A DNA stretch of 64,000 nucleotides from a virus (lineage: Duplodnaviria > Heunggongvirae > Uroviricota > Caudoviricetes). Shown piece after piece: positions 1 to 64,000 of this stretch. Position 1 is the first letter of the stretch, and each line of letters begins with the position of its first letter. The notes under the pieces are model-generated. The model was not told the origin of the DNA and searched no databases. It was given only the letters and a program-made list of their open reading frames with translations. Location: positions 2,050-66,049 of the IMG/VR virus record IMGVR_UViG_3300028042_000002, one strand, 5' to 3'. The translations under genes were made by a program, and so were the position numbers.

Positions 1-56
1 TAATATTTGAATTTTTGGTATACTTAAAATTCAATTAATATGAATAGTAGGTTAAT

Positions 57-377
57 ATGTCAAAAGTTATACACGCAATAAATAATATTATTAAAAATAG
101 AAATTTGATTAAAGCTGTAACTCGCCACAAGGTACATACTTGGTTTAGTTTTTATTATACTGATGAATTTTTAATTTATATTTCAAAGGTTAATAAAAAT
201 GAATATATCATTGATTTTATTGGATATAATGGGGATAGATTAACTTATAATTCAAATGATTTTAAATTGGATGCAGAGAAAGATGTATTTAAATTATTAT
301 ATGACACGATGATAGACAAGTTCAAGAATAGATATGAATATATTTTAAATGAAATTATCAATTTAGGTAAAAATTGA
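57..377 (+). CDS. hypothetical protein
   Basis: 106-aa ORF with TGGTATACT -10-like motif and AGGT RBS upstream; no recognisable motif. Confidence 0.7.
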   Translation: MSKVIHAINNIIKNRNLIKAVTRHKVHTWFSFYYTDEFLIYISKVNKNEYIIDFIGYNGDRLTYNSNDFKLDAEKDVFKLLYDTMIDKFKNRYEYILNEIINLGKN

Positions 378-380
378 TAA

Positions 381-905
381 TTATCTTAAAGCTAGCCACA
401 ATTTCAATGATAATAGTTTACTTTTAACGAACTTCCCAAAAGTATTATCATTATCATGATTTGCTAATAATTCTTCCCACGTTTTGAATGCACTCTTATC
501 TGATATTAATTCTATATCTGTATTGGATAATGAACCTGTATTAACTTCAATCAAGCCTGCCGAATTTGACGATCTCACGCTAACATTATTAAATATTACT
601 TTATCTAAAACATTCGAGTTACCATTAATAATATTTACAGCATAACTACCATTTTCAAATTCAATAGTATAATCATTGATAATTTCTATTACTTTAGCTA
701 ATGTTAAATTAGATATACTTACATTTGTGGTGTAATTATGAGTAATTTTAAATGGTAATCCACTTTGCTCACCTTCTAAATTTCGTAACATTAAATGAAA
801 TTCATATAAATCTAATTCACGTATTTCACTTGGTGAACTTTGAACTAATGGTAAGTCTGCTTTAGGAATATGAATAATTTTATTAATCCAATCTATATTA
901 ATCAT
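381..905 (-). CDS. putative virion/tail-associated protein
   Basis: 174 aa; IDWINKIIHIPKADL and VSVRSSNSAGL motifs resemble a conserved phage virion family; lies downstream of late-promoter-driven genes. Confidence 0.6.
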   Translation of the reverse strand: MINIDWINKIIHIPKADLPLVQSSPSEIRELDLYEFHLMLRNLEGEQSGLPFKITHNYTTNVSISNLTLAKVIEIINDYTIEFENGSYAVNIINGNSNVLDKVIFNNVSVRSSNSAGLIEVNTGSLSNTDIELISDKSAFKTWEELLANHDNDNTFGKFVKSKLLSLKLWLALR

Positions 906-1771
906 ATTCCATACTCAATGTATTATTATAACCATTTGATTGTATTATTCCAATATTTTTCTTATGTTTATAAATTGTAAAAGGTGGGGATGATTTTCTA
1001 ACTTTAATAATTATGGGTTGATTACCTTGATAATTAAATTGTATATATATTTCACCATTTGCATTAGTTAAATTATTAAATATCACTGTACCTTGAGCCA
1101 AATTCCCACCTGTATCAGCAGTGATATAAACTCGTGCATTTTCTATATTAATATTATCACTATCAACCACCTTTATTTTAATATCAACTAAATTGTTAAT
1201 AATTAAATTTGTGCCATTATTTATGGGTATGGAACTGCCAATAATATTCAAAGTGGTAATATGACCTGTATTATTGGATACACTTGTTACGTCACTATTA
1301 TTAAAAGTAAAGGTATTATCAGAACCTGTAAATTCTACATTTCCAGATATATTAATATCATTTAATGTAACATTATTAGAATTTATTTTAATATTACCAC
1401 TGAGTGTAAATGATGAATTTATATTATTATTAAGTAATAATATCCAACCAGTTTCTAATGTAAAAGATGTTCCGTTGATTGTATCTAAAATATTGTGAGT
1501 ATATCGTAAATTTATTAATATAGTTGTGGTGTATTTAATAAAATCGTATAATTGTTTTATAGTAATATCACCACTAACCGTGACAACTTTAGTATTATAA
1601 TCTATGGCTATAGGTGTGCAGAAACTATCCCACTATTTAGTTCAGTTATAAAATTATTAACATTTAATGATGCAAATATTAATACATCATTTTTTTTTGA
1701 TGATTAGCGGTTGTACCTGTGTAACGTATATCACCATTTATTGCTATACTAATGTCGTCTACTATTGCCAT
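898..1771 (-). pseudogene. frameshifted tail-fibre-like virion gene
   Basis: ATG 1771 (MAIVDDISIAINGDIRYTGTTAN) stops at 1679-1681; a second frame runs ~1690-1610; a third frame is open 1632-898 (PIAIDYNTKVVTVSGDITIKQLYDFIKY...) with no upstream ATG; late promoter at 1792-1799. Confidence 0.7.
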
Positions 1772-1804
1772 TGTTTATCCATTTTTATTAATATTTATAA
1801 TTAT

Positions 1805-2338
1805 TTAGTAAATATAGGTTGACCTTAAATCCCAACTTTTATTAAATGTACTAGAATTTTCAGCGTACCTTACATTTAAATCTTCATTATTATTTGTAAG
1901 TTTTTTAATTGACCATTTTAATTCATTATCTAAAGTGTCAGGAAGAGATTTACCTATAATAATATCACCATTTGGTAATTCATCGACATTTGTATTCATT
2001 GATTTAAATCCTGTTAATATTGACCAAGTTATTAGACTATTTTCAGGAATTTCTTTTACGTTATCAACTGGATTAATATAAATATAAGATGCGCCATTGA
2101 AATAAACAAGATCATCAAGGGTATAATTTATATTAATATCAAATTCACCTTTAAATTCACCTTTAAATTCTAATACTTTACCAACACCATCAGCACCTTT
2201 TATGCCTAATGTTCAAGATTCTACATTATTACCATTGCATATTTGCGTAGATTGAATATAATTTGACGTTGAAACATTAACTTTATTATTTAAATTTGTT
2301 TTTAAAGTTGCTGTAACATTTTGAGGTTGTAAAGCCAT
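1805..2338 (-). pseudogene. virion-type gene with one in-frame TGA (codon 42)
   Basis: ATG 2338 is in frame with the 1805-1999 ORF; the only interruption is TGA at 2213-2215; late promoter at 2369-2376. Confidence 0.7.
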
Positions 2339-2802
2339 TATATAAAAATCGTGAAAATAGGTTAAAAATATTTATAAATTTTATTATGGTGTGGTAATAT
2401 AAACATTCTTAATTAAACTAAATTATAATGTGATAATAATATGAAAAATAATGACAAAAAAATAAAAGAGTTAGAAAAATTGTACGAGGATTACGTTAAA
2501 TCTTGCTCATCTTTATTAAAAGTTCAACAAGATCATCAAACATTAAGAGATAGAATAAAATTATTAGGTGGTGTCATATATGACTGATATATCAATAAAT
2601 ATTGTATACGTGTGGGTAATTATTGTATTAATTAATATACTTACTTATCTTATTGCAATTATAAGTCAACTTGACCGAGATTATAAATTATTCAAAAAAA
2701 TAAACAAATTGATGATAAAAATCTTGACTATTGTATTGCAAAGTATACACTTCAACAAGAATTAAATAATATTAAAATTAAACTTAAAAAAGGTAATATG
2801 AA

Positions 2803-3219
2803 ATGAATAATGAATGGCAAAAATATATAAATGATGAAACTGGTACAATTATTGAAATTAAGCCATATAATGATATTTTATATTTTATTAAATCCGAACT
2901 AACGTCTGAAATATTGGGATGTAATTGTTTAATAACACGTAAAGATATTTTAAAGTCGTATAATATTTTACATGAATTTGACCATGACGAATACCTTAAA
3001 AGTATTAAAAAACTTTTAATCAATTTAGTTATATTTCAACCTAATAATTTAATGGACTTTAATTATTATAAATTAATTAAAGATTATACATATATAATTA
3101 ATGATGATATGACCTTAACCGAAGTTATTATGAATAAATATAAAAATTACTACGATATCAAAATTGACTATATTTCGAATGGACAAGAATATTTCGGATT
3201 ATTTGAGGTTCATTTTTAA
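2803..3219 (+). CDS. hypothetical protein (paralogue family member 1)
   Basis: AAGGTAA RBS; N-terminus WQKYINDETG shared with the next gene. Confidence 0.75.
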   Translation: MNNEWQKYINDETGTIIEIKPYNDILYFIKSELTSEILGCNCLITRKDILKSYNILHEFDHDEYLKSIKKLLINLVIFQPNNLMDFNYYKLIKDYTYIINDDMTLTEVIMNKYKNYYDIKIDYISNGQEYFGLFEVHF

Positions 3220-3221
3220 TT

Positions 3222-3521
3222 ATGAGCAATAAATGGCAAAGGTATATAAATGATGAAATGGGTGATATTGTATTAGTTAAAGAATATGAAGTAGGTGATG
3301 AATTATCATTTTTAAATATTACAGACTGCGTATATATTAATTATATTTCTGTTGATGGTGAATATAAACTGCCGAATTGTTGTAAAGATGATAAGAATAT
3401 CCCATACATTAATGATAAAGAATTAATTAGTGCAAATGATGTATTAATGAAATATGAAAATGGTGATACAATAAATACTTATTCAAGAGTAATGTTAAAT
3501 CATAATTATATAAAAATTTAA
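3222..3521 (+). CDS. hypothetical protein (paralogue family member 2)
   Basis: WQRYINDEMG; YEVGDE and YKLPNC shared with the next gene. Confidence 0.75.
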   Translation: MSNKWQRYINDEMGDIVLVKEYEVGDELSFLNITDCVYINYISVDGEYKLPNCCKDDKNIPYINDKELISANDVLMKYENGDTINTYSRVMLNHNYIKI

Positions 3522-3533
3522 AGGTGAAATAAA

Positions 3534-4178
3534 ATGAATAAAATTGAACAATATAAACATAATGAAAATAATGAATTGATTTATGCTAAAGTTTATGAAC
3601 GAGGGGATGAAGATGGATTTTATGCCATTGGAGAAATTACAGTACAAAAAGGGTACAAGTTACCTAATTGTGTAAAAAGTGAATTTAGTGGTATACCATT
3701 TAAAAATCATATATTAATGATGGAAGATTATTATTTAATTTATGAAAATGTAAATGGTATATTTAAAGGTGTAATAAAAGGTGAAGATATTAATAAGTAT
3801 TATACTAAAGTTGATACAGAAACAAATAATGCAAGATTGCGTGAACTTGAATTAGATTTGAAATATCATGAAGAAGAATTAAAAGAATTAAATATAACAA
3901 AGGTTCAATATGCTGAAACGTTAAAATATTTAAATCAAGATATTCAAGAAAATTTAACAGAAATTGATGAAAGTGAGGGTTATATTAAACGTGTTAAATA
4001 TAATATTGAAATGTTACAAAGTGGATTTACTGAATATACAAATATTTACAGTGGTAAATTTTTTATTAAAAAAGAAATAGGTAGTATTTTTTATGAATGT
4101 GTAAACTGTAATAATTTAACTAATAAAGTTCTAATATCATACAGTGTGCTGATTAATGAGTACATCAAAGTGGATTAA
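3534..4178 (+). CDS. hypothetical protein with coiled-coil segment (paralogue family member 3)
   Basis: YERGDE, YKLPNC; heptad-rich central segment; AAGGTGAA RBS. Confidence 0.75.
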   Translation: MNKIEQYKHNENNELIYAKVYERGDEDGFYAIGEITVQKGYKLPNCVKSEFSGIPFKNHILMMEDYYLIYENVNGIFKGVIKGEDINKYYTKVDTETNNARLRELELDLKYHEEELKELNITKVQYAETLKYLNQDIQENLTEIDESEGYIKRVKYNIEMLQSGFTEYTNIYSGKFFIKKEIGSIFYECVNCNNLTNKVLISYSVLINEYIKVD

Positions 4179-4519
4179 CTCCATGTAACCTGTGGATTGA
4201 CAGTAATTACACCTTCTAACACTCGTTTAATGTAATTAATATCCACAGGATTGCTTACTTCTACATCATAAACCCATTTTCCATTTTTAGCTAATTCGGT
4301 TAATGGTGGATTAACTTCCATTGAAATATTACCTAAAGTGGGATCACCGTCAACACCACAAGTAATATCTATACCATTTGTAGTGTAATAACTCTTTTTC
4401 ATTTTAGAAGTTATTGATAAATTAGTTAAATCATAGGGCGTACCATCTTCATTTTTAATTTGGGCTATTGCATCGAATTTAGTGCCAGCATCTATTACAA
4501 AATTTATTTGTGTTGCCAT
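4175..4519 (-). CDS. small virion protein (BppU-like Ig-type family of T4-like phages)
   Basis: IDAGTKF...PYDLTN...KKSY...GKWVYDVE...RVLEGVITVNPQVT pattern; late promoter at 4560-4567. Confidence 0.7.
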   Translation of the reverse strand: MATQINFVIDAGTKFDAIAQIKNEDGTPYDLTNLSITSKMKKSYYTTNGIDITCGVDGDPTLGNISMEVNPPLTELAKNGKWVYDVEVSNPVDINYIKRVLEGVITVNPQVTWS

Positions 4520-4626
4520 AATAATTATTTAAGTGATTAAAGTTGGTAAAGGTTGTTAATATTTATAAAATTAATCAGGTGATGTGGTAATATAATTATT
4601 CAAATTAATTCAATTTAGGAATATAA

Positions 4627-4830
4627 ATGATAATTTTTACTGTATTAAAATATGAACAAACTGGACAACATGAAAGATTTTTAGGTGTTGATAGTGTCCA
4701 CGAAAATATCAAATCAATAAAAAATATGTATAAATTTATTCCTAAGTTGTCAACTATAAAGAGTGGAGATTTATTTTATGGTCATATTGGGGAATATATT
4801 GTAATTAAATCATACAAACTTCTATATTGA
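4627..4830 (+). CDS. hypothetical protein
   Basis: 67-aa ORF with AGGA RBS and TGTGGTAATAT -10-like motif upstream. Confidence 0.55.
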   Translation: MIIFTVLKYEQTGQHERFLGVDSVHENIKSIKNMYKFIPKLSTIKSGDLFYGHIGEYIVIKSYKLLY

Positions 4831-4852
4831 ATTTATTATGGTATGGTATTTA

Positions 4853-5233
4853 TAATTTAATTACTTTATAAATAAAAATCCAATTAAAATTACTAAATTA
4901 TTTTCACATGATTATCCTAGAACCTTAGGGGAGTTGCATAGTAATTATTAATATTAAAGATGTAAATAAAGCACAAATTTTAAAATGTTTATATGATGCA
5001 AGTAAAGTTCAAGGGTTAGGAATTTTACAAGCTAAGGATGATGAACTGACAATTAATGAATGTGAATTATTGTTGAAAAATAATGAATATTTTGATTATT
5101 TATATGGTAAAATTATGAAAGTTAATTTATCAGGTGATGAGTTTTCTCCAACTTTATATGATAGAGATAATGGTGAAGGGAGTGCATTTAAAGCTATTAA
5201 ACATTTATTGTAATTTAATTACTTTATAAATAA
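4853..5233. repeat. 23-bp perfect direct repeat TAATTTAATTACTTTATAAATAA (4853-4875 and 5211-5233), each containing TATAAATA
   Basis: direct comparison of the two segments. Confidence 0.9.
4944..5213 (+). CDS. conserved-type hypothetical protein, non-ATG (ATT/ATA) start; absent from ORF track
   Basis: open frame IINIKDVNKAQILKCLYDASKVQGLG...YFDYLYGKIMKVNLSGDEFSPTLYDRDNGEGSA; GGGGAG RBS-like at ~4928; in-frame TAG at 4926. Confidence 0.7.
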   Translation: MINIKDVNKAQILKCLYDASKVQGLGILQAKDDELTINECELLLKNNEYFDYLYGKIMKVNLSGDEFSPTLYDRDNGEGSAFKAIKHLL

Positions 5234-5266
5234 TTATAACTAATTTCAATATTTTAATTATAATTT

Positions 5267-6376
5267 ATGCCTATTCAAACTGTTACAAATGATACAAAAT
5301 TCACCACTTGGAAAGACATTACCAATAATATTAAAGATTTATCAGAATTAAATCAAACTAATATTGTTAATACTGATACTATTATTGGTAATACTTCACT
5401 TTCAACAAGTGCCACAACGTTAACCACTGCAATTAATGAATTATATGCTGATATTAATATTAATAGTGGTAATATTACCACAACTAATACAAATTTAGGC
5501 AGTCTTGGTTCACTTTCAACACCTGCTATAGATTTTGTAACTGCTATCAATTATAATGACAATAGAATAGGTGATTTAACATCATTACCCGATAATCCTG
5601 TCAATGTTGCATTAGAATTAGCTAAAATTGGTCAAATTACAAACCTTACAACCATTGATAAAAGTGATACAGTTTCAGCAATTAATGAATTACAGTCTTC
5701 TTTGTCAGTTCTCACACCAAGCAACCTTAATCATAATAATTTAGAAGTTAATCATGGTCGTTTTATGGTTGAAACGATATTATCACCTGCTTCACCAACT
5801 TTAGATACTGGGATATTTAATACCTTTAATTCTAGTACAATTATTGCAGATGATAAATTTATTGATGATAATCCGACTAATGGTACAGTTGGTACTAATA
5901 TGACAACATTATTATCAAAATTATCAACTAATGGACGAACTCAAACTGCATTTGGATATGAATTTTATATTATTAAATTACAATCGGGTGGTGGAACATC
6001 TAATCAAATTACAGTTAATGCAACTAATTATTATCCACAATCAGTAAATAATAATATCTATCTTGGTAAAATTGGACATAAAGTAACATGGCAAGGATAC
6101 ATTAAAAATGATGATGTTGTAAATAATGTCATTATTGGTGATATTACTAATACAAATATTAAAACTTATATTGATAATGTATTACAAGTTGCAAGCTATG
6201 AATTATCTAATGCTACAGGTTGGGTTCACGTTAGACAAATTTTAACTTTAGCTGATAAAGAATATGAAAATATATTTCCGAGTATTTATAGTGTGGGTGC
6301 AGGTACAGATATTTTAATAAGTTTGTCCGCTTTGTTTGAAGGTGATGTAAATATTGAACATTTAGGACTTTTATAA
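5267..6376 (+). CDS. fibre/whisker (fibritin-like) virion protein
   Basis: N-terminal TKFTTWKDITN, repeated LxT...AINEL coiled-coil units, globular C-terminus; late promoter at 5225-5232. Confidence 0.65.
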   Translation: MPIQTVTNDTKFTTWKDITNNIKDLSELNQTNIVNTDTIIGNTSLSTSATTLTTAINELYADININSGNITTTNTNLGSLGSLSTPAIDFVTAINYNDNRIGDLTSLPDNPVNVALELAKIGQITNLTTIDKSDTVSAINELQSSLSVLTPSNLNHNNLEVNHGRFMVETILSPASPTLDTGIFNTFNSSTIIADDKFIDDNPTNGTVGTNMTTLLSKLSTNGRTQTAFGYEFYIIKLQSGGGTSNQITVNATNYYPQSVNNNIYLGKIGHKVTWQGYIKNDDVVNNVIIGDITNTNIKTYIDNVLQVASYELSNATGWVHVRQILTLADKEYENIFPSIYSVGAGTDILISLSALFEGDVNIEHLGLL

Positions 6377-6420
6377 TGGTATAATTAGTTTTTTAAATCA
6401 TTAATTAATGTAAATAAATT

Positions 6421-6741
6421 ATGAAACATAATAAATTAGCTAAAAGTATAATAAAATTATTAGATATATGTGGAATATCAGATGATGATATTTTATTTAC
6501 AGGAGAATATAAACAAATTTATAAAATTATAGAATTGTTTATGAGGCTTAAATACCCTTGTGGTGGGATCGACATTATGCACACAACAAACAAAGGTGGG
6601 GATATTGAAATACATTATGAAACTTATCCATATAATAGAGTTATTTTCCATACATTATTAATTAATAATATATTTAATGAAGGATGTGGTATAAATGTTA
6701 CAAACTCAACTAAATTTGCTCATAATGTCAAGGTTACATAA
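6421..6741 (+). CDS. hypothetical protein
   Basis: follows ATGGTATAAT extended -10 at ~6376-6385. Confidence 0.65.
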   Translation: MKHNKLAKSIIKLLDICGISDDDILFTGEYKQIYKIIELFMRLKYPCGGIDIMHTTNKGGDIEIHYETYPYNRVIFHTLLINNIFNEGCGINVTNSTKFAHNVKVT

Positions 6742-6742
6742 A

Positions 6743-7453
6743 ATGTTTGAAATTTTCCCATATTATGATGACGCTGGTGTAAAAATATTACATTATTGGC
6801 ATGGGTTTCATGATAAAGAAGACGATTTAGAAGTAGACCAATTTATCATTGAAATTAATAATATTAAATATATTAGTGTTGATATGGTATTTGAAGAATT
6901 GTCAACTTTTATTTATATTGATGAATATAAAATATTATTATCATCTCCTCCAATAGAATTTAAAGATTTAGTATCTGCTGATGGAATGTTTCAATATTGC
7001 AAAGTTAAATTACCTGATAAGTTTAACCCCAATTTAGAAAACCTTAAGTCGGGTCGTGGCACATTTGGATCGTGTAATTTATCTAATACACAATTTAATC
7101 CAGTATTTAATAATTTAATTGATGCCGATTTTATGTTTCAATGGTCAAGCCTACCTCACAATTTTAATCCAAAATTACAAAATCTTGAAAGTGGGATACA
7201 AACATTTTTAGGATGTAAATTTAATATTTATTCACATTTCAATCCAATATTTGATAATTTAACACTTTGGATTAATATGTTTTATATGGCAAAATTGCCT
7301 AAATTATTTAATATTAATATTGATAACTTTTATATTGATGAAGCACTTAATTATAATGGTATGTTTGGCAGAGTAACAATACCTTACAATTTCTATAAAA
7401 GTAATATTTATTTTAATATTTCATCATATCATCAAGATATAAAAGTGTATTAA
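6743..7453 (+). CDS. BspA/DUF285-like leucine-rich repeat protein
   Basis: tandem ~23-aa repeats MFxxxxLPxxFNPxLxNLxxG; start moved to ATG 6743 after AAGGT. Confidence 0.65.
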   Translation: MFEIFPYYDDAGVKILHYWHGFHDKEDDLEVDQFIIEINNIKYISVDMVFEELSTFIYIDEYKILLSSPPIEFKDLVSADGMFQYCKVKLPDKFNPNLENLKSGRGTFGSCNLSNTQFNPVFNNLIDADFMFQWSSLPHNFNPKLQNLESGIQTFLGCKFNIYSHFNPIFDNLTLWINMFYMAKLPKLFNINIDNFYIDEALNYNGMFGRVTIPYNFYKSNIYFNISSYHQDIKVY

Positions 7454-7902
7454 ACAAATTCAAAATATGAGTATGCAAAGTTGACACTGCATTCCACAAT
7501 TTCACTATCAGTAGATTTACTATCAAATGATAATTCAGATAAACTTGTTGGATGTAAGTCATTAAATTGTATAATTTTATTACCTGTAAGATTACCTTTA
7601 AGTAAATGTAAATTAGCAGTCGAAAAGTGATCATCATTTTTATTCGTGGTGGCTATGTTAATCAACCATTCATATATTTCTATATAATTAGATAAATCTC
7701 TATCCACAATAAAATTAAATGTTAAAGGTGAAAACTCTAATTTAGTGCCGCCTAATGGTAAATCAAAATGTGGTGTATTTTGGATAGGTTTATCAATTTC
7801 AATAGATGGTAAAATACATGATTGAGCATGGTAAATTGCATTTGGAATATAATCTATATTTAACTTAAATTGGTTTGATTTTAATTGATTATGTTGAGGC
7901 AT
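7450..7902 (-). CDS. gp3: tail tube terminator / tail completion protein (T4 gp3-like)
   Basis: FKLNIDYIPN..Y..QS..LPSI, KLEFSPLTFNFIVDRDLSNYIEIYEW, PTSLSELSF; late promoter at 7940-7947. Confidence 0.85.
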   Translation of the reverse strand: MPQHNQLKSNQFKLNIDYIPNAIYHAQSCILPSIEIDKPIQNTPHFDLPLGGTKLEFSPLTFNFIVDRDLSNYIEIYEWLINIATTNKNDDHFSTANLHLLKGNLTGNKIIQFNDLHPTSLSELSFDSKSTDSEIVECSVNFAYSYFEFV

Positions 7903-8092
7903 TGGGTTTATAATTAACTTATTGGTAAATGGTTACTAATATTTATATTTAATTAAAAAGGTAAATAAAATATGAACAAAGTTAAAAACTTTATAAATAT
8001 AATCTTTAGTGATAAAGTATTTACATTAACTATAGTAATCATAATGTTATCTAGTATAATAATAGGTAGCTTGTTTGGTTTACATTTAAATT

Positions 8093-8326
8093 ATGAAAAA
8101 TAGCAGAAGTTTACAAAGATTTACTCCAAAATATCCCACACGTTTAAAAATGTGGAAAGATGATATTAGAGTAAATGAACTTATTAATTATTTTAATATT
8201 AAAATTAAATTTAAAAATAATACTGATATTATGCGGGAAAGTTTCTTATGTGATTATGATTATAAACGAGTAAAGCAGGTTAGAAGTTGGAAGAACAGTA
8301 AAAATAAACTTAAACAATGGTATTGA
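8093..8326 (+). CDS. hypothetical basic protein
   Basis: 77-aa ORF ending RSWKNSKNKLKQWY. Confidence 0.6.
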   Translation: MKNSRSLQRFTPKYPTRLKMWKDDIRVNELINYFNIKIKFKNNTDIMRESFLCDYDYKRVKQVRSWKNSKNKLKQWY

Positions 8327-8330
8327 AATT

Positions 8331-8528
8331 ATGACAACCTGTAATAAATGCAAATCTAGTAATATATTAATACACGATAAATCTGAATTACAATGTAAAA
8401 ATGGTATAAGTTTTACTGTTAATATATTATACTCTGAATGTGGTGATTGTAAACGAGAGTTTATAACATCAAACCAAATTAAAATTAATGAATTGAGGAT
8501 GACTAATTATGAAAATGATGAAAGGTGA
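8331..8528 (+). CDS. zinc-ribbon protein (YgiT/MqsA-N-like)
   Basis: CNKC...YSECGDCKREFITSNQ. Confidence 0.65.
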   Translation: MTTCNKCKSSNILIHDKSELQCKNGISFTVNILYSECGDCKREFITSNQIKINELRMTNYENDER

Positions 8529-8955
8529 TTTAATATCTCTCGCCGAAAATGGTAAATTTAATGTTATTGTACATGGTTGCAACTGTTTTAATAATATGGG
8601 AGCAGGTATTGCATTAACTATAAAAAATAAATATCCTTTAGTATATAAAAATGATTGCTCAACTGCTAAAGGTGATAAATCTAAACTTGGAACTATAAAT
8701 TCAACATTCATACCAAATAAAGGGTTTATTATTGTTAATGCTTACACTCAATACAGATATGGTAACGGTATTAATGTTGATTATGATGCAATTAGAGAAT
8801 GTTTCAAAATGATTGCTATTTTATATCCAAAATATAAAATAGGATATCCTAAAATTGGTGCAGGATTTGCAGGTGGTGATTGGAGTATAATATCTAATAT
8901 TATAAACGAAGAATTAAAAAATTTAACCCACACTTTAGTGATTTATGAACAATGA
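8509..8955 (+). CDS. macro-domain protein (T4 Tk.4/Poa1-like)
   Basis: GDL, IVHGCNCFNNMGAGIA, NAYTQY, PKIGAGFAGGDW. Confidence 0.92.
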   Translation: MKMMKGDLISLAENGKFNVIVHGCNCFNNMGAGIALTIKNKYPLVYKNDCSTAKGDKSKLGTINSTFIPNKGFIIVNAYTQYRYGNGINVDYDAIRECFKMIAILYPKYKIGYPKIGAGFAGGDWSIISNIINEELKNLTHTLVIYEQ

Positions 8956-9015
8956 AATAAGTATTCATATTTTTATAAAATGACAAATTAATTATGGTAG
9001 ACGAGATTTCAGATT

Positions 9016-9453
9016 ATGAATAAAATTAAAAAGAATAACCTTATTATTGATATTAAACGTATTGAAGAATTACAATTACCATTTGATATCATGCGAGATA
9101 GTATTAAAGCTCAAACCATATTCTATGAAATTAAAAAAGATATCAAAAATCTATCAACATTTATTAAAAATCTACCAACATTTGACAGAGTTGATTTAGT
9201 TATAACCGCATCATTTATTATTAAAATTGTTCAATATAAATGGGTATTAACCTCTGGTAATAATATGGAAAGGATAAATATGTTCCACGATTTTGAATAT
9301 AATTATGAAAACAATGATAAAATATTAGAACTAATACACACATTCATTAAAATTATTAAATTTAAATATGCAACCGAAGTTTACAATAAAAAGTTAAGGC
9401 AAATTGAAGATGATAGAATAGATAATATTAAATGTTTAATGTTTAATGTTTAA
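9016..9453 (+). CDS. hypothetical protein
   Basis: 145-aa ORF. Confidence 0.65.
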   Translation: MNKIKKNNLIIDIKRIEELQLPFDIMRDSIKAQTIFYEIKKDIKNLSTFIKNLPTFDRVDLVITASFIIKIVQYKWVLTSGNNMERINMFHDFEYNYENNDKILELIHTFIKIIKFKYATEVYNKKLRQIEDDRIDNIKCLMFNV

Positions 9454-9483
9454 TATTCGACACAAACCAAAAGGTAAAATAAA

Positions 9484-10215
9484 ATGAACACAATTTTAAA
9501 AATATTGACATTAATTGTAACATCAATATTAATGTTTACATCCTCTGTATTAATAATCCAACAATTGTCACCAATTCCGATAATATTAGTAATTTCTTAC
9601 ATGATTTATACAATTGTTAAAATTATTAAAAGTGGTGATTATGATAGATTTGCAGTTGGGTTCTCTTCTACCATTCCAATATTTATAAGTTTTATATTAT
9701 TTATGTGTAGTCCTCATTTATTAACATTATATGAAATTGAATTATCTGAAATTTCTAACAATGGAATAATGGTAAACATTAAAGCATTATCAAATGAATA
9801 TAAAACTAAGTTGGCTGGAGTTGAAATTGTATTACCAAATGATTATATTTTTATGGATAACAATAAATCAACTTTAACAACATTTAAAATATTAAAATCA
9901 AATAATAGCCAATATAAACCATATGTTAAAGTTATTAAAAACACTAAAACTGGTGAATATGATAAACTCCAATTTGATATTTTTAATGATTATAAATTTT
10001 ACACGTCATATTCAATGAGTAGTCAAAATATTAACACAATTGAAAAGGTTTTTAATATTAATTATCCACGTTCATTCTTAGCAAAAGGCGTAATACAATT
10101 ACAACATATTTATAATATTAATCACCCTGCTATTAATGTTCAAACATTATTTTTAGTATTATTGTCAATGTTTATATTAATAGCAGTTCTTTCGATATTA
10201 AAACTTTTTAAGTAG
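9484..10215 (+). CDS. putative membrane protein
   Basis: three N-terminal and one C-terminal hydrophobic segments; AAGGTAAA RBS. Confidence 0.7.
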   Translation: MNTILKILTLIVTSILMFTSSVLIIQQLSPIPIILVISYMIYTIVKIIKSGDYDRFAVGFSSTIPIFISFILFMCSPHLLTLYEIELSEISNNGIMVNIKALSNEYKTKLAGVEIVLPNDYIFMDNNKSTLTTFKILKSNNSQYKPYVKVIKNTKTGEYDKLQFDIFNDYKFYTSYSMSSQNINTIEKVFNINYPRSFLAKGVIQLQHIYNINHPAINVQTLFLVLLSMFILIAVLSILKLFK

Positions 10216-13200
10216 TTGCAACACATCTAAAATTTTTAACTTTAGGTACTTTAGCAGAGTTATTAGACCTTAATAATATTTTAATTCTAAATTCCTTAAA
10301 ATCTGCTAAAGGTGTCTGTAATAAACTATCATCTCCAACACTTATAGTAACTTCTTTAAAGTCATTATTATGTTCAGATGTGATATCATTATCAAAATCC
10401 GTCTTAATCCATTCCATATTTTCCAACGTATCACTACTATCAGCAGATAAAACTTTATAATAAACATCAATAGTATTATCAATAGATTTATTAATATCCA
10501 TAATAATTCGCATTGATGTAGCAGGATTTTGAAGTGTAACTTTCTTTAGAATATATTTGCTTACATTCATTCCACCATTTTTATATGTTTCAAGTGCAAA
10601 TCTACCATTATAATTAGGTGATGTAATATCATTATTTAATGGTTGAATATCGGTAGTCTGATTTGGTTCAATATTAGCAACATTTTCATCAACATTATCA
10701 ACTCTATTTGTGATAGTAATCAATCCTAATGAACTTAAATCAATAACTGGAGATATATTATTATCATTATTGATAGTCCGACTTGTTGCAGTAAAAATTA
10801 TAGAAGGATTGCCTGAATTATTACTATCCTCATTAGTCCGATTAGCAATTTTTAATGGTTGTTCAAGTTCTACCATCGTATTTTCAATAAATTTAATATC
10901 ATTTATAATATTATAATCTTGACCATTAAATTTAGAGTTTATGCCACTATGCTTGAGTGCTTCCGTATTCCAATTAATTGTGCAATCATGAAGAATAATA
11001 TCACCATTTAATTCAAAATTGTCAACTTGGATATTACCTTTAGCATAAACATTATTACCACCTGTAAATCCTTTTACTGTTGCAAGATTATTTACACCTG
11101 ATAATTGTATTACATAACTATCCATATGGTCGACTGCTTGCATAATATGTTCAACTTCGGTAAATCTTGATAAATCTATACCATTTAAAATTGTGGTGAT
11201 ACCATTTTCAAAATATCCAACACAATTAGAAAGTAATTGAATATTATTTTCAATGTTTCCTTGATTTATGTCAAGTCTTTGTGAAATAGAAGTATTATCA
11301 ATATTTTCATTGTAACTGTTAGATGTAAAGTTCTCTAATGGTTGAAAATCTTTAGTAAGGTTATTAAATGTAATAATATACTTTTTATAAGTGTTTACAC
11401 CAACTGTAACATTTTCAATGAATTTGGCACTGGTTACTACTAATGAACCATTATTAATAGAGCCTGTTAATGTTTGCCCGATAATAATATCACCTGATTG
11501 AATAATTACTTCATATTCTAAACCAGTTAAAACATTTAATTTAACTTTATCGCCATTTACTAAACCATGTGATTTATGATGAACTCTAATAAGGTTTGAA
11601 CCTGCTTCACATTCAAAAGGATTGTTTCTAAGTTTTTGACTATCAAAATCAATATTATTAAATTCTAATACCATATCATCACGATTGAAATCAGCTTTAT
11701 ATAAATTAAATTTAACATCTTCCAATTGTTCAGCATTCCACGTCTCATTATTTTGGGATTTGAATAATGAACCCAACGTAGGTTGAGTTGTAATCATAGT
11801 ATTATCAATAAGGTTATTTTCACCCAATCTTGATACAAATATACGATAATCAGGGTCATCTGAACCAATTACAATACAATAACTAATAATTGGATTAAGA
11901 TAAATAGGTGCTTCAAATTTAAATATAGTTTCTAATGTACCATCTTCTGAAATATTTACATTATTACCTTTTTTAATACATTGTGAATATTTTACTATTT
12001 TTGATGATGGATAACCATTTTCCATTTCTCTAATTTCAAACCACACTGATTTATTCTTAGATTTACTTTTAAAAAATATTCCACAACTTGTAAGCATTAC
12101 ACCATTTTCTTCAATTATTACAAATTCTTGAGCAACTGGATCACGACGTTTTCCGCGTGGTCTACTAATATTCATCGGTGGACTAAAATCAGGCTCAATA
12201 TATACACTTTGTCTAACTGGTTTTACTAATGGAGGTTGTGGCAATGGTTTAGCAGGTGGAGATGGTGTATAAATTACTTGAGGTGGTGGAGATGGAATAG
12301 GTGGATTTGCAATAAATCTAGTATTTGTATTAGTTTTAATAACCTCATCAATTAATATAGTAGATTGTTTAACCTGTTTAATGCCACTAGCCCAATATGT
12401 ATTTTTAGCCGTTGTGGTAGTTTCATCAACATTATCATCATTTTTAATATTATCAGTAAGCTTAAATACTCTATCCCCAATATTAAATTTAATTAAATCA
12501 TTATTAGGAATTGTAAATATTGCAACTAAATCCCCCTCTTCATTAGTAATTAAATCATCACTCATTACACCATTTAACGGTCTACAATATTCAGATACTA
12601 AAACATCATCAAAAAATGGATATACTTTAGTATTAGGTCTTAAATTAGTAGCCACAATTTGAACAGATTTACTACGAATATAAGGAATAATATTGACATC
12701 TGTTACACGTAAACCTAAATTGTTAGCAGTTCGTGTATTAGTAATCGAAGTATTTACAACGTTTACACCACCTGAATTAATATTAGTTGTGGTGTTATTT
12801 ACTGTACTTGATATTACATTACTTTTATTATTTCTCCAACTATTAAACTCATTATTAATAGTTTTATTTTTATTCACAAAAGGTGGACTAAAATCAATAT
12901 CTGATTGATTATTCTGTAAGTTTTCAGGTGTTGAAATTGTAATATCATTTTGACTATTGATTAATTCTTTAAAACCTGATCCATCACCAATAACTAAAGT
13001 AGGCTTAGTTTCAATATCTTTCCAATTATCTAAAGATGGTATTAATTCTAACTGACCTTGCCAATTGAATATAAAGTATGGATTAACTGATAATGATTTA
13101 CTTGCAAATGGTTGATTAATATACAATTTTTCATCGTAAGACTGGGTAATAATATCACCATGCCTTTTAAAATTTGATGAATTTGTTTCATTAATTAATA

Positions 13201-16063
13201 AACTTACATATTTTGGGATATAAGATGGTCTTAATTCTTTATTATTGGTATCTAAAGTAGCATTAAATTCTTGATGATTAGTTTCGCTTGCATTAAAATT
13301 GCTAAAATTATCAGTAATTAATCCATTTTTATATCGGTCTAATCCATTAATATCTTTAATTGAAAGGTTAATAGTATTTTCTTCAAGTTGAGTGAGTGTA
13401 ATAATATTTTCAAGGTTATCTACCCGATGCTCAATTTTAGAAATATCTTTCATAGTAAAACGTCTATTGTCAACATATTTTACAGTAATATCATTTTCTA
13501 AATCAAAAGTATACGCACCTAATGAAATTTCATATAAGGTCATCATATTTTTGGGTGTAATGGGTAACTTTGGTTCGATGTCAGGTACACCTTTAATATT
13601 CTGAAATGTTCCATCTTCGGCTAATACTAATTTATCTTTGCGTGGAAGGTAAAATTCAATATCAAATATAATATTACTATCTTTACTTGGAATAAATGAT
13701 GTAATATTAAATTCATTACCATTATTACCTTCATCATCAATATCAGGTCTAAAGTCTAACGAAGATTTTAAATCATAAGTTGTACCATTTTTAGCCAAAT
13801 ATGTTGGGATGTCGTCATAATCAAAATTATTATTGGGGTCTGTGATTAATGTATCATAAGAATTTACATTAAAAAAGTACCCATTATTATTGCCAACGTG
13901 GTCAAAATATTCAATAGTGTATTCAATATCAATATCAGCGGTTAAAGGTGTTGAACCTGAAAGACGTTTAATACTTGATTTACCATAATAATTATCTTGA
14001 ATATTCTTATCAAGTGTAAAATCCTTAGTAATATCAATATTATTAGTCGTATCCATTACTTTTACAATTTTTACGCAATCTGTTTTACTTAATTCGATTG
14101 TGTTATATTGATTTACAATAGTTAAATTATAAGTATTGATTAAATTATCTAATATTTTCTGCTTGGCTGTAACATTAGTAATTAAAACATCGCAAACTAT
14201 AACTACATTTTTATTAGGTTGTAATCCTGTAACTTTAGCTGATTGAGTATTTAAAAATGTGGTATTACTTGATAATAATTCATAAGGTAAATATTCACCA
14301 TTTGAAATATCTTGCTGTCCACAAATCCATGTATTCTGATTAAATGATGTTAAATACTCGACACCATTTACACCAAATATAAACTCACCTGTTGCAGATG
14401 ATACACCAATATACTTTTTACGAACTGTCATTGTAGTATCAGTAATATTTTTAGTGTATTTATAAGGTAATTCAATTAATAAATTATTACTATTAGGCTC
14501 ATAAATTCGGGCATTTGAGATACCACTTCCAACATAAATTTCATCATCTGCTATCATATTACAATAAAAAGGATTATTACCATTTTTCATTATACCTTTA
14601 ACGTCTGCAAATGTACTAATATTACTAATAAATTCAATATCAAATAAGTACAATTTATATATAGTTTCAGCAAGTGTAGTAGGATAAATTTCTTGTGATT
14701 TTACTCTTGCATAACCTATTATACTACCAGTTGATACACCATTTACAATAATATTATCATGTAAATCAATCTTTTCAAAATCAGCCGCATATTCATTACT
14801 ACTTTCAACATCAGTTAACGATAATACATTACTGGTTACATTAGTTCCATCATCTCCTAATTTTACAAGAATATAATTACCTTGTTTAACTCGTACTGCA
14901 CTGGAATTAATAGTTGTAGTGTCTCTAGCTTTTTCTACATTAATATAACTTTCGGCAATCTTTTCAATTTCATACCCTTTTACATACGCCTTACCACTTT
15001 GAAATACTGCCATAAAGTGATTTTTCCAATATTCTAATGTAGCATGGTCTGTTGTACTATCAGGATAAACTAATCCATCATTAGAATTTTTATCAGATTT
15101 TAATAACTGTTTAAATGATAATGTAAATGGTTTTATAGTATAATTACCACTTTCATCGTACGTTCTACGTGCTATCATATCCTGAACATCTGAATATTGG
15201 GGTTTATCTCTTATTTCATTAAGAATACCATAACTAATTCTAGCCAATAATACCCAATTGTCACTATCCGCACTATTATAATTACGTTTTGCAAGTTTTA
15301 ATTTAATTTGATATCTATCACTACCTTCTGCCTTATAATTTGGATAACCTAAAGCATTATCCAACAATGAAATATCATCATTAGCAGTAATAATGTTTTG
15401 TTCTATATTTAAACCTACATCATAATAAGGTTTATATGAATATTTTGATAAAATTATAGATTGTTGTTCAACATATACAAAATAACCAAAAATATAATAA
15501 GTTCCATCAGTAATTGAAAATATTGAAGCTCGCCCAGTTGGATTTATGGTTTCATTTACTGGATGGTCGGGACAATTGGGACATTTTACAATAAATGTGT
15601 ATACAATATTATCATTATCATCTAAAGCATCAACTGTTTCACCATCTAAAAAGGTTTTTTCATCGTTAACTCCACTATTAATATAATTTACATAAATTGT
15701 AGCAGGATCAATATCAGTTTTAATACTTTCTGTTATAGTAGTTGCAAATATTTGACTGGTTCGACCATGCAATTTACGTCCACTAATTTTATCAACGTTT
15801 ATATTTTCATTATTATAATCTAGGTCTTTTAACCTTACATATTGTACGTCATTATTATAATCTAGGGTGGTATTTGCAACCATTGACCCATGTTTAAAAA
15901 TATGATTACCAAATTTCTCAATCTGATTAGATGTGATAGATTGTAATTGATTTAATTCACGAGTTTGAACACTTGAACGAGGCTTAAATAAAACTTTATG
16001 AAATCCTTTTTCACTGTTGAAATCGTCGAAATATGGTTCTACGTTAAACTCTTTTTTAGGCAT
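10208..16063 (-). CDS. large virion structural protein (VrlC/DUF4815 family)
   Basis: FNVEPYFDDF, VLFKP..VQTRELNQLQSI, ARRTYDESGNY, RFTMKDI, DPVAQ.F, GSLFKSQN..TW..EQ.ED.KF; late promoter at 16096-16103. Confidence 0.9.
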   Translation of the reverse strand: MPKKEFNVEPYFDDFNSEKGFHKVLFKPRSSVQTRELNQLQSITSNQIEKFGNHIFKHGSMVANTTLDYNNDVQYVRLKDLDYNNENINVDKISGRKLHGRTSQIFATTITESIKTDIDPATIYVNYINSGVNDEKTFLDGETVDALDDNDNIVYTFIVKCPNCPDHPVNETINPTGRASIFSITDGTYYIFGYFVYVEQQSIILSKYSYKPYYDVGLNIEQNIITANDDISLLDNALGYPNYKAEGSDRYQIKLKLAKRNYNSADSDNWVLLARISYGILNEIRDKPQYSDVQDMIARRTYDESGNYTIKPFTLSFKQLLKSDKNSNDGLVYPDSTTDHATLEYWKNHFMAVFQSGKAYVKGYEIEKIAESYINVEKARDTTTINSSAVRVKQGNYILVKLGDDGTNVTSNVLSLTDVESSNEYAADFEKIDLHDNIIVNGVSTGSIIGYARVKSQEIYPTTLAETIYKLYLFDIEFISNISTFADVKGIMKNGNNPFYCNMIADDEIYVGSGISNARIYEPNSNNLLIELPYKYTKNITDTTMTVRKKYIGVSSATGEFIFGVNGVEYLTSFNQNTWICGQQDISNGEYLPYELLSSNTTFLNTQSAKVTGLQPNKNVVIVCDVLITNVTAKQKILDNLINTYNLTIVNQYNTIELSKTDCVKIVKVMDTTNNIDITKDFTLDKNIQDNYYGKSSIKRLSGSTPLTADIDIEYTIEYFDHVGNNNGYFFNVNSYDTLITDPNNNFDYDDIPTYLAKNGTTYDLKSSLDFRPDIDDEGNNGNEFNITSFIPSKDSNIIFDIEFYLPRKDKLVLAEDGTFQNIKGVPDIEPKLPITPKNMMTLYEISLGAYTFDLENDITVKYVDNRRFTMKDISKIEHRVDNLENIITLTQLEENTINLSIKDINGLDRYKNGLITDNFSNFNASETNHQEFNATLDTNNKELRPSYIPKYVSLLINETNSSNFKRHGDIITQSYDEKLYINQPFASKSLSVNPYFIFNWQGQLELIPSLDNWKDIETKPTLVIGDGSGFKELINSQNDITISTPENLQNNQSDIDFSPPFVNKNKTINNEFNSWRNNKSNVISSTVNNTTTNINSGGVNVVNTSITNTRTANNLGLRVTDVNIIPYIRSKSVQIVATNLRPNTKVYPFFDDVLVSEYCRPLNGVMSDDLITNEEGDLVAIFTIPNNDLIKFNIGDRVFKLTDNIKNDDNVDETTTTAKNTYWASGIKQVKQSTILIDEVIKTNTNTRFIANPPIPSPPPQVIYTPSPPAKPLPQPPLVKPVRQSVYIEPDFSPPMNISRPRGKRRDPVAQEFVIIEENGVMLTSCGIFFKSKSKNKSVWFEIREMENGYPSSKIVKYSQCIKKGNNVNISEDGTLETIFKFEAPIYLNPIISYCIVIGSDDPDYRIFVSRLGENNLIDNTMITTQPTLGSLFKSQNNETWNAEQLEDVKFNLYKADFNRDDMVLEFNNIDFDSQKLRNNPFECEAGSNLIRVHHKSHGLVNGDKVKLNVLTGLEYEVIIQSGDIIIGQTLTGSINNGSLVVTSAKFIENVTVGVNTYKKYIITFNNLTKDFQPLENFTSNSYNENIDNTSISQRLDINQGNIENNIQLLSNCVGYFENGITTILNGIDLSRFTEVEHIMQAVDHMDSYVIQLSGVNNLATVKGFTGGNNVYAKGNIQVDNFELNGDIILHDCTINWNTEALKHSGINSKFNGQDYNIINDIKFIENTMVELEQPLKIANRTNEDSNNSGNPSIIFTATSRTINNDNNISPVIDLSSLGLITITNRVDNVDENVANIEPNQTTDIQPLNNDITSPNYNGRFALETYKNGGMNVSKYILKKVTLQNPATSMRIIMDINKSIDNTIDVYYKVLSADSSDTLENMEWIKTDFDNDITSEHNNDFKEVTISVGDDSLLQTPLADFKEFRIKILLRSNNSAKVPKVKNFRCVATT

Positions 16064-16189
16064 TGATTACTCGTTGAATATGATAATTTTATTAATATTT
16101 ATAATTTTATATGGTTTGGTGTGCATAAGTCCAAAAGAAATAATTTATTAAGATATAATAAGGTTTTAGATAACCAAAGGTAAATTAAA

Positions 16190-16531
16190 ATGACAATAAT
16201 TAGCAAAGATAATATAGATTACGAATTAACACTAGTTGAATATTCAATTATAGATATATTTAAAGAACAATATTCATTTTATGGTAAACTAATAAATCAA
16301 TTTAGAAAGGATGTTTTCATTGATGAAATATACGACAAATTATCATATTTATATAAGAATGATTTGCCATCATCGTATAAATTTAAGCACATTAAAAATA
16401 TTACTATTGTATGTGATAATTATAATAACCCAAAATCAATTGAAGATTATAATTGCTTCATATTGGATTATTTTGTTGAATATAAAAACTCTGACAATAT
16501 TGATAAATTTCAAATAGTTTACGATTATTAA
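16190..16531 (+). CDS. small protein resembling the tail-sheath C-terminal domain
   Basis: IVCDNYNNPKSIEDYNCFILDYFV resembles the gp18 VVCDxxNNxxxVIDxNxF motif; early-type -10 and AAAGGTAAA RBS. Confidence 0.5.
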   Translation: MTIISKDNIDYELTLVEYSIIDIFKEQYSFYGKLINQFRKDVFIDEIYDKLSYLYKNDLPSSYKFKHIKNITIVCDNYNNPKSIEDYNCFILDYFVEYKNSDNIDKFQIVYDY

Positions 16532-17295
16532 TATCCATTATCAATATCACTCCTAAATACTTTTTGATTTTCAGTAAATGAAATTGTTAATATAGTGCGG
16601 CTTGGTGAACCATCAATCATACTTGTAAATTGACCAGACCCACTATAATTAACATTTACACCCGTTATTACACTTCTTTTATACTTTGGCAACCATTCAG
16701 ATTGTTTACTATTGATATAATCTATTTCCATTTCCATTGGGAACGATAATTGATTGCCAATTTTAGATGGTAGACTAGCCTTTTTAAATGTTTTTACAAT
16801 ATCCTTAATGGTAATACTTTCATTTTCATTGTGCGGAGTAAATTCAAACTCTAATTCATATTTTTTAAATTCTAATCCTTTAAATGTCATACTCATATAA
16901 GGGTTTAATATTCTACCAGTGGCTTGATTGTATAAACTTTTACCTGAACTCCCTAATTTTGTGCTATTTATTGCACTTTGAAGTACACCTTGACTTACAC
17001 TCCGAGCATCTTGCATTGTCATTGACGATATTACATTACTTAAATCACTTGCAATATTATCAACTCCTGTATCTGCCATCCGTTGAGAAGCTTTATCTGC
17101 TAATCCACCATATTTTAATTGTTCATACGATACTTGAGTATTATTATTAATGTTTTTAGGCATATATAAAAATATATCATTAAGGTGAATTGATGATGAG
17201 GCGTTGGGACGCTCAAAAAATTTAAAATGTACTAATCCTGCCCCATTTTCAACTAAATCATTTAAATTTGATGGATATGTTAAATTTTCTGCCAT
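16528..17295 (-). CDS. gp48: baseplate tail-tube cap (T4 gp48-like)
   Basis: IFLYMP, GRILNPY...FKGLEFK.Y..EFEFTPHNENES, VITGVNVNY, SFTE; late promoter at 17334-17341. Confidence 0.85.
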   Translation of the reverse strand: MAENLTYPSNLNDLVENGAGLVHFKFFERPNASSSIHLNDIFLYMPKNINNNTQVSYEQLKYGGLADKASQRMADTGVDNIASDLSNVISSMTMQDARSVSQGVLQSAINSTKLGSSGKSLYNQATGRILNPYMSMTFKGLEFKKYELEFEFTPHNENESITIKDIVKTFKKASLPSKIGNQLSFPMEMEIDYINSKQSEWLPKYKRSVITGVNVNYSGSGQFTSMIDGSPSRTILTISFTENQKVFRSDIDNGY

Positions 17296-17434
17296 GTGAA
17301 TGTATTAATATAATAGGTAAAGGTGACTAATATTATTTATAGTTTAATTAAAATTTAAGGTTGATATTTAATTATCTTAATTATGAATGCGGTATAATAG
17401 ATTTTTAATCATTAACCAATAAAGGTAAACTTAA

Positions 17435-17614
17435 ATGAAAATAAACGAAAAATTGAAAGCTGATACAATAAAACTATTAAAAATTGAACAAAATAATGAA
17501 GATATCGAAAATGCACACTGCAACGCGGATGATATTATTTCAAAATTATTAATTGAACTTGGATATGGTGATGTAATTGAAGAATATGACGATATTGAAA
17601 AATGGTTTGCTTAA
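17435..17614 (+). CDS. small hypothetical phage protein (59 aa, below ORF-track cutoff)
   Basis: MKINEKLK...DIENAHCNADDIISKLLIELGYGDVIEEYDDIEKWFA; TGCGGTATAAT and AAAGGTAAA upstream. Confidence 0.75.
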   Translation: MKINEKLKADTIKLLKIEQNNEDIENAHCNADDIISKLLIELGYGDVIEEYDDIEKWFA

Positions 17615-17820
17615 AAATGAATATAAAAAATAAAATATCCCACCACAATCAGTTTATACATGGCGCAAAATATAAAGTTACAAATTTAAAAGGTGATAAA
17701 GTTGTTGTAATTTGTGAGCGTTGGTCTAATCTTAATACTACTAATATTATATTTAATGTTATTGATGGCGGAACGTTAAGAATTAATGATATTATTGATA
17801 AACCTTATAATTTAATCTAA
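17602..17820 (+). CDS. hypothetical protein
   Basis: ORF packed in early cassette; start uncertain. Confidence 0.55.
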   Translation: MVCLKMNIKNKISHHNQFIHGAKYKVTNLKGDKVVVICERWSNLNTTNIIFNVIDGGTLRINDIIDKPYNLI

Positions 17821-18234
17821 ATGGTGAATAAAATGACCACATATTACGAACATAAAGATACGCATCAAATATTCAAATATTTAGCAAAAGATGAACAAGA
17901 TAATACAACGTTAAAAAACATTGTTGCTAATAATGGTGATATTTGCGTAGATGAACCGCTATTAACTAAATATTTTATAAAAATTGATGGATTATTAGCT
18001 TTACATAAGGCTATTAATTATACAGTTGAATATTTTAATACCATTAATATACCCAATATAAATCTTAATGAATTAGATCAAAGAATAACATCAATATATA
18101 AAACTATTATACAACAATACACCGATTTAAATGTATACTCTAAAATTAATGGTGATTTATTAGAAATTGATTATTATATAAAAAGTTTTGATGGGAATTA
18201 CAATAAATATACAATTAAACGAAGTATAAAATGA
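17821..18234 (+). CDS. hypothetical protein
   Basis: 137-aa ORF in early cassette. Confidence 0.7.
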   Translation: MVNKMTTYYEHKDTHQIFKYLAKDEQDNTTLKNIVANNGDICVDEPLLTKYFIKIDGLLALHKAINYTVEYFNTINIPNINLNELDQRITSIYKTIIQQYTDLNVYSKINGDLLEIDYYIKSFDGNYNKYTIKRSIK

Positions 18235-18560
18235 AAATAAATATAGATAAAGCTCATCAAGCGTTAGATAATCCTAATACTAGACAAATTGGGATAACTA
18301 CTGCTAGATTATTGTTAGTATGTGGGTATATAGATTTAAATTATGAATATATTATATTTGTGGTTAATCGTAATAGAGATATTAAGCGTATTAAACCATT
18401 ATTAAAATCTGTATTAATTGCGTATGGTTTCACAAAATTGGAATTGTGTAAAGGTGGTACAATAAAAGTTGGAAATAGTACAATAGAATTAGTAACTAAT
18501 AACTTTATTCGCAGAGGACTTTTTAGTTCAAATGTAATATACATAAAAGATTTATACTAA
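18231..18560 (+). CDS. hypothetical protein
   Basis: 109 aa, ATGA overlap with previous gene. Confidence 0.7.
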   Translation: MKINIDKAHQALDNPNTRQIGITTARLLLVCGYIDLNYEYIIFVVNRNRDIKRIKPLLKSVLIAYGFTKLELCKGGTIKVGNSTIELVTNNFIRRGLFSSNVIYIKDLY

Positions 18561-18561
18561 T

Positions 18562-18587
18562 AAAAGTATCGTATATTGATACTTTTT
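18562..18587 (+). terminator. intrinsic terminator (possibly bidirectional)
   Basis: AAAAGTATC-7 nt-GATACTTTTT hairpin immediately after the stop codon. Confidence 0.65.
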
Positions 18588-18617
18588 AAATTTATAATAA
18601 TATAAAGGTAAAATAAA

Positions 18618-18977
18618 ATGACAATTTTAACAGAAGAATTAGCAATTAAATATAGTATTGAAATGTGGCAGATGATGCCAATTAATACCGACGAAAAACT
18701 TATATATTATAATGAACTTAAATCAAAATATAATATTAAAGATAATGATAAATTATCATTATCATGTTTTTTATGTGATTATACATATGTCAATATGCCA
18801 ACAGAATGTCAAGATTGTAAAGTATGTCCAATGTATAATAAATGGGGGAATGGTAATAAAATTGTTAAAGAATGTGGATATAGAAATTCAATTTACAAAA
18901 AATGGATAATTGAAGATGATAAAATTAAATATTGTAATAAAATTGTTGACAAATTAAAGAGTATCAAAGAATGTTAA
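18618..18977 (+). CDS. Cys-rich hypothetical protein
   Basis: CFLCDY, CQDCKVCP, C; AAAGGTAAA RBS. Confidence 0.7.
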   Translation: MTILTEELAIKYSIEMWQMMPINTDEKLIYYNELKSKYNIKDNDKLSLSCFLCDYTYVNMPTECQDCKVCPMYNKWGNGNKIVKECGYRNSIYKKWIIEDDKIKYCNKIVDKLKSIKEC

Positions 18978-19225
18978 GAATTATTTCAATTTTATCAATT
19001 TTCATTATGTTATCAGCATGTTATGAAAGCGACCAACGTAAAACTACATATAATAATGTTATTTTAATTGATGGATTTCAGAAAAATATGGTTAAACATA
19101 ATGAATATATTTCTAAATTCGAAGGTTTATGTTTAATTGATAAAATACTAACAAAGTGTGGTAATATTAATACACTTAATTTAGAAATGTATGATAGTAA
19201 TTCATACTCGACTAAGATATATTAA
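18971..19225 (+). CDS. putative lipoprotein
   Basis: MLRIISILSIFIMLSAC lipobox-type signal. Confidence 0.65.
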   Translation: MLRIISILSIFIMLSACYESDQRKTTYNNVILIDGFQKNMVKHNEYISKFEGLCLIDKILTKCGNINTLNLEMYDSNSYSTKIY

Positions 19226-19265
19226 AGTTTAATATTTATAAATAATATAAACATCGAGCCAGTTA

Positions 19266-20228
19266 ATGACAAAGCAACAAATTAAAAAGAAACTTAAAGC
19301 TAATGGATATTTACCATTTGATTATGATAATAAAAGTATTTATGTCATATTAAATTATAAAAGTAGAGTAATTGAATATGAAAAACTTCAATCATTATTT
19401 TTAATTGATGGCGGAAAGTACATAAAAAATAAACGAACTTTAACTAGCAATGGTCATATTCAAATTGGTAATATAATGATTGCTATCACACCTTCAAAAA
19501 TTAAACAAATTGACCAACGTAGAATCCAACGATATTTAAGTAGCGAACCTCGAAATTCTATTAAAAATGAAATATATCTTGAAAAGGCAATATCTCAAAT
19601 TGTATGGGATACTTTATCAACTATAACTATTATTTTTAAAGCTGGTGGGAAACGTGTAATACTCAAAAAAGTTAAAGGTAGTAAAGGGGTTGGTTCGGAT
19701 GTTTCAGGACGTAAAAAGGCTGATATTCTAATATTAATTGGTCAATATAAACTACCTGTTAGCATTAAAATGAAAACAGCTAGTTTTTGGGAAAGTGCAG
19801 ATACATATTGGGGTGTAAATGCTAGAAAAATGATAGATCGTGGTGCAATAGAAGGTAAATTAGATGCTAATATAAATGGTAATACTATGAGAATGAATAA
19901 ACCTCTTGGTACAACTGCTACTCGTAAAGAGGAAAAAGATGTTGTATTCGGTTCGGATATTCTTAAAAATGGATTTATAGTTAAGCAAACTTTTACAGCC
20001 ACACAATTTAATTATGATGGCAAAATAAATACATTAACTGTAATATGCGATAGATTATATAAATCTCAATCAGATTTAAAAACTAATGATAGAGCATGGT
20101 TTATCGTTAGAAATAATAAAACTAGAAAATCTAAGAAAATTGGTATTAATGGTGTAGTAGTTGATGCAGTACCTAAAAAATCTGTTGCAGGTACTACTCA
20201 AATTATTAAACGTGATAAAATTAGGTAA
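19266..20228 (+). CDS. basic PD-(D/E)XK nuclease-fold protein, late-type
   Basis: E helix (KNEIYL), KKADILI, PVSIK motifs; TATAAATA at 19237-19244. Confidence 0.55.
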   Translation: MTKQQIKKKLKANGYLPFDYDNKSIYVILNYKSRVIEYEKLQSLFLIDGGKYIKNKRTLTSNGHIQIGNIMIAITPSKIKQIDQRRIQRYLSSEPRNSIKNEIYLEKAISQIVWDTLSTITIIFKAGGKRVILKKVKGSKGVGSDVSGRKKADILILIGQYKLPVSIKMKTASFWESADTYWGVNARKMIDRGAIEGKLDANINGNTMRMNKPLGTTATRKEEKDVVFGSDILKNGFIVKQTFTATQFNYDGKINTLTVICDRLYKSQSDLKTNDRAWFIVRNNKTRKSKKIGINGVVVDAVPKKSVAGTTQIIKRDKIR

Positions 20229-20236
20229 ATATTATA

Positions 20237-20512
20237 TCATTTTATCATTATTTGCTTATAGAAGCCAAATTGTTTATTTTTTATAATTTTACCTGAACAC
20301 CTCCAACCAGCATTTAATTTATCCTTAATTTTGCGAGTTAACTTAATTAATGATAATTCTTTTATTATTAAATTTTCACATATTTCCATATTTTTATAAA
20401 ACAATAATGCACTTATCTTATTTGATTTAATTTTGTTAAATTTATAGTAACTATTTCTCACGATGTAAATATCCAAACATATAGTTAATTTTAAAATATT
20501 ATTATACCACAT
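20237..20512 (-). CDS. small hypothetical protein (true start probably downstream, ~20389)
   Basis: annotated start coincides with a TGTGGTATAAT promoter motif. Confidence 0.4.
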   Translation of the reverse strand: MWYNNILKLTICLDIYIVRNSYYKFNKIKSNKISALLFYKNMEICENLIIKELSLIKLTRKIKDKLNAGWRCSGKIIKNKQFGFYKQIMIK

Positions 20513-20515
20513 TTA

Positions 20516-22099
20516 TTAAAATTTCAAAATTAACTTAATATCTTCAATCTGATTAGGGTTTCTATCAATGGGTGTACTATATTCAAGGTATAATATTGAA
20601 CCACTATTAGCCTTAATATCTTCACTACTTGTAACACCATAATCAGGATTATCTAAACCTTTATATTTTGGTGCAGTTGCATAATCTAACGTGCCACTAA
20701 TTAAAGGGTCAACCACTAACATAATTTTTCTATAGTTAATATTAGTCGGAATATATCCACCTTCATCATTATCAAATCGTGAATTAATAATTAGATACTT
20801 TGCACCCAACTCCTCAATAATACTATAACCATGACCATTTTTAGGTTGCATTTGAATATCAATTTTATAATCATGGGAATTAGTTGTACCATCATCTAAA
20901 GTAACATCTTCACCAGTTACATATCCTGTTCCACCATTTACAACCGTAAATCCAGTTAAAATATTATCATTATCTAATATAGGTGTTAACGTTGCACCAC
21001 TTCCACCCACTGTATTAATTGTAACATTAATAATATTATCAAAATAATGACCAGCATTACTAATTATTACACCATCAATAATACCACCAGTTTCAGTAAT
21101 AGTAATAGTTGGATTATGAATATTTGCAACATCTCCACCATCAGGTATTATTTTAATAGTTGGAGCTTTGATATAACCTTCACCATAATCATTTACTGTA
21201 ATTTTATCAATAATTCCACCATTTAATGATACTGTAGCAGTCATTGGAGTGGTAATAGTTTCACCTTGAGTAGGTTCGATTAATAATGTAGGAATTGCTT
21301 GATAATTTCCACCACCATTAATCACATTTACAGTTGATATTGCACCACTTTTAGCATTATTTTGAATATTCCATTGTGCAGAACTATCATCAAACAATTT
21401 TAAACCTGTTGGAATATAATCAGATGTTAAAAAGTTAATAGCATCACTAGGATTTACACTACCCATATATTGCCAAATGTAACCATCAGCCGTTATAAAA
21501 GGTGTTAACAATTGACCAGTTGGTTCAGAAGTTGACACAATTCCATTATTATTGTATATACATTTGTAAATATTCTTATCAGCTTCACTATTTAATACAT
21601 AAAATGGGTTAATATAATTAAAATCTTCAACATTTTTATCATAACTATCATATAAAGTACCACTAATCCAATCGTAACGTTTTAATGCCAATTTAACATT
21701 AGTTTCATAAACTCTTTTAAACATAATCGCATCTTGTAAATCTTGAATATCATTATTATCACTATTTAAAGGCGTTGGTGGAATATTATCATCATCCCAT
21801 TGGGTTGACTTTCCTAATACCATGTATAAATTATTATGATAGTAATCATTATCAATATCATTTTCAATGAATAACCAATCTACACTGCCATCACTTACAA
21901 TTCCATTAATATGAGTAGGATTATTAACTCCACTTGTACCAGTTGTAGAAGCTATATAACGTCTATTAGCATTAGTTACAATATCCCCAATGTTATAAAG
22001 TGTTCCAGTAATCCAATTTACATCATTATTAGTATTGAACATGTTTAAGAATTGGTTAGCTGAAAATGTGTTAATATTATTTTTAATAATTGCTGGCAT
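20516..22099 (-). CDS. gp8: baseplate wedge subunit (T4 gp8-like)
   Basis: RYDWISG..YD.Y, FYVLN, IYKCIYNNNG..STSEPTG, TADGYIWQYM, GSILYLE...R...QIEDIKLILKF; late promoter at 22130-22137. Confidence 0.88.
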   Translation of the reverse strand: MPAIIKNNINTFSANQFLNMFNTNNDVNWITGTLYNIGDIVTNANRRYIASTTGTSGVNNPTHINGIVSDGSVDWLFIENDIDNDYYHNNLYMVLGKSTQWDDDNIPPTPLNSDNNDIQDLQDAIMFKRVYETNVKLALKRYDWISGTLYDSYDKNVEDFNYINPFYVLNSEADKNIYKCIYNNNGIVSTSEPTGQLLTPFITADGYIWQYMGSVNPSDAINFLTSDYIPTGLKLFDDSSAQWNIQNNAKSGAISTVNVINGGGNYQAIPTLLIEPTQGETITTPMTATVSLNGGIIDKITVNDYGEGYIKAPTIKIIPDGGDVANIHNPTITITETGGIIDGVIISNAGHYFDNIINVTINTVGGSGATLTPILDNDNILTGFTVVNGGTGYVTGEDVTLDDGTTNSHDYKIDIQMQPKNGHGYSIIEELGAKYLIINSRFDNDEGGYIPTNINYRKIMLVVDPLISGTLDYATAPKYKGLDNPDYGVTSSEDIKANSGSILYLEYSTPIDRNPNQIEDIKLILKF

Positions 22100-22164
22100 A
22101 AGTCGGGTAAGATTGAATAAATTTACTAATATTTATAATAATATACTAAATACTAATTAAAAAG

Positions 22165-22428
22165 GTGAATAAAATGATTGATTGTAATAAAGAATGTGTT
22201 GAAAATGTATTACCATTGGATGATAATAAAAATCTATGTTGTGTTAATGATGATAAAATTGATAGTACAGTTGAATTATGTACAAGTAAGTTGGTGCAAT
22301 ATGATAATAATATATTGGAATTTGTGGGGGGTATGAGTAGAGTAAAGCAATGTGAATTAGTTGATATTGATAATAGGGTTAAGATGGCAGATAAAATTGT
22401 ATTATTGCCACCGATTGAATTATGTTAA
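22165..22428 (+). CDS. hypothetical protein with internal repeats (may be spurious)
   Basis: DKI..VELC/IELC repeats, strongly G-skewed DNA. Confidence 0.35.
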   Translation: MNKMIDCNKECVENVLPLDDNKNLCCVNDDKIDSTVELCTSKLVQYDNNILEFVGGMSRVKQCELVDIDNRVKMADKIVLLPPIELC

Positions 22429-22515
22429 GATTTTATGAATTTATACCCATTAAGTTTACTTGTGCGATGCTTAACTAATATACCAGTTAAATAATTGTTA
22501 TCACCTCGACTAAAT

Positions 22516-23382
22516 TTATCGTGTGATATTGAACATTTCATATGGTTTATTGTGGTCAACTTCTCTATATAATTCAAGAAAATCAATATTATGAATATCT
22601 TTATAAATTGACTTCGTAAGTTTAATTTGCCTAACTCTATTTGAAATTATCGAACCTTCAAACATATTAGCATTAGGTGTACTAGATATTCCAACAATAC
22701 AAGCTTTTAATTCAATTTCACTCTTTTTAAATGGAACATTATAATTATTTAATACATTATTAAGATTGTTTAATATAGTTTTATTTTGATATTCAAGTCC
22801 ATATAAATTAACCATTAACATTTTATTAAATATATTTAAATTCATATAATTTCTTAATATTGAAGTATTACATTCAATGGCAAGTTCTCCAAGCGGTTTG
22901 CATAATAATCTAGTAAATTCTTCCTTACCTAAACCATCATATTCACTATATAATACAGGCATAGGAATTTTAATATTAACTTTTTTACCTGTAATTAATC
23001 GCTTTTTAACTTTCCAAATTAACGCTTTATATAAATTAATATCATCATCTGAAATATTCATCAATTTTTTTAATTTTTGCCACTCGTCATCTTTATTTGA
23101 TTTGGCACTGATTGATAATTTTTTAGCTAATGAAACCTTATATCCACTTAACCAGTTATCAACATTCATAACAATAGAATTATTAAATCTAGTTTTAGTG
23201 TAATATAATTTATTTATCATATTAAGCTTACACCACTCATAATATTGTACATATAATAAATTTAAATCTACAGAATTACCGTTAGATTTGATATAAGTTA
23301 AGTGTCGTGGGGTATACCCTTTAACTTTTAAAAAGTATTCAAATACTTCTAAATATGATGTTGAATTTTTTATATCTTTCAT
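22516..23382 (-). CDS. degenerate paralogue of the VapE/D5-like ATPase
   Basis: PMPVLYSEYDGLGKEEF (altered Walker A), MVNLYGL at the Walker B position, shared NIDFLELYRE; start at ATG 23382 after AAGGTT. Confidence 0.75.
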   Translation of the reverse strand: MKDIKNSTSYLEVFEYFLKVKGYTPRHLTYIKSNGNSVDLNLLYVQYYEWCKLNMINKLYYTKTRFNNSIVMNVDNWLSGYKVSLAKKLSISAKSNKDDEWQKLKKLMNISDDDINLYKALIWKVKKRLITGKKVNIKIPMPVLYSEYDGLGKEEFTRLLCKPLGELAIECNTSILRNYMNLNIFNKMLMVNLYGLEYQNKTILNNLNNVLNNYNVPFKKSEIELKACIVGISSTPNANMFEGSIISNRVRQIKLTKSIYKDIHNIDFLELYREVDHNKPYEMFNITR

Positions 23383-23463
23383 TAATTTTAACCTTATTGT
23401 ATAAATATTAAATATAGTATTGATAATTTGCACCGAGAGAGTAACAAATTATTTAATTATTGT

Positions 23464-24666
23464 TTATTTCTTAATGTATGTGAAACTATTACCCTTTGCA
23501 TTACGTTTATTTTTTATAAAATATTGGTCAAGGTGTTGCACAATAGCAGGTGAAAATTTAGTATTGCTAATTAAAATTTCATTGTTATTATTACACCAAT
23601 GTTCAAAATGTTTATATAATCCAAAGGATGGATATATTTTATCATAAACTGCTTGACTAATATCATTTTCATGTTTATCAAAATTTGTATTATTAACCCA
23701 ATCGTCAAACCAATATTCAACAATATGCTTACTTTTCTGCTTGTCATGTTGGATTGTTAAAATTTTACTATAATTTTTAGGGTCTAATAAATCACATAAT
23801 GAAGTATGATCAATTTCTCTATATAATTCAAGAAAATCAATATTATCCACAGCATCAAATAATGGTTTACTTAGTTTAATTTCCCACATTCTACGAGAAC
23901 CTGTTTTATCAGGCATAATTTCTGAAACTTTTTTATTAGATGAAGCTACCCCACAAAACAGTTTATATGCTGATATATTTTTATGATTGTGCATCAACCT
24001 TGTATTAATTTTATCATTCGTAACTAGAAATTTGTATGCTGATATCTCTCTATCACTTTGGTCTGAAATGTCATCAAAATTAATCATAAACATATCACTC
24101 CATATTTGATAATTTTTACTATCTTGGACATCTGATAATGGTCGTTGCATTGATAACTCACCTAATACATTTTCAATAGCTCGATTAAATGTAGTTTTTC
24201 CCCAACCTTGATTAGTACTGAAAATTACTGGCATTGGTACTTGATAATTATTTAAAATTTCATCGTTTATACACTGCCGTTTAATTTTCCATAATGTTGC
24301 TTGATATACCATAATATCATTATCAGTCCAATTTGTTAATTTTTGAAGTTTTAACCATTCTGCCATATCATTAGATTTTGGTTTAACATTTAATCTATCG
24401 GCTAAATCTGATTTAAGTTGCTCCAATGTTTCATGTTGAATAATATTATCAGTTTCATCAATAGTTTTTCTAGTATGAATAAATGATTTTACTCTGTTTA
24501 TTTTACACCAAATTGAGTACCTTGAAAATAAGTTATTTAATGGTATCATTTTATTTTTATGATAATATGCATTATATCCAACTGTAATATTGTTAAGAGT
24601 TAAGAAATAATTAAACACCATAACAGCATCATTACATTTCATTAAGTTTTCGTTATCTAATTTCAT
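23464..24666 (-). CDS. VapE/VirE- or D5-like P-loop ATPase/helicase (no primase domain)
   Basis: Walker A NQGWGKTT, Walker B MINFDDI, ASSN, DKTGSRR arginine motif, C-terminal LYKHFEHWC winged-helix-like motif. Confidence 0.8.
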   Translation of the reverse strand: MKLDNENLMKCNDAVMVFNYFLTLNNITVGYNAYYHKNKMIPLNNLFSRYSIWCKINRVKSFIHTRKTIDETDNIIQHETLEQLKSDLADRLNVKPKSNDMAEWLKLQKLTNWTDNDIMVYQATLWKIKRQCINDEILNNYQVPMPVIFSTNQGWGKTTFNRAIENVLGELSMQRPLSDVQDSKNYQIWSDMFMINFDDISDQSDREISAYKFLVTNDKINTRLMHNHKNISAYKLFCGVASSNKKVSEIMPDKTGSRRMWEIKLSKPLFDAVDNIDFLELYREIDHTSLCDLLDPKNYSKILTIQHDKQKSKHIVEYWFDDWVNNTNFDKHENDISQAVYDKIYPSFGLYKHFEHWCNNNNEILISNTKFSPAIVQHLDQYFIKNKRNAKGNSFTYIKK

Positions 24667-24857
24667 ACTTTGTTACCTTTATTATAATTTCTTACACGAG
24701 TATATAAGGTGGTTCTTGATATATTTAATTCTGTTGCAATACTCCCCCATGTGTAACCTTTCTTATTTAATTTTATAACCTTATCCACATCAAAATCCCT
24801 ATACGCACCTTTCCCACTTTTATTCATAATTAAATTGTTTTCATTTATATCAGTCAT
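24663..24857 (-). CDS. small helix-turn-helix DNA-binding protein
   Basis: GYTWGSIATELNISRTTLYTRV (Hin/Fis-type HTH); overlaps the ATPase start. Confidence 0.85.
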   Translation of the reverse strand: MTDINENNLIMNKSGKGAYRDFDVDKVIKLNKKGYTWGSIATELNISRTTLYTRVRNYNKGNKV

Positions 24858-25005
24858 TGTATTATGCCTATATGTTGTTAATGTTCAATTATATAACTAT
24901 TTATACATGTTAGCATATTAATCATCTAAATTTTTTCAATAATACGAATAAAAATGTAAGGATGTAAGCTATATGCAACCTAATATATTTTAATAATTTC
25001 TTATA

Positions 25006-25018
25006 AATCAATATGTTA
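25006..25018 (+). promoter_or_regulatory. IHF-consensus site AATCAATATGTTA
   Basis: exact match to WATCAANNNNTTR. Confidence 0.55.
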
Positions 25019-25077
25019 AGGTGTTATTATGTATAGATGTGGGGTGTAGGCTACATTTTCATTTTATATGCTTTATA

Positions 25078-25102
25078 TATTATTATTATTATTATTATTA
25101 TT
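25078..25102. repeat. (TAT)n microsatellite / AT-rich unwinding tract
   Basis: about 8 tandem TAT units. Confidence 0.9.
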
Positions 25103-25161
25103 TTTAAAAAAGTATACATACTATACATTAATAAGTAATAATATTATAAATTGTATATATT

Positions 25162-25174
25162 AATCAACAAGTTA
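25162..25174 (+). promoter_or_regulatory. IHF-consensus site AATCAACAAGTTA
   Basis: exact match to WATCAANNNNTTR. Confidence 0.55.
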
Positions 25175-25235
25175 TAAAAAATGTAAACCTTATCAATTTA
25201 ACATACATTAACCTGTCATTAATGTACATTATTTA

Positions 25236-25549
25236 ATTACTTTAGACGCTATCGCTTGGTATGTGATAATTCAAAAGAATAATATTGATTACATTTTCAA
25301 CTTGATTTACTTCTATTAATATTAATTAATTTTGATAAATATTGTACAATTCTTACAATGTAATCTAATGACCTAACTTTTACCATATCAAACAACTATA
25401 AACCATTGCTAAATTTAATCATAATCATAAAGTAATAGTAAGTAGCCAATATTATATTCAACTGCCTTAAATGGCTTAATATTAATCAACTAATAATTTA
25501 TCATAATGTCTTTGAATTTTGCACACTTAAGCGAAGCGTCTATAGTAAT
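25236..25549. repeat. imperfect ~42-bp inverted repeat (25236-25278 / 25509-25549)
   Basis: ATTACTTTAGACGCTATCGCTTGGTATGTGATAATTCAAAAGA versus reverse complement ATTACTATAGACGCTTCGCTTAAGTGTGCAAAATTCAAAGA. Confidence 0.85.
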
Positions 25550-25779
25550 AAACATTATCCTACAACTTAATCATATTGAAACTATAACCAATATTAATCC
25601 ATTACTAAATTTATATTAATATAAAGTACTGCCTTTGAATTATCACACGCAGGTTTTTATCTTTTCATAGTAATATAAATTTACACTCAAATTCATAAAA
25701 GTATTAACATTCTCACCACTTCCATAAATATTCCATTATAATAACAACTTCATTTACTAATTACCTTAAATATAATATT

Positions 25780-26322
25780 ATGAATTTAATAATCAATATT
25801 GAAACATTAGCATTTACTAATAATGCTAAAATTGCACAAATTACTATCACCAATTTCAATGATAACTTTCAAGTTAATAAACATTTATCATATAACCTAG
25901 ATTTAAATTCTCAACTATCGCGAGCAGTTGACCCAAATGTACTAAAATATTGGAAATATAATAAACAATTTGCATCCAATGTATTCAATAAAGATTTACA
26001 ATTAAACAGTAATAAAGTTAAGCAGAAAATAATCAATTTATTTAAATCATTCGCTGAGGGTAACGACATTAAATTATATTTCCAAAGTTACTATATTACA
26101 TACAACATACTAACGAACTTTTTAGATAATGACCTATCTGATTATGTAAAACCATCAAATTTAATGGAGTGTAAAAGTATATATAATTATTTCAATGTAT
26201 TATATCCTCAATATTTCTATAAATATAAACCAGTGAATGATGATATTAAATCAGGTGAAGATAAAAATAATCATAATTTAGAAATGTTGAAATTTTGCAA
26301 CACTCTATCCAAAGGCGAATAA
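25780..26322 (+). CDS. dexA: DexA-like 3'-5' exonuclease, probably inactive
   Basis: LIINIETL, then LNSQ..RAVDPNVLKYW; first catalytic Asp replaced by Asn. Confidence 0.6.
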   Translation: MNLIINIETLAFTNNAKIAQITITNFNDNFQVNKHLSYNLDLNSQLSRAVDPNVLKYWKYNKQFASNVFNKDLQLNSNKVKQKIINLFKSFAEGNDIKLYFQSYYITYNILTNFLDNDLSDYVKPSNLMECKSIYNYFNVLYPQYFYKYKPVNDDIKSGEDKNNHNLEMLKFCNTLSKGE

Positions 26323-26326
26323 TTAT

Positions 26327-27181
26327 ATGTTATTAATTGATTTATCATCTGTAGCTGTTCCAAGTTGCATATCAGCATCATACAACCAAAAATTAACTTT
26401 AAATTTAGTGCGTGAGGTTATTAATACTCAAATTTTATTCTATAGTAATAAATTTAAAAAGTATGGTAAACCGATAATCACTATTGATAGCAATAAACAT
26501 GGTGGGTATTGGCGCAATGATGTATTTAAATATTATAAATTTAGTAGAAAATCAGCAAGGGTTAAAAGTGATTTCAATTGGAAATTATATTTTAAATATT
26601 TGGCGATTGTAATTGATGAATTATATGAATATTCTCATTACACTATGTTAAAAGTTGATAAATGTGAAGCCGATGATATTATTGCAGTGTTAACTTTGAA
26701 TTATATTAATAAAGATATTATCATTGTTTCTACTGATAAAGATTTATTACAATTAAACCTTCACAATCAACGAGTTAAACAATATTCAATTAGACATAAA
26801 GGTATATTAGATTATGAAAAGTATGATTTATTGATGCACATTATTAAGGGTGATGCTAGTGATGGAGTGCCTAATATATTCTCACCTGATAATATTTTCA
26901 CGTTGGAAGGAGTGAGACAAACAGTATCAAATAAAGGCAGAGTTAACAATTTTAAAACTTTATTAGAAAGTGGTTCACTTGACGATAAAAGTATTATAAA
27001 TATTAACTACAATAGAAATAAATTGTTAATAGATTTAACTATGATACCAAAGAAATATAGTGATGAAATTTTACATCTTTACATTAATTCATTAGATGAA
27101 ATACGGTATAATAGAATGGCTGAATATTTTATTAAATTTAACCTAAAATACCTTTACAATAGACAGTCGGAAATGTTATGA
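26327..27181 (+). CDS. rnh: T4-type RNase H (5'-3' exonuclease)
   Basis: LLID, YWRNDVFKYYK..RK, EADDIIA, IVSTDKDLLQL, GDASDGVPNI, RNKLLIDL. Confidence 0.95.
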   Translation: MLLIDLSSVAVPSCISASYNQKLTLNLVREVINTQILFYSNKFKKYGKPIITIDSNKHGGYWRNDVFKYYKFSRKSARVKSDFNWKLYFKYLAIVIDELYEYSHYTMLKVDKCEADDIIAVLTLNYINKDIIIVSTDKDLLQLNLHNQRVKQYSIRHKGILDYEKYDLLMHIIKGDASDGVPNIFSPDNIFTLEGVRQTVSNKGRVNNFKTLLESGSLDDKSIININYNRNKLLIDLTMIPKKYSDEILHLYINSLDEIRYNRMAEYFIKFNLKYLYNRQSEML

Positions 27182-27549
27182 AATTAGATTACTTTTTACA
27201 AGAAGTTTACAACGCCAAACCAGTTGATATTATTACTAGATATAATGATGACCCATTATTTAACACGTATATTAATTTGGCTTATAATACTAAATTAACT
27301 AAGTATATTAAAGATATTCCCGAATATAATCATCCTGACTGCCTACCTGATTTTAGTATTTCAAATTTAAGTAAGGTTTATCGCAAATTCTTTCAATGTA
27401 TGTATGTTGATGGATATGATATTAAACATAGAAATAAAATGTTAATTCAAGTGTTAGAAAGTTTATCTGAATACACATCAGACTTCCTAATTGAAGTAAT
27501 TGATGGTAATATTTCATTCTTTCCTGAAAGTATGGTAAAAGGTAAGTAA
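27178..27549 (+). CDS. conserved T4-like hypothetical protein following rnh
   Basis: L..AY, IPEY, RNKMLIQVLESL pattern and position. Confidence 0.6.
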   Translation: MKLDYFLQEVYNAKPVDIITRYNDDPLFNTYINLAYNTKLTKYIKDIPEYNHPDCLPDFSISNLSKVYRKFFQCMYVDGYDIKHRNKMLIQVLESLSEYTSDFLIEVIDGNISFFPESMVKGK

Positions 27550-27551
27550 TT

Positions 27552-27800
27552 ATGCCAATATATGAATATAAGTGTGGTAAGTGTAATACAAATATCGAAA
27601 GAAATGTTTTAATTTCTAATCGTGATAATATTATTAACTGTACTGCTTGTGATATTCCACGCCAAAGAGTAAAATTTTATCCTAGTAAATTTGTAGATAT
27701 TCATAGAATTGGTAAAAGTAAAATAGTTTCAGATGGTTTAAACAGTATTTTAAAATCTGTTAAAGATGATAACACTAATTCAACAATTAAATTAAGATAA
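27552..27800 (+). CDS. FmdB-family zinc-ribbon protein
   Basis: MPIYEYKCGKC...CTAC. Confidence 0.85.
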   Translation: MPIYEYKCGKCNTNIERNVLISNRDNIINCTACDIPRQRVKFYPSKFVDIHRIGKSKIVSDGLNSILKSVKDDNTNSTIKLR

Positions 27801-27809
27801 AGAGATAAT

Positions 27810-28244
27810 ATGGCTAAATTTTCACAAACATCATTAAAGAAATTGAATACGTGCAATCAAGATTTAATAACATTAGCAAAATCAATAATTGAAATTCATG
27901 ATTGTACGGTGGTCACTGGTACTAGAAATGAAACACTACAAAATCATTTATATGATATCGGTAAAAGTCAATTAAGATTTCCAAAATCTAAACATAATAA
28001 ATATCCATCAGAGGCTATTGATCTTGTTCCGTACTTAGCAAATACCACTAAATTAACATATGATAAAAAATATACTCTTTATTTTGCAGGAATTGTATTA
28101 GGAGTTGCTAAAATGTTGTATGAAAATGGTAAAATGAAATATAAAATTAGATGGGGCGGCAATTGGTCAAATATTTTAGATGATGATTATAGAAATACAT
28201 CATTTTATGACGGTACTCATTTTGAACTCATCATTCCAAGGTAA
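27810..28244 (+). CDS. endolysin, M15 (L-Ala-D-Glu) peptidase
   Basis: FSQTS...L, GTR...Q, SKH..PSEAID, IRWGGNW, DGTHFEL. Confidence 0.92.
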   Translation: MAKFSQTSLKKLNTCNQDLITLAKSIIEIHDCTVVTGTRNETLQNHLYDIGKSQLRFPKSKHNKYPSEAIDLVPYLANTTKLTYDKKYTLYFAGIVLGVAKMLYENGKMKYKIRWGGNWSNILDDDYRNTSFYDGTHFELIIPR

Positions 28245-28246
28245 TT

Positions 28247-28402
28247 ATGATAATGAACACCCCTTTATATATTTATAAATGTACTAAATGTGGACATACG
28301 CAACGACATCATGTTAAAGATAATCCAAGGTATAAATGTGAAAAATGTGATAAATTATTAGAATACATTAAAAAAGATAATAAAACTTTACTCTTAAGTT
28401 GA
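28247..28402 (+). CDS. small zinc-ribbon protein (51 aa)
   Basis: YKCTKCGH...YKCEKC; AAGGTAA RBS; not in ORF track. Confidence 0.6.
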   Translation: MIMNTPLYIYKCTKCGHTQRHHVKDNPRYKCEKCDKLLEYIKKDNKTLLLS

Positions 28403-28417
28403 AATACTGTATAAATA

Positions 28418-28544
28418 CTTATGTAAGATAAAATATACTAATAATAATAAAACTGTTTATTTTACAATATTACCTATATGGATGAATTATGCAAGGATGT
28501 ACATAAGAGTGGGACATTATTTATTTAGTGTTTCACTCTTTTTT
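28418..28544 (+). ncRNA. candidate late small RNA with GGA motifs
   Basis: TATAAATA at 28410-28417, no substantial ORF, ATGGATG and GCAAGGATGT motifs, terminator at the 3' end. Confidence 0.35.
28505..28544 (+). terminator. intrinsic terminator
   Basis: AAGAGTGGGACA...TGTTTCACTCTT stem plus T-tract. Confidence 0.75.
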
Positions 28545-28607
28545 ATGCTTGAAATATATTAATATATAGTTTATAATTAGGGTTTTATAATTATAAGGTA
28601 AAATATA

Positions 28608-29528
28608 ATGATATTAGAAGGTAAAGGTGGAATTAAAGTTGAATTAGTATTAGCATCTACTAATTATTTTGATGTGCCAATTTATACATTTAAATTACAT
28701 TACCATAGATTTATTCATGGTGAATTATTAACCCATCGTTTATTTAGTCGTAACTCATCATCAAGCAGAGCTATTCCAGTTGATAAAATGTTAGATTATA
28801 TTAAAAACAATCCTGCATATCCGATTCATTGGGGTAAAAATAAAACAGGTATGCAAGCTGATGAAGAATGTACAAATATATTAAAATTTGGTAAAAGTGA
28901 TATATCTTATATTAGTGATGAATTATGGTTAAAATCATGTAAAAAATCATTGAAATATGCTAAATCGTTTAATAAAAGTGGATATCATAAGCAGATTGTA
29001 AATAGATTAACAGAACCATATCAATTTATGAATACTATCCTAACTGCTACAGAATTTACCAACTTTTTCAAACTTAGAATTGATAAATCTGCCCAACCCG
29101 AAATTCAAGAGTTGGCACAATTAATGCAAGAGTGTATTTATAATACAAGTCCTCAATATTTAACAGAAGGGCAATATCATTTACCGTTTATTGATTTTGT
29201 TGATGGTGTTTATTATGCATATGATCGACAAGTTACGTTAGATGAAGCCATTAAAATTAGTGTTTCACTTTGCGCGCAGGTAAGTTATCGTAAAGAAGAT
29301 TATACAATTGAAAAAGCTGATAAAATATTTAATATGTTAATTGGAATGCAACCTAAACATTTATCACCCTTTGAACATATTGCTAAACCATTTAAAACTC
29401 ATGATTATACGACATTAATGGAATTAAATGAATTATTAGATGAAACTGATGTAGTTCATAATGATTTACTATTTAAAAATAATTTTAGATGTTGGGAGCA
29501 GATTAGAAATGACTATGAATATCTATGA
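28608..29528 (+). CDS. thyX: flavin-dependent thymidylate synthase
   Basis: ELLTHRLFSRNSSSSRAIP, HKQIVNRLTEP, AQPEI, HLSPFEH. Confidence 0.93.
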   Translation: MILEGKGGIKVELVLASTNYFDVPIYTFKLHYHRFIHGELLTHRLFSRNSSSSRAIPVDKMLDYIKNNPAYPIHWGKNKTGMQADEECTNILKFGKSDISYISDELWLKSCKKSLKYAKSFNKSGYHKQIVNRLTEPYQFMNTILTATEFTNFFKLRIDKSAQPEIQELAQLMQECIYNTSPQYLTEGQYHLPFIDFVDGVYYAYDRQVTLDEAIKISVSLCAQVSYRKEDYTIEKADKIFNMLIGMQPKHLSPFEHIAKPFKTHDYTTLMELNELLDETDVVHNDLLFKNNFRCWEQIRNDYEYL

Positions 29529-29805
29529 TGTTGGTAAAGTAGAACAGATTATCATTGATAATTATAATAATATAGATACTGCCATTGTTAAAGATGATTA
29601 TAATGATTTATTTATGGTATTAATGTTTAATGATGGTGAATATAATGGTTTATCTTGGTCTTATGATAATATATCACTAAAAAAAGGTAAATTGGTATAT
29701 TCAATTAATATTTATAATGAAAAAATGTTTAAACATGTTAGTAATAAATATTTGCCTTTATTACACGAAATTATCCATAAAATTATTGAAGAGTTAATCG
29801 AATAA
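29509..29805 (+). CDS. hypothetical protein
   Basis: ORF overlapping the thyX end; start uncertain. Confidence 0.6.
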   Translation: MTMNIYDVGKVEQIIIDNYNNIDTAIVKDDYNDLFMVLMFNDGEYNGLSWSYDNISLKKGKLVYSINIYNEKMFKHVSNKYLPLLHEIIHKIIEELIE

Positions 29806-29943
29806 TGTATAATAATATCCAAGTTAAGCAATCAAACAAAGGTAATCCAATATTCACTAACACTAAATCAAAAATTAAAACCTTTTACCTTAATAATGCT
29901 AAAGATTGTAAAGAATTTTACCCTAATTATAAGTGTGTGAATT

Positions 29944-30162
29944 ATGACCAAACCATTATCAAAGAGTAAGGATTTAGAAATAAAGTTGAATATGATACAA
30001 TTTGAATATGGTTATAGTATTATGGAAGCTATTATACATTTTTCAGATGTTATTGATAAAGAACCTATTGAATTATTGCGAATATTAAACCCTGATGTAC
30101 GTAATCAGATTAAGGAATATGCCGAAGATAATCATTTATTTAAAAAAGGTGACAAATTATGA
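29944..30162 (+). CDS. gp33: late transcription coactivator (T4 gp33-like)
   Basis: SIMEAIIHF...EP....ILNP.VRNQIKEYAEDNHLFK; located next to gp32. Confidence 0.8.
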   Translation: MTKPLSKSKDLEIKLNMIQFEYGYSIMEAIIHFSDVIDKEPIELLRILNPDVRNQIKEYAEDNHLFKKGDKL

Positions 30163-30227
30163 AATACTAATTAAATAAAGTAATACAATATTGAATAAAT
30201 TAACTAAATTAAACAAAGGTAATAAAA

Positions 30228-31217
30228 ATGAGTGAAAATGAACTAAGTTTTGAAGATTTCTTAAAAGAACAATCTAATAATAAAGCTGAAAAATTAGCTG
30301 AAACTATGAATAATGCGGAATCAACTGGATTTGAACGTGACGAACGTATTTGGCAATATAAACCCGATGAAAAAGGTAATTCAACAAGTGTATTAAGAAT
30401 TTTACCAACTGGTTTCAAAGATGCAATGTATTATCATACAAACCACCCTGAAATTTATAAAAGTATGCCATTTTTTGCTAGACGTTATGTACATTCATTT
30501 ATGGAAAATTCATGGTTTGATGAAATGTGTCCAACCTCGTACGGTGAAGATTGTCCTGTATGTGATTATAATAAACAGGCATTAATTGATAAAACTGGCA
30601 AAAGCGGCGGTGATGCTTTCAAAAGTATTGAAGGTACAAAAGTCCAAGGTGAAATTCGTAATCGTAGACGTAAATTAGAATATTATGTTAATGTTTTAGT
30701 TATTAAAGATGGTACTAACCCTGAAAATAATGGTAAAGTATTTTTATTTAAATATGGTAAAACTATTCAAGATATTTTAATCAATCAAATGATGGGAAAT
30801 GTTGATGCTGATATTAAAGGTATTAATTTTACTGATTTTAATACAGGTTGTGATTTCATCTTACAAACATTTAAAGAAGATGGAAATATTAAATATAGTC
30901 GTTCACAATTTAAAGCTCCATCAAAAATTGAAGACAATATCAAAGGTTTATCTGAAATTAAAAAAGAAAAAGAAAAAGTTGATAAAATTAAAGAATATAT
31001 TGAAGAACTTTCTAAATCTTGTTACGCTTTACATGAATTTACAACGGGAGATGCTCGTATTCCGTTTGAAGAATTGGAAGAAAAGTTATCAAAATGTGTG
31101 AATATCACTAAACCTAAATCATCAAATGATAATAATGAAGCATCTAAAAATGATGATAATGGTAAAGATGGTAAAATGTCGCAAGAAGAAAAAGATTTAT
31201 TAAGTCAATTTAATTAA
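30228..31217 (+). CDS. gp32: single-stranded DNA-binding protein (T4 gp32)
   Basis: DERIW, GN...LRILP, HSF, CPTSYGEDCPVC, RKLEYYVNVLV.KD..NPENNGKVFLFKYGK. Confidence 0.95.
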   Translation: MSENELSFEDFLKEQSNNKAEKLAETMNNAESTGFERDERIWQYKPDEKGNSTSVLRILPTGFKDAMYYHTNHPEIYKSMPFFARRYVHSFMENSWFDEMCPTSYGEDCPVCDYNKQALIDKTGKSGGDAFKSIEGTKVQGEIRNRRRKLEYYVNVLVIKDGTNPENNGKVFLFKYGKTIQDILINQMMGNVDADIKGINFTDFNTGCDFILQTFKEDGNIKYSRSQFKAPSKIEDNIKGLSEIKKEKEKVDKIKEYIEELSKSCYALHEFTTGDARIPFEELEEKLSKCVNITKPKSSNDNNEASKNDDNGKDGKMSQEEKDLLSQFN

Positions 31218-33259
31218 ACAAAGGATTGACTGAGGTATCTATCCGATAATCTTTGAATAGTATTATCACTATTTCTAACATTACCAACGTCCACACTAGA
31301 TGAATTATCACTATTTGATGATGTAACTTGTGTAGATTGTTGGTTTATTATTGGCTGGATATTATTAATAATATTTCCACTTTCTTTTTTATTTTCATTA
31401 TTTTCATTATTTTGAACAATCTTATTAATCTGCTTAACTTTATTTAAATCATTTGATTGTGGTATAACATTATCAATTTTATTTATGGCTGACAAAGATT
31501 GATTATAATTAGTTCCAACTGCTTGATTATAATAAGATTTATTACTTTTATCTTTGGCTACACTAGCCCATTGTGTGGACATTTTCTTAATAAAATTAGC
31601 CTTATCTTTATCAGTTTTATTACTTTTTTCATAGTTTGACAATCCCCCCATACTTTTTAATAATGACAACCCTAATTTATCTTGGTTTTCTTGTGAGAAT
31701 AATTCATCATCATTAATACCTAATTTAGATTGAGTTTCTTTTAATGTGTTTGAAATAAATTGATATTTACCAACTGCCGAAGATATTATATGATTATTTT
31801 TTAATTTGCCACTTTTTTTATCTTTAATTTGATTATTAACCATTTCACGTTGGAGTAATTTAACTTCCTTGAATGTCATTTCTGATAATGGTTTACTATG
31901 GGTACTATGTTTACCATAATTGTATTCAACATCATATCCACTTTGCCCACCTGTCCCTTCGCCTTTAGATAGTTGTTCCAATAATGGTTTATATTTTGAT
32001 GAACTTGTGCCTAATATTTCATTAGAATTTCTATCATTTGACAATTGTGGGATTAATTTTGGGGGTGAGACAACCCTTTTAACTTCCTTGCCACGTTTAT
32101 TAATTTCATTAAATAGTTGGTCACGTTGTTTATCATTATCAAAATCCTTAATTTGGGTTGACATTGCATAAAGTTGTTCATTTGATAGGCTGGCTAACTT
32201 TTCAATTTCAATTGAGGTATCACTAAATATTCCAAAATTAGACTTATCAACTATACCAATATCATCAAGGTTATTTAATATTTCTTTAGCTTCCTTATCA
32301 TCAACATTAATACCTAATTTAATTTGAATATTTTTATCAATATTTTTAGTATCTTCATCTGAAAAATCATCTACAGTTTTTAATGCTGTTAATTGTTCGA
32401 TAGATTGCCCTTTAAGCTTATCAGTATTTAATTTACTATTTCCGAATATATAATCATCATAAATATTATTATTTTGTAACTTACGTCTAATTAAATTACG
32501 TTCCTTTTCTGCTTCACTATCACCAAACATCATACCCATTAATCCACTTCCAGCAATTCCTCCAACTATTCCACCTACAATTCCTCCAACTGCTGTACCA
32601 ACTATTGGAACTATACTACCTAAAGCCGCACCACCTGCCGCACCTGCTAAAGCTCCACCACCTTTAATTAATGCAGATTTACCACTTCCACCTTGATTAT
32701 ATTCTGTAACACTTTCAATACCAGCACCTAATAATGGAATACGTTTAGTGATAGTTTTAGCAACTGTACCTAATTTTGAAATACCATTAGTTAATAATTT
32801 ACTACTCGATGCAAATTTAGCAGTAAGACCACCTACAACACCAGTTCCGACTATTCCCAATCCTCCGAATATTCCACCAGTTACGCCACCATTATTAGTT
32901 GTATTATTACCACTATTTTTAGAATTTTTAATACTTTTATCAATATTATCAAGCTTTTTAATAACATTATCATTAAATAATTTATCATTACTAACTTTCA
33001 ACGTTTCTAATTTTAATGTTTTATTATTATAAGTTTTTTCTGTTATATTTTCACTGCGCGTTTTATTATCTTTAATTAATAATTGATTAATCTGTGCAGA
33101 CATTGCTATATTATTTTTACCAACTTCAAAGGTTAAATTATCGATTCCTTCTTTAAAAATATTAGATGATTTATTCTCATTATTTTCATTATTTTTAATA
33201 TAAGATGAAATAGCATTTACTAGTGGGTCTGTAGTTGAAACTGGTGATGTATTATTCAT
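31214..33259 (-). CDS. tape-measure/baseplate-hub (gp29-like) protein with lysozyme-like domain
   Basis: Gly/Ala-rich membrane-like segment; GEG..GYD, SSAVGKYQF, FSQENQD, QWAS muramidase motifs; late promoter at 33273-33280. Confidence 0.7.
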   Translation of the reverse strand: MNNTSPVSTTDPLVNAISSYIKNNENNENKSSNIFKEGIDNLTFEVGKNNIAMSAQINQLLIKDNKTRSENITEKTYNNKTLKLETLKVSNDKLFNDNVIKKLDNIDKSIKNSKNSGNNTTNNGGVTGGIFGGLGIVGTGVVGGLTAKFASSSKLLTNGISKLGTVAKTITKRIPLLGAGIESVTEYNQGGSGKSALIKGGGALAGAAGGAALGSIVPIVGTAVGGIVGGIVGGIAGSGLMGMMFGDSEAEKERNLIRRKLQNNNIYDDYIFGNSKLNTDKLKGQSIEQLTALKTVDDFSDEDTKNIDKNIQIKLGINVDDKEAKEILNNLDDIGIVDKSNFGIFSDTSIEIEKLASLSNEQLYAMSTQIKDFDNDKQRDQLFNEINKRGKEVKRVVSPPKLIPQLSNDRNSNEILGTSSSKYKPLLEQLSKGEGTGGQSGYDVEYNYGKHSTHSKPLSEMTFKEVKLLQREMVNNQIKDKKSGKLKNNHIISSAVGKYQFISNTLKETQSKLGINDDELFSQENQDKLGLSLLKSMGGLSNYEKSNKTDKDKANFIKKMSTQWASVAKDKSNKSYYNQAVGTNYNQSLSAINKIDNVIPQSNDLNKVKQINKIVQNNENNENKKESGNIINNIQPIINQQSTQVTSSNSDNSSSVDVGNVRNSDNTIQRLSDRYLSQSFV

Positions 33260-33262
33260 GGA

Positions 33263-33284
33263 TTTTTATAAATATTTATAAAAA
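33263..33284. promoter_or_regulatory. 22-bp perfect palindrome containing two opposed late promoters
   Basis: TTTTTATAAATATTTATAAAAA; TATAAATA on + (33267-33274) and on - (33273-33280). Confidence 0.85.
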
Positions 33285-33286
33285 CT

Positions 33287-34471
33287 ATGGCTAATACTCA
33301 AGCACAACCCAATCAATATAAAAATATATCAATTAAAGTTAATAATATTGAAATATCATCATTATTATATACCTTAGATATTTATCAAGATATTTTTACA
33401 CCTGTTCCATCTGCCGAACTTGTAATATTAGATAGTATGAATATTCAACAAAATAATAATGTAATAGCAGGTAAAACAATAAACATTGTCTTAGAAAGTG
33501 ACATTCCAATTAAAGGTAAATTTAAAGTTGAAATGGTCATTTATTCTATATCAGATAAATTACTAATTAAAAAAGGTTTGTATGGTTATAAAATACATCT
33601 TTGCACACCCCAACAGTTTATAGATATTAAATCAAGAGTAAGTAAATTTTATAGTCAATTAACAACATTTAATATAGTAACAGATATTATTAACATTAAT
33701 AAATTAGGTAAAGTGTCATCTAATATTATCAATCATATTAATTATGATATTATTATTCCAAATATGTCACCATTTATTGCTATAGAATGGTTATCTAAAT
33801 TTACATTAAATAATGACAATATTGCTGATTATGTATTTTATTTTAATGATGGTGAATTTAAATTTAATTCATTCTCGGAGATGTTTAATCAAGATAAATC
33901 TATCGAATTTTATCATCGTGAAACTGGTTATCGAGATAATGACCAGAAAGAAGATGAACAATCCTTTTATCGTATTCAAAAATATAATATTATAAGGCAG
34001 GTCGATATCCTTAGAAATTTATCAACAGGACAGATTGGAAATACTTTAATTAATGTTGATAATATTAATAAAACTATAAAAGTTGATAACTATAAAAATA
34101 CAATAAAATCAATAACTTATGATGATGAAATACTTAAAAATGGTGAAAATAGTGTTGTAGCCATAAATTTAATTCATGACAATTTATCCAAAGGTCGAAC
34201 CACAATTAATACAACTAGCCCGCTTTGGAAAAGTAATAGAAAAATAAATCAATTTATGTTTGATAGTAATTTAATTATGATTGACGTTGCTGGTAATGTA
34301 AATATTAATAAATTATTAGGCAAGATCTGTAAAGTTAACTTTCCTACTAATGATGAGCAAAAGAATACGATAAATGATGATATATTTAAAGGTAAATTCT
34401 TAATGTCTGCAATTAAACATCATATAACCCAAAATGAGTATAAAAATGTTGTAGAATTATGTAAAAGATAA
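33287..34471 (+). CDS. baseplate hub protein (gp27-like)
   Basis: LDIYQDIF.P..SAELVILDS, RVSK.Y, IIIPNMSPF.AI.WL, VAGN, GKFLMSAIKH. Confidence 0.75.
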   Translation: MANTQAQPNQYKNISIKVNNIEISSLLYTLDIYQDIFTPVPSAELVILDSMNIQQNNNVIAGKTINIVLESDIPIKGKFKVEMVIYSISDKLLIKKGLYGYKIHLCTPQQFIDIKSRVSKFYSQLTTFNIVTDIININKLGKVSSNIINHINYDIIIPNMSPFIAIEWLSKFTLNNDNIADYVFYFNDGEFKFNSFSEMFNQDKSIEFYHRETGYRDNDQKEDEQSFYRIQKYNIIRQVDILRNLSTGQIGNTLINVDNINKTIKVDNYKNTIKSITYDDEILKNGENSVVAINLIHDNLSKGRTTINTTSPLWKSNRKINQFMFDSNLIMIDVAGNVNINKLLGKICKVNFPTNDEQKNTINDDIFKGKFLMSAIKHHITQNEYKNVVELCKR

Positions 34472-34514
34472 AGTGTGGTATAATTACATCAATATTAATA
34501 ACAATATACTAATT

Positions 34515-34991
34515 ATGGCTACTAAAAATCCTAAAAAATTACCAATAAATAATAAAAGATTTCATATTTTAATGGTGGAGTTTAAAAATGATTACTATAA
34601 AACTGGTAATAAAATTATACAAAATCGTGAACTTGCCGAGCTTATTTACAAAGTCAGTTACAATTTAAGCTTTCATTATAAATTTATAAATTATCACCAT
34701 ATTAAAGATGATTTAATTATGGAAGGATGTGAACACAGTTTAAAATATGGCAAAAATTATAAAGAAGATAAATTCGCCAATCCACTAGCATTTTTTAGTA
34801 CGATAATTTGGAATGCTTATATACGATATATAATGAAGGAATATAAGCAGACCAACATTAAAGAATTTCAAAATTGTAGAATTACGTTATCCGATAGTTA
34901 TGAATTGCAACCACATGATATTGGAACTAAATTTGAAAATGGTAATCTTGATTTTGAAGAAAGTAAGGTGATTTTTAGACATAGTGAATAA
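34515..34991 (+). CDS. gp55: late-transcription sigma factor (T4 gp55)
   Basis: LS.HYKFINY..KDDLIMEG.E..LKY..NY, NPLAFFSTIIWNAYIRYI.KE.KQ; GTGTGGTATAAT upstream, so start moved to ATG 34515. Confidence 0.92.
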   Translation: MATKNPKKLPINNKRFHILMVEFKNDYYKTGNKIIQNRELAELIYKVSYNLSFHYKFINYHHIKDDLIMEGCEHSLKYGKNYKEDKFANPLAFFSTIIWNAYIRYIMKEYKQTNIKEFQNCRITLSDSYELQPHDIGTKFENGNLDFEESKVIFRHSE

Positions 34992-35034
34992 TTTTAAGAT
35001 ATAATAATATTTTTAATCTAATTGGTAATGAATT

Positions 35035-35517
35035 ATGAATTTAATAGAATATGAAGATAAACTTTTACTCAATGTCTCAAATATTGAATACACTCGCACA
35101 TGTTCACTAAGAAATTTATTACATAATAATATATCTTCATTAGATGAAGTTCAACAACTTAAAAAATATGTACCAAAATTAGACAAAATTATTATTGGAG
35201 TTGGGTATATTTTACCCAATTCGTGGGAAGAAAGTTCTAAAGTTATTGAAGGTTTTTATGACCTTGAGTTTATTGGTAATATTGAATATGATGATAGAAT
35301 TTTAATATTAAAATATCGCCAAATTAATTATAATGACGATGGTCAAGATGTGTTTAAAAATGTTAAAATATCGGATATTGAGCGTGAATTTATTAATGGT
35401 ATGAAATATGAAGATTTTAATAGTTTTTGTGAATTATATAGTAAAATTGTTACTGTACTAGAGCCTATTATTTCCAGTATTTATGAAAGTGGACAAGTTG
35501 TTATTATTGATATTTAG
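35035..35517 (+). CDS. hypothetical protein
   Basis: 160-aa ORF with own TATAAT. Confidence 0.65.
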   Translation: MNLIEYEDKLLLNVSNIEYTRTCSLRNLLHNNISSLDEVQQLKKYVPKLDKIIIGVGYILPNSWEESSKVIEGFYDLEFIGNIEYDDRILILKYRQINYNDDGQDVFKNVKISDIEREFINGMKYEDFNSFCELYSKIVTVLEPIISSIYESGQVVIIDI

Positions 35518-35701
35518 ATGTAATAAATTATGAAAATATGGGAAATAAAACTTTAAAAAGTAATAAAATTATAGCACAAGGTGATATTATGAATAATGAC
35601 AAACAATGTGGGAATTGTAAATACTGGAAAAATGATTATAAACATCGTGAAGCTAATATAAAAGATGGGCAATGCATGAATAATTACATAAAATCGATAT
35701 T

Positions 35702-35920
35702 TTAAAGAATTTCAAAATTGTATAATTGTGTTATCGGATAGTTAGAGTTTCTAATTACCAACTTTTCTAACATTTCTAAACGTTCTTCAAGGTTTTTAAT
35801 TTTACCTTGTTGAACATTAGTTATATTACGCCTAATCCTCGCATTATTATAATCATTAATATCAACATTAACTAGGCTTGCTTCATCCAATCGACCATAT
35901 TTATTTTTTATTTGCTTCAT
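35702..35920 (-). CDS. small coiled-coil protein of the gp26/gp51 operon
   Basis: VNVDINDYNNARIRR...IKNLEERLEMLEKL. Confidence 0.6.
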   Translation of the reverse strand: MKQIKNKYGRLDEASLVNVDINDYNNARIRRNITNVQQGKIKNLEERLEMLEKLVIRNSNYPITQLYNFEIL

Positions 35921-36062
35921 TGAGTTGTCTCACTTTTAAATTAATATATATTTCACGTTCGTATGGAATTAAACTATCTAAATATTCTAAATTATAATTA
36001 AATTTATCCATCAGTAGGAAATTTAAATTATACATTCCCACTAATTCATTACTACTAAACAT
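35901..36062 (-). CDS. gp51: baseplate hub assembly protein (gp51-like, 53 aa; not in ORF track)
   Basis: YNLNFLLMDKFNYNLEYLDSLIPYEREIYINL directly downstream of gp26. Confidence 0.8.
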   Translation of the reverse strand: MFSSNELVGMYNLNFLLMDKFNYNLEYLDSLIPYEREIYINLKVRQLNEANKK

Positions 36063-36784
36063 TATGCTAAAAAATCATTCAATCCTTGTAATATAATTTC
36101 ATTCATGTGACCAATTTCTTTACATTCTTCACTTTTACAATTAAATTTATATTGATATTTTAATACACTTGGATTTTCAATATATTTATAAATTTTATTA
36201 AAGTCTGCATCGGTTAAACTCTCAAGAAGGTTGTCAAGATTATTAAAATTGTCAAGGTCTTTCATTTCATAATTTTCAGTGCCAGTAAAAACAGATTTTA
36301 TATGATGCTTAACAATAAATTTATTTTGGATTAGTTCATCTTCAATTTCTAAACTTTTCTTATGGTTTAAATATGATAATTCTTGCATAACTACACCTAA
36401 AGTATCATCAAATTTAATGATATTATCTACATTATTTTTGATAAATTTAATATCATTATCAATATTTATTTTAAGCTTGGTTTTATGTTGGCACATTGGA
36501 CATATATGCTCAATATCAATGACATTATTAACAGAAATTGAGTATAATTTTAATACAATATATTCTATGTCTAATGTATTAAAATTGTTAATATTTACAT
36601 CATTTTTAATACAATTTGACAACAAATCTTTTATAGCATTATTAATCGTGTTAATATCTTTGGATGTAATGGCAGTAAGTAAAACCAATCTTTCATAATG
36701 TTTAAAAGGTCTAATTTTAATTACAATTTCAGATAGAGGTAACGTGATATCAAAATACTGATGTAAACGAGTAGGAAAAGTCAT
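36062..36784 (-). CDS. gp26: baseplate hub subunit (T4 gp26-like)
   Basis: LPLS...KIRPF..YE...LL, DIEYIVLKL..ISV, CPMC, LQGLNDF; late promoter at 36822-36829. Confidence 0.88.
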   Translation of the reverse strand: MTFPTRLHQYFDITLPLSEIVIKIRPFKHYERLVLLTAITSKDINTINNAIKDLLSNCIKNDVNINNFNTLDIEYIVLKLYSISVNNVIDIEHICPMCQHKTKLKINIDNDIKFIKNNVDNIIKFDDTLGVVMQELSYLNHKKSLEIEDELIQNKFIVKHHIKSVFTGTENYEMKDLDNFNNLDNLLESLTDADFNKIYKYIENPSVLKYQYKFNCKSEECKEIGHMNEIILQGLNDFLA

Positions 36785-36857
36785 AATATTTAAGCTAATT
36801 TATTGGATGTATGTATAATAATATTTATATTCAAATCATCGACAGGTAAATAATTCA

Positions 36858-37556
36858 ATGCAAGTAGATTTAAAATTATATGAAATTCTTAAAAATGTTT
36901 CACGTATTAATGAAGGGGTTACTATATTATCAGATAATACAATTGTTACAATGTTACGAGCGGGGGGACTTGGAGTTGAATATAAATTATCATCAGAACC
37001 ATTACCAAGTGAAATTTCTATTGCAAATTTAGCTGAATTTATTAATATAATAACTATAAGCTCAACAAGTGCTAGAATTATTGATTGTGAGATAGATTTC
37101 ACAAAAGAATATATGATAATTAAATCTATTAAAGGTGATGAAATACGTTATCATTATTCAAATGCACTGGTAATAAAAGATGTTGATGATGAAATAATAA
37201 AATGGAACAATATGATACAATTTTATGAGAATATGACCGATAGTTTTAAACTATCACATGAAGTTTTATCAAATTATAAAAAGGTTAGCAATATAATGGG
37301 ATTAAATCTTATTAATTTTAACCTAAATTATAATAATGAAATTACAGTAAAACTATATTCAGATGATGGCATTAATAAAACAGTTTATACAAGTAAAATA
37401 GAAGTAACACTAAATGAAAGGTTTGATATTACTTTACCTATAGAAAATTTTATTACATTGAATTGTGATTATGATGTTGAAGTTGGCGAACGGTTGATAA
37501 CGTTAATAAATGATGAATTTGGTGTAATTTATTATATTGCGGGGATGGTTGAATGA
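36858..37556 (+). CDS. gp45: sliding clamp (T4 gp45)
   Basis: EILKNVSRINEG, I.NLAEF, IRYHYSN, C-terminal YYIA; upstream of gp44/gp62. Confidence 0.82.
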   Translation: MQVDLKLYEILKNVSRINEGVTILSDNTIVTMLRAGGLGVEYKLSSEPLPSEISIANLAEFINIITISSTSARIIDCEIDFTKEYMIIKSIKGDEIRYHYSNALVIKDVDDEIIKWNNMIQFYENMTDSFKLSHEVLSNYKKVSNIMGLNLINFNLNYNNEITVKLYSDDGINKTVYTSKIEVTLNERFDITLPIENFITLNCDYDVEVGERLITLINDEFGVIYYIAGMVE

Positions 37557-37688
37557 ATGAAAAATATTTAAAATTATATATTAAAGCCATAAATGATATT
37601 GATGATTATTTAGAATATAATTATGAAAGTGAAAAAGATAAAATTAAGATTATGACTATTATTGACAAATTGACCAAGGAATTATCAA

Positions 37689-38309
37689 ATGCAAATCAAC
37701 GAGGTTAAAATTGTTCATTATTTAGAAAAAGGGTTATTCAATTTGCCTATGTATATCATTGATATTGATGGTTATAAATATTATTCACATTATCACCATT
37801 TTTGTAATTTGAATAATAAAAATATTAATACATTAAAAACTGAATATAGTTGGGCAGGTGATAAATTTTGTTTATATTTTAATGAATTATTAATGTCACC
37901 ATCAATAGAATTTAAAGATTTGATTGATGGTTCATATATGTTTTATCGTGATTATATCCATCACGTTGAAAATGGTGCTATTATATTACCTAATAATTTT
38001 AATCCAAACTTAGAAAATCTTAAAATTGGTTATGCAACGTTCCAAAATTGTAAACTTCCTTCAATATTTAATCCAAGTTTATTAAATTTAGAAATTGGTG
38101 ATAATATGTTTAATAATATTACCAAAGTTTCAAGATTTCCAAAGTCGTTAAAATTGATATATTTACCAAAATTATTAACAGGTCGGTTCATGTTTAGAGA
38201 TTGTGATTTACATCATGTAATAGACATCCACACTCCAAAATTAATAAATGATACTTGGATGTATCATAATTGTTTTAATACTGTAACCAAAGCGAAACAT
38301 AGATTATGA
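37689..38309 (+). CDS. BspA/DUF285-like repeat protein (paralogue of 6743-7453)
   Basis: SPSIEFKDL, LPNNFNPNLENLK.G. Confidence 0.65.
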   Translation: MQINEVKIVHYLEKGLFNLPMYIIDIDGYKYYSHYHHFCNLNNKNINTLKTEYSWAGDKFCLYFNELLMSPSIEFKDLIDGSYMFYRDYIHHVENGAIILPNNFNPNLENLKIGYATFQNCKLPSIFNPSLLNLEIGDNMFNNITKVSRFPKSLKLIYLPKLLTGRFMFRDCDLHHVIDIHTPKLINDTWMYHNCFNTVTKAKHRL

Positions 38310-39262
38310 ATAATAAAATTAAGACAGTTTTAAATGAGTTTATATTTAGTCAAAAATACAGACCACAAACGTTAGAAGATTGTATACTCACACCTGAATA
38401 TACTAAATTATTTCAGAATATGATTGACAATAAAGAAATTCAGAATATTATTTTAGATGGTGAAAAGGGTATAGGTAAAACTACTATTGCTATAATGTTA
38501 TGTAAAGTTTTAAACCTTGAATATATTTTAATTAATGGCTCTCTTGATAGAAATATTGATACAGTTCGGACAGATATCACACGATTTATTACTAGTGCAT
38601 CATTTTCAAATAATATAAAAGTTGTAATTATTGATGAAGCTGAATATATGAATTTACAATCTACCCAACCTGCCTTACGTTCATTCATTGAAAAGTATAG
38701 TAAGGTTGCAAGGTTTATATTAACTTGTAATAATAGTGATATTATCATTGACCCCATAAAAAGTAGGTGTACTTTAATACAATTTAATTATAGTATTGAA
38801 GATAAGAAATATTTAATGTTACAATTTAGGCGCAAGTTGATAACCATATTAAATATTGAAAATATTAAATATAATGATGTAACACTAAACAAAATTATCA
38901 CTAAATTTAATCCTGATATGCGTGGAATACTTAATAATATTCAGCTTAATATTAGTGACGGAGAATTAAATGATAATACAGTAAATAATGTACTTGAAAA
39001 TTCATTAACAGAATTAAAAGATTTATTAAAATGTGAAAATAATTATAATGAATTACGTTTGTGGGTTGGAAATAATACAGACATCACATTCTATAAAATT
39101 TTAAACTGGCTCTACGAAAATGATAAAGGTGTATTTAAATTTGAAAACTATGGCAATGTTATATTAATATATCGAAATTATGATATTAATTATAATTTAA
39201 GCTCCAATAAAGACATTTACATTTTAGCATTTTTACTTGAATTGCAAAGGTTAAATAATTAG
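38306..39262 (+). CDS. gp44: clamp loader ATPase subunit (T4 gp44)
   Basis: KYRPQTLEDCIL, GIGKTT, VIIDEAE, QPALRSFIE, SRC. Confidence 0.96.
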   Translation: MNNKIKTVLNEFIFSQKYRPQTLEDCILTPEYTKLFQNMIDNKEIQNIILDGEKGIGKTTIAIMLCKVLNLEYILINGSLDRNIDTVRTDITRFITSASFSNNIKVVIIDEAEYMNLQSTQPALRSFIEKYSKVARFILTCNNSDIIIDPIKSRCTLIQFNYSIEDKKYLMLQFRRKLITILNIENIKYNDVTLNKIITKFNPDMRGILNNIQLNISDGELNDNTVNNVLENSLTELKDLLKCENNYNELRLWVGNNTDITFYKILNWLYENDKGVFKFENYGNVILIYRNYDINYNLSSNKDIYILAFLLELQRLNN

Positions 39263-39676
39263 GTGGCGAATTTAACAATTTTTAACATCATAAATAATAT
39301 TCAATATAAAGAACCATTATTATCACCCGAAGCAATTGAAGATATTTATCAGCCGTTTTTATTGGTTCAATATTTTTCATTTATAGAAAGTTGCATCCCC
39401 ATTATTAATGAGATTTCAAAGTATGAAACTTATACATATGATAACTATTACCATTATTTATTTCTGTATAAAAATATACCAAAATTAACCAATATAAAAT
39501 ATCTTAAATGGGGTAAAAAACAGTTTGAATATGATAGCAATGTGTTAAAATTATCAAAGTTGTATCAATGCAATTTAAAGCATGCTAAATCAATTAATGA
39601 TATTTTAGTTAATACTGGTAATATTGATACAGTTTTTAATTTTATTGAAGATTTAACCAAAAAGGTGACATTATGA
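39263..39676 (+). CDS. gp62: clamp loader small subunit (T4 gp62)
   Basis: IFNIINNI, YQPFL...FS, NE, HYLFL..IPK...KW.K; follows gp44. Confidence 0.85.
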   Translation: MANLTIFNIINNIQYKEPLLSPEAIEDIYQPFLLVQYFSFIESCIPIINEISKYETYTYDNYYHYLFLYKNIPKLTNIKYLKWGKKQFEYDSNVLKLSKLYQCNLKHAKSINDILVNTGNIDTVFNFIEDLTKKVTL

Positions 39677-39909
39677 GCGAAGAGATAACAAAATCAGAAG
39701 ATTTAAAACTTGGTGAGTATTATCATTTTTTTGATATTGAAACTGGAGAGCATAATATAGATAATATTATTTATATTAATGATTTTATATTAAATAATTG
39801 GAGAATATTTACTATTGATATCCCACAATTAAATACTATTTCTTTATGCAAAAACCATAATGGTAATGGATTTATTAGAGATTGTTCAATTTGCAACAAA
39901 GTAGATTAA
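39673..39909 (+). CDS. hypothetical protein
   Basis: 78-aa ORF with C/H-rich C-terminus. Confidence 0.55.
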   Translation: MSEEITKSEDLKLGEYYHFFDIETGEHNIDNIIYINDFILNNWRIFTIDIPQLNTISLCKNHNGNGFIRDCSICNKVD

Positions 39910-39958
39910 ATGTGATATAATATTTATAATAATCAACCATAGAAATGAAATATAAATT

Positions 39959-40288
39959 ATGATAAAAATAACTTTACCATTGAGCAATAATAAACCTACT
40001 CCACATCAACAAACGTTTGAAATGTTATCAAGAATGGGTAAACTTAATTCAGATGATGAATTTTATCAGCTTTGTTTCATTTTACAGGTTGCCAATGAAT
40101 ATTATATTATTCATAAAAATCAACAATTTGATATAAATAAATCAAACTTTCTAAATTACATTAATTTCCAAGAGGTTTTAAAAATTATAAAAATGTTAAA
40201 AGAATGGGGATTTGTTTATTGCGATAACCCAAATATATATAATAAAAATATTACAAATATTACAGTACTTAAAAAGAGTGACAAATAA
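39959..40288 (+). CDS. regA: translational repressor RegA (divergent)
   Basis: EMLSRMG, YQLCFIL, YYIIH, L.EWG; synteny after gp62. Confidence 0.75.
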   Translation: MIKITLPLSNNKPTPHQQTFEMLSRMGKLNSDDEFYQLCFILQVANEYYIIHKNQQFDINKSNFLNYINFQEVLKIIKMLKEWGFVYCDNPNIYNKNITNITVLKKSDK

Positions 40289-40290
40289 TA

Positions 40291-40809
40291 ATGATTAATG
40301 TAAAAGTTTATAAAATTAATAAAGATGTTCAACGTCCTGAATATGCAACAGAAGGTTCATCTTGTTTTGATATTAGAGCAGATTTAACCAACCATAATAA
40401 AGTTAAAGGATATTTACCTTCTAATATTTCGCATGATATTCAACCAATGTTAAATAAAAGTAATAATAAAATGGCAATGGTTTTAACTGGAAACTGTCGA
40501 GCATTAATTCCAACTGGTTTAATATTTGATATTCCAGATGGTTACTCTATGCGTATTCATCCTAGAAGTGGATTAGCTATCAAATTTGGTATTAATTTAA
40601 TTAATTGTGAAGGAGTAATAGACAGTGATTATGTAAATGAGATTTTTATACCATTAATTAATAATAGTGTATCTTTATATACTATTAATCATGGTGATAG
40701 AATAGCCCAATGTGAAATAGTTAAAACTGAAAAAGTTAGCTATATTGAAACGTTAAATAAACCAACTAAAACTACTAGAAATGGCGGCTTTGGTTCAACA
40801 GGTAAATAA
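40291..40809 (+). CDS. dut: dUTPase
   Basis: FDI, LIPTGL, PRSGLA, GVIDSDY, GDRIAQ, RNGGFGSTG. Confidence 0.97.
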   Translation: MINVKVYKINKDVQRPEYATEGSSCFDIRADLTNHNKVKGYLPSNISHDIQPMLNKSNNKMAMVLTGNCRALIPTGLIFDIPDGYSMRIHPRSGLAIKFGINLINCEGVIDSDYVNEIFIPLINNSVSLYTINHGDRIAQCEIVKTEKVSYIETLNKPTKTTRNGGFGSTGK

Positions 40810-40812
40810 AGT

Positions 40813-41091
40813 ATGCAAATTAATTTAGAAAATTATAAAGATAATGAATTAGATGAAATCTTATTAAATGGTGACAATGAAGTAGAAATTAACATCACTC
40901 CTTGTACATTAATTAATGAAGACTTAAAAGATTATTTAAAATGGATTAAAAAAGTGTTAAATAATTATTATGATAATGAATATACAGTAATAATTCCACA
41001 TAAAGAAGATTTATACACTAAACCACCTAAAAAGTATCGAAAGTTTATTAAAAAATATTCATCATATTGTAAATTTGGAGGTGATGTATAA
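40813..41091 (+). CDS. hypothetical protein
   Basis: 92-aa ORF in operon. Confidence 0.6.
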   Translation: MQINLENYKDNELDEILLNGDNEVEINITPCTLINEDLKDYLKWIKKVLNNYYDNEYTVIIPHKEDLYTKPPKKYRKFIKKYSSYCKFGGDV

Positions 41092-41432
41092 TGAATAATT
41101 CAATTATGGTATTAATTTTATCCACAGGTGAAGCAGTCGTAGGTGAAGAAATTAAAGACGATAAATATGATGATATTGGTGTTACGTTAAAAAATGTAAT
41201 TAAATTTGTTGACGTTCAAAATAATAATAGCGTATCATCTGCTCCAATCCCATATTTAACTTTAACAACTGATAATGAATTTACGTTTAAATATGATGAT
41301 ATTAGGCATACTCATTTAGAACCTATTAAATCATTATCAGATGAATACCCTAAAATGGTGGATATCATTTATAATAAAAGTAAAATTGTTAAACCTGATA
41401 ATAAAGTGGTAACATTATCAACAGTTAGATAG
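41091..41432 (+). CDS. conserved T4-like small beta-barrel (Sm-like) protein
   Basis: LILSTGEAVVGE...LKN...PY pattern; GGAGGTG RBS. Confidence 0.6.
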   Translation: MNNSIMVLILSTGEAVVGEEIKDDKYDDIGVTLKNVIKFVDVQNNNSVSSAPIPYLTLTTDNEFTFKYDDIRHTHLEPIKSLSDEYPKMVDIIYNKSKIVKPDNKVVTLSTVR

Positions 41433-41452
41433 ACTAATAGATAAAACCTATT

Positions 41453-41493
41453 AATAGAGTATGTAATTATCATGTTATATACTCTATTTTTTT
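41453..41493 (+). terminator. intrinsic terminator
   Basis: AATAGAGTATGTAA / TTATATACTCTATT stem plus T-tract. Confidence 0.75.
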
Positions 41494-41519
41494 ATGTAAT
41501 TACAATCGAGATATAAATT

Positions 41520-42845
41520 ATGAACAAATTAACTGAACATCAACAAGGTGTATTTAATCGTTTAATCTATGATATTCAATTAGGTTTAAATGGTGATAAA
41601 AATAATATCATTTTAAGTTTAACTGGTCATGCTGGAACAGGTAAAACATTTTTACTTGCACATTTAATTCATCATTATTCTAATTTAGCTTTAAAGTTGC
41701 GAATTACTGCCCCAACTCATCAAGCGGTGAAGGTAATTAAGGATACATTAGAAAATACCCTTGAAAATAGTAACATGAATGATAACTTTGATTTTGATAA
41801 TGATATTAAAACTATTCATTCATTTTTAAGGTTGAAATTAGTACCAAACTTTTTTACTGGTAAACATGATTTAGCAATGGATAAACAGGCTGTAAAACGT
41901 ATCACACCTATTGATATTCTATTTGTTGATGAGGGGAGTATGGTATCAAGTGAATTACTTGGATATTGCGGTGAACGATATAAAAATAATACATTAAAAG
42001 TGATTATATTAATTGGTGACATTTTCCAACTTAAACCAGTTGATAATGAGGGTAAAATGAACCCATTTTTAAATATGGATAAATATAGATTAAAGGAAAC
42101 TGTAAGGCAGGTTAAAGATAATCCAATTATTGCCACTTCAACACTTTTGAAAGAATATATTGAAGATGATGATTATTATCCTAAAATCAATAAAAGTTTA
42201 TTTAAAAATTTAGAAGTTATCCACAATAGAACTGAATTTTTAACCAGAGCTGTTGAAGATAAATCATATTATAAAATTGGAACATATACGAATAAATTTG
42301 TTCATAATTATAATACATTCTTGCGTGGACGATTGATGAATAATCCTGTAAATAGTACAGTTGTTGATGATGAATATTTATTTTATTCTACTTTATATAC
42401 TGATAATAAAATTAATGATACTTTAATACATCTTAATTCAGATGTATCCACCATCGCCGAATGTGAATTAATGTTTGATGATAAACATATGATTTATTAT
42501 TGGCAAGTTTTAGATACTGATGGGCTTGAATATAAAATATTAGATAGTAAATCTTATGACGATTTTAATGAAATTTTGGATAATGTTAAAAATGAAGCAA
42601 AGAACGAACCTAATGCAAATAAACGCAATCAACAATGGGGATTTTACTTTTCATTGCAGAAAATTTATGCCAATGTAAGATATAATTATGCAAGCACATT
42701 ACACCGCCTCCAAGGTACAACTTTAGATAATGTATATTTAGATTTTTCAGATTTAAACAACTGGAGATATGATAGAAATACAGTATTTAGATTGATGTAT
42801 GTTGGAATTACTAGAGCTAAAAACAATGCTATTATTTTATTATGA
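41520..42845 (+). CDS. dda: Dda-like SF1B DNA helicase
   Basis: GHAGTGKT, TAPTHQA, TIHS, VDEGSMV, GDIFQL.PV, VRQ, YASTLHRLQGTT, YVGITRA. Confidence 0.93.
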   Translation: MNKLTEHQQGVFNRLIYDIQLGLNGDKNNIILSLTGHAGTGKTFLLAHLIHHYSNLALKLRITAPTHQAVKVIKDTLENTLENSNMNDNFDFDNDIKTIHSFLRLKLVPNFFTGKHDLAMDKQAVKRITPIDILFVDEGSMVSSELLGYCGERYKNNTLKVIILIGDIFQLKPVDNEGKMNPFLNMDKYRLKETVRQVKDNPIIATSTLLKEYIEDDDYYPKINKSLFKNLEVIHNRTEFLTRAVEDKSYYKIGTYTNKFVHNYNTFLRGRLMNNPVNSTVVDDEYLFYSTLYTDNKINDTLIHLNSDVSTIAECELMFDDKHMIYYWQVLDTDGLEYKILDSKSYDDFNEILDNVKNEAKNEPNANKRNQQWGFYFSLQKIYANVRYNYASTLHRLQGTTLDNVYLDFSDLNNWRYDRNTVFRLMYVGITRAKNNAIILL

Positions 42846-42890
42846 ATAATATCCAATACACCTTTAAATAATTAATAAGAGATATTTATA

Positions 42891-43625
42891 ATGATTACAA
42901 ATATTACACAAACTGATAAAGATATTCAAACCATGTCATCACTTGAAATTGCTGAATTGACAGGTAAAACACATTCTCATGTATTACGAGATATTGATAA
43001 TATGTTGATTATTGTAAATCCAGATTTGGATAGTCCTTTAAATTCAGCAACTTATAAAGATGGTAATAATATAGAAAGACGACATTTTAATCTTAATAAA
43101 AATTTAACATTAACCCTGATTTCAGGTTACAATATAAAACTTCGATATACAATTATCAAAAGATGGCAAGAATTAGAAACTATCGAAGAACCTAAATCAA
43201 TTCAACCTATTAATCCACTAACCCAACAATTAGAAGGTTTAAAATTTCTAGCAGATGAATTTAATATTCAAGGTGTAGATAAAATTAATATGTTTGAAAA
43301 TGGATTAGCTAAATTTCCAGATATTATTAAAGCTTTACCATCATATTCAACTTCAAGTATATCTGCCAAAGTTGCACAATCGTACAGTGGTCATAAATCT
43401 GACAATGATGAAGTTTTAATATCTGCAACCGCCTTTAATAAATTAGCTAAAAGTCATAAAATATTAGAGCAGATTACTAGAAAAAATGGTAAAAAGTTTT
43501 GGAGTGTGACAGATAAAGGTTTAAAATATGGACTTAATAAAGTGTCACGTCAATCATCATCAATAACTCAACCGCATTGGTATGATGATACATTTAAAGA
43601 ATTATATAAAGTAGTTCAACAATGA
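42891..43625 (+). CDS. Rha-family regulatory/antirepressor-like protein
   Basis: TMSSLEIAELTGK.H.HVLRDI, LISGYNIKLR..II.RWQELE, C-terminal W.VT.KG..YG. Confidence 0.88.
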   Translation: MITNITQTDKDIQTMSSLEIAELTGKTHSHVLRDIDNMLIIVNPDLDSPLNSATYKDGNNIERRHFNLNKNLTLTLISGYNIKLRYTIIKRWQELETIEEPKSIQPINPLTQQLEGLKFLADEFNIQGVDKINMFENGLAKFPDIIKALPSYSTSSISAKVAQSYSGHKSDNDEVLISATAFNKLAKSHKILEQITRKNGKKFWSVTDKGLKYGLNKVSRQSSSITQPHWYDDTFKELYKVVQQ

Positions 43626-43807
43626 TGATATTCATATCAAGTTTTATTATTTCAATAGTTATCTATATGTTAATTGTTGAAATGATAATGAATAGTGATT
43701 TATTTTACTATATTATGATGGAATTACATTTAGGCAATGAAAATATACCGATTTATTCAACTTTATTATTTTTAGTATTGTGGGGAGTTGTATTTATGCA
43801 ATTTTAA
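43622..43807 (+). CDS. small membrane protein
   Basis: two hydrophobic segments. Confidence 0.5.
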   Translation: MMIFISSFIISIVIYMLIVEMIMNSDLFYYIMMELHLGNENIPIYSTLLFLVLWGVVFMQF

Positions 43808-43815
43808 GTATTAAT

Positions 43816-43847
43816 ACCATTATTAAATATAATAAATTAATAATGGT
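43816..43847. terminator. hairpin, probable terminator
   Basis: ACCATTATTAA / TTAATAATGGT inverted repeat. Confidence 0.5.
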
Positions 43848-44121
43848 TGACTTTATTTAATTCATATAAGCTGACCTGTTGATAAAGTAATATACAACAA
43901 ATAATGAATATTTTTAACTCTATTTAAAGTTAATAATTCTGCCCCACCTTTAATTAAAATATCTTTAACTTGTTGATATGTAAGTGTATTTATATATTGT
44001 AAATGTTGTTTCATGATATATACCTTTTATGGTTAATTGGATAAGTTTGATTATTATATTAGTATTTTATAATATAGTCAATCTATAGTTACGTTAATAT
44101 CGTTATAAATAATTATAAAAA

Positions 44122-44853
44122 ATGAAACCACCTTTCTATTATAATAATACTCGTAAAATGATTATAACTTTTGGCACTCTGTTCAATGAATTGCAAATTG
44201 ATAGAGTTGATACCAATGGAATATTTAAAACTATACCCATACCATTAAAATATTATCCAAAAGAGAAATTTATCACTAGAATTAATGAAATTGATAAAAT
44301 TGAAGAAGATAATATCCATATTCAAGAGACGTTACCACGGATGGGTTATGAATTGGTGAGCATTGAATATGATAGTGAACGTAAAACTAATACTATGGTT
44401 CAATTATTAAATGATGATAAAACTAAATCATCTTTGAATAGAGTACCATATTTATTTAATTTCTCTTTATATATTGCAACCCGCAAGTTTGATGATAGTT
44501 TAAGAATTGTTGAACAAATTTTACCATATTTTACACCTAATCTAGTGGTTACAGTTATTGATAATGAATTATTAGATATGGAAAGTGAGATTGATATATT
44601 ATTAAATAGTCCTGCATTTGATGTTCAAGCTGGTGGAATGATGGAAGAACGTAGGAGTATCTTATGGACATTGGATTTTACAGTTAAAGGATATTTATAT
44701 TCTAAAGTTAGTGGCACGACATTAATTAAGAAAACTATTATAAATTTAAGAGATTTTGACAACTCTTCAATATTTGAAACTTTAACTAGCACCGTTAATC
44801 CACAAAATGCTAATATTGATGATAATTACAGTATTATTGATGAAATTTTATAA
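44122..44853 (+). CDS. gp15: tail sheath stabiliser/completion protein (T4 gp15)
   Basis: FY...RKMIITFGTLFN, IP..Y.PKEKF, LPRMGYE, RIVEQILPYFTP, WTLDFTVKG; late promoter at 44104-44111. Confidence 0.93.
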   Translation: MKPPFYYNNTRKMIITFGTLFNELQIDRVDTNGIFKTIPIPLKYYPKEKFITRINEIDKIEEDNIHIQETLPRMGYELVSIEYDSERKTNTMVQLLNDDKTKSSLNRVPYLFNFSLYIATRKFDDSLRIVEQILPYFTPNLVVTVIDNELLDMESEIDILLNSPAFDVQAGGMMEERRSILWTLDFTVKGYLYSKVSGTTLIKKTIINLRDFDNSSIFETLTSTVNPQNANIDDNYSIIDEIL

Positions 44854-44876
44854 ATATTAAATAAAAGGTAATTATT

Positions 44877-45521
44877 ATGGAAGTTGTATTTGTTGAAATT
44901 TTTAAAAATTATGGGGCTATTGTTACTGTATTGTTGGGTTTGATATATTTATTAATTAAATATTTTAAACCATTACGAAAATACATTAAAAAATATATTA
45001 ATAATCAGACTTCTATATATAGACCTAAAAATATGTTGCAATCTAAATTGACATATTGGCTCAATTTTAAAATTAATACTTTACACTTAGATAATAAATG
45101 TAAAGAGTTGATATTTAAGGAATTATTATTAATTAAGTTTAATATTATTAGTGATAATATTTTTAGGCTTGATGATGATCCATTATTTGATGATATGCCA
45201 AGAAATTTAATTCATCAAAATGTAATTACCATTATTAAAGATATTAATGATGAATTTATTGATATTGCAAATAAACATGGTATTCCAGAGGTTGTAATCG
45301 GGAAATATTTAGAATTAGATAAAGTGCAGTTAAATAATTTCTTTAATAGTGTAGATATTATTATAAAAACCCCAATTTACAAAACTAATCAAGATGTAAT
45401 TAATGCGGTTTACCTTTTTTATATTTCAATGTTGGAATTGTGTGTAATACAATCTGATAAAATTTTAAATGATTTAAATGGTAGCCTCACTGGAACAGTT
45501 TTTAATGATTGTGTAGTTTAA
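44877..45521 (+). CDS. putative holin (single N-terminal TM plus soluble domain, T4 gpT-like architecture)
   Basis: YGAIVTVLLGLIYLLI TM followed by basic residues; late promoter at 44849-44856. Confidence 0.4.
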   Translation: MEVVFVEIFKNYGAIVTVLLGLIYLLIKYFKPLRKYIKKYINNQTSIYRPKNMLQSKLTYWLNFKINTLHLDNKCKELIFKELLLIKFNIISDNIFRLDDDPLFDDMPRNLIHQNVITIIKDINDEFIDIANKHGIPEVVIGKYLELDKVQLNNFFNSVDIIIKTPIYKTNQDVINAVYLFYISMLELCVIQSDKILNDLNGSLTGTVFNDCVV

Positions 45522-45522
45522 T

Positions 45523-46293
45523 ATGACATGCGAACTTGTCAATGCTATCAATATTAATGATAGTACTATATTTTCAGGTATACTCAATCAAACTATAAAT
45601 TCTTATTTATTTACAGTGGTTGAAAATGAAAACATTACTATTAATATTAATTTTCAAGTTAATAATACTACGCCTTATGTAAAACTTTTATTATATGCGG
45701 TTGAAGGTGAAACATTAGTTGAAGTTGGCAATTCATTTTTAATTGAATTTAATAATGTTATTAATTATGATGCACAAGTCGGAGAATATCTATTATGTTT
45801 AGAAAATTTATACCCTGCTGGATTATTCGTAACTAACTATGACGTATCATTAATACACACTGAATATGATGGTATTATTTTAACTAATATTTTAGGTTAT
45901 TGCGGACAACTTTCAACATTTGAATTTGCACCTTATATTCCACAGCCGTGTAATAGTGAAGTCCAATTTGAATTACTTTATGGGGATTTACCAAAAGGGT
46001 TAACTTTTGAAAATAATGGCATTATAAAAGGTATTCCACCTGAACAAGATTGTATAAAATATAATAATGATTTATTACCTTCATTTACTTGGTATGATAT
46101 TAATAAAAATGGTGAAAGTCAGCCCAATGGCAATGAATATTTAATTATGGTTAGAATTAGTTTAGTTGATTATCCTGATGTGTTTGACGATAAAGAATTT
46201 AGAATATGTATAAATAACAATTGGAGTGCAGATAAAGAAATTATTATCAAACAATTAGAAAATAGTGATAAATTTGAATTAGAATGCAAATAA
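45523..46293 (+). CDS. putative virion protein with Ig-like (He_PIG-type) motif
   Basis: FELLYGDLPKGLTFENNGIIKGIP; in late operon. Confidence 0.55.
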   Translation: MTCELVNAININDSTIFSGILNQTINSYLFTVVENENITININFQVNNTTPYVKLLLYAVEGETLVEVGNSFLIEFNNVINYDAQVGEYLLCLENLYPAGLFVTNYDVSLIHTEYDGIILTNILGYCGQLSTFEFAPYIPQPCNSEVQFELLYGDLPKGLTFENNGIIKGIPPEQDCIKYNNDLLPSFTWYDINKNGESQPNGNEYLIMVRISLVDYPDVFDDKEFRICINNNWSADKEIIIKQLENSDKFELECK

Positions 46294-46356
46294 ATATTGA
46301 AAGGTTTAGTGATTGTGGTAGAATATATTTACATTAATTATATGAAACATATTATC

Positions 46357-46752
46357 ATGAATAAAATTGAGACAATAAAAAACATCACTGAATTTGAAAA
46401 TGGTGACAATTCTGGTTATAAAATAACAACAAGTAATCAAATTATTGAATTATCAATAGATAATTATCAAAGATGTTGTGAAGATTGGGGTTATTTTATA
46501 TCTAATGATGAAATTAAAAGTTTTATTAATTCTAATGTGTTATCTATTATAATTGTTGATGATGAACTAAATACCCATATTTTTAATAAAAATATGGAGG
46601 ATATTTACATGGAAGAATGTTCTACAATGTTTGTTAACATTGAAACTAATAACGGAACATTACAATTTGTTGCGTATAATAGTCATAATGGGTATTATTC
46701 ACATAAAGCTACATTAATATCAACACAATTGAAATATGAAACAGATTTATAA
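46357..46752 (+). CDS. conserved-type hypothetical phage protein
   Basis: QRCCEDWGY, FVNIETNNGTLQFVAYNSHNGYYSH; TGTGGTAGAAT promoter-like motif at ~46314. Confidence 0.75.
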   Translation: MNKIETIKNITEFENGDNSGYKITTSNQIIELSIDNYQRCCEDWGYFISNDEIKSFINSNVLSIIIVDDELNTHIFNKNMEDIYMEECSTMFVNIETNNGTLQFVAYNSHNGYYSHKATLISTQLKYETDL

Positions 46753-46759
46753 GTTTTTA

Positions 46760-46834
46760 ACGCCATTAGCTCAAAGGTAGAGCAGAACCCTCATAATGTT
46801 TAGGTTATTGGTTCAAGTCCAATATGGCGTACCA
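46760..46834 (+). tRNA. tRNA with CAT anticodon (Ile2-like or elongator Met)
   Basis: acceptor ACGCCAT/ATGGCGT, D arm GCTC/GAGC, loop CTCATAA, T arm ATTGG-TTCAAGT-CCAAT, encoded CCA. Confidence 0.93.
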
Positions 46835-47025
46835 TATTTAAATCTTTATTATTTTTACCATGTTTTTATAATAAAGTTAGACTAGCTAATAGTGTCTATA
46901 ATAACATTAGCAATTAAAGTGTATTTTCTATGGTTCATAATTTACCTTCCTCTAATACATGATTTAATCGGTTAATATCGTTAAATATAGCCTACATACT
47001 TCAATATGTAGCACCAAATTCTAAA

Positions 47026-47838
47026 TTATCCCATAAATGGCATTGGTGGTAATTCATATTTAATTTGCATCTCCTCTTCAAGTTGGTTTAATTCTTGCCT
47101 AGCTTGATCGTAAAGTTTATCACCATCTAAATTTACTCCACCTAGCATTGAAATTCCACTAAATTTATATAAATTAGTTCCCCATTGTAATTTTATTTGA
47201 GCAGTTAAATAGCGTTTTACCCATCTGTCATTATAAACATCCGTATTAATATCAGGATTTAATCGTGATAGACATTCTAATACAATTTTATCATCTACTT
47301 TTAATGTTGACCAGTCTGTATCAATATAAACCTTATCTGTATGACGGTTAAATCTAATAGGTGTATATTTTTCATCAGTTGCAAACAATTTACTAATCAT
47401 ATTATAATGAGATAAACTTAAATAATATGATGCAATGTCAAAACCTGTTTCACCTGCTGTATATGAATTTAATGTTGCAGTATTCGTATTACTATTACCA
47501 CCATAACCATTAAATAAATTTCCACCAGCTGAAAATGATATATTAGGGTCTCCCATTGGATTGAGTAAATTGGATTGGCTATCATTAGTTACTAATGAAC
47601 TAACATAAATAATATCATCGGGAATAGGAATAAATTTATTATCAATATCAGGTTGAGTTAAAGTATAAATAAAATACTCTTTAGTAGTACCACTAAAATG
47701 ATAATCTTGATAAAATTGGATAGTGTCATTTACTCTATCATCGACTTGGTCATCATCAACATTAATTTCAACAACTGGAAATCCTAATCTATATTTACAA
47801 TATTCTATTAATGTTGCTCTTGAATTAACTTGAGGCAT
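47026..47838 (-). CDS. gp13: neck protein (T4 gp13)
   Basis: L..YC..RLGFPVVEINVDDDQVDD, YNDRWVKRYLTAQIK.QWG.NL.KF.G....GGV.LDG. Confidence 0.95.
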   Translation of the reverse strand: MPQVNSRATLIEYCKYRLGFPVVEINVDDDQVDDRVNDTIQFYQDYHFSGTTKEYFIYTLTQPDIDNKFIPIPDDIIYVSSLVTNDSQSNLLNPMGDPNISFSAGGNLFNGYGGNSNTNTATLNSYTAGETGFDIASYYLSLSHYNMISKLFATDEKYTPIRFNRHTDKVYIDTDWSTLKVDDKIVLECLSRLNPDINTDVYNDRWVKRYLTAQIKLQWGTNLYKFSGISMLGGVNLDGDKLYDQARQELNQLEEEMQIKYELPPMPFMG

Positions 47839-47839
47839 A

Positions 47840-48448
47840 TTATATTAACCTATTTTTAATGTGTTCAAATATATTACTTACTATTAACGATAATTCATTT
47901 TTATGTTCAGGTTTAAATATTGCTGAATGACCTTTAACATTTTCAACATTATTCATCATCCTTTTATCGTTACCAACATAACCAACATTTCCCATATCTC
48001 CCCAAATTGTAAATGGTATATATTTAGCAATAGTGACCGCCATATCATATTTATTGTGCCAAACTTGAACATTTTTAATAGTTGAATTGGGTGATAGTTT
48101 ACAATCCAAAGCAGGATTAACGTAAACAAATAAATCACTATTTAATCCATATAAACTAGCATGATGTAATATTGCACAACCATTTGAATGACCGATAAAT
48201 ATATTAATATCGCCACTTGATAAAGAATTACTCAACTCTGACATAATTTTACCAATGGGTTTATCTGCTAATTTAGCTTGAATTAAATTAAAATGATTAT
48301 AATCAAGCTCGCAAATATTCAAATTTTTAAAATTATAACGTTTATCTTGATTTATTTCATGAAATAGTGGAATTAATTTATCTGTTGTATTTTTACCACC
48401 ATCTGATACATTATAACCATGTACTATGTATATATTTATTCGTTTCAT
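47840..48448 (-). CDS. alpha/beta hydrolase (esterase/lipase-like)
   Basis: VHGYN oxyanion motif, IGHSNG nucleophile elbow, NPAL, D and GHS triad candidates; late promoter at 48478-48485. Confidence 0.8.
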   Translation of the reverse strand: MKRINIYIVHGYNVSDGGKNTTDKLIPLFHEINQDKRYNFKNLNICELDYNHFNLIQAKLADKPIGKIMSELSNSLSSGDINIFIGHSNGCAILHHASLYGLNSDLFVYVNPALDCKLSPNSTIKNVQVWHNKYDMAVTIAKYIPFTIWGDMGNVGYVGNDKRMMNNVENVKGHSAIFKPEHKNELSLIVSNIFEHIKNRLI

Positions 48449-48494
48449 TATTAATATTATTTAATTTATTGTGTAAATATTTATAAATCTTAAT

Positions 48495-49439
48495 ATGGAT
48501 ATATTACATAATCAAAGTTTCAAATTTTCATTCCCTCAATTTCTATGGTTTCAAGCTGTAGTTGAAGGAATTAATGACCCTTTAAAATTGGGTAGAGTTC
48601 AAGTTAGAATTATTGGATATCATACAGATAATAAAACATTAATTCCAAGTGAAAATTTATTATGGGCAAGTGTTTCATCATCAATAAATAGTGCATCAAT
48701 GTCAGGAATTGGTCAATCTCCAACTGGATTATTAAATGGTTCATGGGTGTGGGGATTTTTCATGGATGGTGAAGATTGTCAACAAGCTATGATAGTAGGT
48801 TCTTTGCACGGGGTTTCTACTATAAATGATAATTCAAAAGGTTTCAATGATCCTAATGGCGAATACCCTTTACCACAATTTCTAAATGAAAGTGATGTTA
48901 ATAGATTGGCTAGAAATGATAATATTATTGATACTATTATTAAAGTTAAACAAGATAATGAAGATTTAAATGTTCAAACTGCATTTAATGTAATATTTTC
49001 ACAACCCGCCACTCCTAACTATCGTAAATACCCTAAAAATCACGTAAAAAGTACTGAAAGTGGGATAATTGAAGAATTTGACGATAGTGATAAACAGGCT
49101 AGATATCATCGTTATCATCCAAGTGGCACATTTACAGAAGAACATTTCAATGGTGATAAAGTTGTTCACGTTAAAAATGATAAATATGAAGTGATATTCA
49201 AGGATGATAATTTACACGTTAAAGGTAAAGTTAATATTACGGTTGAAGGAGATGCAAATATTAAAGTTAATGGTAATTCAAATAATGAAATTATGGGGAA
49301 TTTAAATCAATATGTTCATGGTGATTACCAATTAAAAGTTGATGGTGATATTAAAATTAAATCAGGTGGTTCAATTTGGCAAAATTCAGATAGTAAAATA
49401 TTCTTAAATTGTTCTGCACCTACGATAACATTTTCTTAA
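48495..49439 (+). CDS. gp5: baseplate central spike (gp5-like, OB fold plus beta-helix, no lysozyme)
   Basis: VVE..NDPLKLGRVQVRIIGYH, GSWVWGFFMDG, YP.NHV..TESG..EEFDD, HPSGTF, V.G repeats. Confidence 0.93.
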   Translation: MDILHNQSFKFSFPQFLWFQAVVEGINDPLKLGRVQVRIIGYHTDNKTLIPSENLLWASVSSSINSASMSGIGQSPTGLLNGSWVWGFFMDGEDCQQAMIVGSLHGVSTINDNSKGFNDPNGEYPLPQFLNESDVNRLARNDNIIDTIIKVKQDNEDLNVQTAFNVIFSQPATPNYRKYPKNHVKSTESGIIEEFDDSDKQARYHRYHPSGTFTEEHFNGDKVVHVKNDKYEVIFKDDNLHVKGKVNITVEGDANIKVNGNSNNEIMGNLNQYVHGDYQLKVDGDIKIKSGGSIWQNSDSKIFLNCSAPTITFS

Positions 49440-49551
49440 CTATTTTTATAAATTTATCCAGTTTTTAATATTTAGTATCTTGTATATATTAAAATGAGAA
49501 AAAGATAACTTGAAAATATTATTAATTTCATCATTGGTTAATGGTTTAATT

Positions 49552-49836
49552 TTATTCAACATTGGCAAGCACCTCTTTAAGACTTAATATAAAATTATAA
49601 ACTATGACACTTTCATGTGCATTAATATCACCATTGAAATTTATTTTATATTTTGTCATGCTATGGTCACGTTCAATGGTTATAAAGAATTTATCATAAT
49701 TTTCTAACACCAAGTCAAATTTAATATATTGATAATCAGTATCAAATTCTAATCTTCTAACTTTTAACGGGGTAGTTTTTAACAAATTAATAATATTAAT
49801 GTATAAATTATCATCCATTAGATTTAAAGCTTTCAT
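49552..49836 (-). CDS. hypothetical protein
   Basis: 94-aa ORF, AGGTAAA RBS. Confidence 0.65.
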   Translation of the reverse strand: MKALNLMDDNLYINIINLLKTTPLKVRRLEFDTDYQYIKFDLVLENYDKFFITIERDHSMTKYKINFNGDINAHESVIVYNFILSLKEVLANVE

Positions 49837-49840
49837 TTAT

Positions 49841-50458
49841 TTACCTGATTTGTTTAAAGTAATTATAGTCAAAATAATATTGTTTATATTGCACCTCAAT
49901 AATTTTATTGGTATTATATAAAGTTTGCTTAAATTCAATAAATTTAGTGTTTAATTTTCTTTGACTATATAACCATGACGTTAATTTATTAAAATTACAT
50001 AAAAATTGTCTATTTATATCATTATTTGATTGGATTGTTAATATTTGAAATTTGAGTGAGGTATCATCATTTGCATAAAAAATTGCATCTATTTCCGTAT
50101 CATGAGATAAGTTTAATAAATCCATTAATTTTATAAGATGTATAGGTTTTTTACTATAATAAAATTTTAATATGTCACCTTTAGTAATTATATATTTATA
50201 TAATGTTAGATACTGATATACGAGGTGGTATGTTACCTCAACATTAAAATATACTGTATGTGTATGTTCCAGCTTAATAAGTCTTTCATATTTGTTTAAA
50301 TCTACAAGTTTTAAATTAAAATAATCTTTAAGGTTATGATAATCCTTTCTATAATAAATAATATTACAACATTCATCTTGATACTTAATAATTGCCGAGA
50401 TTTTATCATGTTCATAAATTCCATAACCTACACTAATTTTAATATTCCCCATATTCAT
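49841..50458 (-). CDS. hypothetical protein
   Basis: 205 aa; ATGGTATAAT and AAGGTAAA upstream on the - strand. Confidence 0.7.
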   Translation of the reverse strand: MNMGNIKISVGYGIYEHDKISAIIKYQDECCNIIYYRKDYHNLKDYFNLKLVDLNKYERLIKLEHTHTVYFNVEVTYHLVYQYLTLYKYIITKGDILKFYYSKKPIHLIKLMDLLNLSHDTEIDAIFYANDDTSLKFQILTIQSNNDINRQFLCNFNKLTSWLYSQRKLNTKFIEFKQTLYNTNKIIEVQYKQYYFDYNYFKQIR

Positions 50459-50511
50459 TTTACCTTATAAATTCTAAAACATGATTATACCATATAAATA
50501 TTAAATAAAAC

Positions 50512-51282
50512 ATGATTACTAAATTAAACGATTTAACAGATTACGATATTAATTCAGGTGTAGTTGAAAATACATCAATATTTAAAGCCAATGGTAAAAG
50601 TTTAGAGCTATCTCAAAATGATTATATTAGTAAAGATTTAACTAGATTTTCAAATGAAACATTTACCACATATTTTAGAACTAATCAAAGTAATAATTTT
50701 AAATTCCAATATTTATTAGGGTGTGATAATTTAGGAACTGGTCAAGCGTTACGAATTGATGGAACTGCAACAACTTTACACTTTAGAATTGTTAATATCA
50801 CGACTTATGGCAATCCATCTTACGATAGTGTAATATTTGAGAAAGATTTCTTTAACATTTTAAATATTAATGATGATTTATGGTATAAAATAACAATTAT
50901 TATATCAAACAATAAATTAAGGGTATTATTTGATGGCATTATTTTAATAGATATTATTAATTTTACTCCGACTGATAATTATTATGGTTATAGTGCAATA
51001 AACAGTACAACTTTAACGTACATTTCTGATATTAATTATTATATTGACCAAATATTTTATGGTAATATTAATTTAAATGGTACACCAGATGATAATGGTA
51101 AAATATTAATGGCAAGTCAAGATACAATGTCCATACAATACATTGAAAATAGTGATATTAATGGTAATTGGATGATTTTTAATGATGGAAATCCTATAAA
51201 TTTTAATAAATATGTTTTAATTGGATATTTAAATGATAAATCATCATTACAACCTCGCGGAATTGGTAATATTACACTATGA
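50512..51282 (+). CDS. concanavalin/lectin-like virion protein
   Basis: WYKITIIISNNKLRVLFDG beta-sandwich motif; late promoter at 50493-50500. Confidence 0.6.
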   Translation: MITKLNDLTDYDINSGVVENTSIFKANGKSLELSQNDYISKDLTRFSNETFTTYFRTNQSNNFKFQYLLGCDNLGTGQALRIDGTATTLHFRIVNITTYGNPSYDSVIFEKDFFNILNINDDLWYKITIIISNNKLRVLFDGIILIDIINFTPTDNYYGYSAINSTTLTYISDINYYIDQIFYGNINLNGTPDDNGKILMASQDTMSIQYIENSDINGNWMIFNDGNPINFNKYVLIGYLNDKSSLQPRGIGNITL

Positions 51283-54200
51283 ATTTAAAACAAATTATTG
51301 ACCTTGCTGAACCTTTAGCATTTTGGCGTACTGAAAATTATAGTAATAACAATGTATTTGATGAGTATTTAAATTATACACTTGTTAATAATAATGCAAT
51401 ATTAGCAGAGAATGGTTCAACTAATCATAACCTCGCATCAAAATCAATAAATTTAAGAGGTGGATATCTTGATTTAGTTGATACGACATTTTTAAATAAT
51501 GAATTAACAAGTTTAAATTGTATTATATCATTTAATTTAATGGTAACTGCCACCGTAATAGGATTTAAACCAATAATATCAAAATGGTATAATAATCAAA
51601 GTTTTATTATTGGATTTGAGAATGGTTCATTGATGGCTAAAGTTAGAACTAATGCAGGATTATTAGAACTTACTTTATTAGATGATATTATCACATATTC
51701 AGGAAGATGGAATAGAATAAGTTTAAGTATTAATAGTATTAATATTACATTTAAAATCAATGGGTTAGAAGGATTTAATAATAGTATAAGTACTGTTAAT
51801 AATGGATCACCTATTATATCATCAAATACCAATTTTAGAATTGGTGGTCAAGGTGGTGATACATTAACAACCGATTGTTATATTAATGATATTGCAGTTA
51901 CTAAATATTATGAAAATTTTGATAAAGCTTCACATATTCTTACTCGAAGTGTTGAAGAACGTATATTAGATTTTCAACCATTGTATTATTTTAATATTGC
52001 AGATAGTTTTAATCTTAATCCATCTTTACCAATTGAAAATAAAGGCACTAAAGGTGGAAATATTAAAGGATATTTATCAGGTGTTCCGATTAATCAATTT
52101 TCAAGCACAACTTTAGAAAATGAATATAATGAAAATGGTGTAATTATACCTCAAGGTGGCTATTTTACTATTGATAATGATTTACAATTAGATTTTACTA
52201 TTGATAATAATGTTTGTATTATGTTTCAAGGTGGAATAAGTGATCCGCTTTTTAATGTAAATTATACCACATTCCCATTTAAAATATATGAATTTGCATT
52301 AAATAAAAATAATAATGCTTGGAGACTTGAACAGGGTATGGGGTGGAACGGTGAAAATGGTTATACTCGAACATGGTCATACGATGGAAATGGAAATCAA
52401 TTAGTTAAACTTAATACAACTAATGCTGACCAATCACCTCAATTATGGCGTAAATTTGGTATAAAATCTTTTAAACTTGGTGGAAATAGTGGTAATATTA
52501 ATTCATTATCAACACCTTATTATTCAAATGTAATAGAATTTGATATTAATAATAAACCTGCTGGACTTTATCAACCATCAACACTTGGATATAATAGATT
52601 TTTTTATGATGCTGGAACAAGTCGCAATATGGATTATGTATTATCAAAATTAATGATATTTAATCGTATTGTTAATAATGAATTAATATCATACTTGCAA
52701 TATCCTACTATTATGATTAAAGATGAATATTTTAGAAGTGTAATAAAATATATTTCATATACGGGTAGAACGTGTGTTACAGATTATGAACCATTAAATT
52801 TATTTCTTGATTATGATGGACAATTGACAAGCTCATTATATTCATTAGATTATACTGGTAGTGAGAATATTACACCCAATATTATAGATAATTTATATAA
52901 TAAAAATAATATACATAGTTCTAGTGTTTATTTGGCTGATAATACTAAATTCACATCCCAACACACCACAGTAAATACAAGTTTAAATATCAATAAGAAT
53001 AATATTCTTGTATCGTTTTTTGTGCATAATATTAATAATACAACATCTTATAGATTGTGTATGTTAGATAATGGTGTATTTATAGATAATAATACTAATG
53101 AATTTGTTATTAAAATTAACTCTAATAATGGCAATTTCTCATATGGTGATATTGAAGTTGCATATAAAAGTGAAGATCTATTATATACATTTTATTCATC
53201 ATCTAAAAAAGTTAAAAATGATGGATACCATCTTGTAACATTATATCGTGAAGGGTTAAAAAATGAATTATATATTGATGGTGAATTAGATACAACTTTT
53301 ATTACTCCAACTATTTATGAACCGTTAAGTGGTAAAAATTGGAGATTTTACGGGGGATCTTGTTATATTAGTAATATTCATATTTCATTCTTTGCTGATA
53401 ATATAACAAGTAAGACAATATTTGAATATTTATTTAATGGATTTGCTGATATTCTTAAAGGTGAAACTACTATTGATAATAATAACATTCAATCTAATAT
53501 GTTTATTATGGATGAAGAAAGTAAACAAATTATTCATCAATCAGCAACTGATATAAATGGTAATTTTGATATTAATCTTAAAAAAGGTATTGATAATTCA
53601 TCATTTTATATTATTGCCACTCCAACTCATGACAATATTACAAATAATATAGTTGTTCATGGTTCATACGCTTCAAATGTAACTTATTCTAAATTAATTG
53701 AAGAACAATTTGAAGAAAATGTATCAGAAATGATTATTGATATGCAACCTTTGGCGTATTATCAATGTAATGATGTTTCAGGTGTAAATATTATTGACAG
53801 TATTGGAACTATTGGCAATGGTATTATAAGTGGTACAAGTTATACCCTTGATAATGATGGGATAAATGGTAAATCTATATATCTTGATGGTGTTGATAGT
53901 TTTATAGATTTACCTGATGGGTTTAATGATTTTACTAATGGGTTAACATTTGAATATTGGGCTAAAGATGAAACAGTTAAAAATGATAGTAGAATTGTTG
54001 AAATTGCAAGTGGTGCTAATGGTGTAAATAGTATTTCATCGCATCGTAATAATTCAACTAATAATTTAAAATTTGATGCAACTGGAACAGGTTCTAATAT
54101 TAATTTATCAAATATATTAGAGTTGGGAGTTTGGAAACATTATGTTATGAGGATATTACCTAATTTTACTAAAGAATTATGGGTAAATGGTAATCTTCAA

Positions 54201-55055
54201 TCAACAGTTGCTGGAACTTCATTACCTGTAACAATTTTAAGAACATTAAATTATATTGGAAAATCTACTTATAGTGGTGATGATTATTATAATGGATATA
54301 TTTCAGACGTTGCTATTTATGATTACCCTTTATCAATTGAAGATATTAATAAACATGCTAAAAGGTCATTCACAACCAGTGCTATTACATTAAAATCAAC
54401 AATATTAAATGATAATGCAACAGTTTATTACACTTTTGACAGATTAAAAACTATTACCGAAGAGTTGGACAATATTAATAATAATCTTTCCCTTAATGGT
54501 AGTGTAATATATGATAAGAATAGTATTGTTATTAATCAAGGAGTTGTAGGGAATAATTACCTTTTTAATAATAATGTTCATGTTAATCCGCAATCTACTA
54601 ATTTATGGAGTATTGAATTTTCATTTAAGACTATTAATAATCATGCAACTAATGGTGTGATAGTTTCAGAATGGAATGAAGGTTTAGCAACTGGTACATT
54701 TAAAATACAATTAGAAGCGGGTGGAGTATTAAAATGTTATCTCAATAATTCGGCTGTAAGTATTAATGCTACCTCATTTGATTATAATAATAGTAAATTT
54801 AATCATGTTGTTTTAATATGTGAAAATAATAACTTTGAATTATTTATTAATAATGTTTCACGTGGAACATTGTCTAGCAGTATTGTATATTCTAACAATG
54901 AATTTACTGTTGGAAATTGTGAAGACCATTTAGTTAGTACATATTTAGAACATGAAACCCATATTGATGATTTAGCAATTTATGAGCATGTATTAACACC
55001 TCTACAAATTGAAACCCATTATAATAAATTTGTGGAAAAGAAAGATACATTATAA
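51279..55055 (+). CDS. multi-LamG (concanavalin A-like) domain virion protein
   Basis: repeated P.A.W/Y...., W.H.., LYIDG/LWVNG, ISDVAIY/IDDLAIY modules. Confidence 0.8.
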   Translation: MNLKQIIDLAEPLAFWRTENYSNNNVFDEYLNYTLVNNNAILAENGSTNHNLASKSINLRGGYLDLVDTTFLNNELTSLNCIISFNLMVTATVIGFKPIISKWYNNQSFIIGFENGSLMAKVRTNAGLLELTLLDDIITYSGRWNRISLSINSINITFKINGLEGFNNSISTVNNGSPIISSNTNFRIGGQGGDTLTTDCYINDIAVTKYYENFDKASHILTRSVEERILDFQPLYYFNIADSFNLNPSLPIENKGTKGGNIKGYLSGVPINQFSSTTLENEYNENGVIIPQGGYFTIDNDLQLDFTIDNNVCIMFQGGISDPLFNVNYTTFPFKIYEFALNKNNNAWRLEQGMGWNGENGYTRTWSYDGNGNQLVKLNTTNADQSPQLWRKFGIKSFKLGGNSGNINSLSTPYYSNVIEFDINNKPAGLYQPSTLGYNRFFYDAGTSRNMDYVLSKLMIFNRIVNNELISYLQYPTIMIKDEYFRSVIKYISYTGRTCVTDYEPLNLFLDYDGQLTSSLYSLDYTGSENITPNIIDNLYNKNNIHSSSVYLADNTKFTSQHTTVNTSLNINKNNILVSFFVHNINNTTSYRLCMLDNGVFIDNNTNEFVIKINSNNGNFSYGDIEVAYKSEDLLYTFYSSSKKVKNDGYHLVTLYREGLKNELYIDGELDTTFITPTIYEPLSGKNWRFYGGSCYISNIHISFFADNITSKTIFEYLFNGFADILKGETTIDNNNIQSNMFIMDEESKQIIHQSATDINGNFDINLKKGIDNSSFYIIATPTHDNITNNIVVHGSYASNVTYSKLIEEQFEENVSEMIIDMQPLAYYQCNDVSGVNIIDSIGTIGNGIISGTSYTLDNDGINGKSIYLDGVDSFIDLPDGFNDFTNGLTFEYWAKDETVKNDSRIVEIASGANGVNSISSHRNNSTNNLKFDATGTGSNINLSNILELGVWKHYVMRILPNFTKELWVNGNLQSTVAGTSLPVTILRTLNYIGKSTYSGDDYYNGYISDVAIYDYPLSIEDINKHAKRSFTTSAITLKSTILNDNATVYYTFDRLKTITEELDNINNNLSLNGSVIYDKNSIVINQGVVGNNYLFNNNVHVNPQSTNLWSIEFSFKTINNHATNGVIVSEWNEGLATGTFKIQLEAGGVLKCYLNNSAVSINATSFDYNNSKFNHVVLICENNNFELFINNVSRGTLSSSIVYSNNEFTVGNCEDHLVSTYLEHETHIDDLAIYEHVLTPLQIETHYNKFVEKKDTL

Positions 55056-55076
55056 ATATTAATAAACCACTACAGA

Positions 55077-55136
55077 GTTAATAGTAATATAAATTATTAT
55101 ATATAATAGATTTAGTAATTACTATTAACCTTTTTT
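55077..55136 (+). terminator. long hairpin plus U-tract downstream of a late promoter
   Basis: GTTAATAGTAAT (55077-55088) / ATTACTATTAAC (55118-55129), then CTTTTTT. Confidence 0.7.
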
Positions 55137-55162
55137 ATACAAATATATTGAGATTTACGACT

Positions 55163-55585
55163 ATGCCATCTGCTACAACTTCCGACTTTTTACATCATTA
55201 TCAAATGAAGAAACTTTTTCATGGTATTGATTGGACTAATTTAACTAATATTTATGTTGCATTATTTACCACTAATCCTAATTTAGATGGTACAGGTGGT
55301 GTAGAAGTTACAACCAGTGGTAGTAATTATAGTAGACAAGCTGTTGCAGTTGGATTAGCTCAATGGAATGTAAATGGTTTGGAATATAGTAATGCGAATG
55401 ATATTACATACGGAGTGCCTAGTTCAACATGGGGGGTAATTGTTGGAGCTGGATTATACGATGCGGCAACTGGTGGAAATTTATTATATGTTACAAATTT
55501 GACAACAAGTAAAAGTGTTAATAATGGTGATGGTGCACCGAAAATTTTACAAAATTCTTTACGCGTGACTGTGGCTACATGTTAG
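55163..55585 (+). CDS. small tail-fibre-associated virion protein
   Basis: YVALFTTNP...EV..SNYSRQ, NANDITY, WG.I...GLYDAATGGNLL. Confidence 0.8.
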   Translation: MPSATTSDFLHHYQMKKLFHGIDWTNLTNIYVALFTTNPNLDGTGGVEVTTSGSNYSRQAVAVGLAQWNVNGLEYSNANDITYGVPSSTWGVIVGAGLYDAATGGNLLYVTNLTTSKSVNNGDGAPKILQNSLRVTVATC

Positions 55586-55701
55586 TAAACTCTAATATAC
55601 TAATTTAACGTATAAACATCTTTTATTAAAATATAATACTATATCTTATTTTAATAAAAGGTATAATTCATATACCACTTTAATCAATCGAATTAAAATA
55701 T

Positions 55702-57006
55702 ATGAATTACCAAAAGTTATATAATAATATAATTACTAACGCCCAATCTAAAAACCGCAAAAAATCTAAATTAGAATATTTTGAAAATCATCATATATTA
55801 CCAAGATGTTTAGGTGGTTCAAACGATAAAAGTAATTTAGTATTATTAACATTTAAAGAGCATTATATTGCACACCATTTATTGGTTAAAAATTCTAATA
55901 ATATCATCCATAAATCAAAATTGGCAATGGCATTTAATATTTTAATGAATACAAGTAAAGATAAATTAAATGAGTGTGATAATTTTATAACTATTAAAGT
56001 TTGGAAATTTAATTTACAATTTATCAGACATTTGGAAAGTAGTAAACTTAAAATATCCGCTGCTAATAAAGATAAAATAATTTCATACCAACATAAAAAT
56101 ATTTTATCAGTTATAAAAAGTGGAAAACTTAATCCATGTAATAAAGGTGAATATATTACACCATTTGGTCATTTTTATGGTTCAACCGAAGCTGAATATG
56201 TATCAGGTATAAATTCTAAAACTATATCAAACTGGTGTATAAACAATAATAAAATTATTTCAAATAGAAATATTACACAGTCATATTACCTTAAATCATT
56301 ATCACCATCGCCACTCGGCAAAACATTCAAAGAAATTGGGTTTAGTTTTATAGATTTACAGGGTGTTAATAATAAATATGATAATCGCCAACCTAAACAA
56401 CCTTATACAATGTCAACCGAAAGTAGATTAAAAATGAGTAAAGCTCATAAAGGTAAAATTGTATCTAAAGAAAGTCGTGAACGTATGTCAAAATCTCACA
56501 TAGGTGATAAAAATTGGCAAGTTTCAGGATATTATCAAACACCATTTGGTAAATTTTCATCATCAACAGAAGCATCTAACAAGTGTGATAATATTATACA
56601 CAGCCGAACTATTGTAAATTTTTGCAATCATAACAATAATAAAATAATCACAAGAAGATCTATTACTCGATCAAAATATTTACAATCTTTAACATCATCT
56701 CCACTTGGTAAAACTTATAATGATATTGGATTTTCATTTATTAAAACTAAAAATAATCCAATTAAGCGTAAAACTAATTCATTATATATCACACCATGGG
56801 GAACGTTTAATTCTACTAAATCTGCTGTAAATTATTCAAAAGGGTTAATTAATTCTCCAACATCAATATCATCATGGTGCAAAAAGAACAATAATAAAAT
56901 AATTACAATAAGGTCATTCCAACAATCACCATTTTTAAAATCATTACCAGTTTCTCCGATTGGTAAAACGTTTAAACAAGTTGGCTTTTATTTTGCATCA
57001 GTTTAA
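55702..57006 (+). CDS. free-standing HNH homing endonuclease with NUMOD3-like and repeated DNA-binding domains
   Basis: ENHHILPRCLGGSNDKSNLVLLTFKEHYIAHHLL; ESRLKMSKAHKGK; three Y.TPFG.F.S...A repeats. Confidence 0.88.
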   Translation: MNYQKLYNNIITNAQSKNRKKSKLEYFENHHILPRCLGGSNDKSNLVLLTFKEHYIAHHLLVKNSNNIIHKSKLAMAFNILMNTSKDKLNECDNFITIKVWKFNLQFIRHLESSKLKISAANKDKIISYQHKNILSVIKSGKLNPCNKGEYITPFGHFYGSTEAEYVSGINSKTISNWCINNNKIISNRNITQSYYLKSLSPSPLGKTFKEIGFSFIDLQGVNNKYDNRQPKQPYTMSTESRLKMSKAHKGKIVSKESRERMSKSHIGDKNWQVSGYYQTPFGKFSSSTEASNKCDNIIHSRTIVNFCNHNNNKIITRRSITRSKYLQSLTSSPLGKTYNDIGFSFIKTKNNPIKRKTNSLYITPWGTFNSTKSAVNYSKGLINSPTSISSWCKKNNNKIITIRSFQQSPFLKSLPVSPIGKTFKQVGFYFASV

Positions 57007-57049
57007 CTGACATTAAATATATTAATCCACTATACAACACAATTAAATT

Positions 57050-57475
57050 ATGAATACAATCCATCCAAAAATATACACCACTAATATAAACTCGTCAACT
57101 ATCGGCTACATTGCTTTATTTACTAAAGATGGTAAAGAAGTTTCAACGATTAATACAAATTATGAACGGGTTATTATTCCTTTACCTGTTACTAATGCCT
57201 GCTGGTCTAAGAATATCAAACAAGATTGTCAACCTTGGGAAGACGGTACTAAAATTGTGCAATATTCATACAATAATAATATAAATTTTAATCAACCTAA
57301 ATCAATATGGGGTCACATCTCAGAATTTAGAATATACAATAATAAAATTAATGGTGAATTATTAATAACTAACCATTTTAACAATATATTATTAATTGAT
57401 GAAAATTATGGACATTTATCAATTAATAAAGGTTGTATCATGATAGAAATTAGTACACATCATAATAAACTTTAA
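57050..57475 (+). CDS. diverged paralogue of 55163-55585
   Basis: YIALFTKDGKEV..TNYERV, NNNINF, WGHI..FRIY....GELL. Confidence 0.7.
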   Translation: MNTIHPKIYTTNINSSTIGYIALFTKDGKEVSTINTNYERVIIPLPVTNACWSKNIKQDCQPWEDGTKIVQYSYNNNINFNQPKSIWGHISEFRIYNNKINGELLITNHFNNILLIDENYGHLSINKGCIMIEISTHHNKL

Positions 57476-57545
57476 CCTTTACATTTTATGATTATGGTAT
57501 ATACTATTAAAACCTTAAATATATTAATATACCATAATATAAACT

Positions 57546-58625
57546 ATGTCAATTTATCAACTATTCCATAATGAAATCCTAACTGAATATATCCATAATA
57601 AAAAATCATTTACTGATATTGCTAAAATACACAATCTTTATCGTAAAGGTATCGGAAAATATGTTAAAAGTTTAAATATTATACAAGATGATGATAATAT
57701 ACCACTATTACAATATAACACTACAAGATGTGTATCATATAAACCACAATTAAAAATTCTTAGAGATAAGAAACTTGTTGAGTATGCTTATAAATTACAC
57801 CGTAAAAGTAAAATATGTGCTGAATTATTTGGTGTACATCCTGCATCATTTAATAATACATTACATTACCATAATATCCCAATTATTAAATCTAATAAAT
57901 CGTCTCATGAATACCTTATCATCCAACGTTTAACCAATTTAAATATAAAATGTGTTCATAGTTATAAAGTCCCTCAATCTGCCTTAGAATTTGACATTTT
58001 CTTACCTGATTATAATTTAGCTATTGAAATTAATGGTTTATATTATCATTCACATAAACAGGGTAAAAAAGATAAGCTTTATCATCAAAATAAATTCAAT
58101 CTAGCATTAAAAAATGATTTCAGATTATTACAATATCATGATTGTGAAATTATCAATAGTTTAGATAATGTAATCCAACATATACTAAATAATTTACCGT
58201 TAAAAAGTAGTAAACATAATAAAATAGTTGTTGACCATCCGCAAGCTGATAAATTTATAAAAGATAATAAGGTTAGATTGACTAATATTAATTATAATTC
58301 AACAATAAGTATAGTTGATGATGAAAATAATAATATTTTATATTGTATGTCATTTTCAAACAATCACCTTATTGAATACTGTGGTAAAAATGCAACAGGT
58401 TATCACGATAAAATATTCAACACATTTAATAAACCTATAAAATATTGGTGGGATTGTCGGTTATCTCCTTTAACCTTATTAAATCATGGTTATTATAACA
58501 CACAAGTATCAACGTTGGATGTTGCACATATTGATAATTATAAAGTTACCACCGAACAAAGTAATAAAAATATTGATAAAATTTATAATTGTAATAAATA
58601 TCTGCTTACTTTATATAAATATTAG
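57546..58625 (+). CDS. Hef/Vsr-like (PD-(D/E)XK) homing endonuclease
   Basis: SSHE, LEFDIFLPDYNLAIEINGLYYHS, YHQNK. Confidence 0.82.
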   Translation: MSIYQLFHNEILTEYIHNKKSFTDIAKIHNLYRKGIGKYVKSLNIIQDDDNIPLLQYNTTRCVSYKPQLKILRDKKLVEYAYKLHRKSKICAELFGVHPASFNNTLHYHNIPIIKSNKSSHEYLIIQRLTNLNIKCVHSYKVPQSALEFDIFLPDYNLAIEINGLYYHSHKQGKKDKLYHQNKFNLALKNDFRLLQYHDCEIINSLDNVIQHILNNLPLKSSKHNKIVVDHPQADKFIKDNKVRLTNINYNSTISIVDDENNNILYCMSFSNNHLIEYCGKNATGYHDKIFNTFNKPIKYWWDCRLSPLTLLNHGYYNTQVSTLDVAHIDNYKVTTEQSNKNIDKIYNCNKYLLTLYKY

Positions 58626-58655
58626 CAACCTATAACAACATTATCAATATTATTA

Positions 58656-60452
58656 ATGAAATCTAATCTCACCGTCCAATCTTTAGACTATGAAGAAATT
58701 AAATATAACCTTATAGAATTTCTTAAAACTCAATCAAAATTTTCAGATTATGACTTTACTGCTAGTGGATTAGATGTAATAACATCTGAACTTGCTTACC
58801 ATGCACATTATGGTGGATTATATACACACTTTCTAGCGGGTGAAAGTTTTATTGATAGTGTAAGACTTAAATCATCTTTATATAGTAAATCAAAATTAGT
58901 AAATTATATTCCACGTTCTAAAATGGCGGCGGTGGCGGAAGTCGAAATATATGTAAATAATCTTACCGATGATGCTATTGATAATAAAATATTATTAAAA
59001 CGTGGTAATATTGCAACAGCCAGTAAAAGTATTTCACAGTTAACCAATGACAACCGCAATTTTATAATTATTGATGATTTATATATATATAATAAAAGTG
59101 TTAGGACGGGTGAATATGATTATCATAGTGACAAAGTTGAGATTTATGAAGGTCAATTCATAGAAGATAAATATCTTGTAGATAATACCATTATAAATCA
59201 ACGGTTTAACATCATTTCAAAAAGTGTTGATTATCGAACAATTAGAGTTAAAGTTTATCCAACAGAGACAGACTTAACAACTGATAATTTTAATATATTT
59301 AGATTAGCATCAGACTTTATGAATATTGACAGCACAAGTAATATATTCTTTTTAACCGTCAATGAAGATGAGAATTATGAGTTACATTTTGGAAATGGGG
59401 TATATGGTCAAGCATTAAATCATAATAATGTAATAGAAATATCATACGTTGAAAGCAATGGTGAAATTGGTAATGATGCTAAATACTTTTTCCACAATGG
59501 AAATATTCCAGCGGGTTTAACAGGTAATAATATTAATATTACTTTGACAACTATTTCAATGTCAGATGGTGGACGAGAAGCTGAAACTTTAGAAGAATTA
59601 AGGTTTAATATTCCACATCATAATAGAAGACAAAATAGAGTTGTAAAAGAGTTTGACTATAAAACAATACTATTAGAAAAGTATGAAAATATATCATCTA
59701 TTAATGTATGGGGTGGAGAAGATAATTACCCAAAAGTATATGGCAGTGTATTCATATCTATCAAGCCTAAATTTGGTAATGTATTATCATCTAAAGCTAA
59801 GGATAAAGTTAAATCATTATTAAAATTGTATAATGTTATTACCACTAATCCTATAATCGTTGATGCTGACTTTATTTACATTAACCTTGAAAATAATACT
59901 AAATATAATCCATTATTAACAAATGATAATCAAGGTGAAATCCAAAGTAAGATACAATCAATAATTGATAAATATAATGCTGAAAATGTAAGTAAATTTG
60001 AAGGTTATTATTCGGATGGTAAACTTACTTCATTAATATTAGAAAATGATAAATCAATTATTTCAACGTATAATAATATACAACTTGAAAAAAGGATTAT
60101 TCCAATTTTAACCGTGCCACAAACTCATATTATTAATTTTACAAACTCAATTAAAAATGTTCGGAGTAGTGAATTTACTTATAATGGCAAACTGTCATAC
60201 TTTTATGATGCAGATGAATTAATTTATATTAAATATTATGACGATATTACCGAAGCATGGAAATCTTTAATCCAACCTTTTGGCACTGTTGATTATGTTG
60301 CTGGTATTATAAAATTAAATGATATTAGAATTGATAGTATTAAAAATAGTGATTATATTTCATTTATGGTTATACCTATTAAACCTGATTTTTATAGTTT
60401 AAATAATAATATACTACAAATTAATAAGGTTAATTATAATGTCAACATTTAA
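58656..60452 (+). CDS. gp6: baseplate wedge subunit (T4 gp6)
   Basis: LDYEEIK.NL..FL..Q..F.DYDF..SGL, ESFIDS, YELHFGNG, QNRVV...DY, VWGGE, YGSVFISIKP; late promoter at 58614-58621. Confidence 0.95.
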   Translation: MKSNLTVQSLDYEEIKYNLIEFLKTQSKFSDYDFTASGLDVITSELAYHAHYGGLYTHFLAGESFIDSVRLKSSLYSKSKLVNYIPRSKMAAVAEVEIYVNNLTDDAIDNKILLKRGNIATASKSISQLTNDNRNFIIIDDLYIYNKSVRTGEYDYHSDKVEIYEGQFIEDKYLVDNTIINQRFNIISKSVDYRTIRVKVYPTETDLTTDNFNIFRLASDFMNIDSTSNIFFLTVNEDENYELHFGNGVYGQALNHNNVIEISYVESNGEIGNDAKYFFHNGNIPAGLTGNNINITLTTISMSDGGREAETLEELRFNIPHHNRRQNRVVKEFDYKTILLEKYENISSINVWGGEDNYPKVYGSVFISIKPKFGNVLSSKAKDKVKSLLKLYNVITTNPIIVDADFIYINLENNTKYNPLLTNDNQGEIQSKIQSIIDKYNAENVSKFEGYYSDGKLTSLILENDKSIISTYNNIQLEKRIIPILTVPQTHIINFTNSIKNVRSSEFTYNGKLSYFYDADELIYIKYYDDITEAWKSLIQPFGTVDYVAGIIKLNDIRIDSIKNSDYISFMVIPIKPDFYSLNNNILQINKVNYNVNI

Positions 60453-62154
60453 GCAGACTATTTTAAATGATGAACCTATATCATTTTGGACATTTGATTT
60501 AGATAGTCAACCCTTACATAATCATAATATTATTGATGAAATTTTAAATACTAATCCATTGGTGTCGTATGGCGATAATTATAGACTAGAATATCAATCT
60601 TTAAATGATTTAGAAACTGTTAATCAATATTCAATTATCTTTGCCGAAAATGAAAAATATAATGGAGATTGGAGTAAGGCTTATTTAGAAGCTATTCATA
60701 GTTCTGATTATGAATTTAATGATAATAATTTTACCTTAGAATTTTTATATTATAAAGATAAACCGTTAACTATTGATGATGCTGGTGAAGTTGGACAATA
60801 TCAAACTATTATTAGCCCATTGATTATTAAAGAGAATTTAATAGATTTAAAAATATCATCAAATAATGTAATGTCATTAAAATTTTTAAATAATGAATTT
60901 AATATTAATTTTACACAAAATACTAAAACTATATTATATGAGGCAATGGTTCACTGTATTATCACGTATAAAGTGGTTCAAACTGATATTAATGAATATG
61001 ATGCAATATTATCATTATATTTAAATGGTAAACTAATTGAAAAGGTTGTAAACGGCTACATTGATAATACACCAATTTTAAATGTAAATTCACCTTGGAG
61101 AATTGGGGCTAATGATGGTAATAACCCTGTAACAGATTATCAAACCGAGAAATTAGTCATTGACCAAGTTGCAATATACGATAAAGTTTTAAATGATGAA
61201 ATGGTATCAAATCATTATAAACAATTAAAAAGGTACAATGAACTTATTTTACTTGATAAACCTACTCAATATACTAGATTTAATGATAATAATGAATTGT
61301 TGAAGGTTGCTAGTGCTACAGTTGGTTATGATGGTAAATATCATGACAATTTCACACTTAATAATCCATCCACTAGTAAAATTATTGATAGTTCTTCTGC
61401 ATTTTTTAATAATGGCGGAACTTTATCTATAGTAAATCAATTTTTAACACCTTTTTTAAATATTTCAAATGATTATACAGTAGAATTTTGGTTTAAAAGT
61501 GCATCAACTGATATGGGAGTATTATTTAAATGTATTGAAGAAGAGCCACCATGGAAAGGGTTAACAATTTGGTTTAATACTAATAATAATGTTAAAGAAT
61601 TAGGTACTATTCAAATTAATGAAGATAAAAATAATCATATTGTTAGTGATAATACTATAAATTATAATGATAATATGTGGCATCATTTAGTAGTTGTACG
61701 AACTGGCAATAATCTTGATTTAATTATTGATAATATTATTCAAAATTCATCCGTATATTTACCATTATCAACAAATACTAAACCTTCACAAATTCATATG
61801 ATGGGTTCAGCTCCTGATAATAATTCAATAGATGGATTTATTAGTGAATTAGCTATCTATAATTATGCACTACAACCTTTACAAATTAACCATAGATTTA
61901 ATTATTCGACTAGATTTAAAACATTTGGATACACTTTACTAGAAGGGCAAGGTATCCAAGCTAAAGTAAGATTTTATGATACATTAACTGGTGAATTAAA
62001 GGGTGAAGTATTGTCTGATATTAATAATGGTGAATTTACATTTTATACGTATTCTAACCGCACCTTAGATATTTTATCACTAATACCAAATTCAAACACT
62101 ACTAATTATAGAGTACATGGTATGATTACACCTGCTGAATATACTCAAATTTAA
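60439..62154 (+). CDS. LamG-domain virion protein
   Basis: two modules: PISFW.FD, LYLNG, IDQVAIY; VEFWFK, WHHLVV, ISELAIY. Confidence 0.8.
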   Translation: MSTFKQTILNDEPISFWTFDLDSQPLHNHNIIDEILNTNPLVSYGDNYRLEYQSLNDLETVNQYSIIFAENEKYNGDWSKAYLEAIHSSDYEFNDNNFTLEFLYYKDKPLTIDDAGEVGQYQTIISPLIIKENLIDLKISSNNVMSLKFLNNEFNINFTQNTKTILYEAMVHCIITYKVVQTDINEYDAILSLYLNGKLIEKVVNGYIDNTPILNVNSPWRIGANDGNNPVTDYQTEKLVIDQVAIYDKVLNDEMVSNHYKQLKRYNELILLDKPTQYTRFNDNNELLKVASATVGYDGKYHDNFTLNNPSTSKIIDSSSAFFNNGGTLSIVNQFLTPFLNISNDYTVEFWFKSASTDMGVLFKCIEEEPPWKGLTIWFNTNNNVKELGTIQINEDKNNHIVSDNTINYNDNMWHHLVVVRTGNNLDLIIDNIIQNSSVYLPLSTNTKPSQIHMMGSAPDNNSIDGFISELAIYNYALQPLQINHRFNYSTRFKTFGYTLLEGQGIQAKVRFYDTLTGELKGEVLSDINNGEFTFYTYSNRTLDILSLIPNSNTTNYRVHGMITPAEYTQI

Positions 62155-62159
62155 ATAAT

Positions 62160-64000
62160 ATGACCATAATATTAGGGATTGTTAATGGTTATTCAGGTGA
62201 ACGTCTTAAAATAGATAGTAACACTAATTATAATATTGGATTGTGTGGCTTACCGTTACCAAGTTTTGATTATGATAATATTTGTAATGATATAATAATA
62301 TCAACAGGTCAATCATTAGATTTAATATTAGAAACTTTCCCACAATTTACTACTGAACGTAATATTTATTTATGTACCGAAAGTTCATCTGATTTTGATT
62401 ACACGTTAAGCATATGTGATAATAAAATATTAAATGGATACAATGGGCAGTCTTTTGCCGTTGAATTATTCCACACAAGCATAATTAATTATAATATTCC
62501 ATTATGTTACAAACCTAATGTAATTACCAAAATTGATTATAATGAGTCTTGTTTAGATTATGATATATTACCTAATGTAATTAATAATTCAACAATATTT
62601 AAATGTGATTTAGATGTACCTATAGTTTTAAACTATGACCTTATTATTTGTAAAGAATATATCAACCCTACACCATTTACAATAGTTCCCCATAACTTTT
62701 TATATAATGATTTACCTTGCCCCAAAATAACCATTAATAATTATAATGGTCAACAATTAACCGTTACATTACTAAGTGATTTATATCTTGATAATATTAA
62801 TGGATATAGTGGTAATAATACCACAGTTGAATTGTCAATTACTCGATTATTAGATATTAATAATTATAATGGTGGATATGGTTATACAGATTTAACAGTT
62901 AATTTAGCAGACCACCTTGATATTACTTTTTTTGGTGGAGAAAACCTATTAAATGCACAATTATCAACCACCAGTAATTTAGAATTAAACACTAATTTAA
63001 ATGGTTCTACGTTAGCAACCTTAGAATTATTAACATTTGAAGTTAAATTATTAGATATTCCGTTTACAACTGGTTCATATTTCAACAATTTTAATCTTAT
63101 TCCAAGTGTTTCATTTGATGTTACATTTTTAAATGGTAATAATACCATAATTGACGTTACAATTAACCCTGCTGAAACATTAGAAATTATTAATTATAAT
63201 GGCAATTATTCATCATTAGATAACATAAACACTACTGTAAATTTACCTTTATTTGGTTATACGGGCGAGCAATTAACAACAATTTTATCAACTGCTAAAT
63301 CATTACCTTTAAATTCTAATTATAATGGTCAGTTGGTTTACTCTGATTTAACTTTACCAGAGCTGGCAAGATTAGAAGATATTAATTATAGTGGTCAATT
63401 ATCAACCACATTTTTAAATGGTCAATCTAATTTATTTACACGTGGATATAGTGGTAATAATACCACAATTAGTTTAGATATTCAACCATCATCATCAATG
63501 TTTTTAGATAATTTCTTAAATGGTGACACGTTACAACCTTTCATATTAGATGAAGATTTATTTTATTTTAATAATTATAATGGTGTCTTAAGTTATGCAG
63601 AATTATCAACTGAAACTACTTTAAATGTAACATTCCTTAATTGTCAATCATCAAATATTGATAATATTTCAACGTCTGCAACCTTAGAAATTGTTAATTA
63701 TAATGGTCAACTTTCAACCATTGATGAAATATTCATTCACCTTGGAGAAGAGCTTGAGATAATTAATTATACTGCACAACATTTAACAGTTATTGATGAT
63801 ATTAAAATTCATCATGTGTTGTTACCATTGCCAATTATCGGCAGTCAAACTTTATATGATGGCAGTGGTGGATTAGGTGGGTTAAATTTTCATACTTTAG
63901 AAAATGTTGAGACTGGTACAATATTTGACGTTAGACCAAGTGATATTAAATTTTATTCTGATAGTGGAAATAAAAGATATCATAAAATTGATATAGATTT
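62160..64000 (+). CDS. large repeat-rich virion protein, partial (runs off window end)
   Basis: ATG 62160, frame appears open to the end; ~20-aa repeats centred on NYNGQ/GYSG; 25-bp exact repeat 62801-62825 / 63443-63467. Confidence 0.75.
   Translation, partial: MTIILGIVNGYSGERLKIDSNTNYNIGLCGLPLPSFDYDNICNDIIISTGQSLDLILETFPQFTTERNIYLCTESSSDFDYTLSICDNKILNGYNGQSFAVELFHTSIINYNIPLCYKPNVITKIDYNESCLDYDILPNVINNSTIFKCDLDVPIVLNYDLIICKEYINPTPFTIVPHNFLYNDLPCPKITINNYNGQQLTVTLLSDLYLDNINGYSGNNTTVELSITRLLDINNYNGGYGYTDLTVNLADHLDITFFGGENLLNAQLSTTSNLELNTNLNGSTLATLELLTFEVKLLDIPFTTGSYFNNFNLIPSVSFDVTFLNGNNTIIDVTINPAETLEIINYNGNYSSLDNINTTVNLPLFGYTGEQLTTILSTAKSLPLNSNYNGQLVYSDLTLPELARLEDINYSGQLSTTFLNGQSNLFTRGYSGNNTTISLDIQPSSSMFLDNFLNGDTLQPFILDEDLFYFNNYNGVLSYAELSTETTLNVTFLNCQSSNIDNISTSATLEIVNYNGQLSTIDEIFIHLGEELEIINYTAQHLTVIDDIKIHHVLLPLPIIGSQTLYDGSGGLGGLNFHTLENVETGTIFDVRPSDIKFYSDSGNKRYHKIDID

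Follow-up and report, generated by a model that had tools for sequence, protein, structure and literature searches.

A VapE/SaPI-Rep-like helicase unit beside a candidate origin element in a T4-like phage

Genes of the helicase unit

The stretch of DNA analysed here (the window) is 64 kb long and covers half of a 130-kb contig. It carries genes for gp32, gp44/62, gp45, gp55, RegA, RNase H and Dda together with baseplate genes, thus the T4-type identity given in a preliminary description of this DNA stands. The phage does not have close relatives in the searches made, with a clamp loader that is at most 39% identical to those of cultured phages, gp8 and SSB matches of just 26-29% identity and no relative found for RNase H. 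Within the window is one unit of three minus-strand genes, encoding a helix-turn-helix (HTH) protein, a 400-aa ATPase and then a paralogue of the ATPase (Table 1), and both the unit and the overlap of its first two genes lie where they had been reported. The gene-free stretch beside it, previously put at about 920 bp, is 922 bp (24858-25779) and is the largest gap of the window, the runner-up being 441 bp when the open frame at 62160-63998 is counted.

Table 1. Coordinates of the features in and around the helicase unit
Feature	Position	Strand	Remarks
Out-of-frame winged-helix tail remnant of the paralogue	about 22425..22571	-	preceded by an internal deletion of ~70 codons
Paralogue P0004	22516..23382	-	288 aa; catalytic motifs lost, ends before the winged helix
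VapE/SaPI-Rep-like superfamily-3 helicase P0001	23464..24666	-	400 aa; from Pfam, profile, fold and motif table
HTH gene	24663..24857	-	64 aa, resolvase/Hin-type; ATGA overlap with helicase start
T4-type late promoter motif TATAAATA	24898-24905	-	40 nt above HTH start
120-bp stretch with the highest A+T content in the window	25061..25180		9% G+C; candidate melting region
Inverted arm A	25233..25290	-	mini-hairpin motif and 14-mer copy
Inverted arm B	25490..25552	+	mini-hairpin motif and variant 14-mer
Third copy of 14-bp pseudo-palindrome	25634..25647	-	exact; candidate protein-binding site

The HTH protein had been described as Hin/Fis-type, of which the Hin part holds, with a match to Pfam HTH_7 (resolvase/Hin type) of 9e-7 that is above cut-off, whereas the Fis part does not, as HTH_8 (0.015) falls below it. 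There are also weak matches to small-terminase profiles (phrog_309, 6e-4; Terminase_5, 0.01, below cut-off), and a search for sequence relatives of the protein found none. It is likely that it acts as a cop-like autoregulator, although this role is a predicted one. The idea that the protein is the remnant of a resolvase was not supported.

The TATAAATA motif previously noted above the HTH gene is indeed present. The total number of TATAAATA motifs in the window is at chance level (51 seen against 51.7 expected), yet their placement before ORFs is far above random, with a copy found 8-90 nt upstream and on the same strand at 17 of the 91 ORFs when 2000 random placements averaged 2.6 such ORFs and never exceeded 9. 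The HTH promoter is a slightly atypical late promoter, since 16 sites are no more than 60 nt from a start and it alone among them has G on both flanks. The best of the sigma-70 candidates above the HTH gene scores 9/12.

The ATPase, P0001, had been called VapE/D5-like, and all the checks agree, with matches to Pfam VapE (PF05272; 9e-11, 42.1 bits with a cut-off of 25) and Pox_D5 (1.4e-4), a best profile match to the Rep of SaPI1 (7PDS, 3e-24) and a structure model (pLDDT 93.5) for which the best Foldseek match is again 7PDS (TM 0.60). The protein has an N-terminal helical domain, an AAA+ core and a C-terminal winged helix, and all five motifs are intact, namely Walker A, Walker B in a DD form that recurs in P0019 and P0020, B', motif C and the arginine finger. 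Membership of the VapE/SaPI-Rep-type superfamily-3 helicases is therefore very likely. The fold also bears on an earlier suggestion that the locus serves late DNA processing or the start of packaging, with the ATPase preparing concatemers at a pac-like site recognised by the HTH protein as a small-terminase-like partner. A late promoter and the weak small-terminase matches would suit this, but those matches are generic and the structural matches listed for the ATPase are all superfamily-3 replicative helicases, with nothing terminase-like about the fold, and such a role is very unlikely.

No primase is fused to P0001, the gene upstream being that of the HTH protein, and no primase match was found among the scanned genes of the window. 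This had been regarded as unusual, but stand-alone size is common, as 100 of the best 147 relatives are 340-545 aa and 36 are fusion-sized at over 545 aa, and the SaPI1 Rep is described as stand-alone too (PMC9371898). Relatives of P0001 were absent from 50,697 GenBank phage records, as were those of the island protein P0007 from GenBank phages, and none of the module was found in IMG/VR viruses or in five distant T4-like records, four of which are small fragments. A literature search of titles and abstract openings, with subscription journals mostly outside its scope, found no VapE/Rep helicase in a T4-like phage.

Copies and relatives of the helicase

The paralogue, P0004, is degenerate as had been thought. 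It is 32% identical to P0001 over 273 aa (E 5e-39) but has no match to Pfam VapE. The ORF was first called as 22516-23433, with the ATPase gene directly upstream on the minus strand, although the ATG at 23382 is the more likely start, having AAGG ten bases upstream; the end of P0004 is identical in the JGI/IMG and ENA deposits. Walker B (NLYG), B' (N/K), motif C (ISS) and the arginine finger (IISNR) are gone, whilst Walker A retains its GK with the next S/T substituted. In alignment A3 the 18 other rows, P0001 included, all keep the D followed by E or D of Walker B, the K/R pair of B', the SSN of motif C and the RR, and P0004 keeps none of these. Four of the five ATPase motifs and the winged helix have thus been lost from a reading frame that is still open.

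Three features are additional to the preliminary description: the inverted arms considered below, a third copy of the helicase, P0003, and a tail of the paralogue in the next frame, matched over 22571-22434. The third copy is intact, lies outside the window and is probably encoded by the same phage; it matches Pfam VapE with 65.1 bits and keeps all five motifs. The tail of the paralogue is 50% identical over 46 aa to residues 350-394 of P0003 (E 7e-8), and as it still resembles P0003 the deletion in P0004 may be recent decay. P0004 matches 23 of 53 conserved columns, 16 fewer than P0003 (39 of 53). In simulations of neutral drift, the frame was open in 3 of 2000 runs once 8 of the 39 marked residues had changed. 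Because the frame has stayed open despite the loss of motifs, it seems reasonably likely that P0004 is a pseudo-enzyme kept by selection.

The three copies are mutually divergent (31-41% identical), and in a tree they form one clade (support 100/99), with P0001 and P0003 on long branches and P0004 grouping as the sister of P0003 and not of the adjacent P0001. Both copies in the window have a GC3 of 0.12, which falls in the phage range of 0.08-0.19 and below the 0.23-0.41 of the islands. The single clade and phage-like codon use suggest that the helicase copies have likely been resident in the phage for a long time. P0003 has 88 weak partial matches to GenBank phages, the records among the matches listed (60 + 20, overlapping) being all of 86 kb or less, and no helicase relative was matched in T4-sized phages.

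The nearest sequences to P0001 are VapE-family reps (P0005, P0007, P0013, P0014 and P0019) that are 22-28% identical over their full length, and the hosts of the nearest reps are satellite-like islands of Vibrio, Photobacterium and Shewanella (loci L001, L002 and L004), in line with the link to satellite-type replicons made previously. All three loci have a resolvase and defence genes, L001 and L004 have a large serine recombinase, L001 has a TerS-like gene and L002 has a separate primase as well as five exact copies of ATTATTGTC, in both orientations, placed immediately after its rep gene (score 15.3), which is the SaPI layout of iterons (PMC9371898). Like the phage unit, L001 and L002 have a small gene overlapping rep, of DNA-binding type and not HTH_7, but the recombinases, defence genes, primase and downstream iterons are without counterparts in the phage unit, and none of the three loci has a dead paralogue beside rep. 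The four phage proteins had no match to defence systems. Among the bacteria the gene is patchy, with 2 carriers in 148 genomes of the genus and 1 in 401 of the order.

Island ancestry of the phage helicase unit is probable, with capture likely to have taken place long ago. The module is not an integrated satellite by the tests applied, as its composition matches the phage and no recombinase adjoins it. It might still be the remainder of one, a passenger that hitch-hikes and is now decaying, as its ancestry, the deletion and frameshift in P0004 and the failure to match P0001 in any of the GenBank phage records could be taken to show. However, P0001 and P0003 retain all motifs on long branches, the codon usage of the unit is phage-like, the frame of the dead copy has stayed open through many substitutions, and the 922-bp gap, when searched for a recombinase or resolvase remnant, had none; a mere passenger is therefore rather unlikely.

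The non-coding element

The gap contains two inverted arms of about 50 bp each. Arm A holds the sole GCGNNAGC mini-hairpin motif of the window (25255-25248, minus strand) together with a single copy of the 14-mer TGTGATAATTCAAA (25262-25275, plus strand), and arm B holds the sole GCGNAGC mini-hairpin motif (25531-25537, plus strand), a single base of the hairpin loop differing between GCGNAGC in arm B and GCGNNAGC in arm A. The inverted core scores 27.1, whereas the highest score was 23.2 among 60 shuffles and 23.3 among other windows of 922 bp, and the element folds with a z of -5.4, the next best control among 48 folds being -2.8, with the limits of the element set after it was seen. Chance alone would place about one copy of each mini-hairpin motif in the window, and single arms have no special stability under standard DNA folding. 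GCGNAGC and GCGNNAGC are defined mini-hairpins at the priming sites of phage G4 and of plasmids (PMC13037366), and by analogy the arms can be described as resembling paired priming signals.

There is a likeness to the oriV of RSF1010, where ssiA and ssiB are a pair of inverted signals, each of 40 nt and one on either strand (PMC8567376); the phage arms are candidate hairpin signals in a similar arrangement, likewise next to AT-rich DNA. RSF1010 differs in using separate RepA, RepB' and RepC with iterons, and IncQ iterons, a RepB' primase and RepC were not found in the window. In pRN1 a repressor/rep operon (orf56/orf904) is accompanied by a stem-loop origin (PMC4234260), and this resembles the phage unit in having a repressor gene, a superfamily-3/winged-helix Rep and a non-iteron origin, but in pRN1 the Rep includes a primase of its own and the origin is located downstream, neither of which is the case in the phage. 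The phage element has no sequence match to RSF1010 or pRN1, its geometry being alike to that of RSF1010.

Iterons are not apparent, as no word in the gap exceeds the shuffle maximum, and neither the gap nor the DNA downstream of the two ATPase genes scores above 5.2, when the maximum for the window is 7.6. The word ATGTA, chosen post hoc, is frequent in the gap with 13 copies. The arms have no sequence match in L001, L002 or L004, and L001 and L004 have no similar arms or iterons. That the gap is a decayed gene was rejected, there being no match to the helicase profile, the window proteins or the island resolvases; no known RNA was found in Rfam (E up to 1), and the gap DNA has no match in phages and viral contigs and one chance-level match in plasmids. 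The element may be unrelated to Rep, since it is also upstream of a divergent operon for exonuclease and RNase H and has its better fold as RNA of the plus strand (z -5.4, as opposed to -3.1).

A possible domesticated replicon

SaPI1 Rep1 (7PDS) is a self-loading initiator-helicase that shares with P0001 a stand-alone superfamily-3 build of N-domain, AAA+ core and winged helix (PMC9371898), although the two are 12-14% identical in the structural alignment. The three-part fold with its C-terminal winged helix is thus present in the phage, but the upstream or fused primase of SaPIs is not, nor are the 6-12 short iterons around an AT-rich core downstream of rep that L002 has, and P0001 sits in a T4-like phage with three copies of which one is dead. 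SaPI origins are described as always downstream of rep (bioRxiv 10.64898/2026.10.17.759575), whereas the phage element is upstream of the Rep gene.

The favoured reading, albeit at somewhat less than an even chance for the whole mechanism, is that the HTH protein, the helicase, the dead copy and the element form a domesticated repressor-Rep-origin replicon, which would give the phage an additional origin of plasmid type. Rep hexamers would load near the arms by means of the winged helix and then melt the AT-rich DNA, with the exposed single strands each presenting one hairpin. Primers made at the hairpins would run inward and cross, giving two opposite leading strands to be extended by the T4-type polymerase, clamp and SSB, whilst the HTH protein would repress its own operon and P0004 would join Rep rings as a brake. 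A grafted initiator module and a domesticated satellite, previously offered as alternatives, are one story.

Rep would serve to open the origin and not substitute for gp41, since the strand along which superfamily-3 helicases move is the leading-strand template. It could be argued that gp41 has been lost and that the VapE helicases, of which two are intact, are the main replicative helicase of the phage, given that gp41, gp61 and gp59 are absent among the scanned window genes when gp32, gp45, gp44, gp62, RNase H and Dda are present. This is highly improbable, as the window covers just half of the contig and gene order is scrambled, and the opposite helicase polarity would demand a different primase, superfamily-3 helicases being mostly paired with AEP primases (PMC4889955).

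T4 itself starts replication by R-loops and recombination, and an initiator helicase of the VapE/Rep family is not described for it in the accessible part of PMC3016281. Several of its origins (oriA-oriG) are at switches of the transcribed strand, as is the phage element, and a late promoter may be needed at oriC (PMC3016281). A late promoter nevertheless fits the role of initiator poorly. It would fit with an anti-satellite decoy, in which live and dead satellite-type Reps made late occupy the origins of satellites parasitic on the phage or poison their Rep rings, the element being unrelated. The nearest Rep relatives are in satellite-like islands, three copies as divergent as these would suit several targets, no cognate iterons were found in the window, and the Odn of ICP1, with a DNA-binding domain like that of PLE origin-binding proteins, is a precedent for the reuse of satellite parts (PMC8263062). 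Even so a decoy is unlikely, as the low identity to known island Reps makes co-assembly doubtful, no nuclease is attached to the Rep proteins and the HTH-rep overlap has the look of an intact replicon operon.

A further alternative is that the HTH-Rep-origin unit maintains the phage as a low-copy episome that is copied by host polymerase and not by the lytic T4 replisome. Its layout is that of pRN1 (repressor/rep and stem-loop) and RSF1010 (paired ssi), and an anti-repressor-like gene is found at 42891-43625. T4-like phages are as a rule lytic, a late promoter of the gp55 type would be inactive except during lytic growth and neither a repressor nor an integrase was found in the window, making a plasmid-like state quite improbable. 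The boldest form of the domesticated replicon, a T4-like phage with its own origin, repressor and dead-helicase brake that exists as an episome, and is thus a T4-type phage-plasmid, is a fairly unlikely one.

All findings on the module rest on one phage genome, and their weight is limited by this and by being sequence- and model-based. How replication starts in T4-like phages is still loosely defined, and a T4-type replisome with a self-loading initiator-helicase and a candidate origin is a small system of three short genes and 600 bp. If the decoy were true it would be a new counter-defence against satellites. If instead the domesticated replicon is true, it would mean that genes have passed from satellites into a large phage, and P0004 would be a natural case of a ring helicase being regulated by a dead ATPase.

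The VapE-type helicase and its copies

The three minus-strand genes, the overlap of the HTH gene with the ATPase gene and the gap of about 920 bp reported in the preliminary description are all confirmed in the window sequence (the overlap is ATGA, the gap 922 bp), and the assignment of the ATPase to the VapE/D5 type has held, with the 400-aa protein P0001 above the Pfam cut-offs for both VapE and the D5 winged helix. A 145-row profile matched SaPI1 Rep (7PDS, 3e-24; the Rep1-DNA entry described in PMC9371898), the NrS-1 helicase (2e-7) and RFX winged helices. The predicted model of P0001 is confident (pLDDT 93.5), the Foldseek matches listed for it are 7PDS (TM 0.60) and other superfamily-3 helicases, and in the alignment its catalytic motifs are all intact. 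The lack of a fused primase, previously regarded as unusual, is not so, as 100 of the 147 top relatives are 340-545 aa long (36 are longer, 11 shorter) and the stand-alone form is thus the common one.

P0001 has a single close relative, P0002/P0003 (40% identity), which is a third and intact copy. P0003 is encoded outside the window; its JGI contig has a length of 130,049 bp, identical to that of the contig carrying P0001, the dead copy P0004 and the HTH gene, and P0003 thus probably belongs to the same phage genome. In an unrooted tree of 44 rows P0001, P0003 and P0004 form one clade (support 100/99; branches 1.06, 0.31 and 1.49), although the unusual composition flagged for P0001 and P0004 could help to pull these two together. 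As both window copies have the codon use and GC3 of the phage, this clade suggests that the gene was acquired long ago and duplicated afterwards, as far as an unrooted tree can indicate a direction of transfer.

P0004 is 41% identical to P0003 as against 32% to its neighbour P0001, with 77% identity between the lid segments of P0004 and P0003. It has lost the residue following the Walker A lysine along with Walker B, B', motif C and the arginine finger, the latter four being kept in all 18 other alignment rows. Simulated neutral drift seldom leaves the frame open (in 3 of 2000 runs with 8 of 39 marked residues altered, in 0 of 200 at 80% identity), thus the frame has likely been maintained after the loss of catalysis. 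Since the next frame behind P0004 still encodes the final third of the winged helix, deletion of the predicted DNA-binding part looks younger than the catalytic loss, and could reflect either adaptation or incipient decay. The identical truncated P0004 is present in JGI/IMG and ENA, possibly with the same reads behind both. No identical sequence to the 87-aa ORF beside it was found in the protein collection searched.

The individual parts of the module are known. A T4-type phage with three copies of a VapE-type helicase, one of them a pseudo-enzyme, was found neither in the phage collections searched nor in a literature search, with all phage-side evidence coming from one genome.

Features of the window and of the islands around bacterial rep genes
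Feature	Location	Strand	Remark
320-aa protein without known function (phrog_12709, 9e-37)	window 19266-20228		late promoter motif in front; lies between genes of the early strand
87-aa Cys/Asp/Asn-rich ORF	window 22165-22428	+	family-less, converges on P0004 tail
P0004	window 22516-23382	-	dead copy
P0001	window 23464-24666	-	helicase
HTH gene	window 24663-24857	-	64 aa
Gap	window 24858-25779		non-coding
Inverted repeat	window 25233-25290 with 25552-25490		about 50 bp, imperfect
Anti-repressor (Ant-like) gene	window 42891-43625		in a T4-like phage
tRNA-Met	window 46760-46834		one
Homing endonucleases	window 55702-57006, 57546-58625
ShosTA-like pair	L001:5274-7546		HAD/PRTase and DprA-like
TerS-like gene	L001:12811-13224
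Iteron array	L002:6830-7090		between rep and separate primase gene
Clamp-loader-like AAA+ gene (phrog_168, 1e-22)	L004:5291-5941		Vibrio-type island, directly upstream of rep

Late promoter and non-coding gap

Judged by its sequence, the window is that of a deeply divergent T4-like phage, with gp32, gp45, gp44, gp62, gp55, RegA, RNase H, Dda and baseplate genes, and with a clamp loader at most 39% and a gp6 at most 35% identical to those of cultured phages. T4 gene order is scrambled window-wide, single structural genes with a late promoter each being scattered among early genes. TATAAATA does occur 40 nt upstream of the HTH gene, and in a positional test the motif lies upstream of 17 of the 91 window ORFs against 2.6 expected. 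Its placement makes it a genuine late-promoter signal of this phage; the flanks of the copy above the HTH gene are atypical.

The gap contains the 120 bp with the lowest GC content in the window and an inverted repeat that exceeds all shuffles and other windows (fold z -5.4, controls run alongside), the limits of this element having been set after the fact. The sole GCGNAGC and sole GCGNNAGC of the window sit at mirrored points of the two arms, one on each strand, each motif alone being expected by chance about once per window. According to PMC13037366, DNA with motifs of this kind folds into very stable mini-hairpins, and the motifs are present at the priming sites of G4, St-1 and RSF1010. 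There are also two exact copies and one variant of a 14-bp pseudo-palindrome. The element could represent DNA signals or structured plus-strand RNA, and may instead belong to the divergent exonuclease operon. A decayed gene and a known RNA were both rejected after gap searches without a match, and the 922 bp hold no SaPI-type iteron array. The suggestion that the ATPase module serves in packaging beside a pac-like locus has found little support.

Island relatives and the putative replication unit

Look-up of the ten nearest relatives placed four on chromosomes of Vibrio, Photobacterium and Shewanella and six in metagenomic records (contigs of 2-28 kb). Three island loci around rep were readable. 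A resolvase is common to all three, and L001 and L004 each add a large serine recombinase. L001 also holds a TerS-like gene and defence genes of the ShosTA type, L002 a separate primase, AbiH and, immediately behind rep, an array of iterons, and L004 a repressor and a type I restriction system. In L001 and L002 rep is overlapped by a 54-58-aa gene, and the rep gene is patchy, being found in 2 of the 148 genomes searched for the genus and in 1 of the 401 for the order. These islands are satellite-like and may be satellites proper. The clear array of L002, in Shewanella marinintestina, consists of ATTATTGTCA and variants in both orientations and amounts, on sequence grounds, to a ready-made origin of SaPI type in a gammaproteobacterium. 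The main rival to a replicative role would be that the phage module is a decoy against satellites, for which ICP1 Odn, as described in PMC8263062, offers an analogue.

The simplest joint reading is that HTH, Rep and gap would form a repressor-Rep-origin unit feeding the T4-type replisome, with the two gap arms as paired priming arms, and we infer every functional step of it. The precedent for such a unit would be pRN1 (as described in PMC4234260) and that for paired arms RSF1010 (as described in PMC8567376). Against the repressor-Rep-origin reading are an element upstream, the absence of iterons and primase, and the late promoter. SaPI origins are described as downstream of rep (bioRxiv 10.64898/2026.10.17.759575), whereas the candidate element here is upstream. 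As to the late promoter, however, T4 oriC may, according to PMC3016281, also depend on late transcription. Although the module does not qualify as a SaPI replicon, it likely works like one, and on the boldest reading the phage may have a plasmid-like state.
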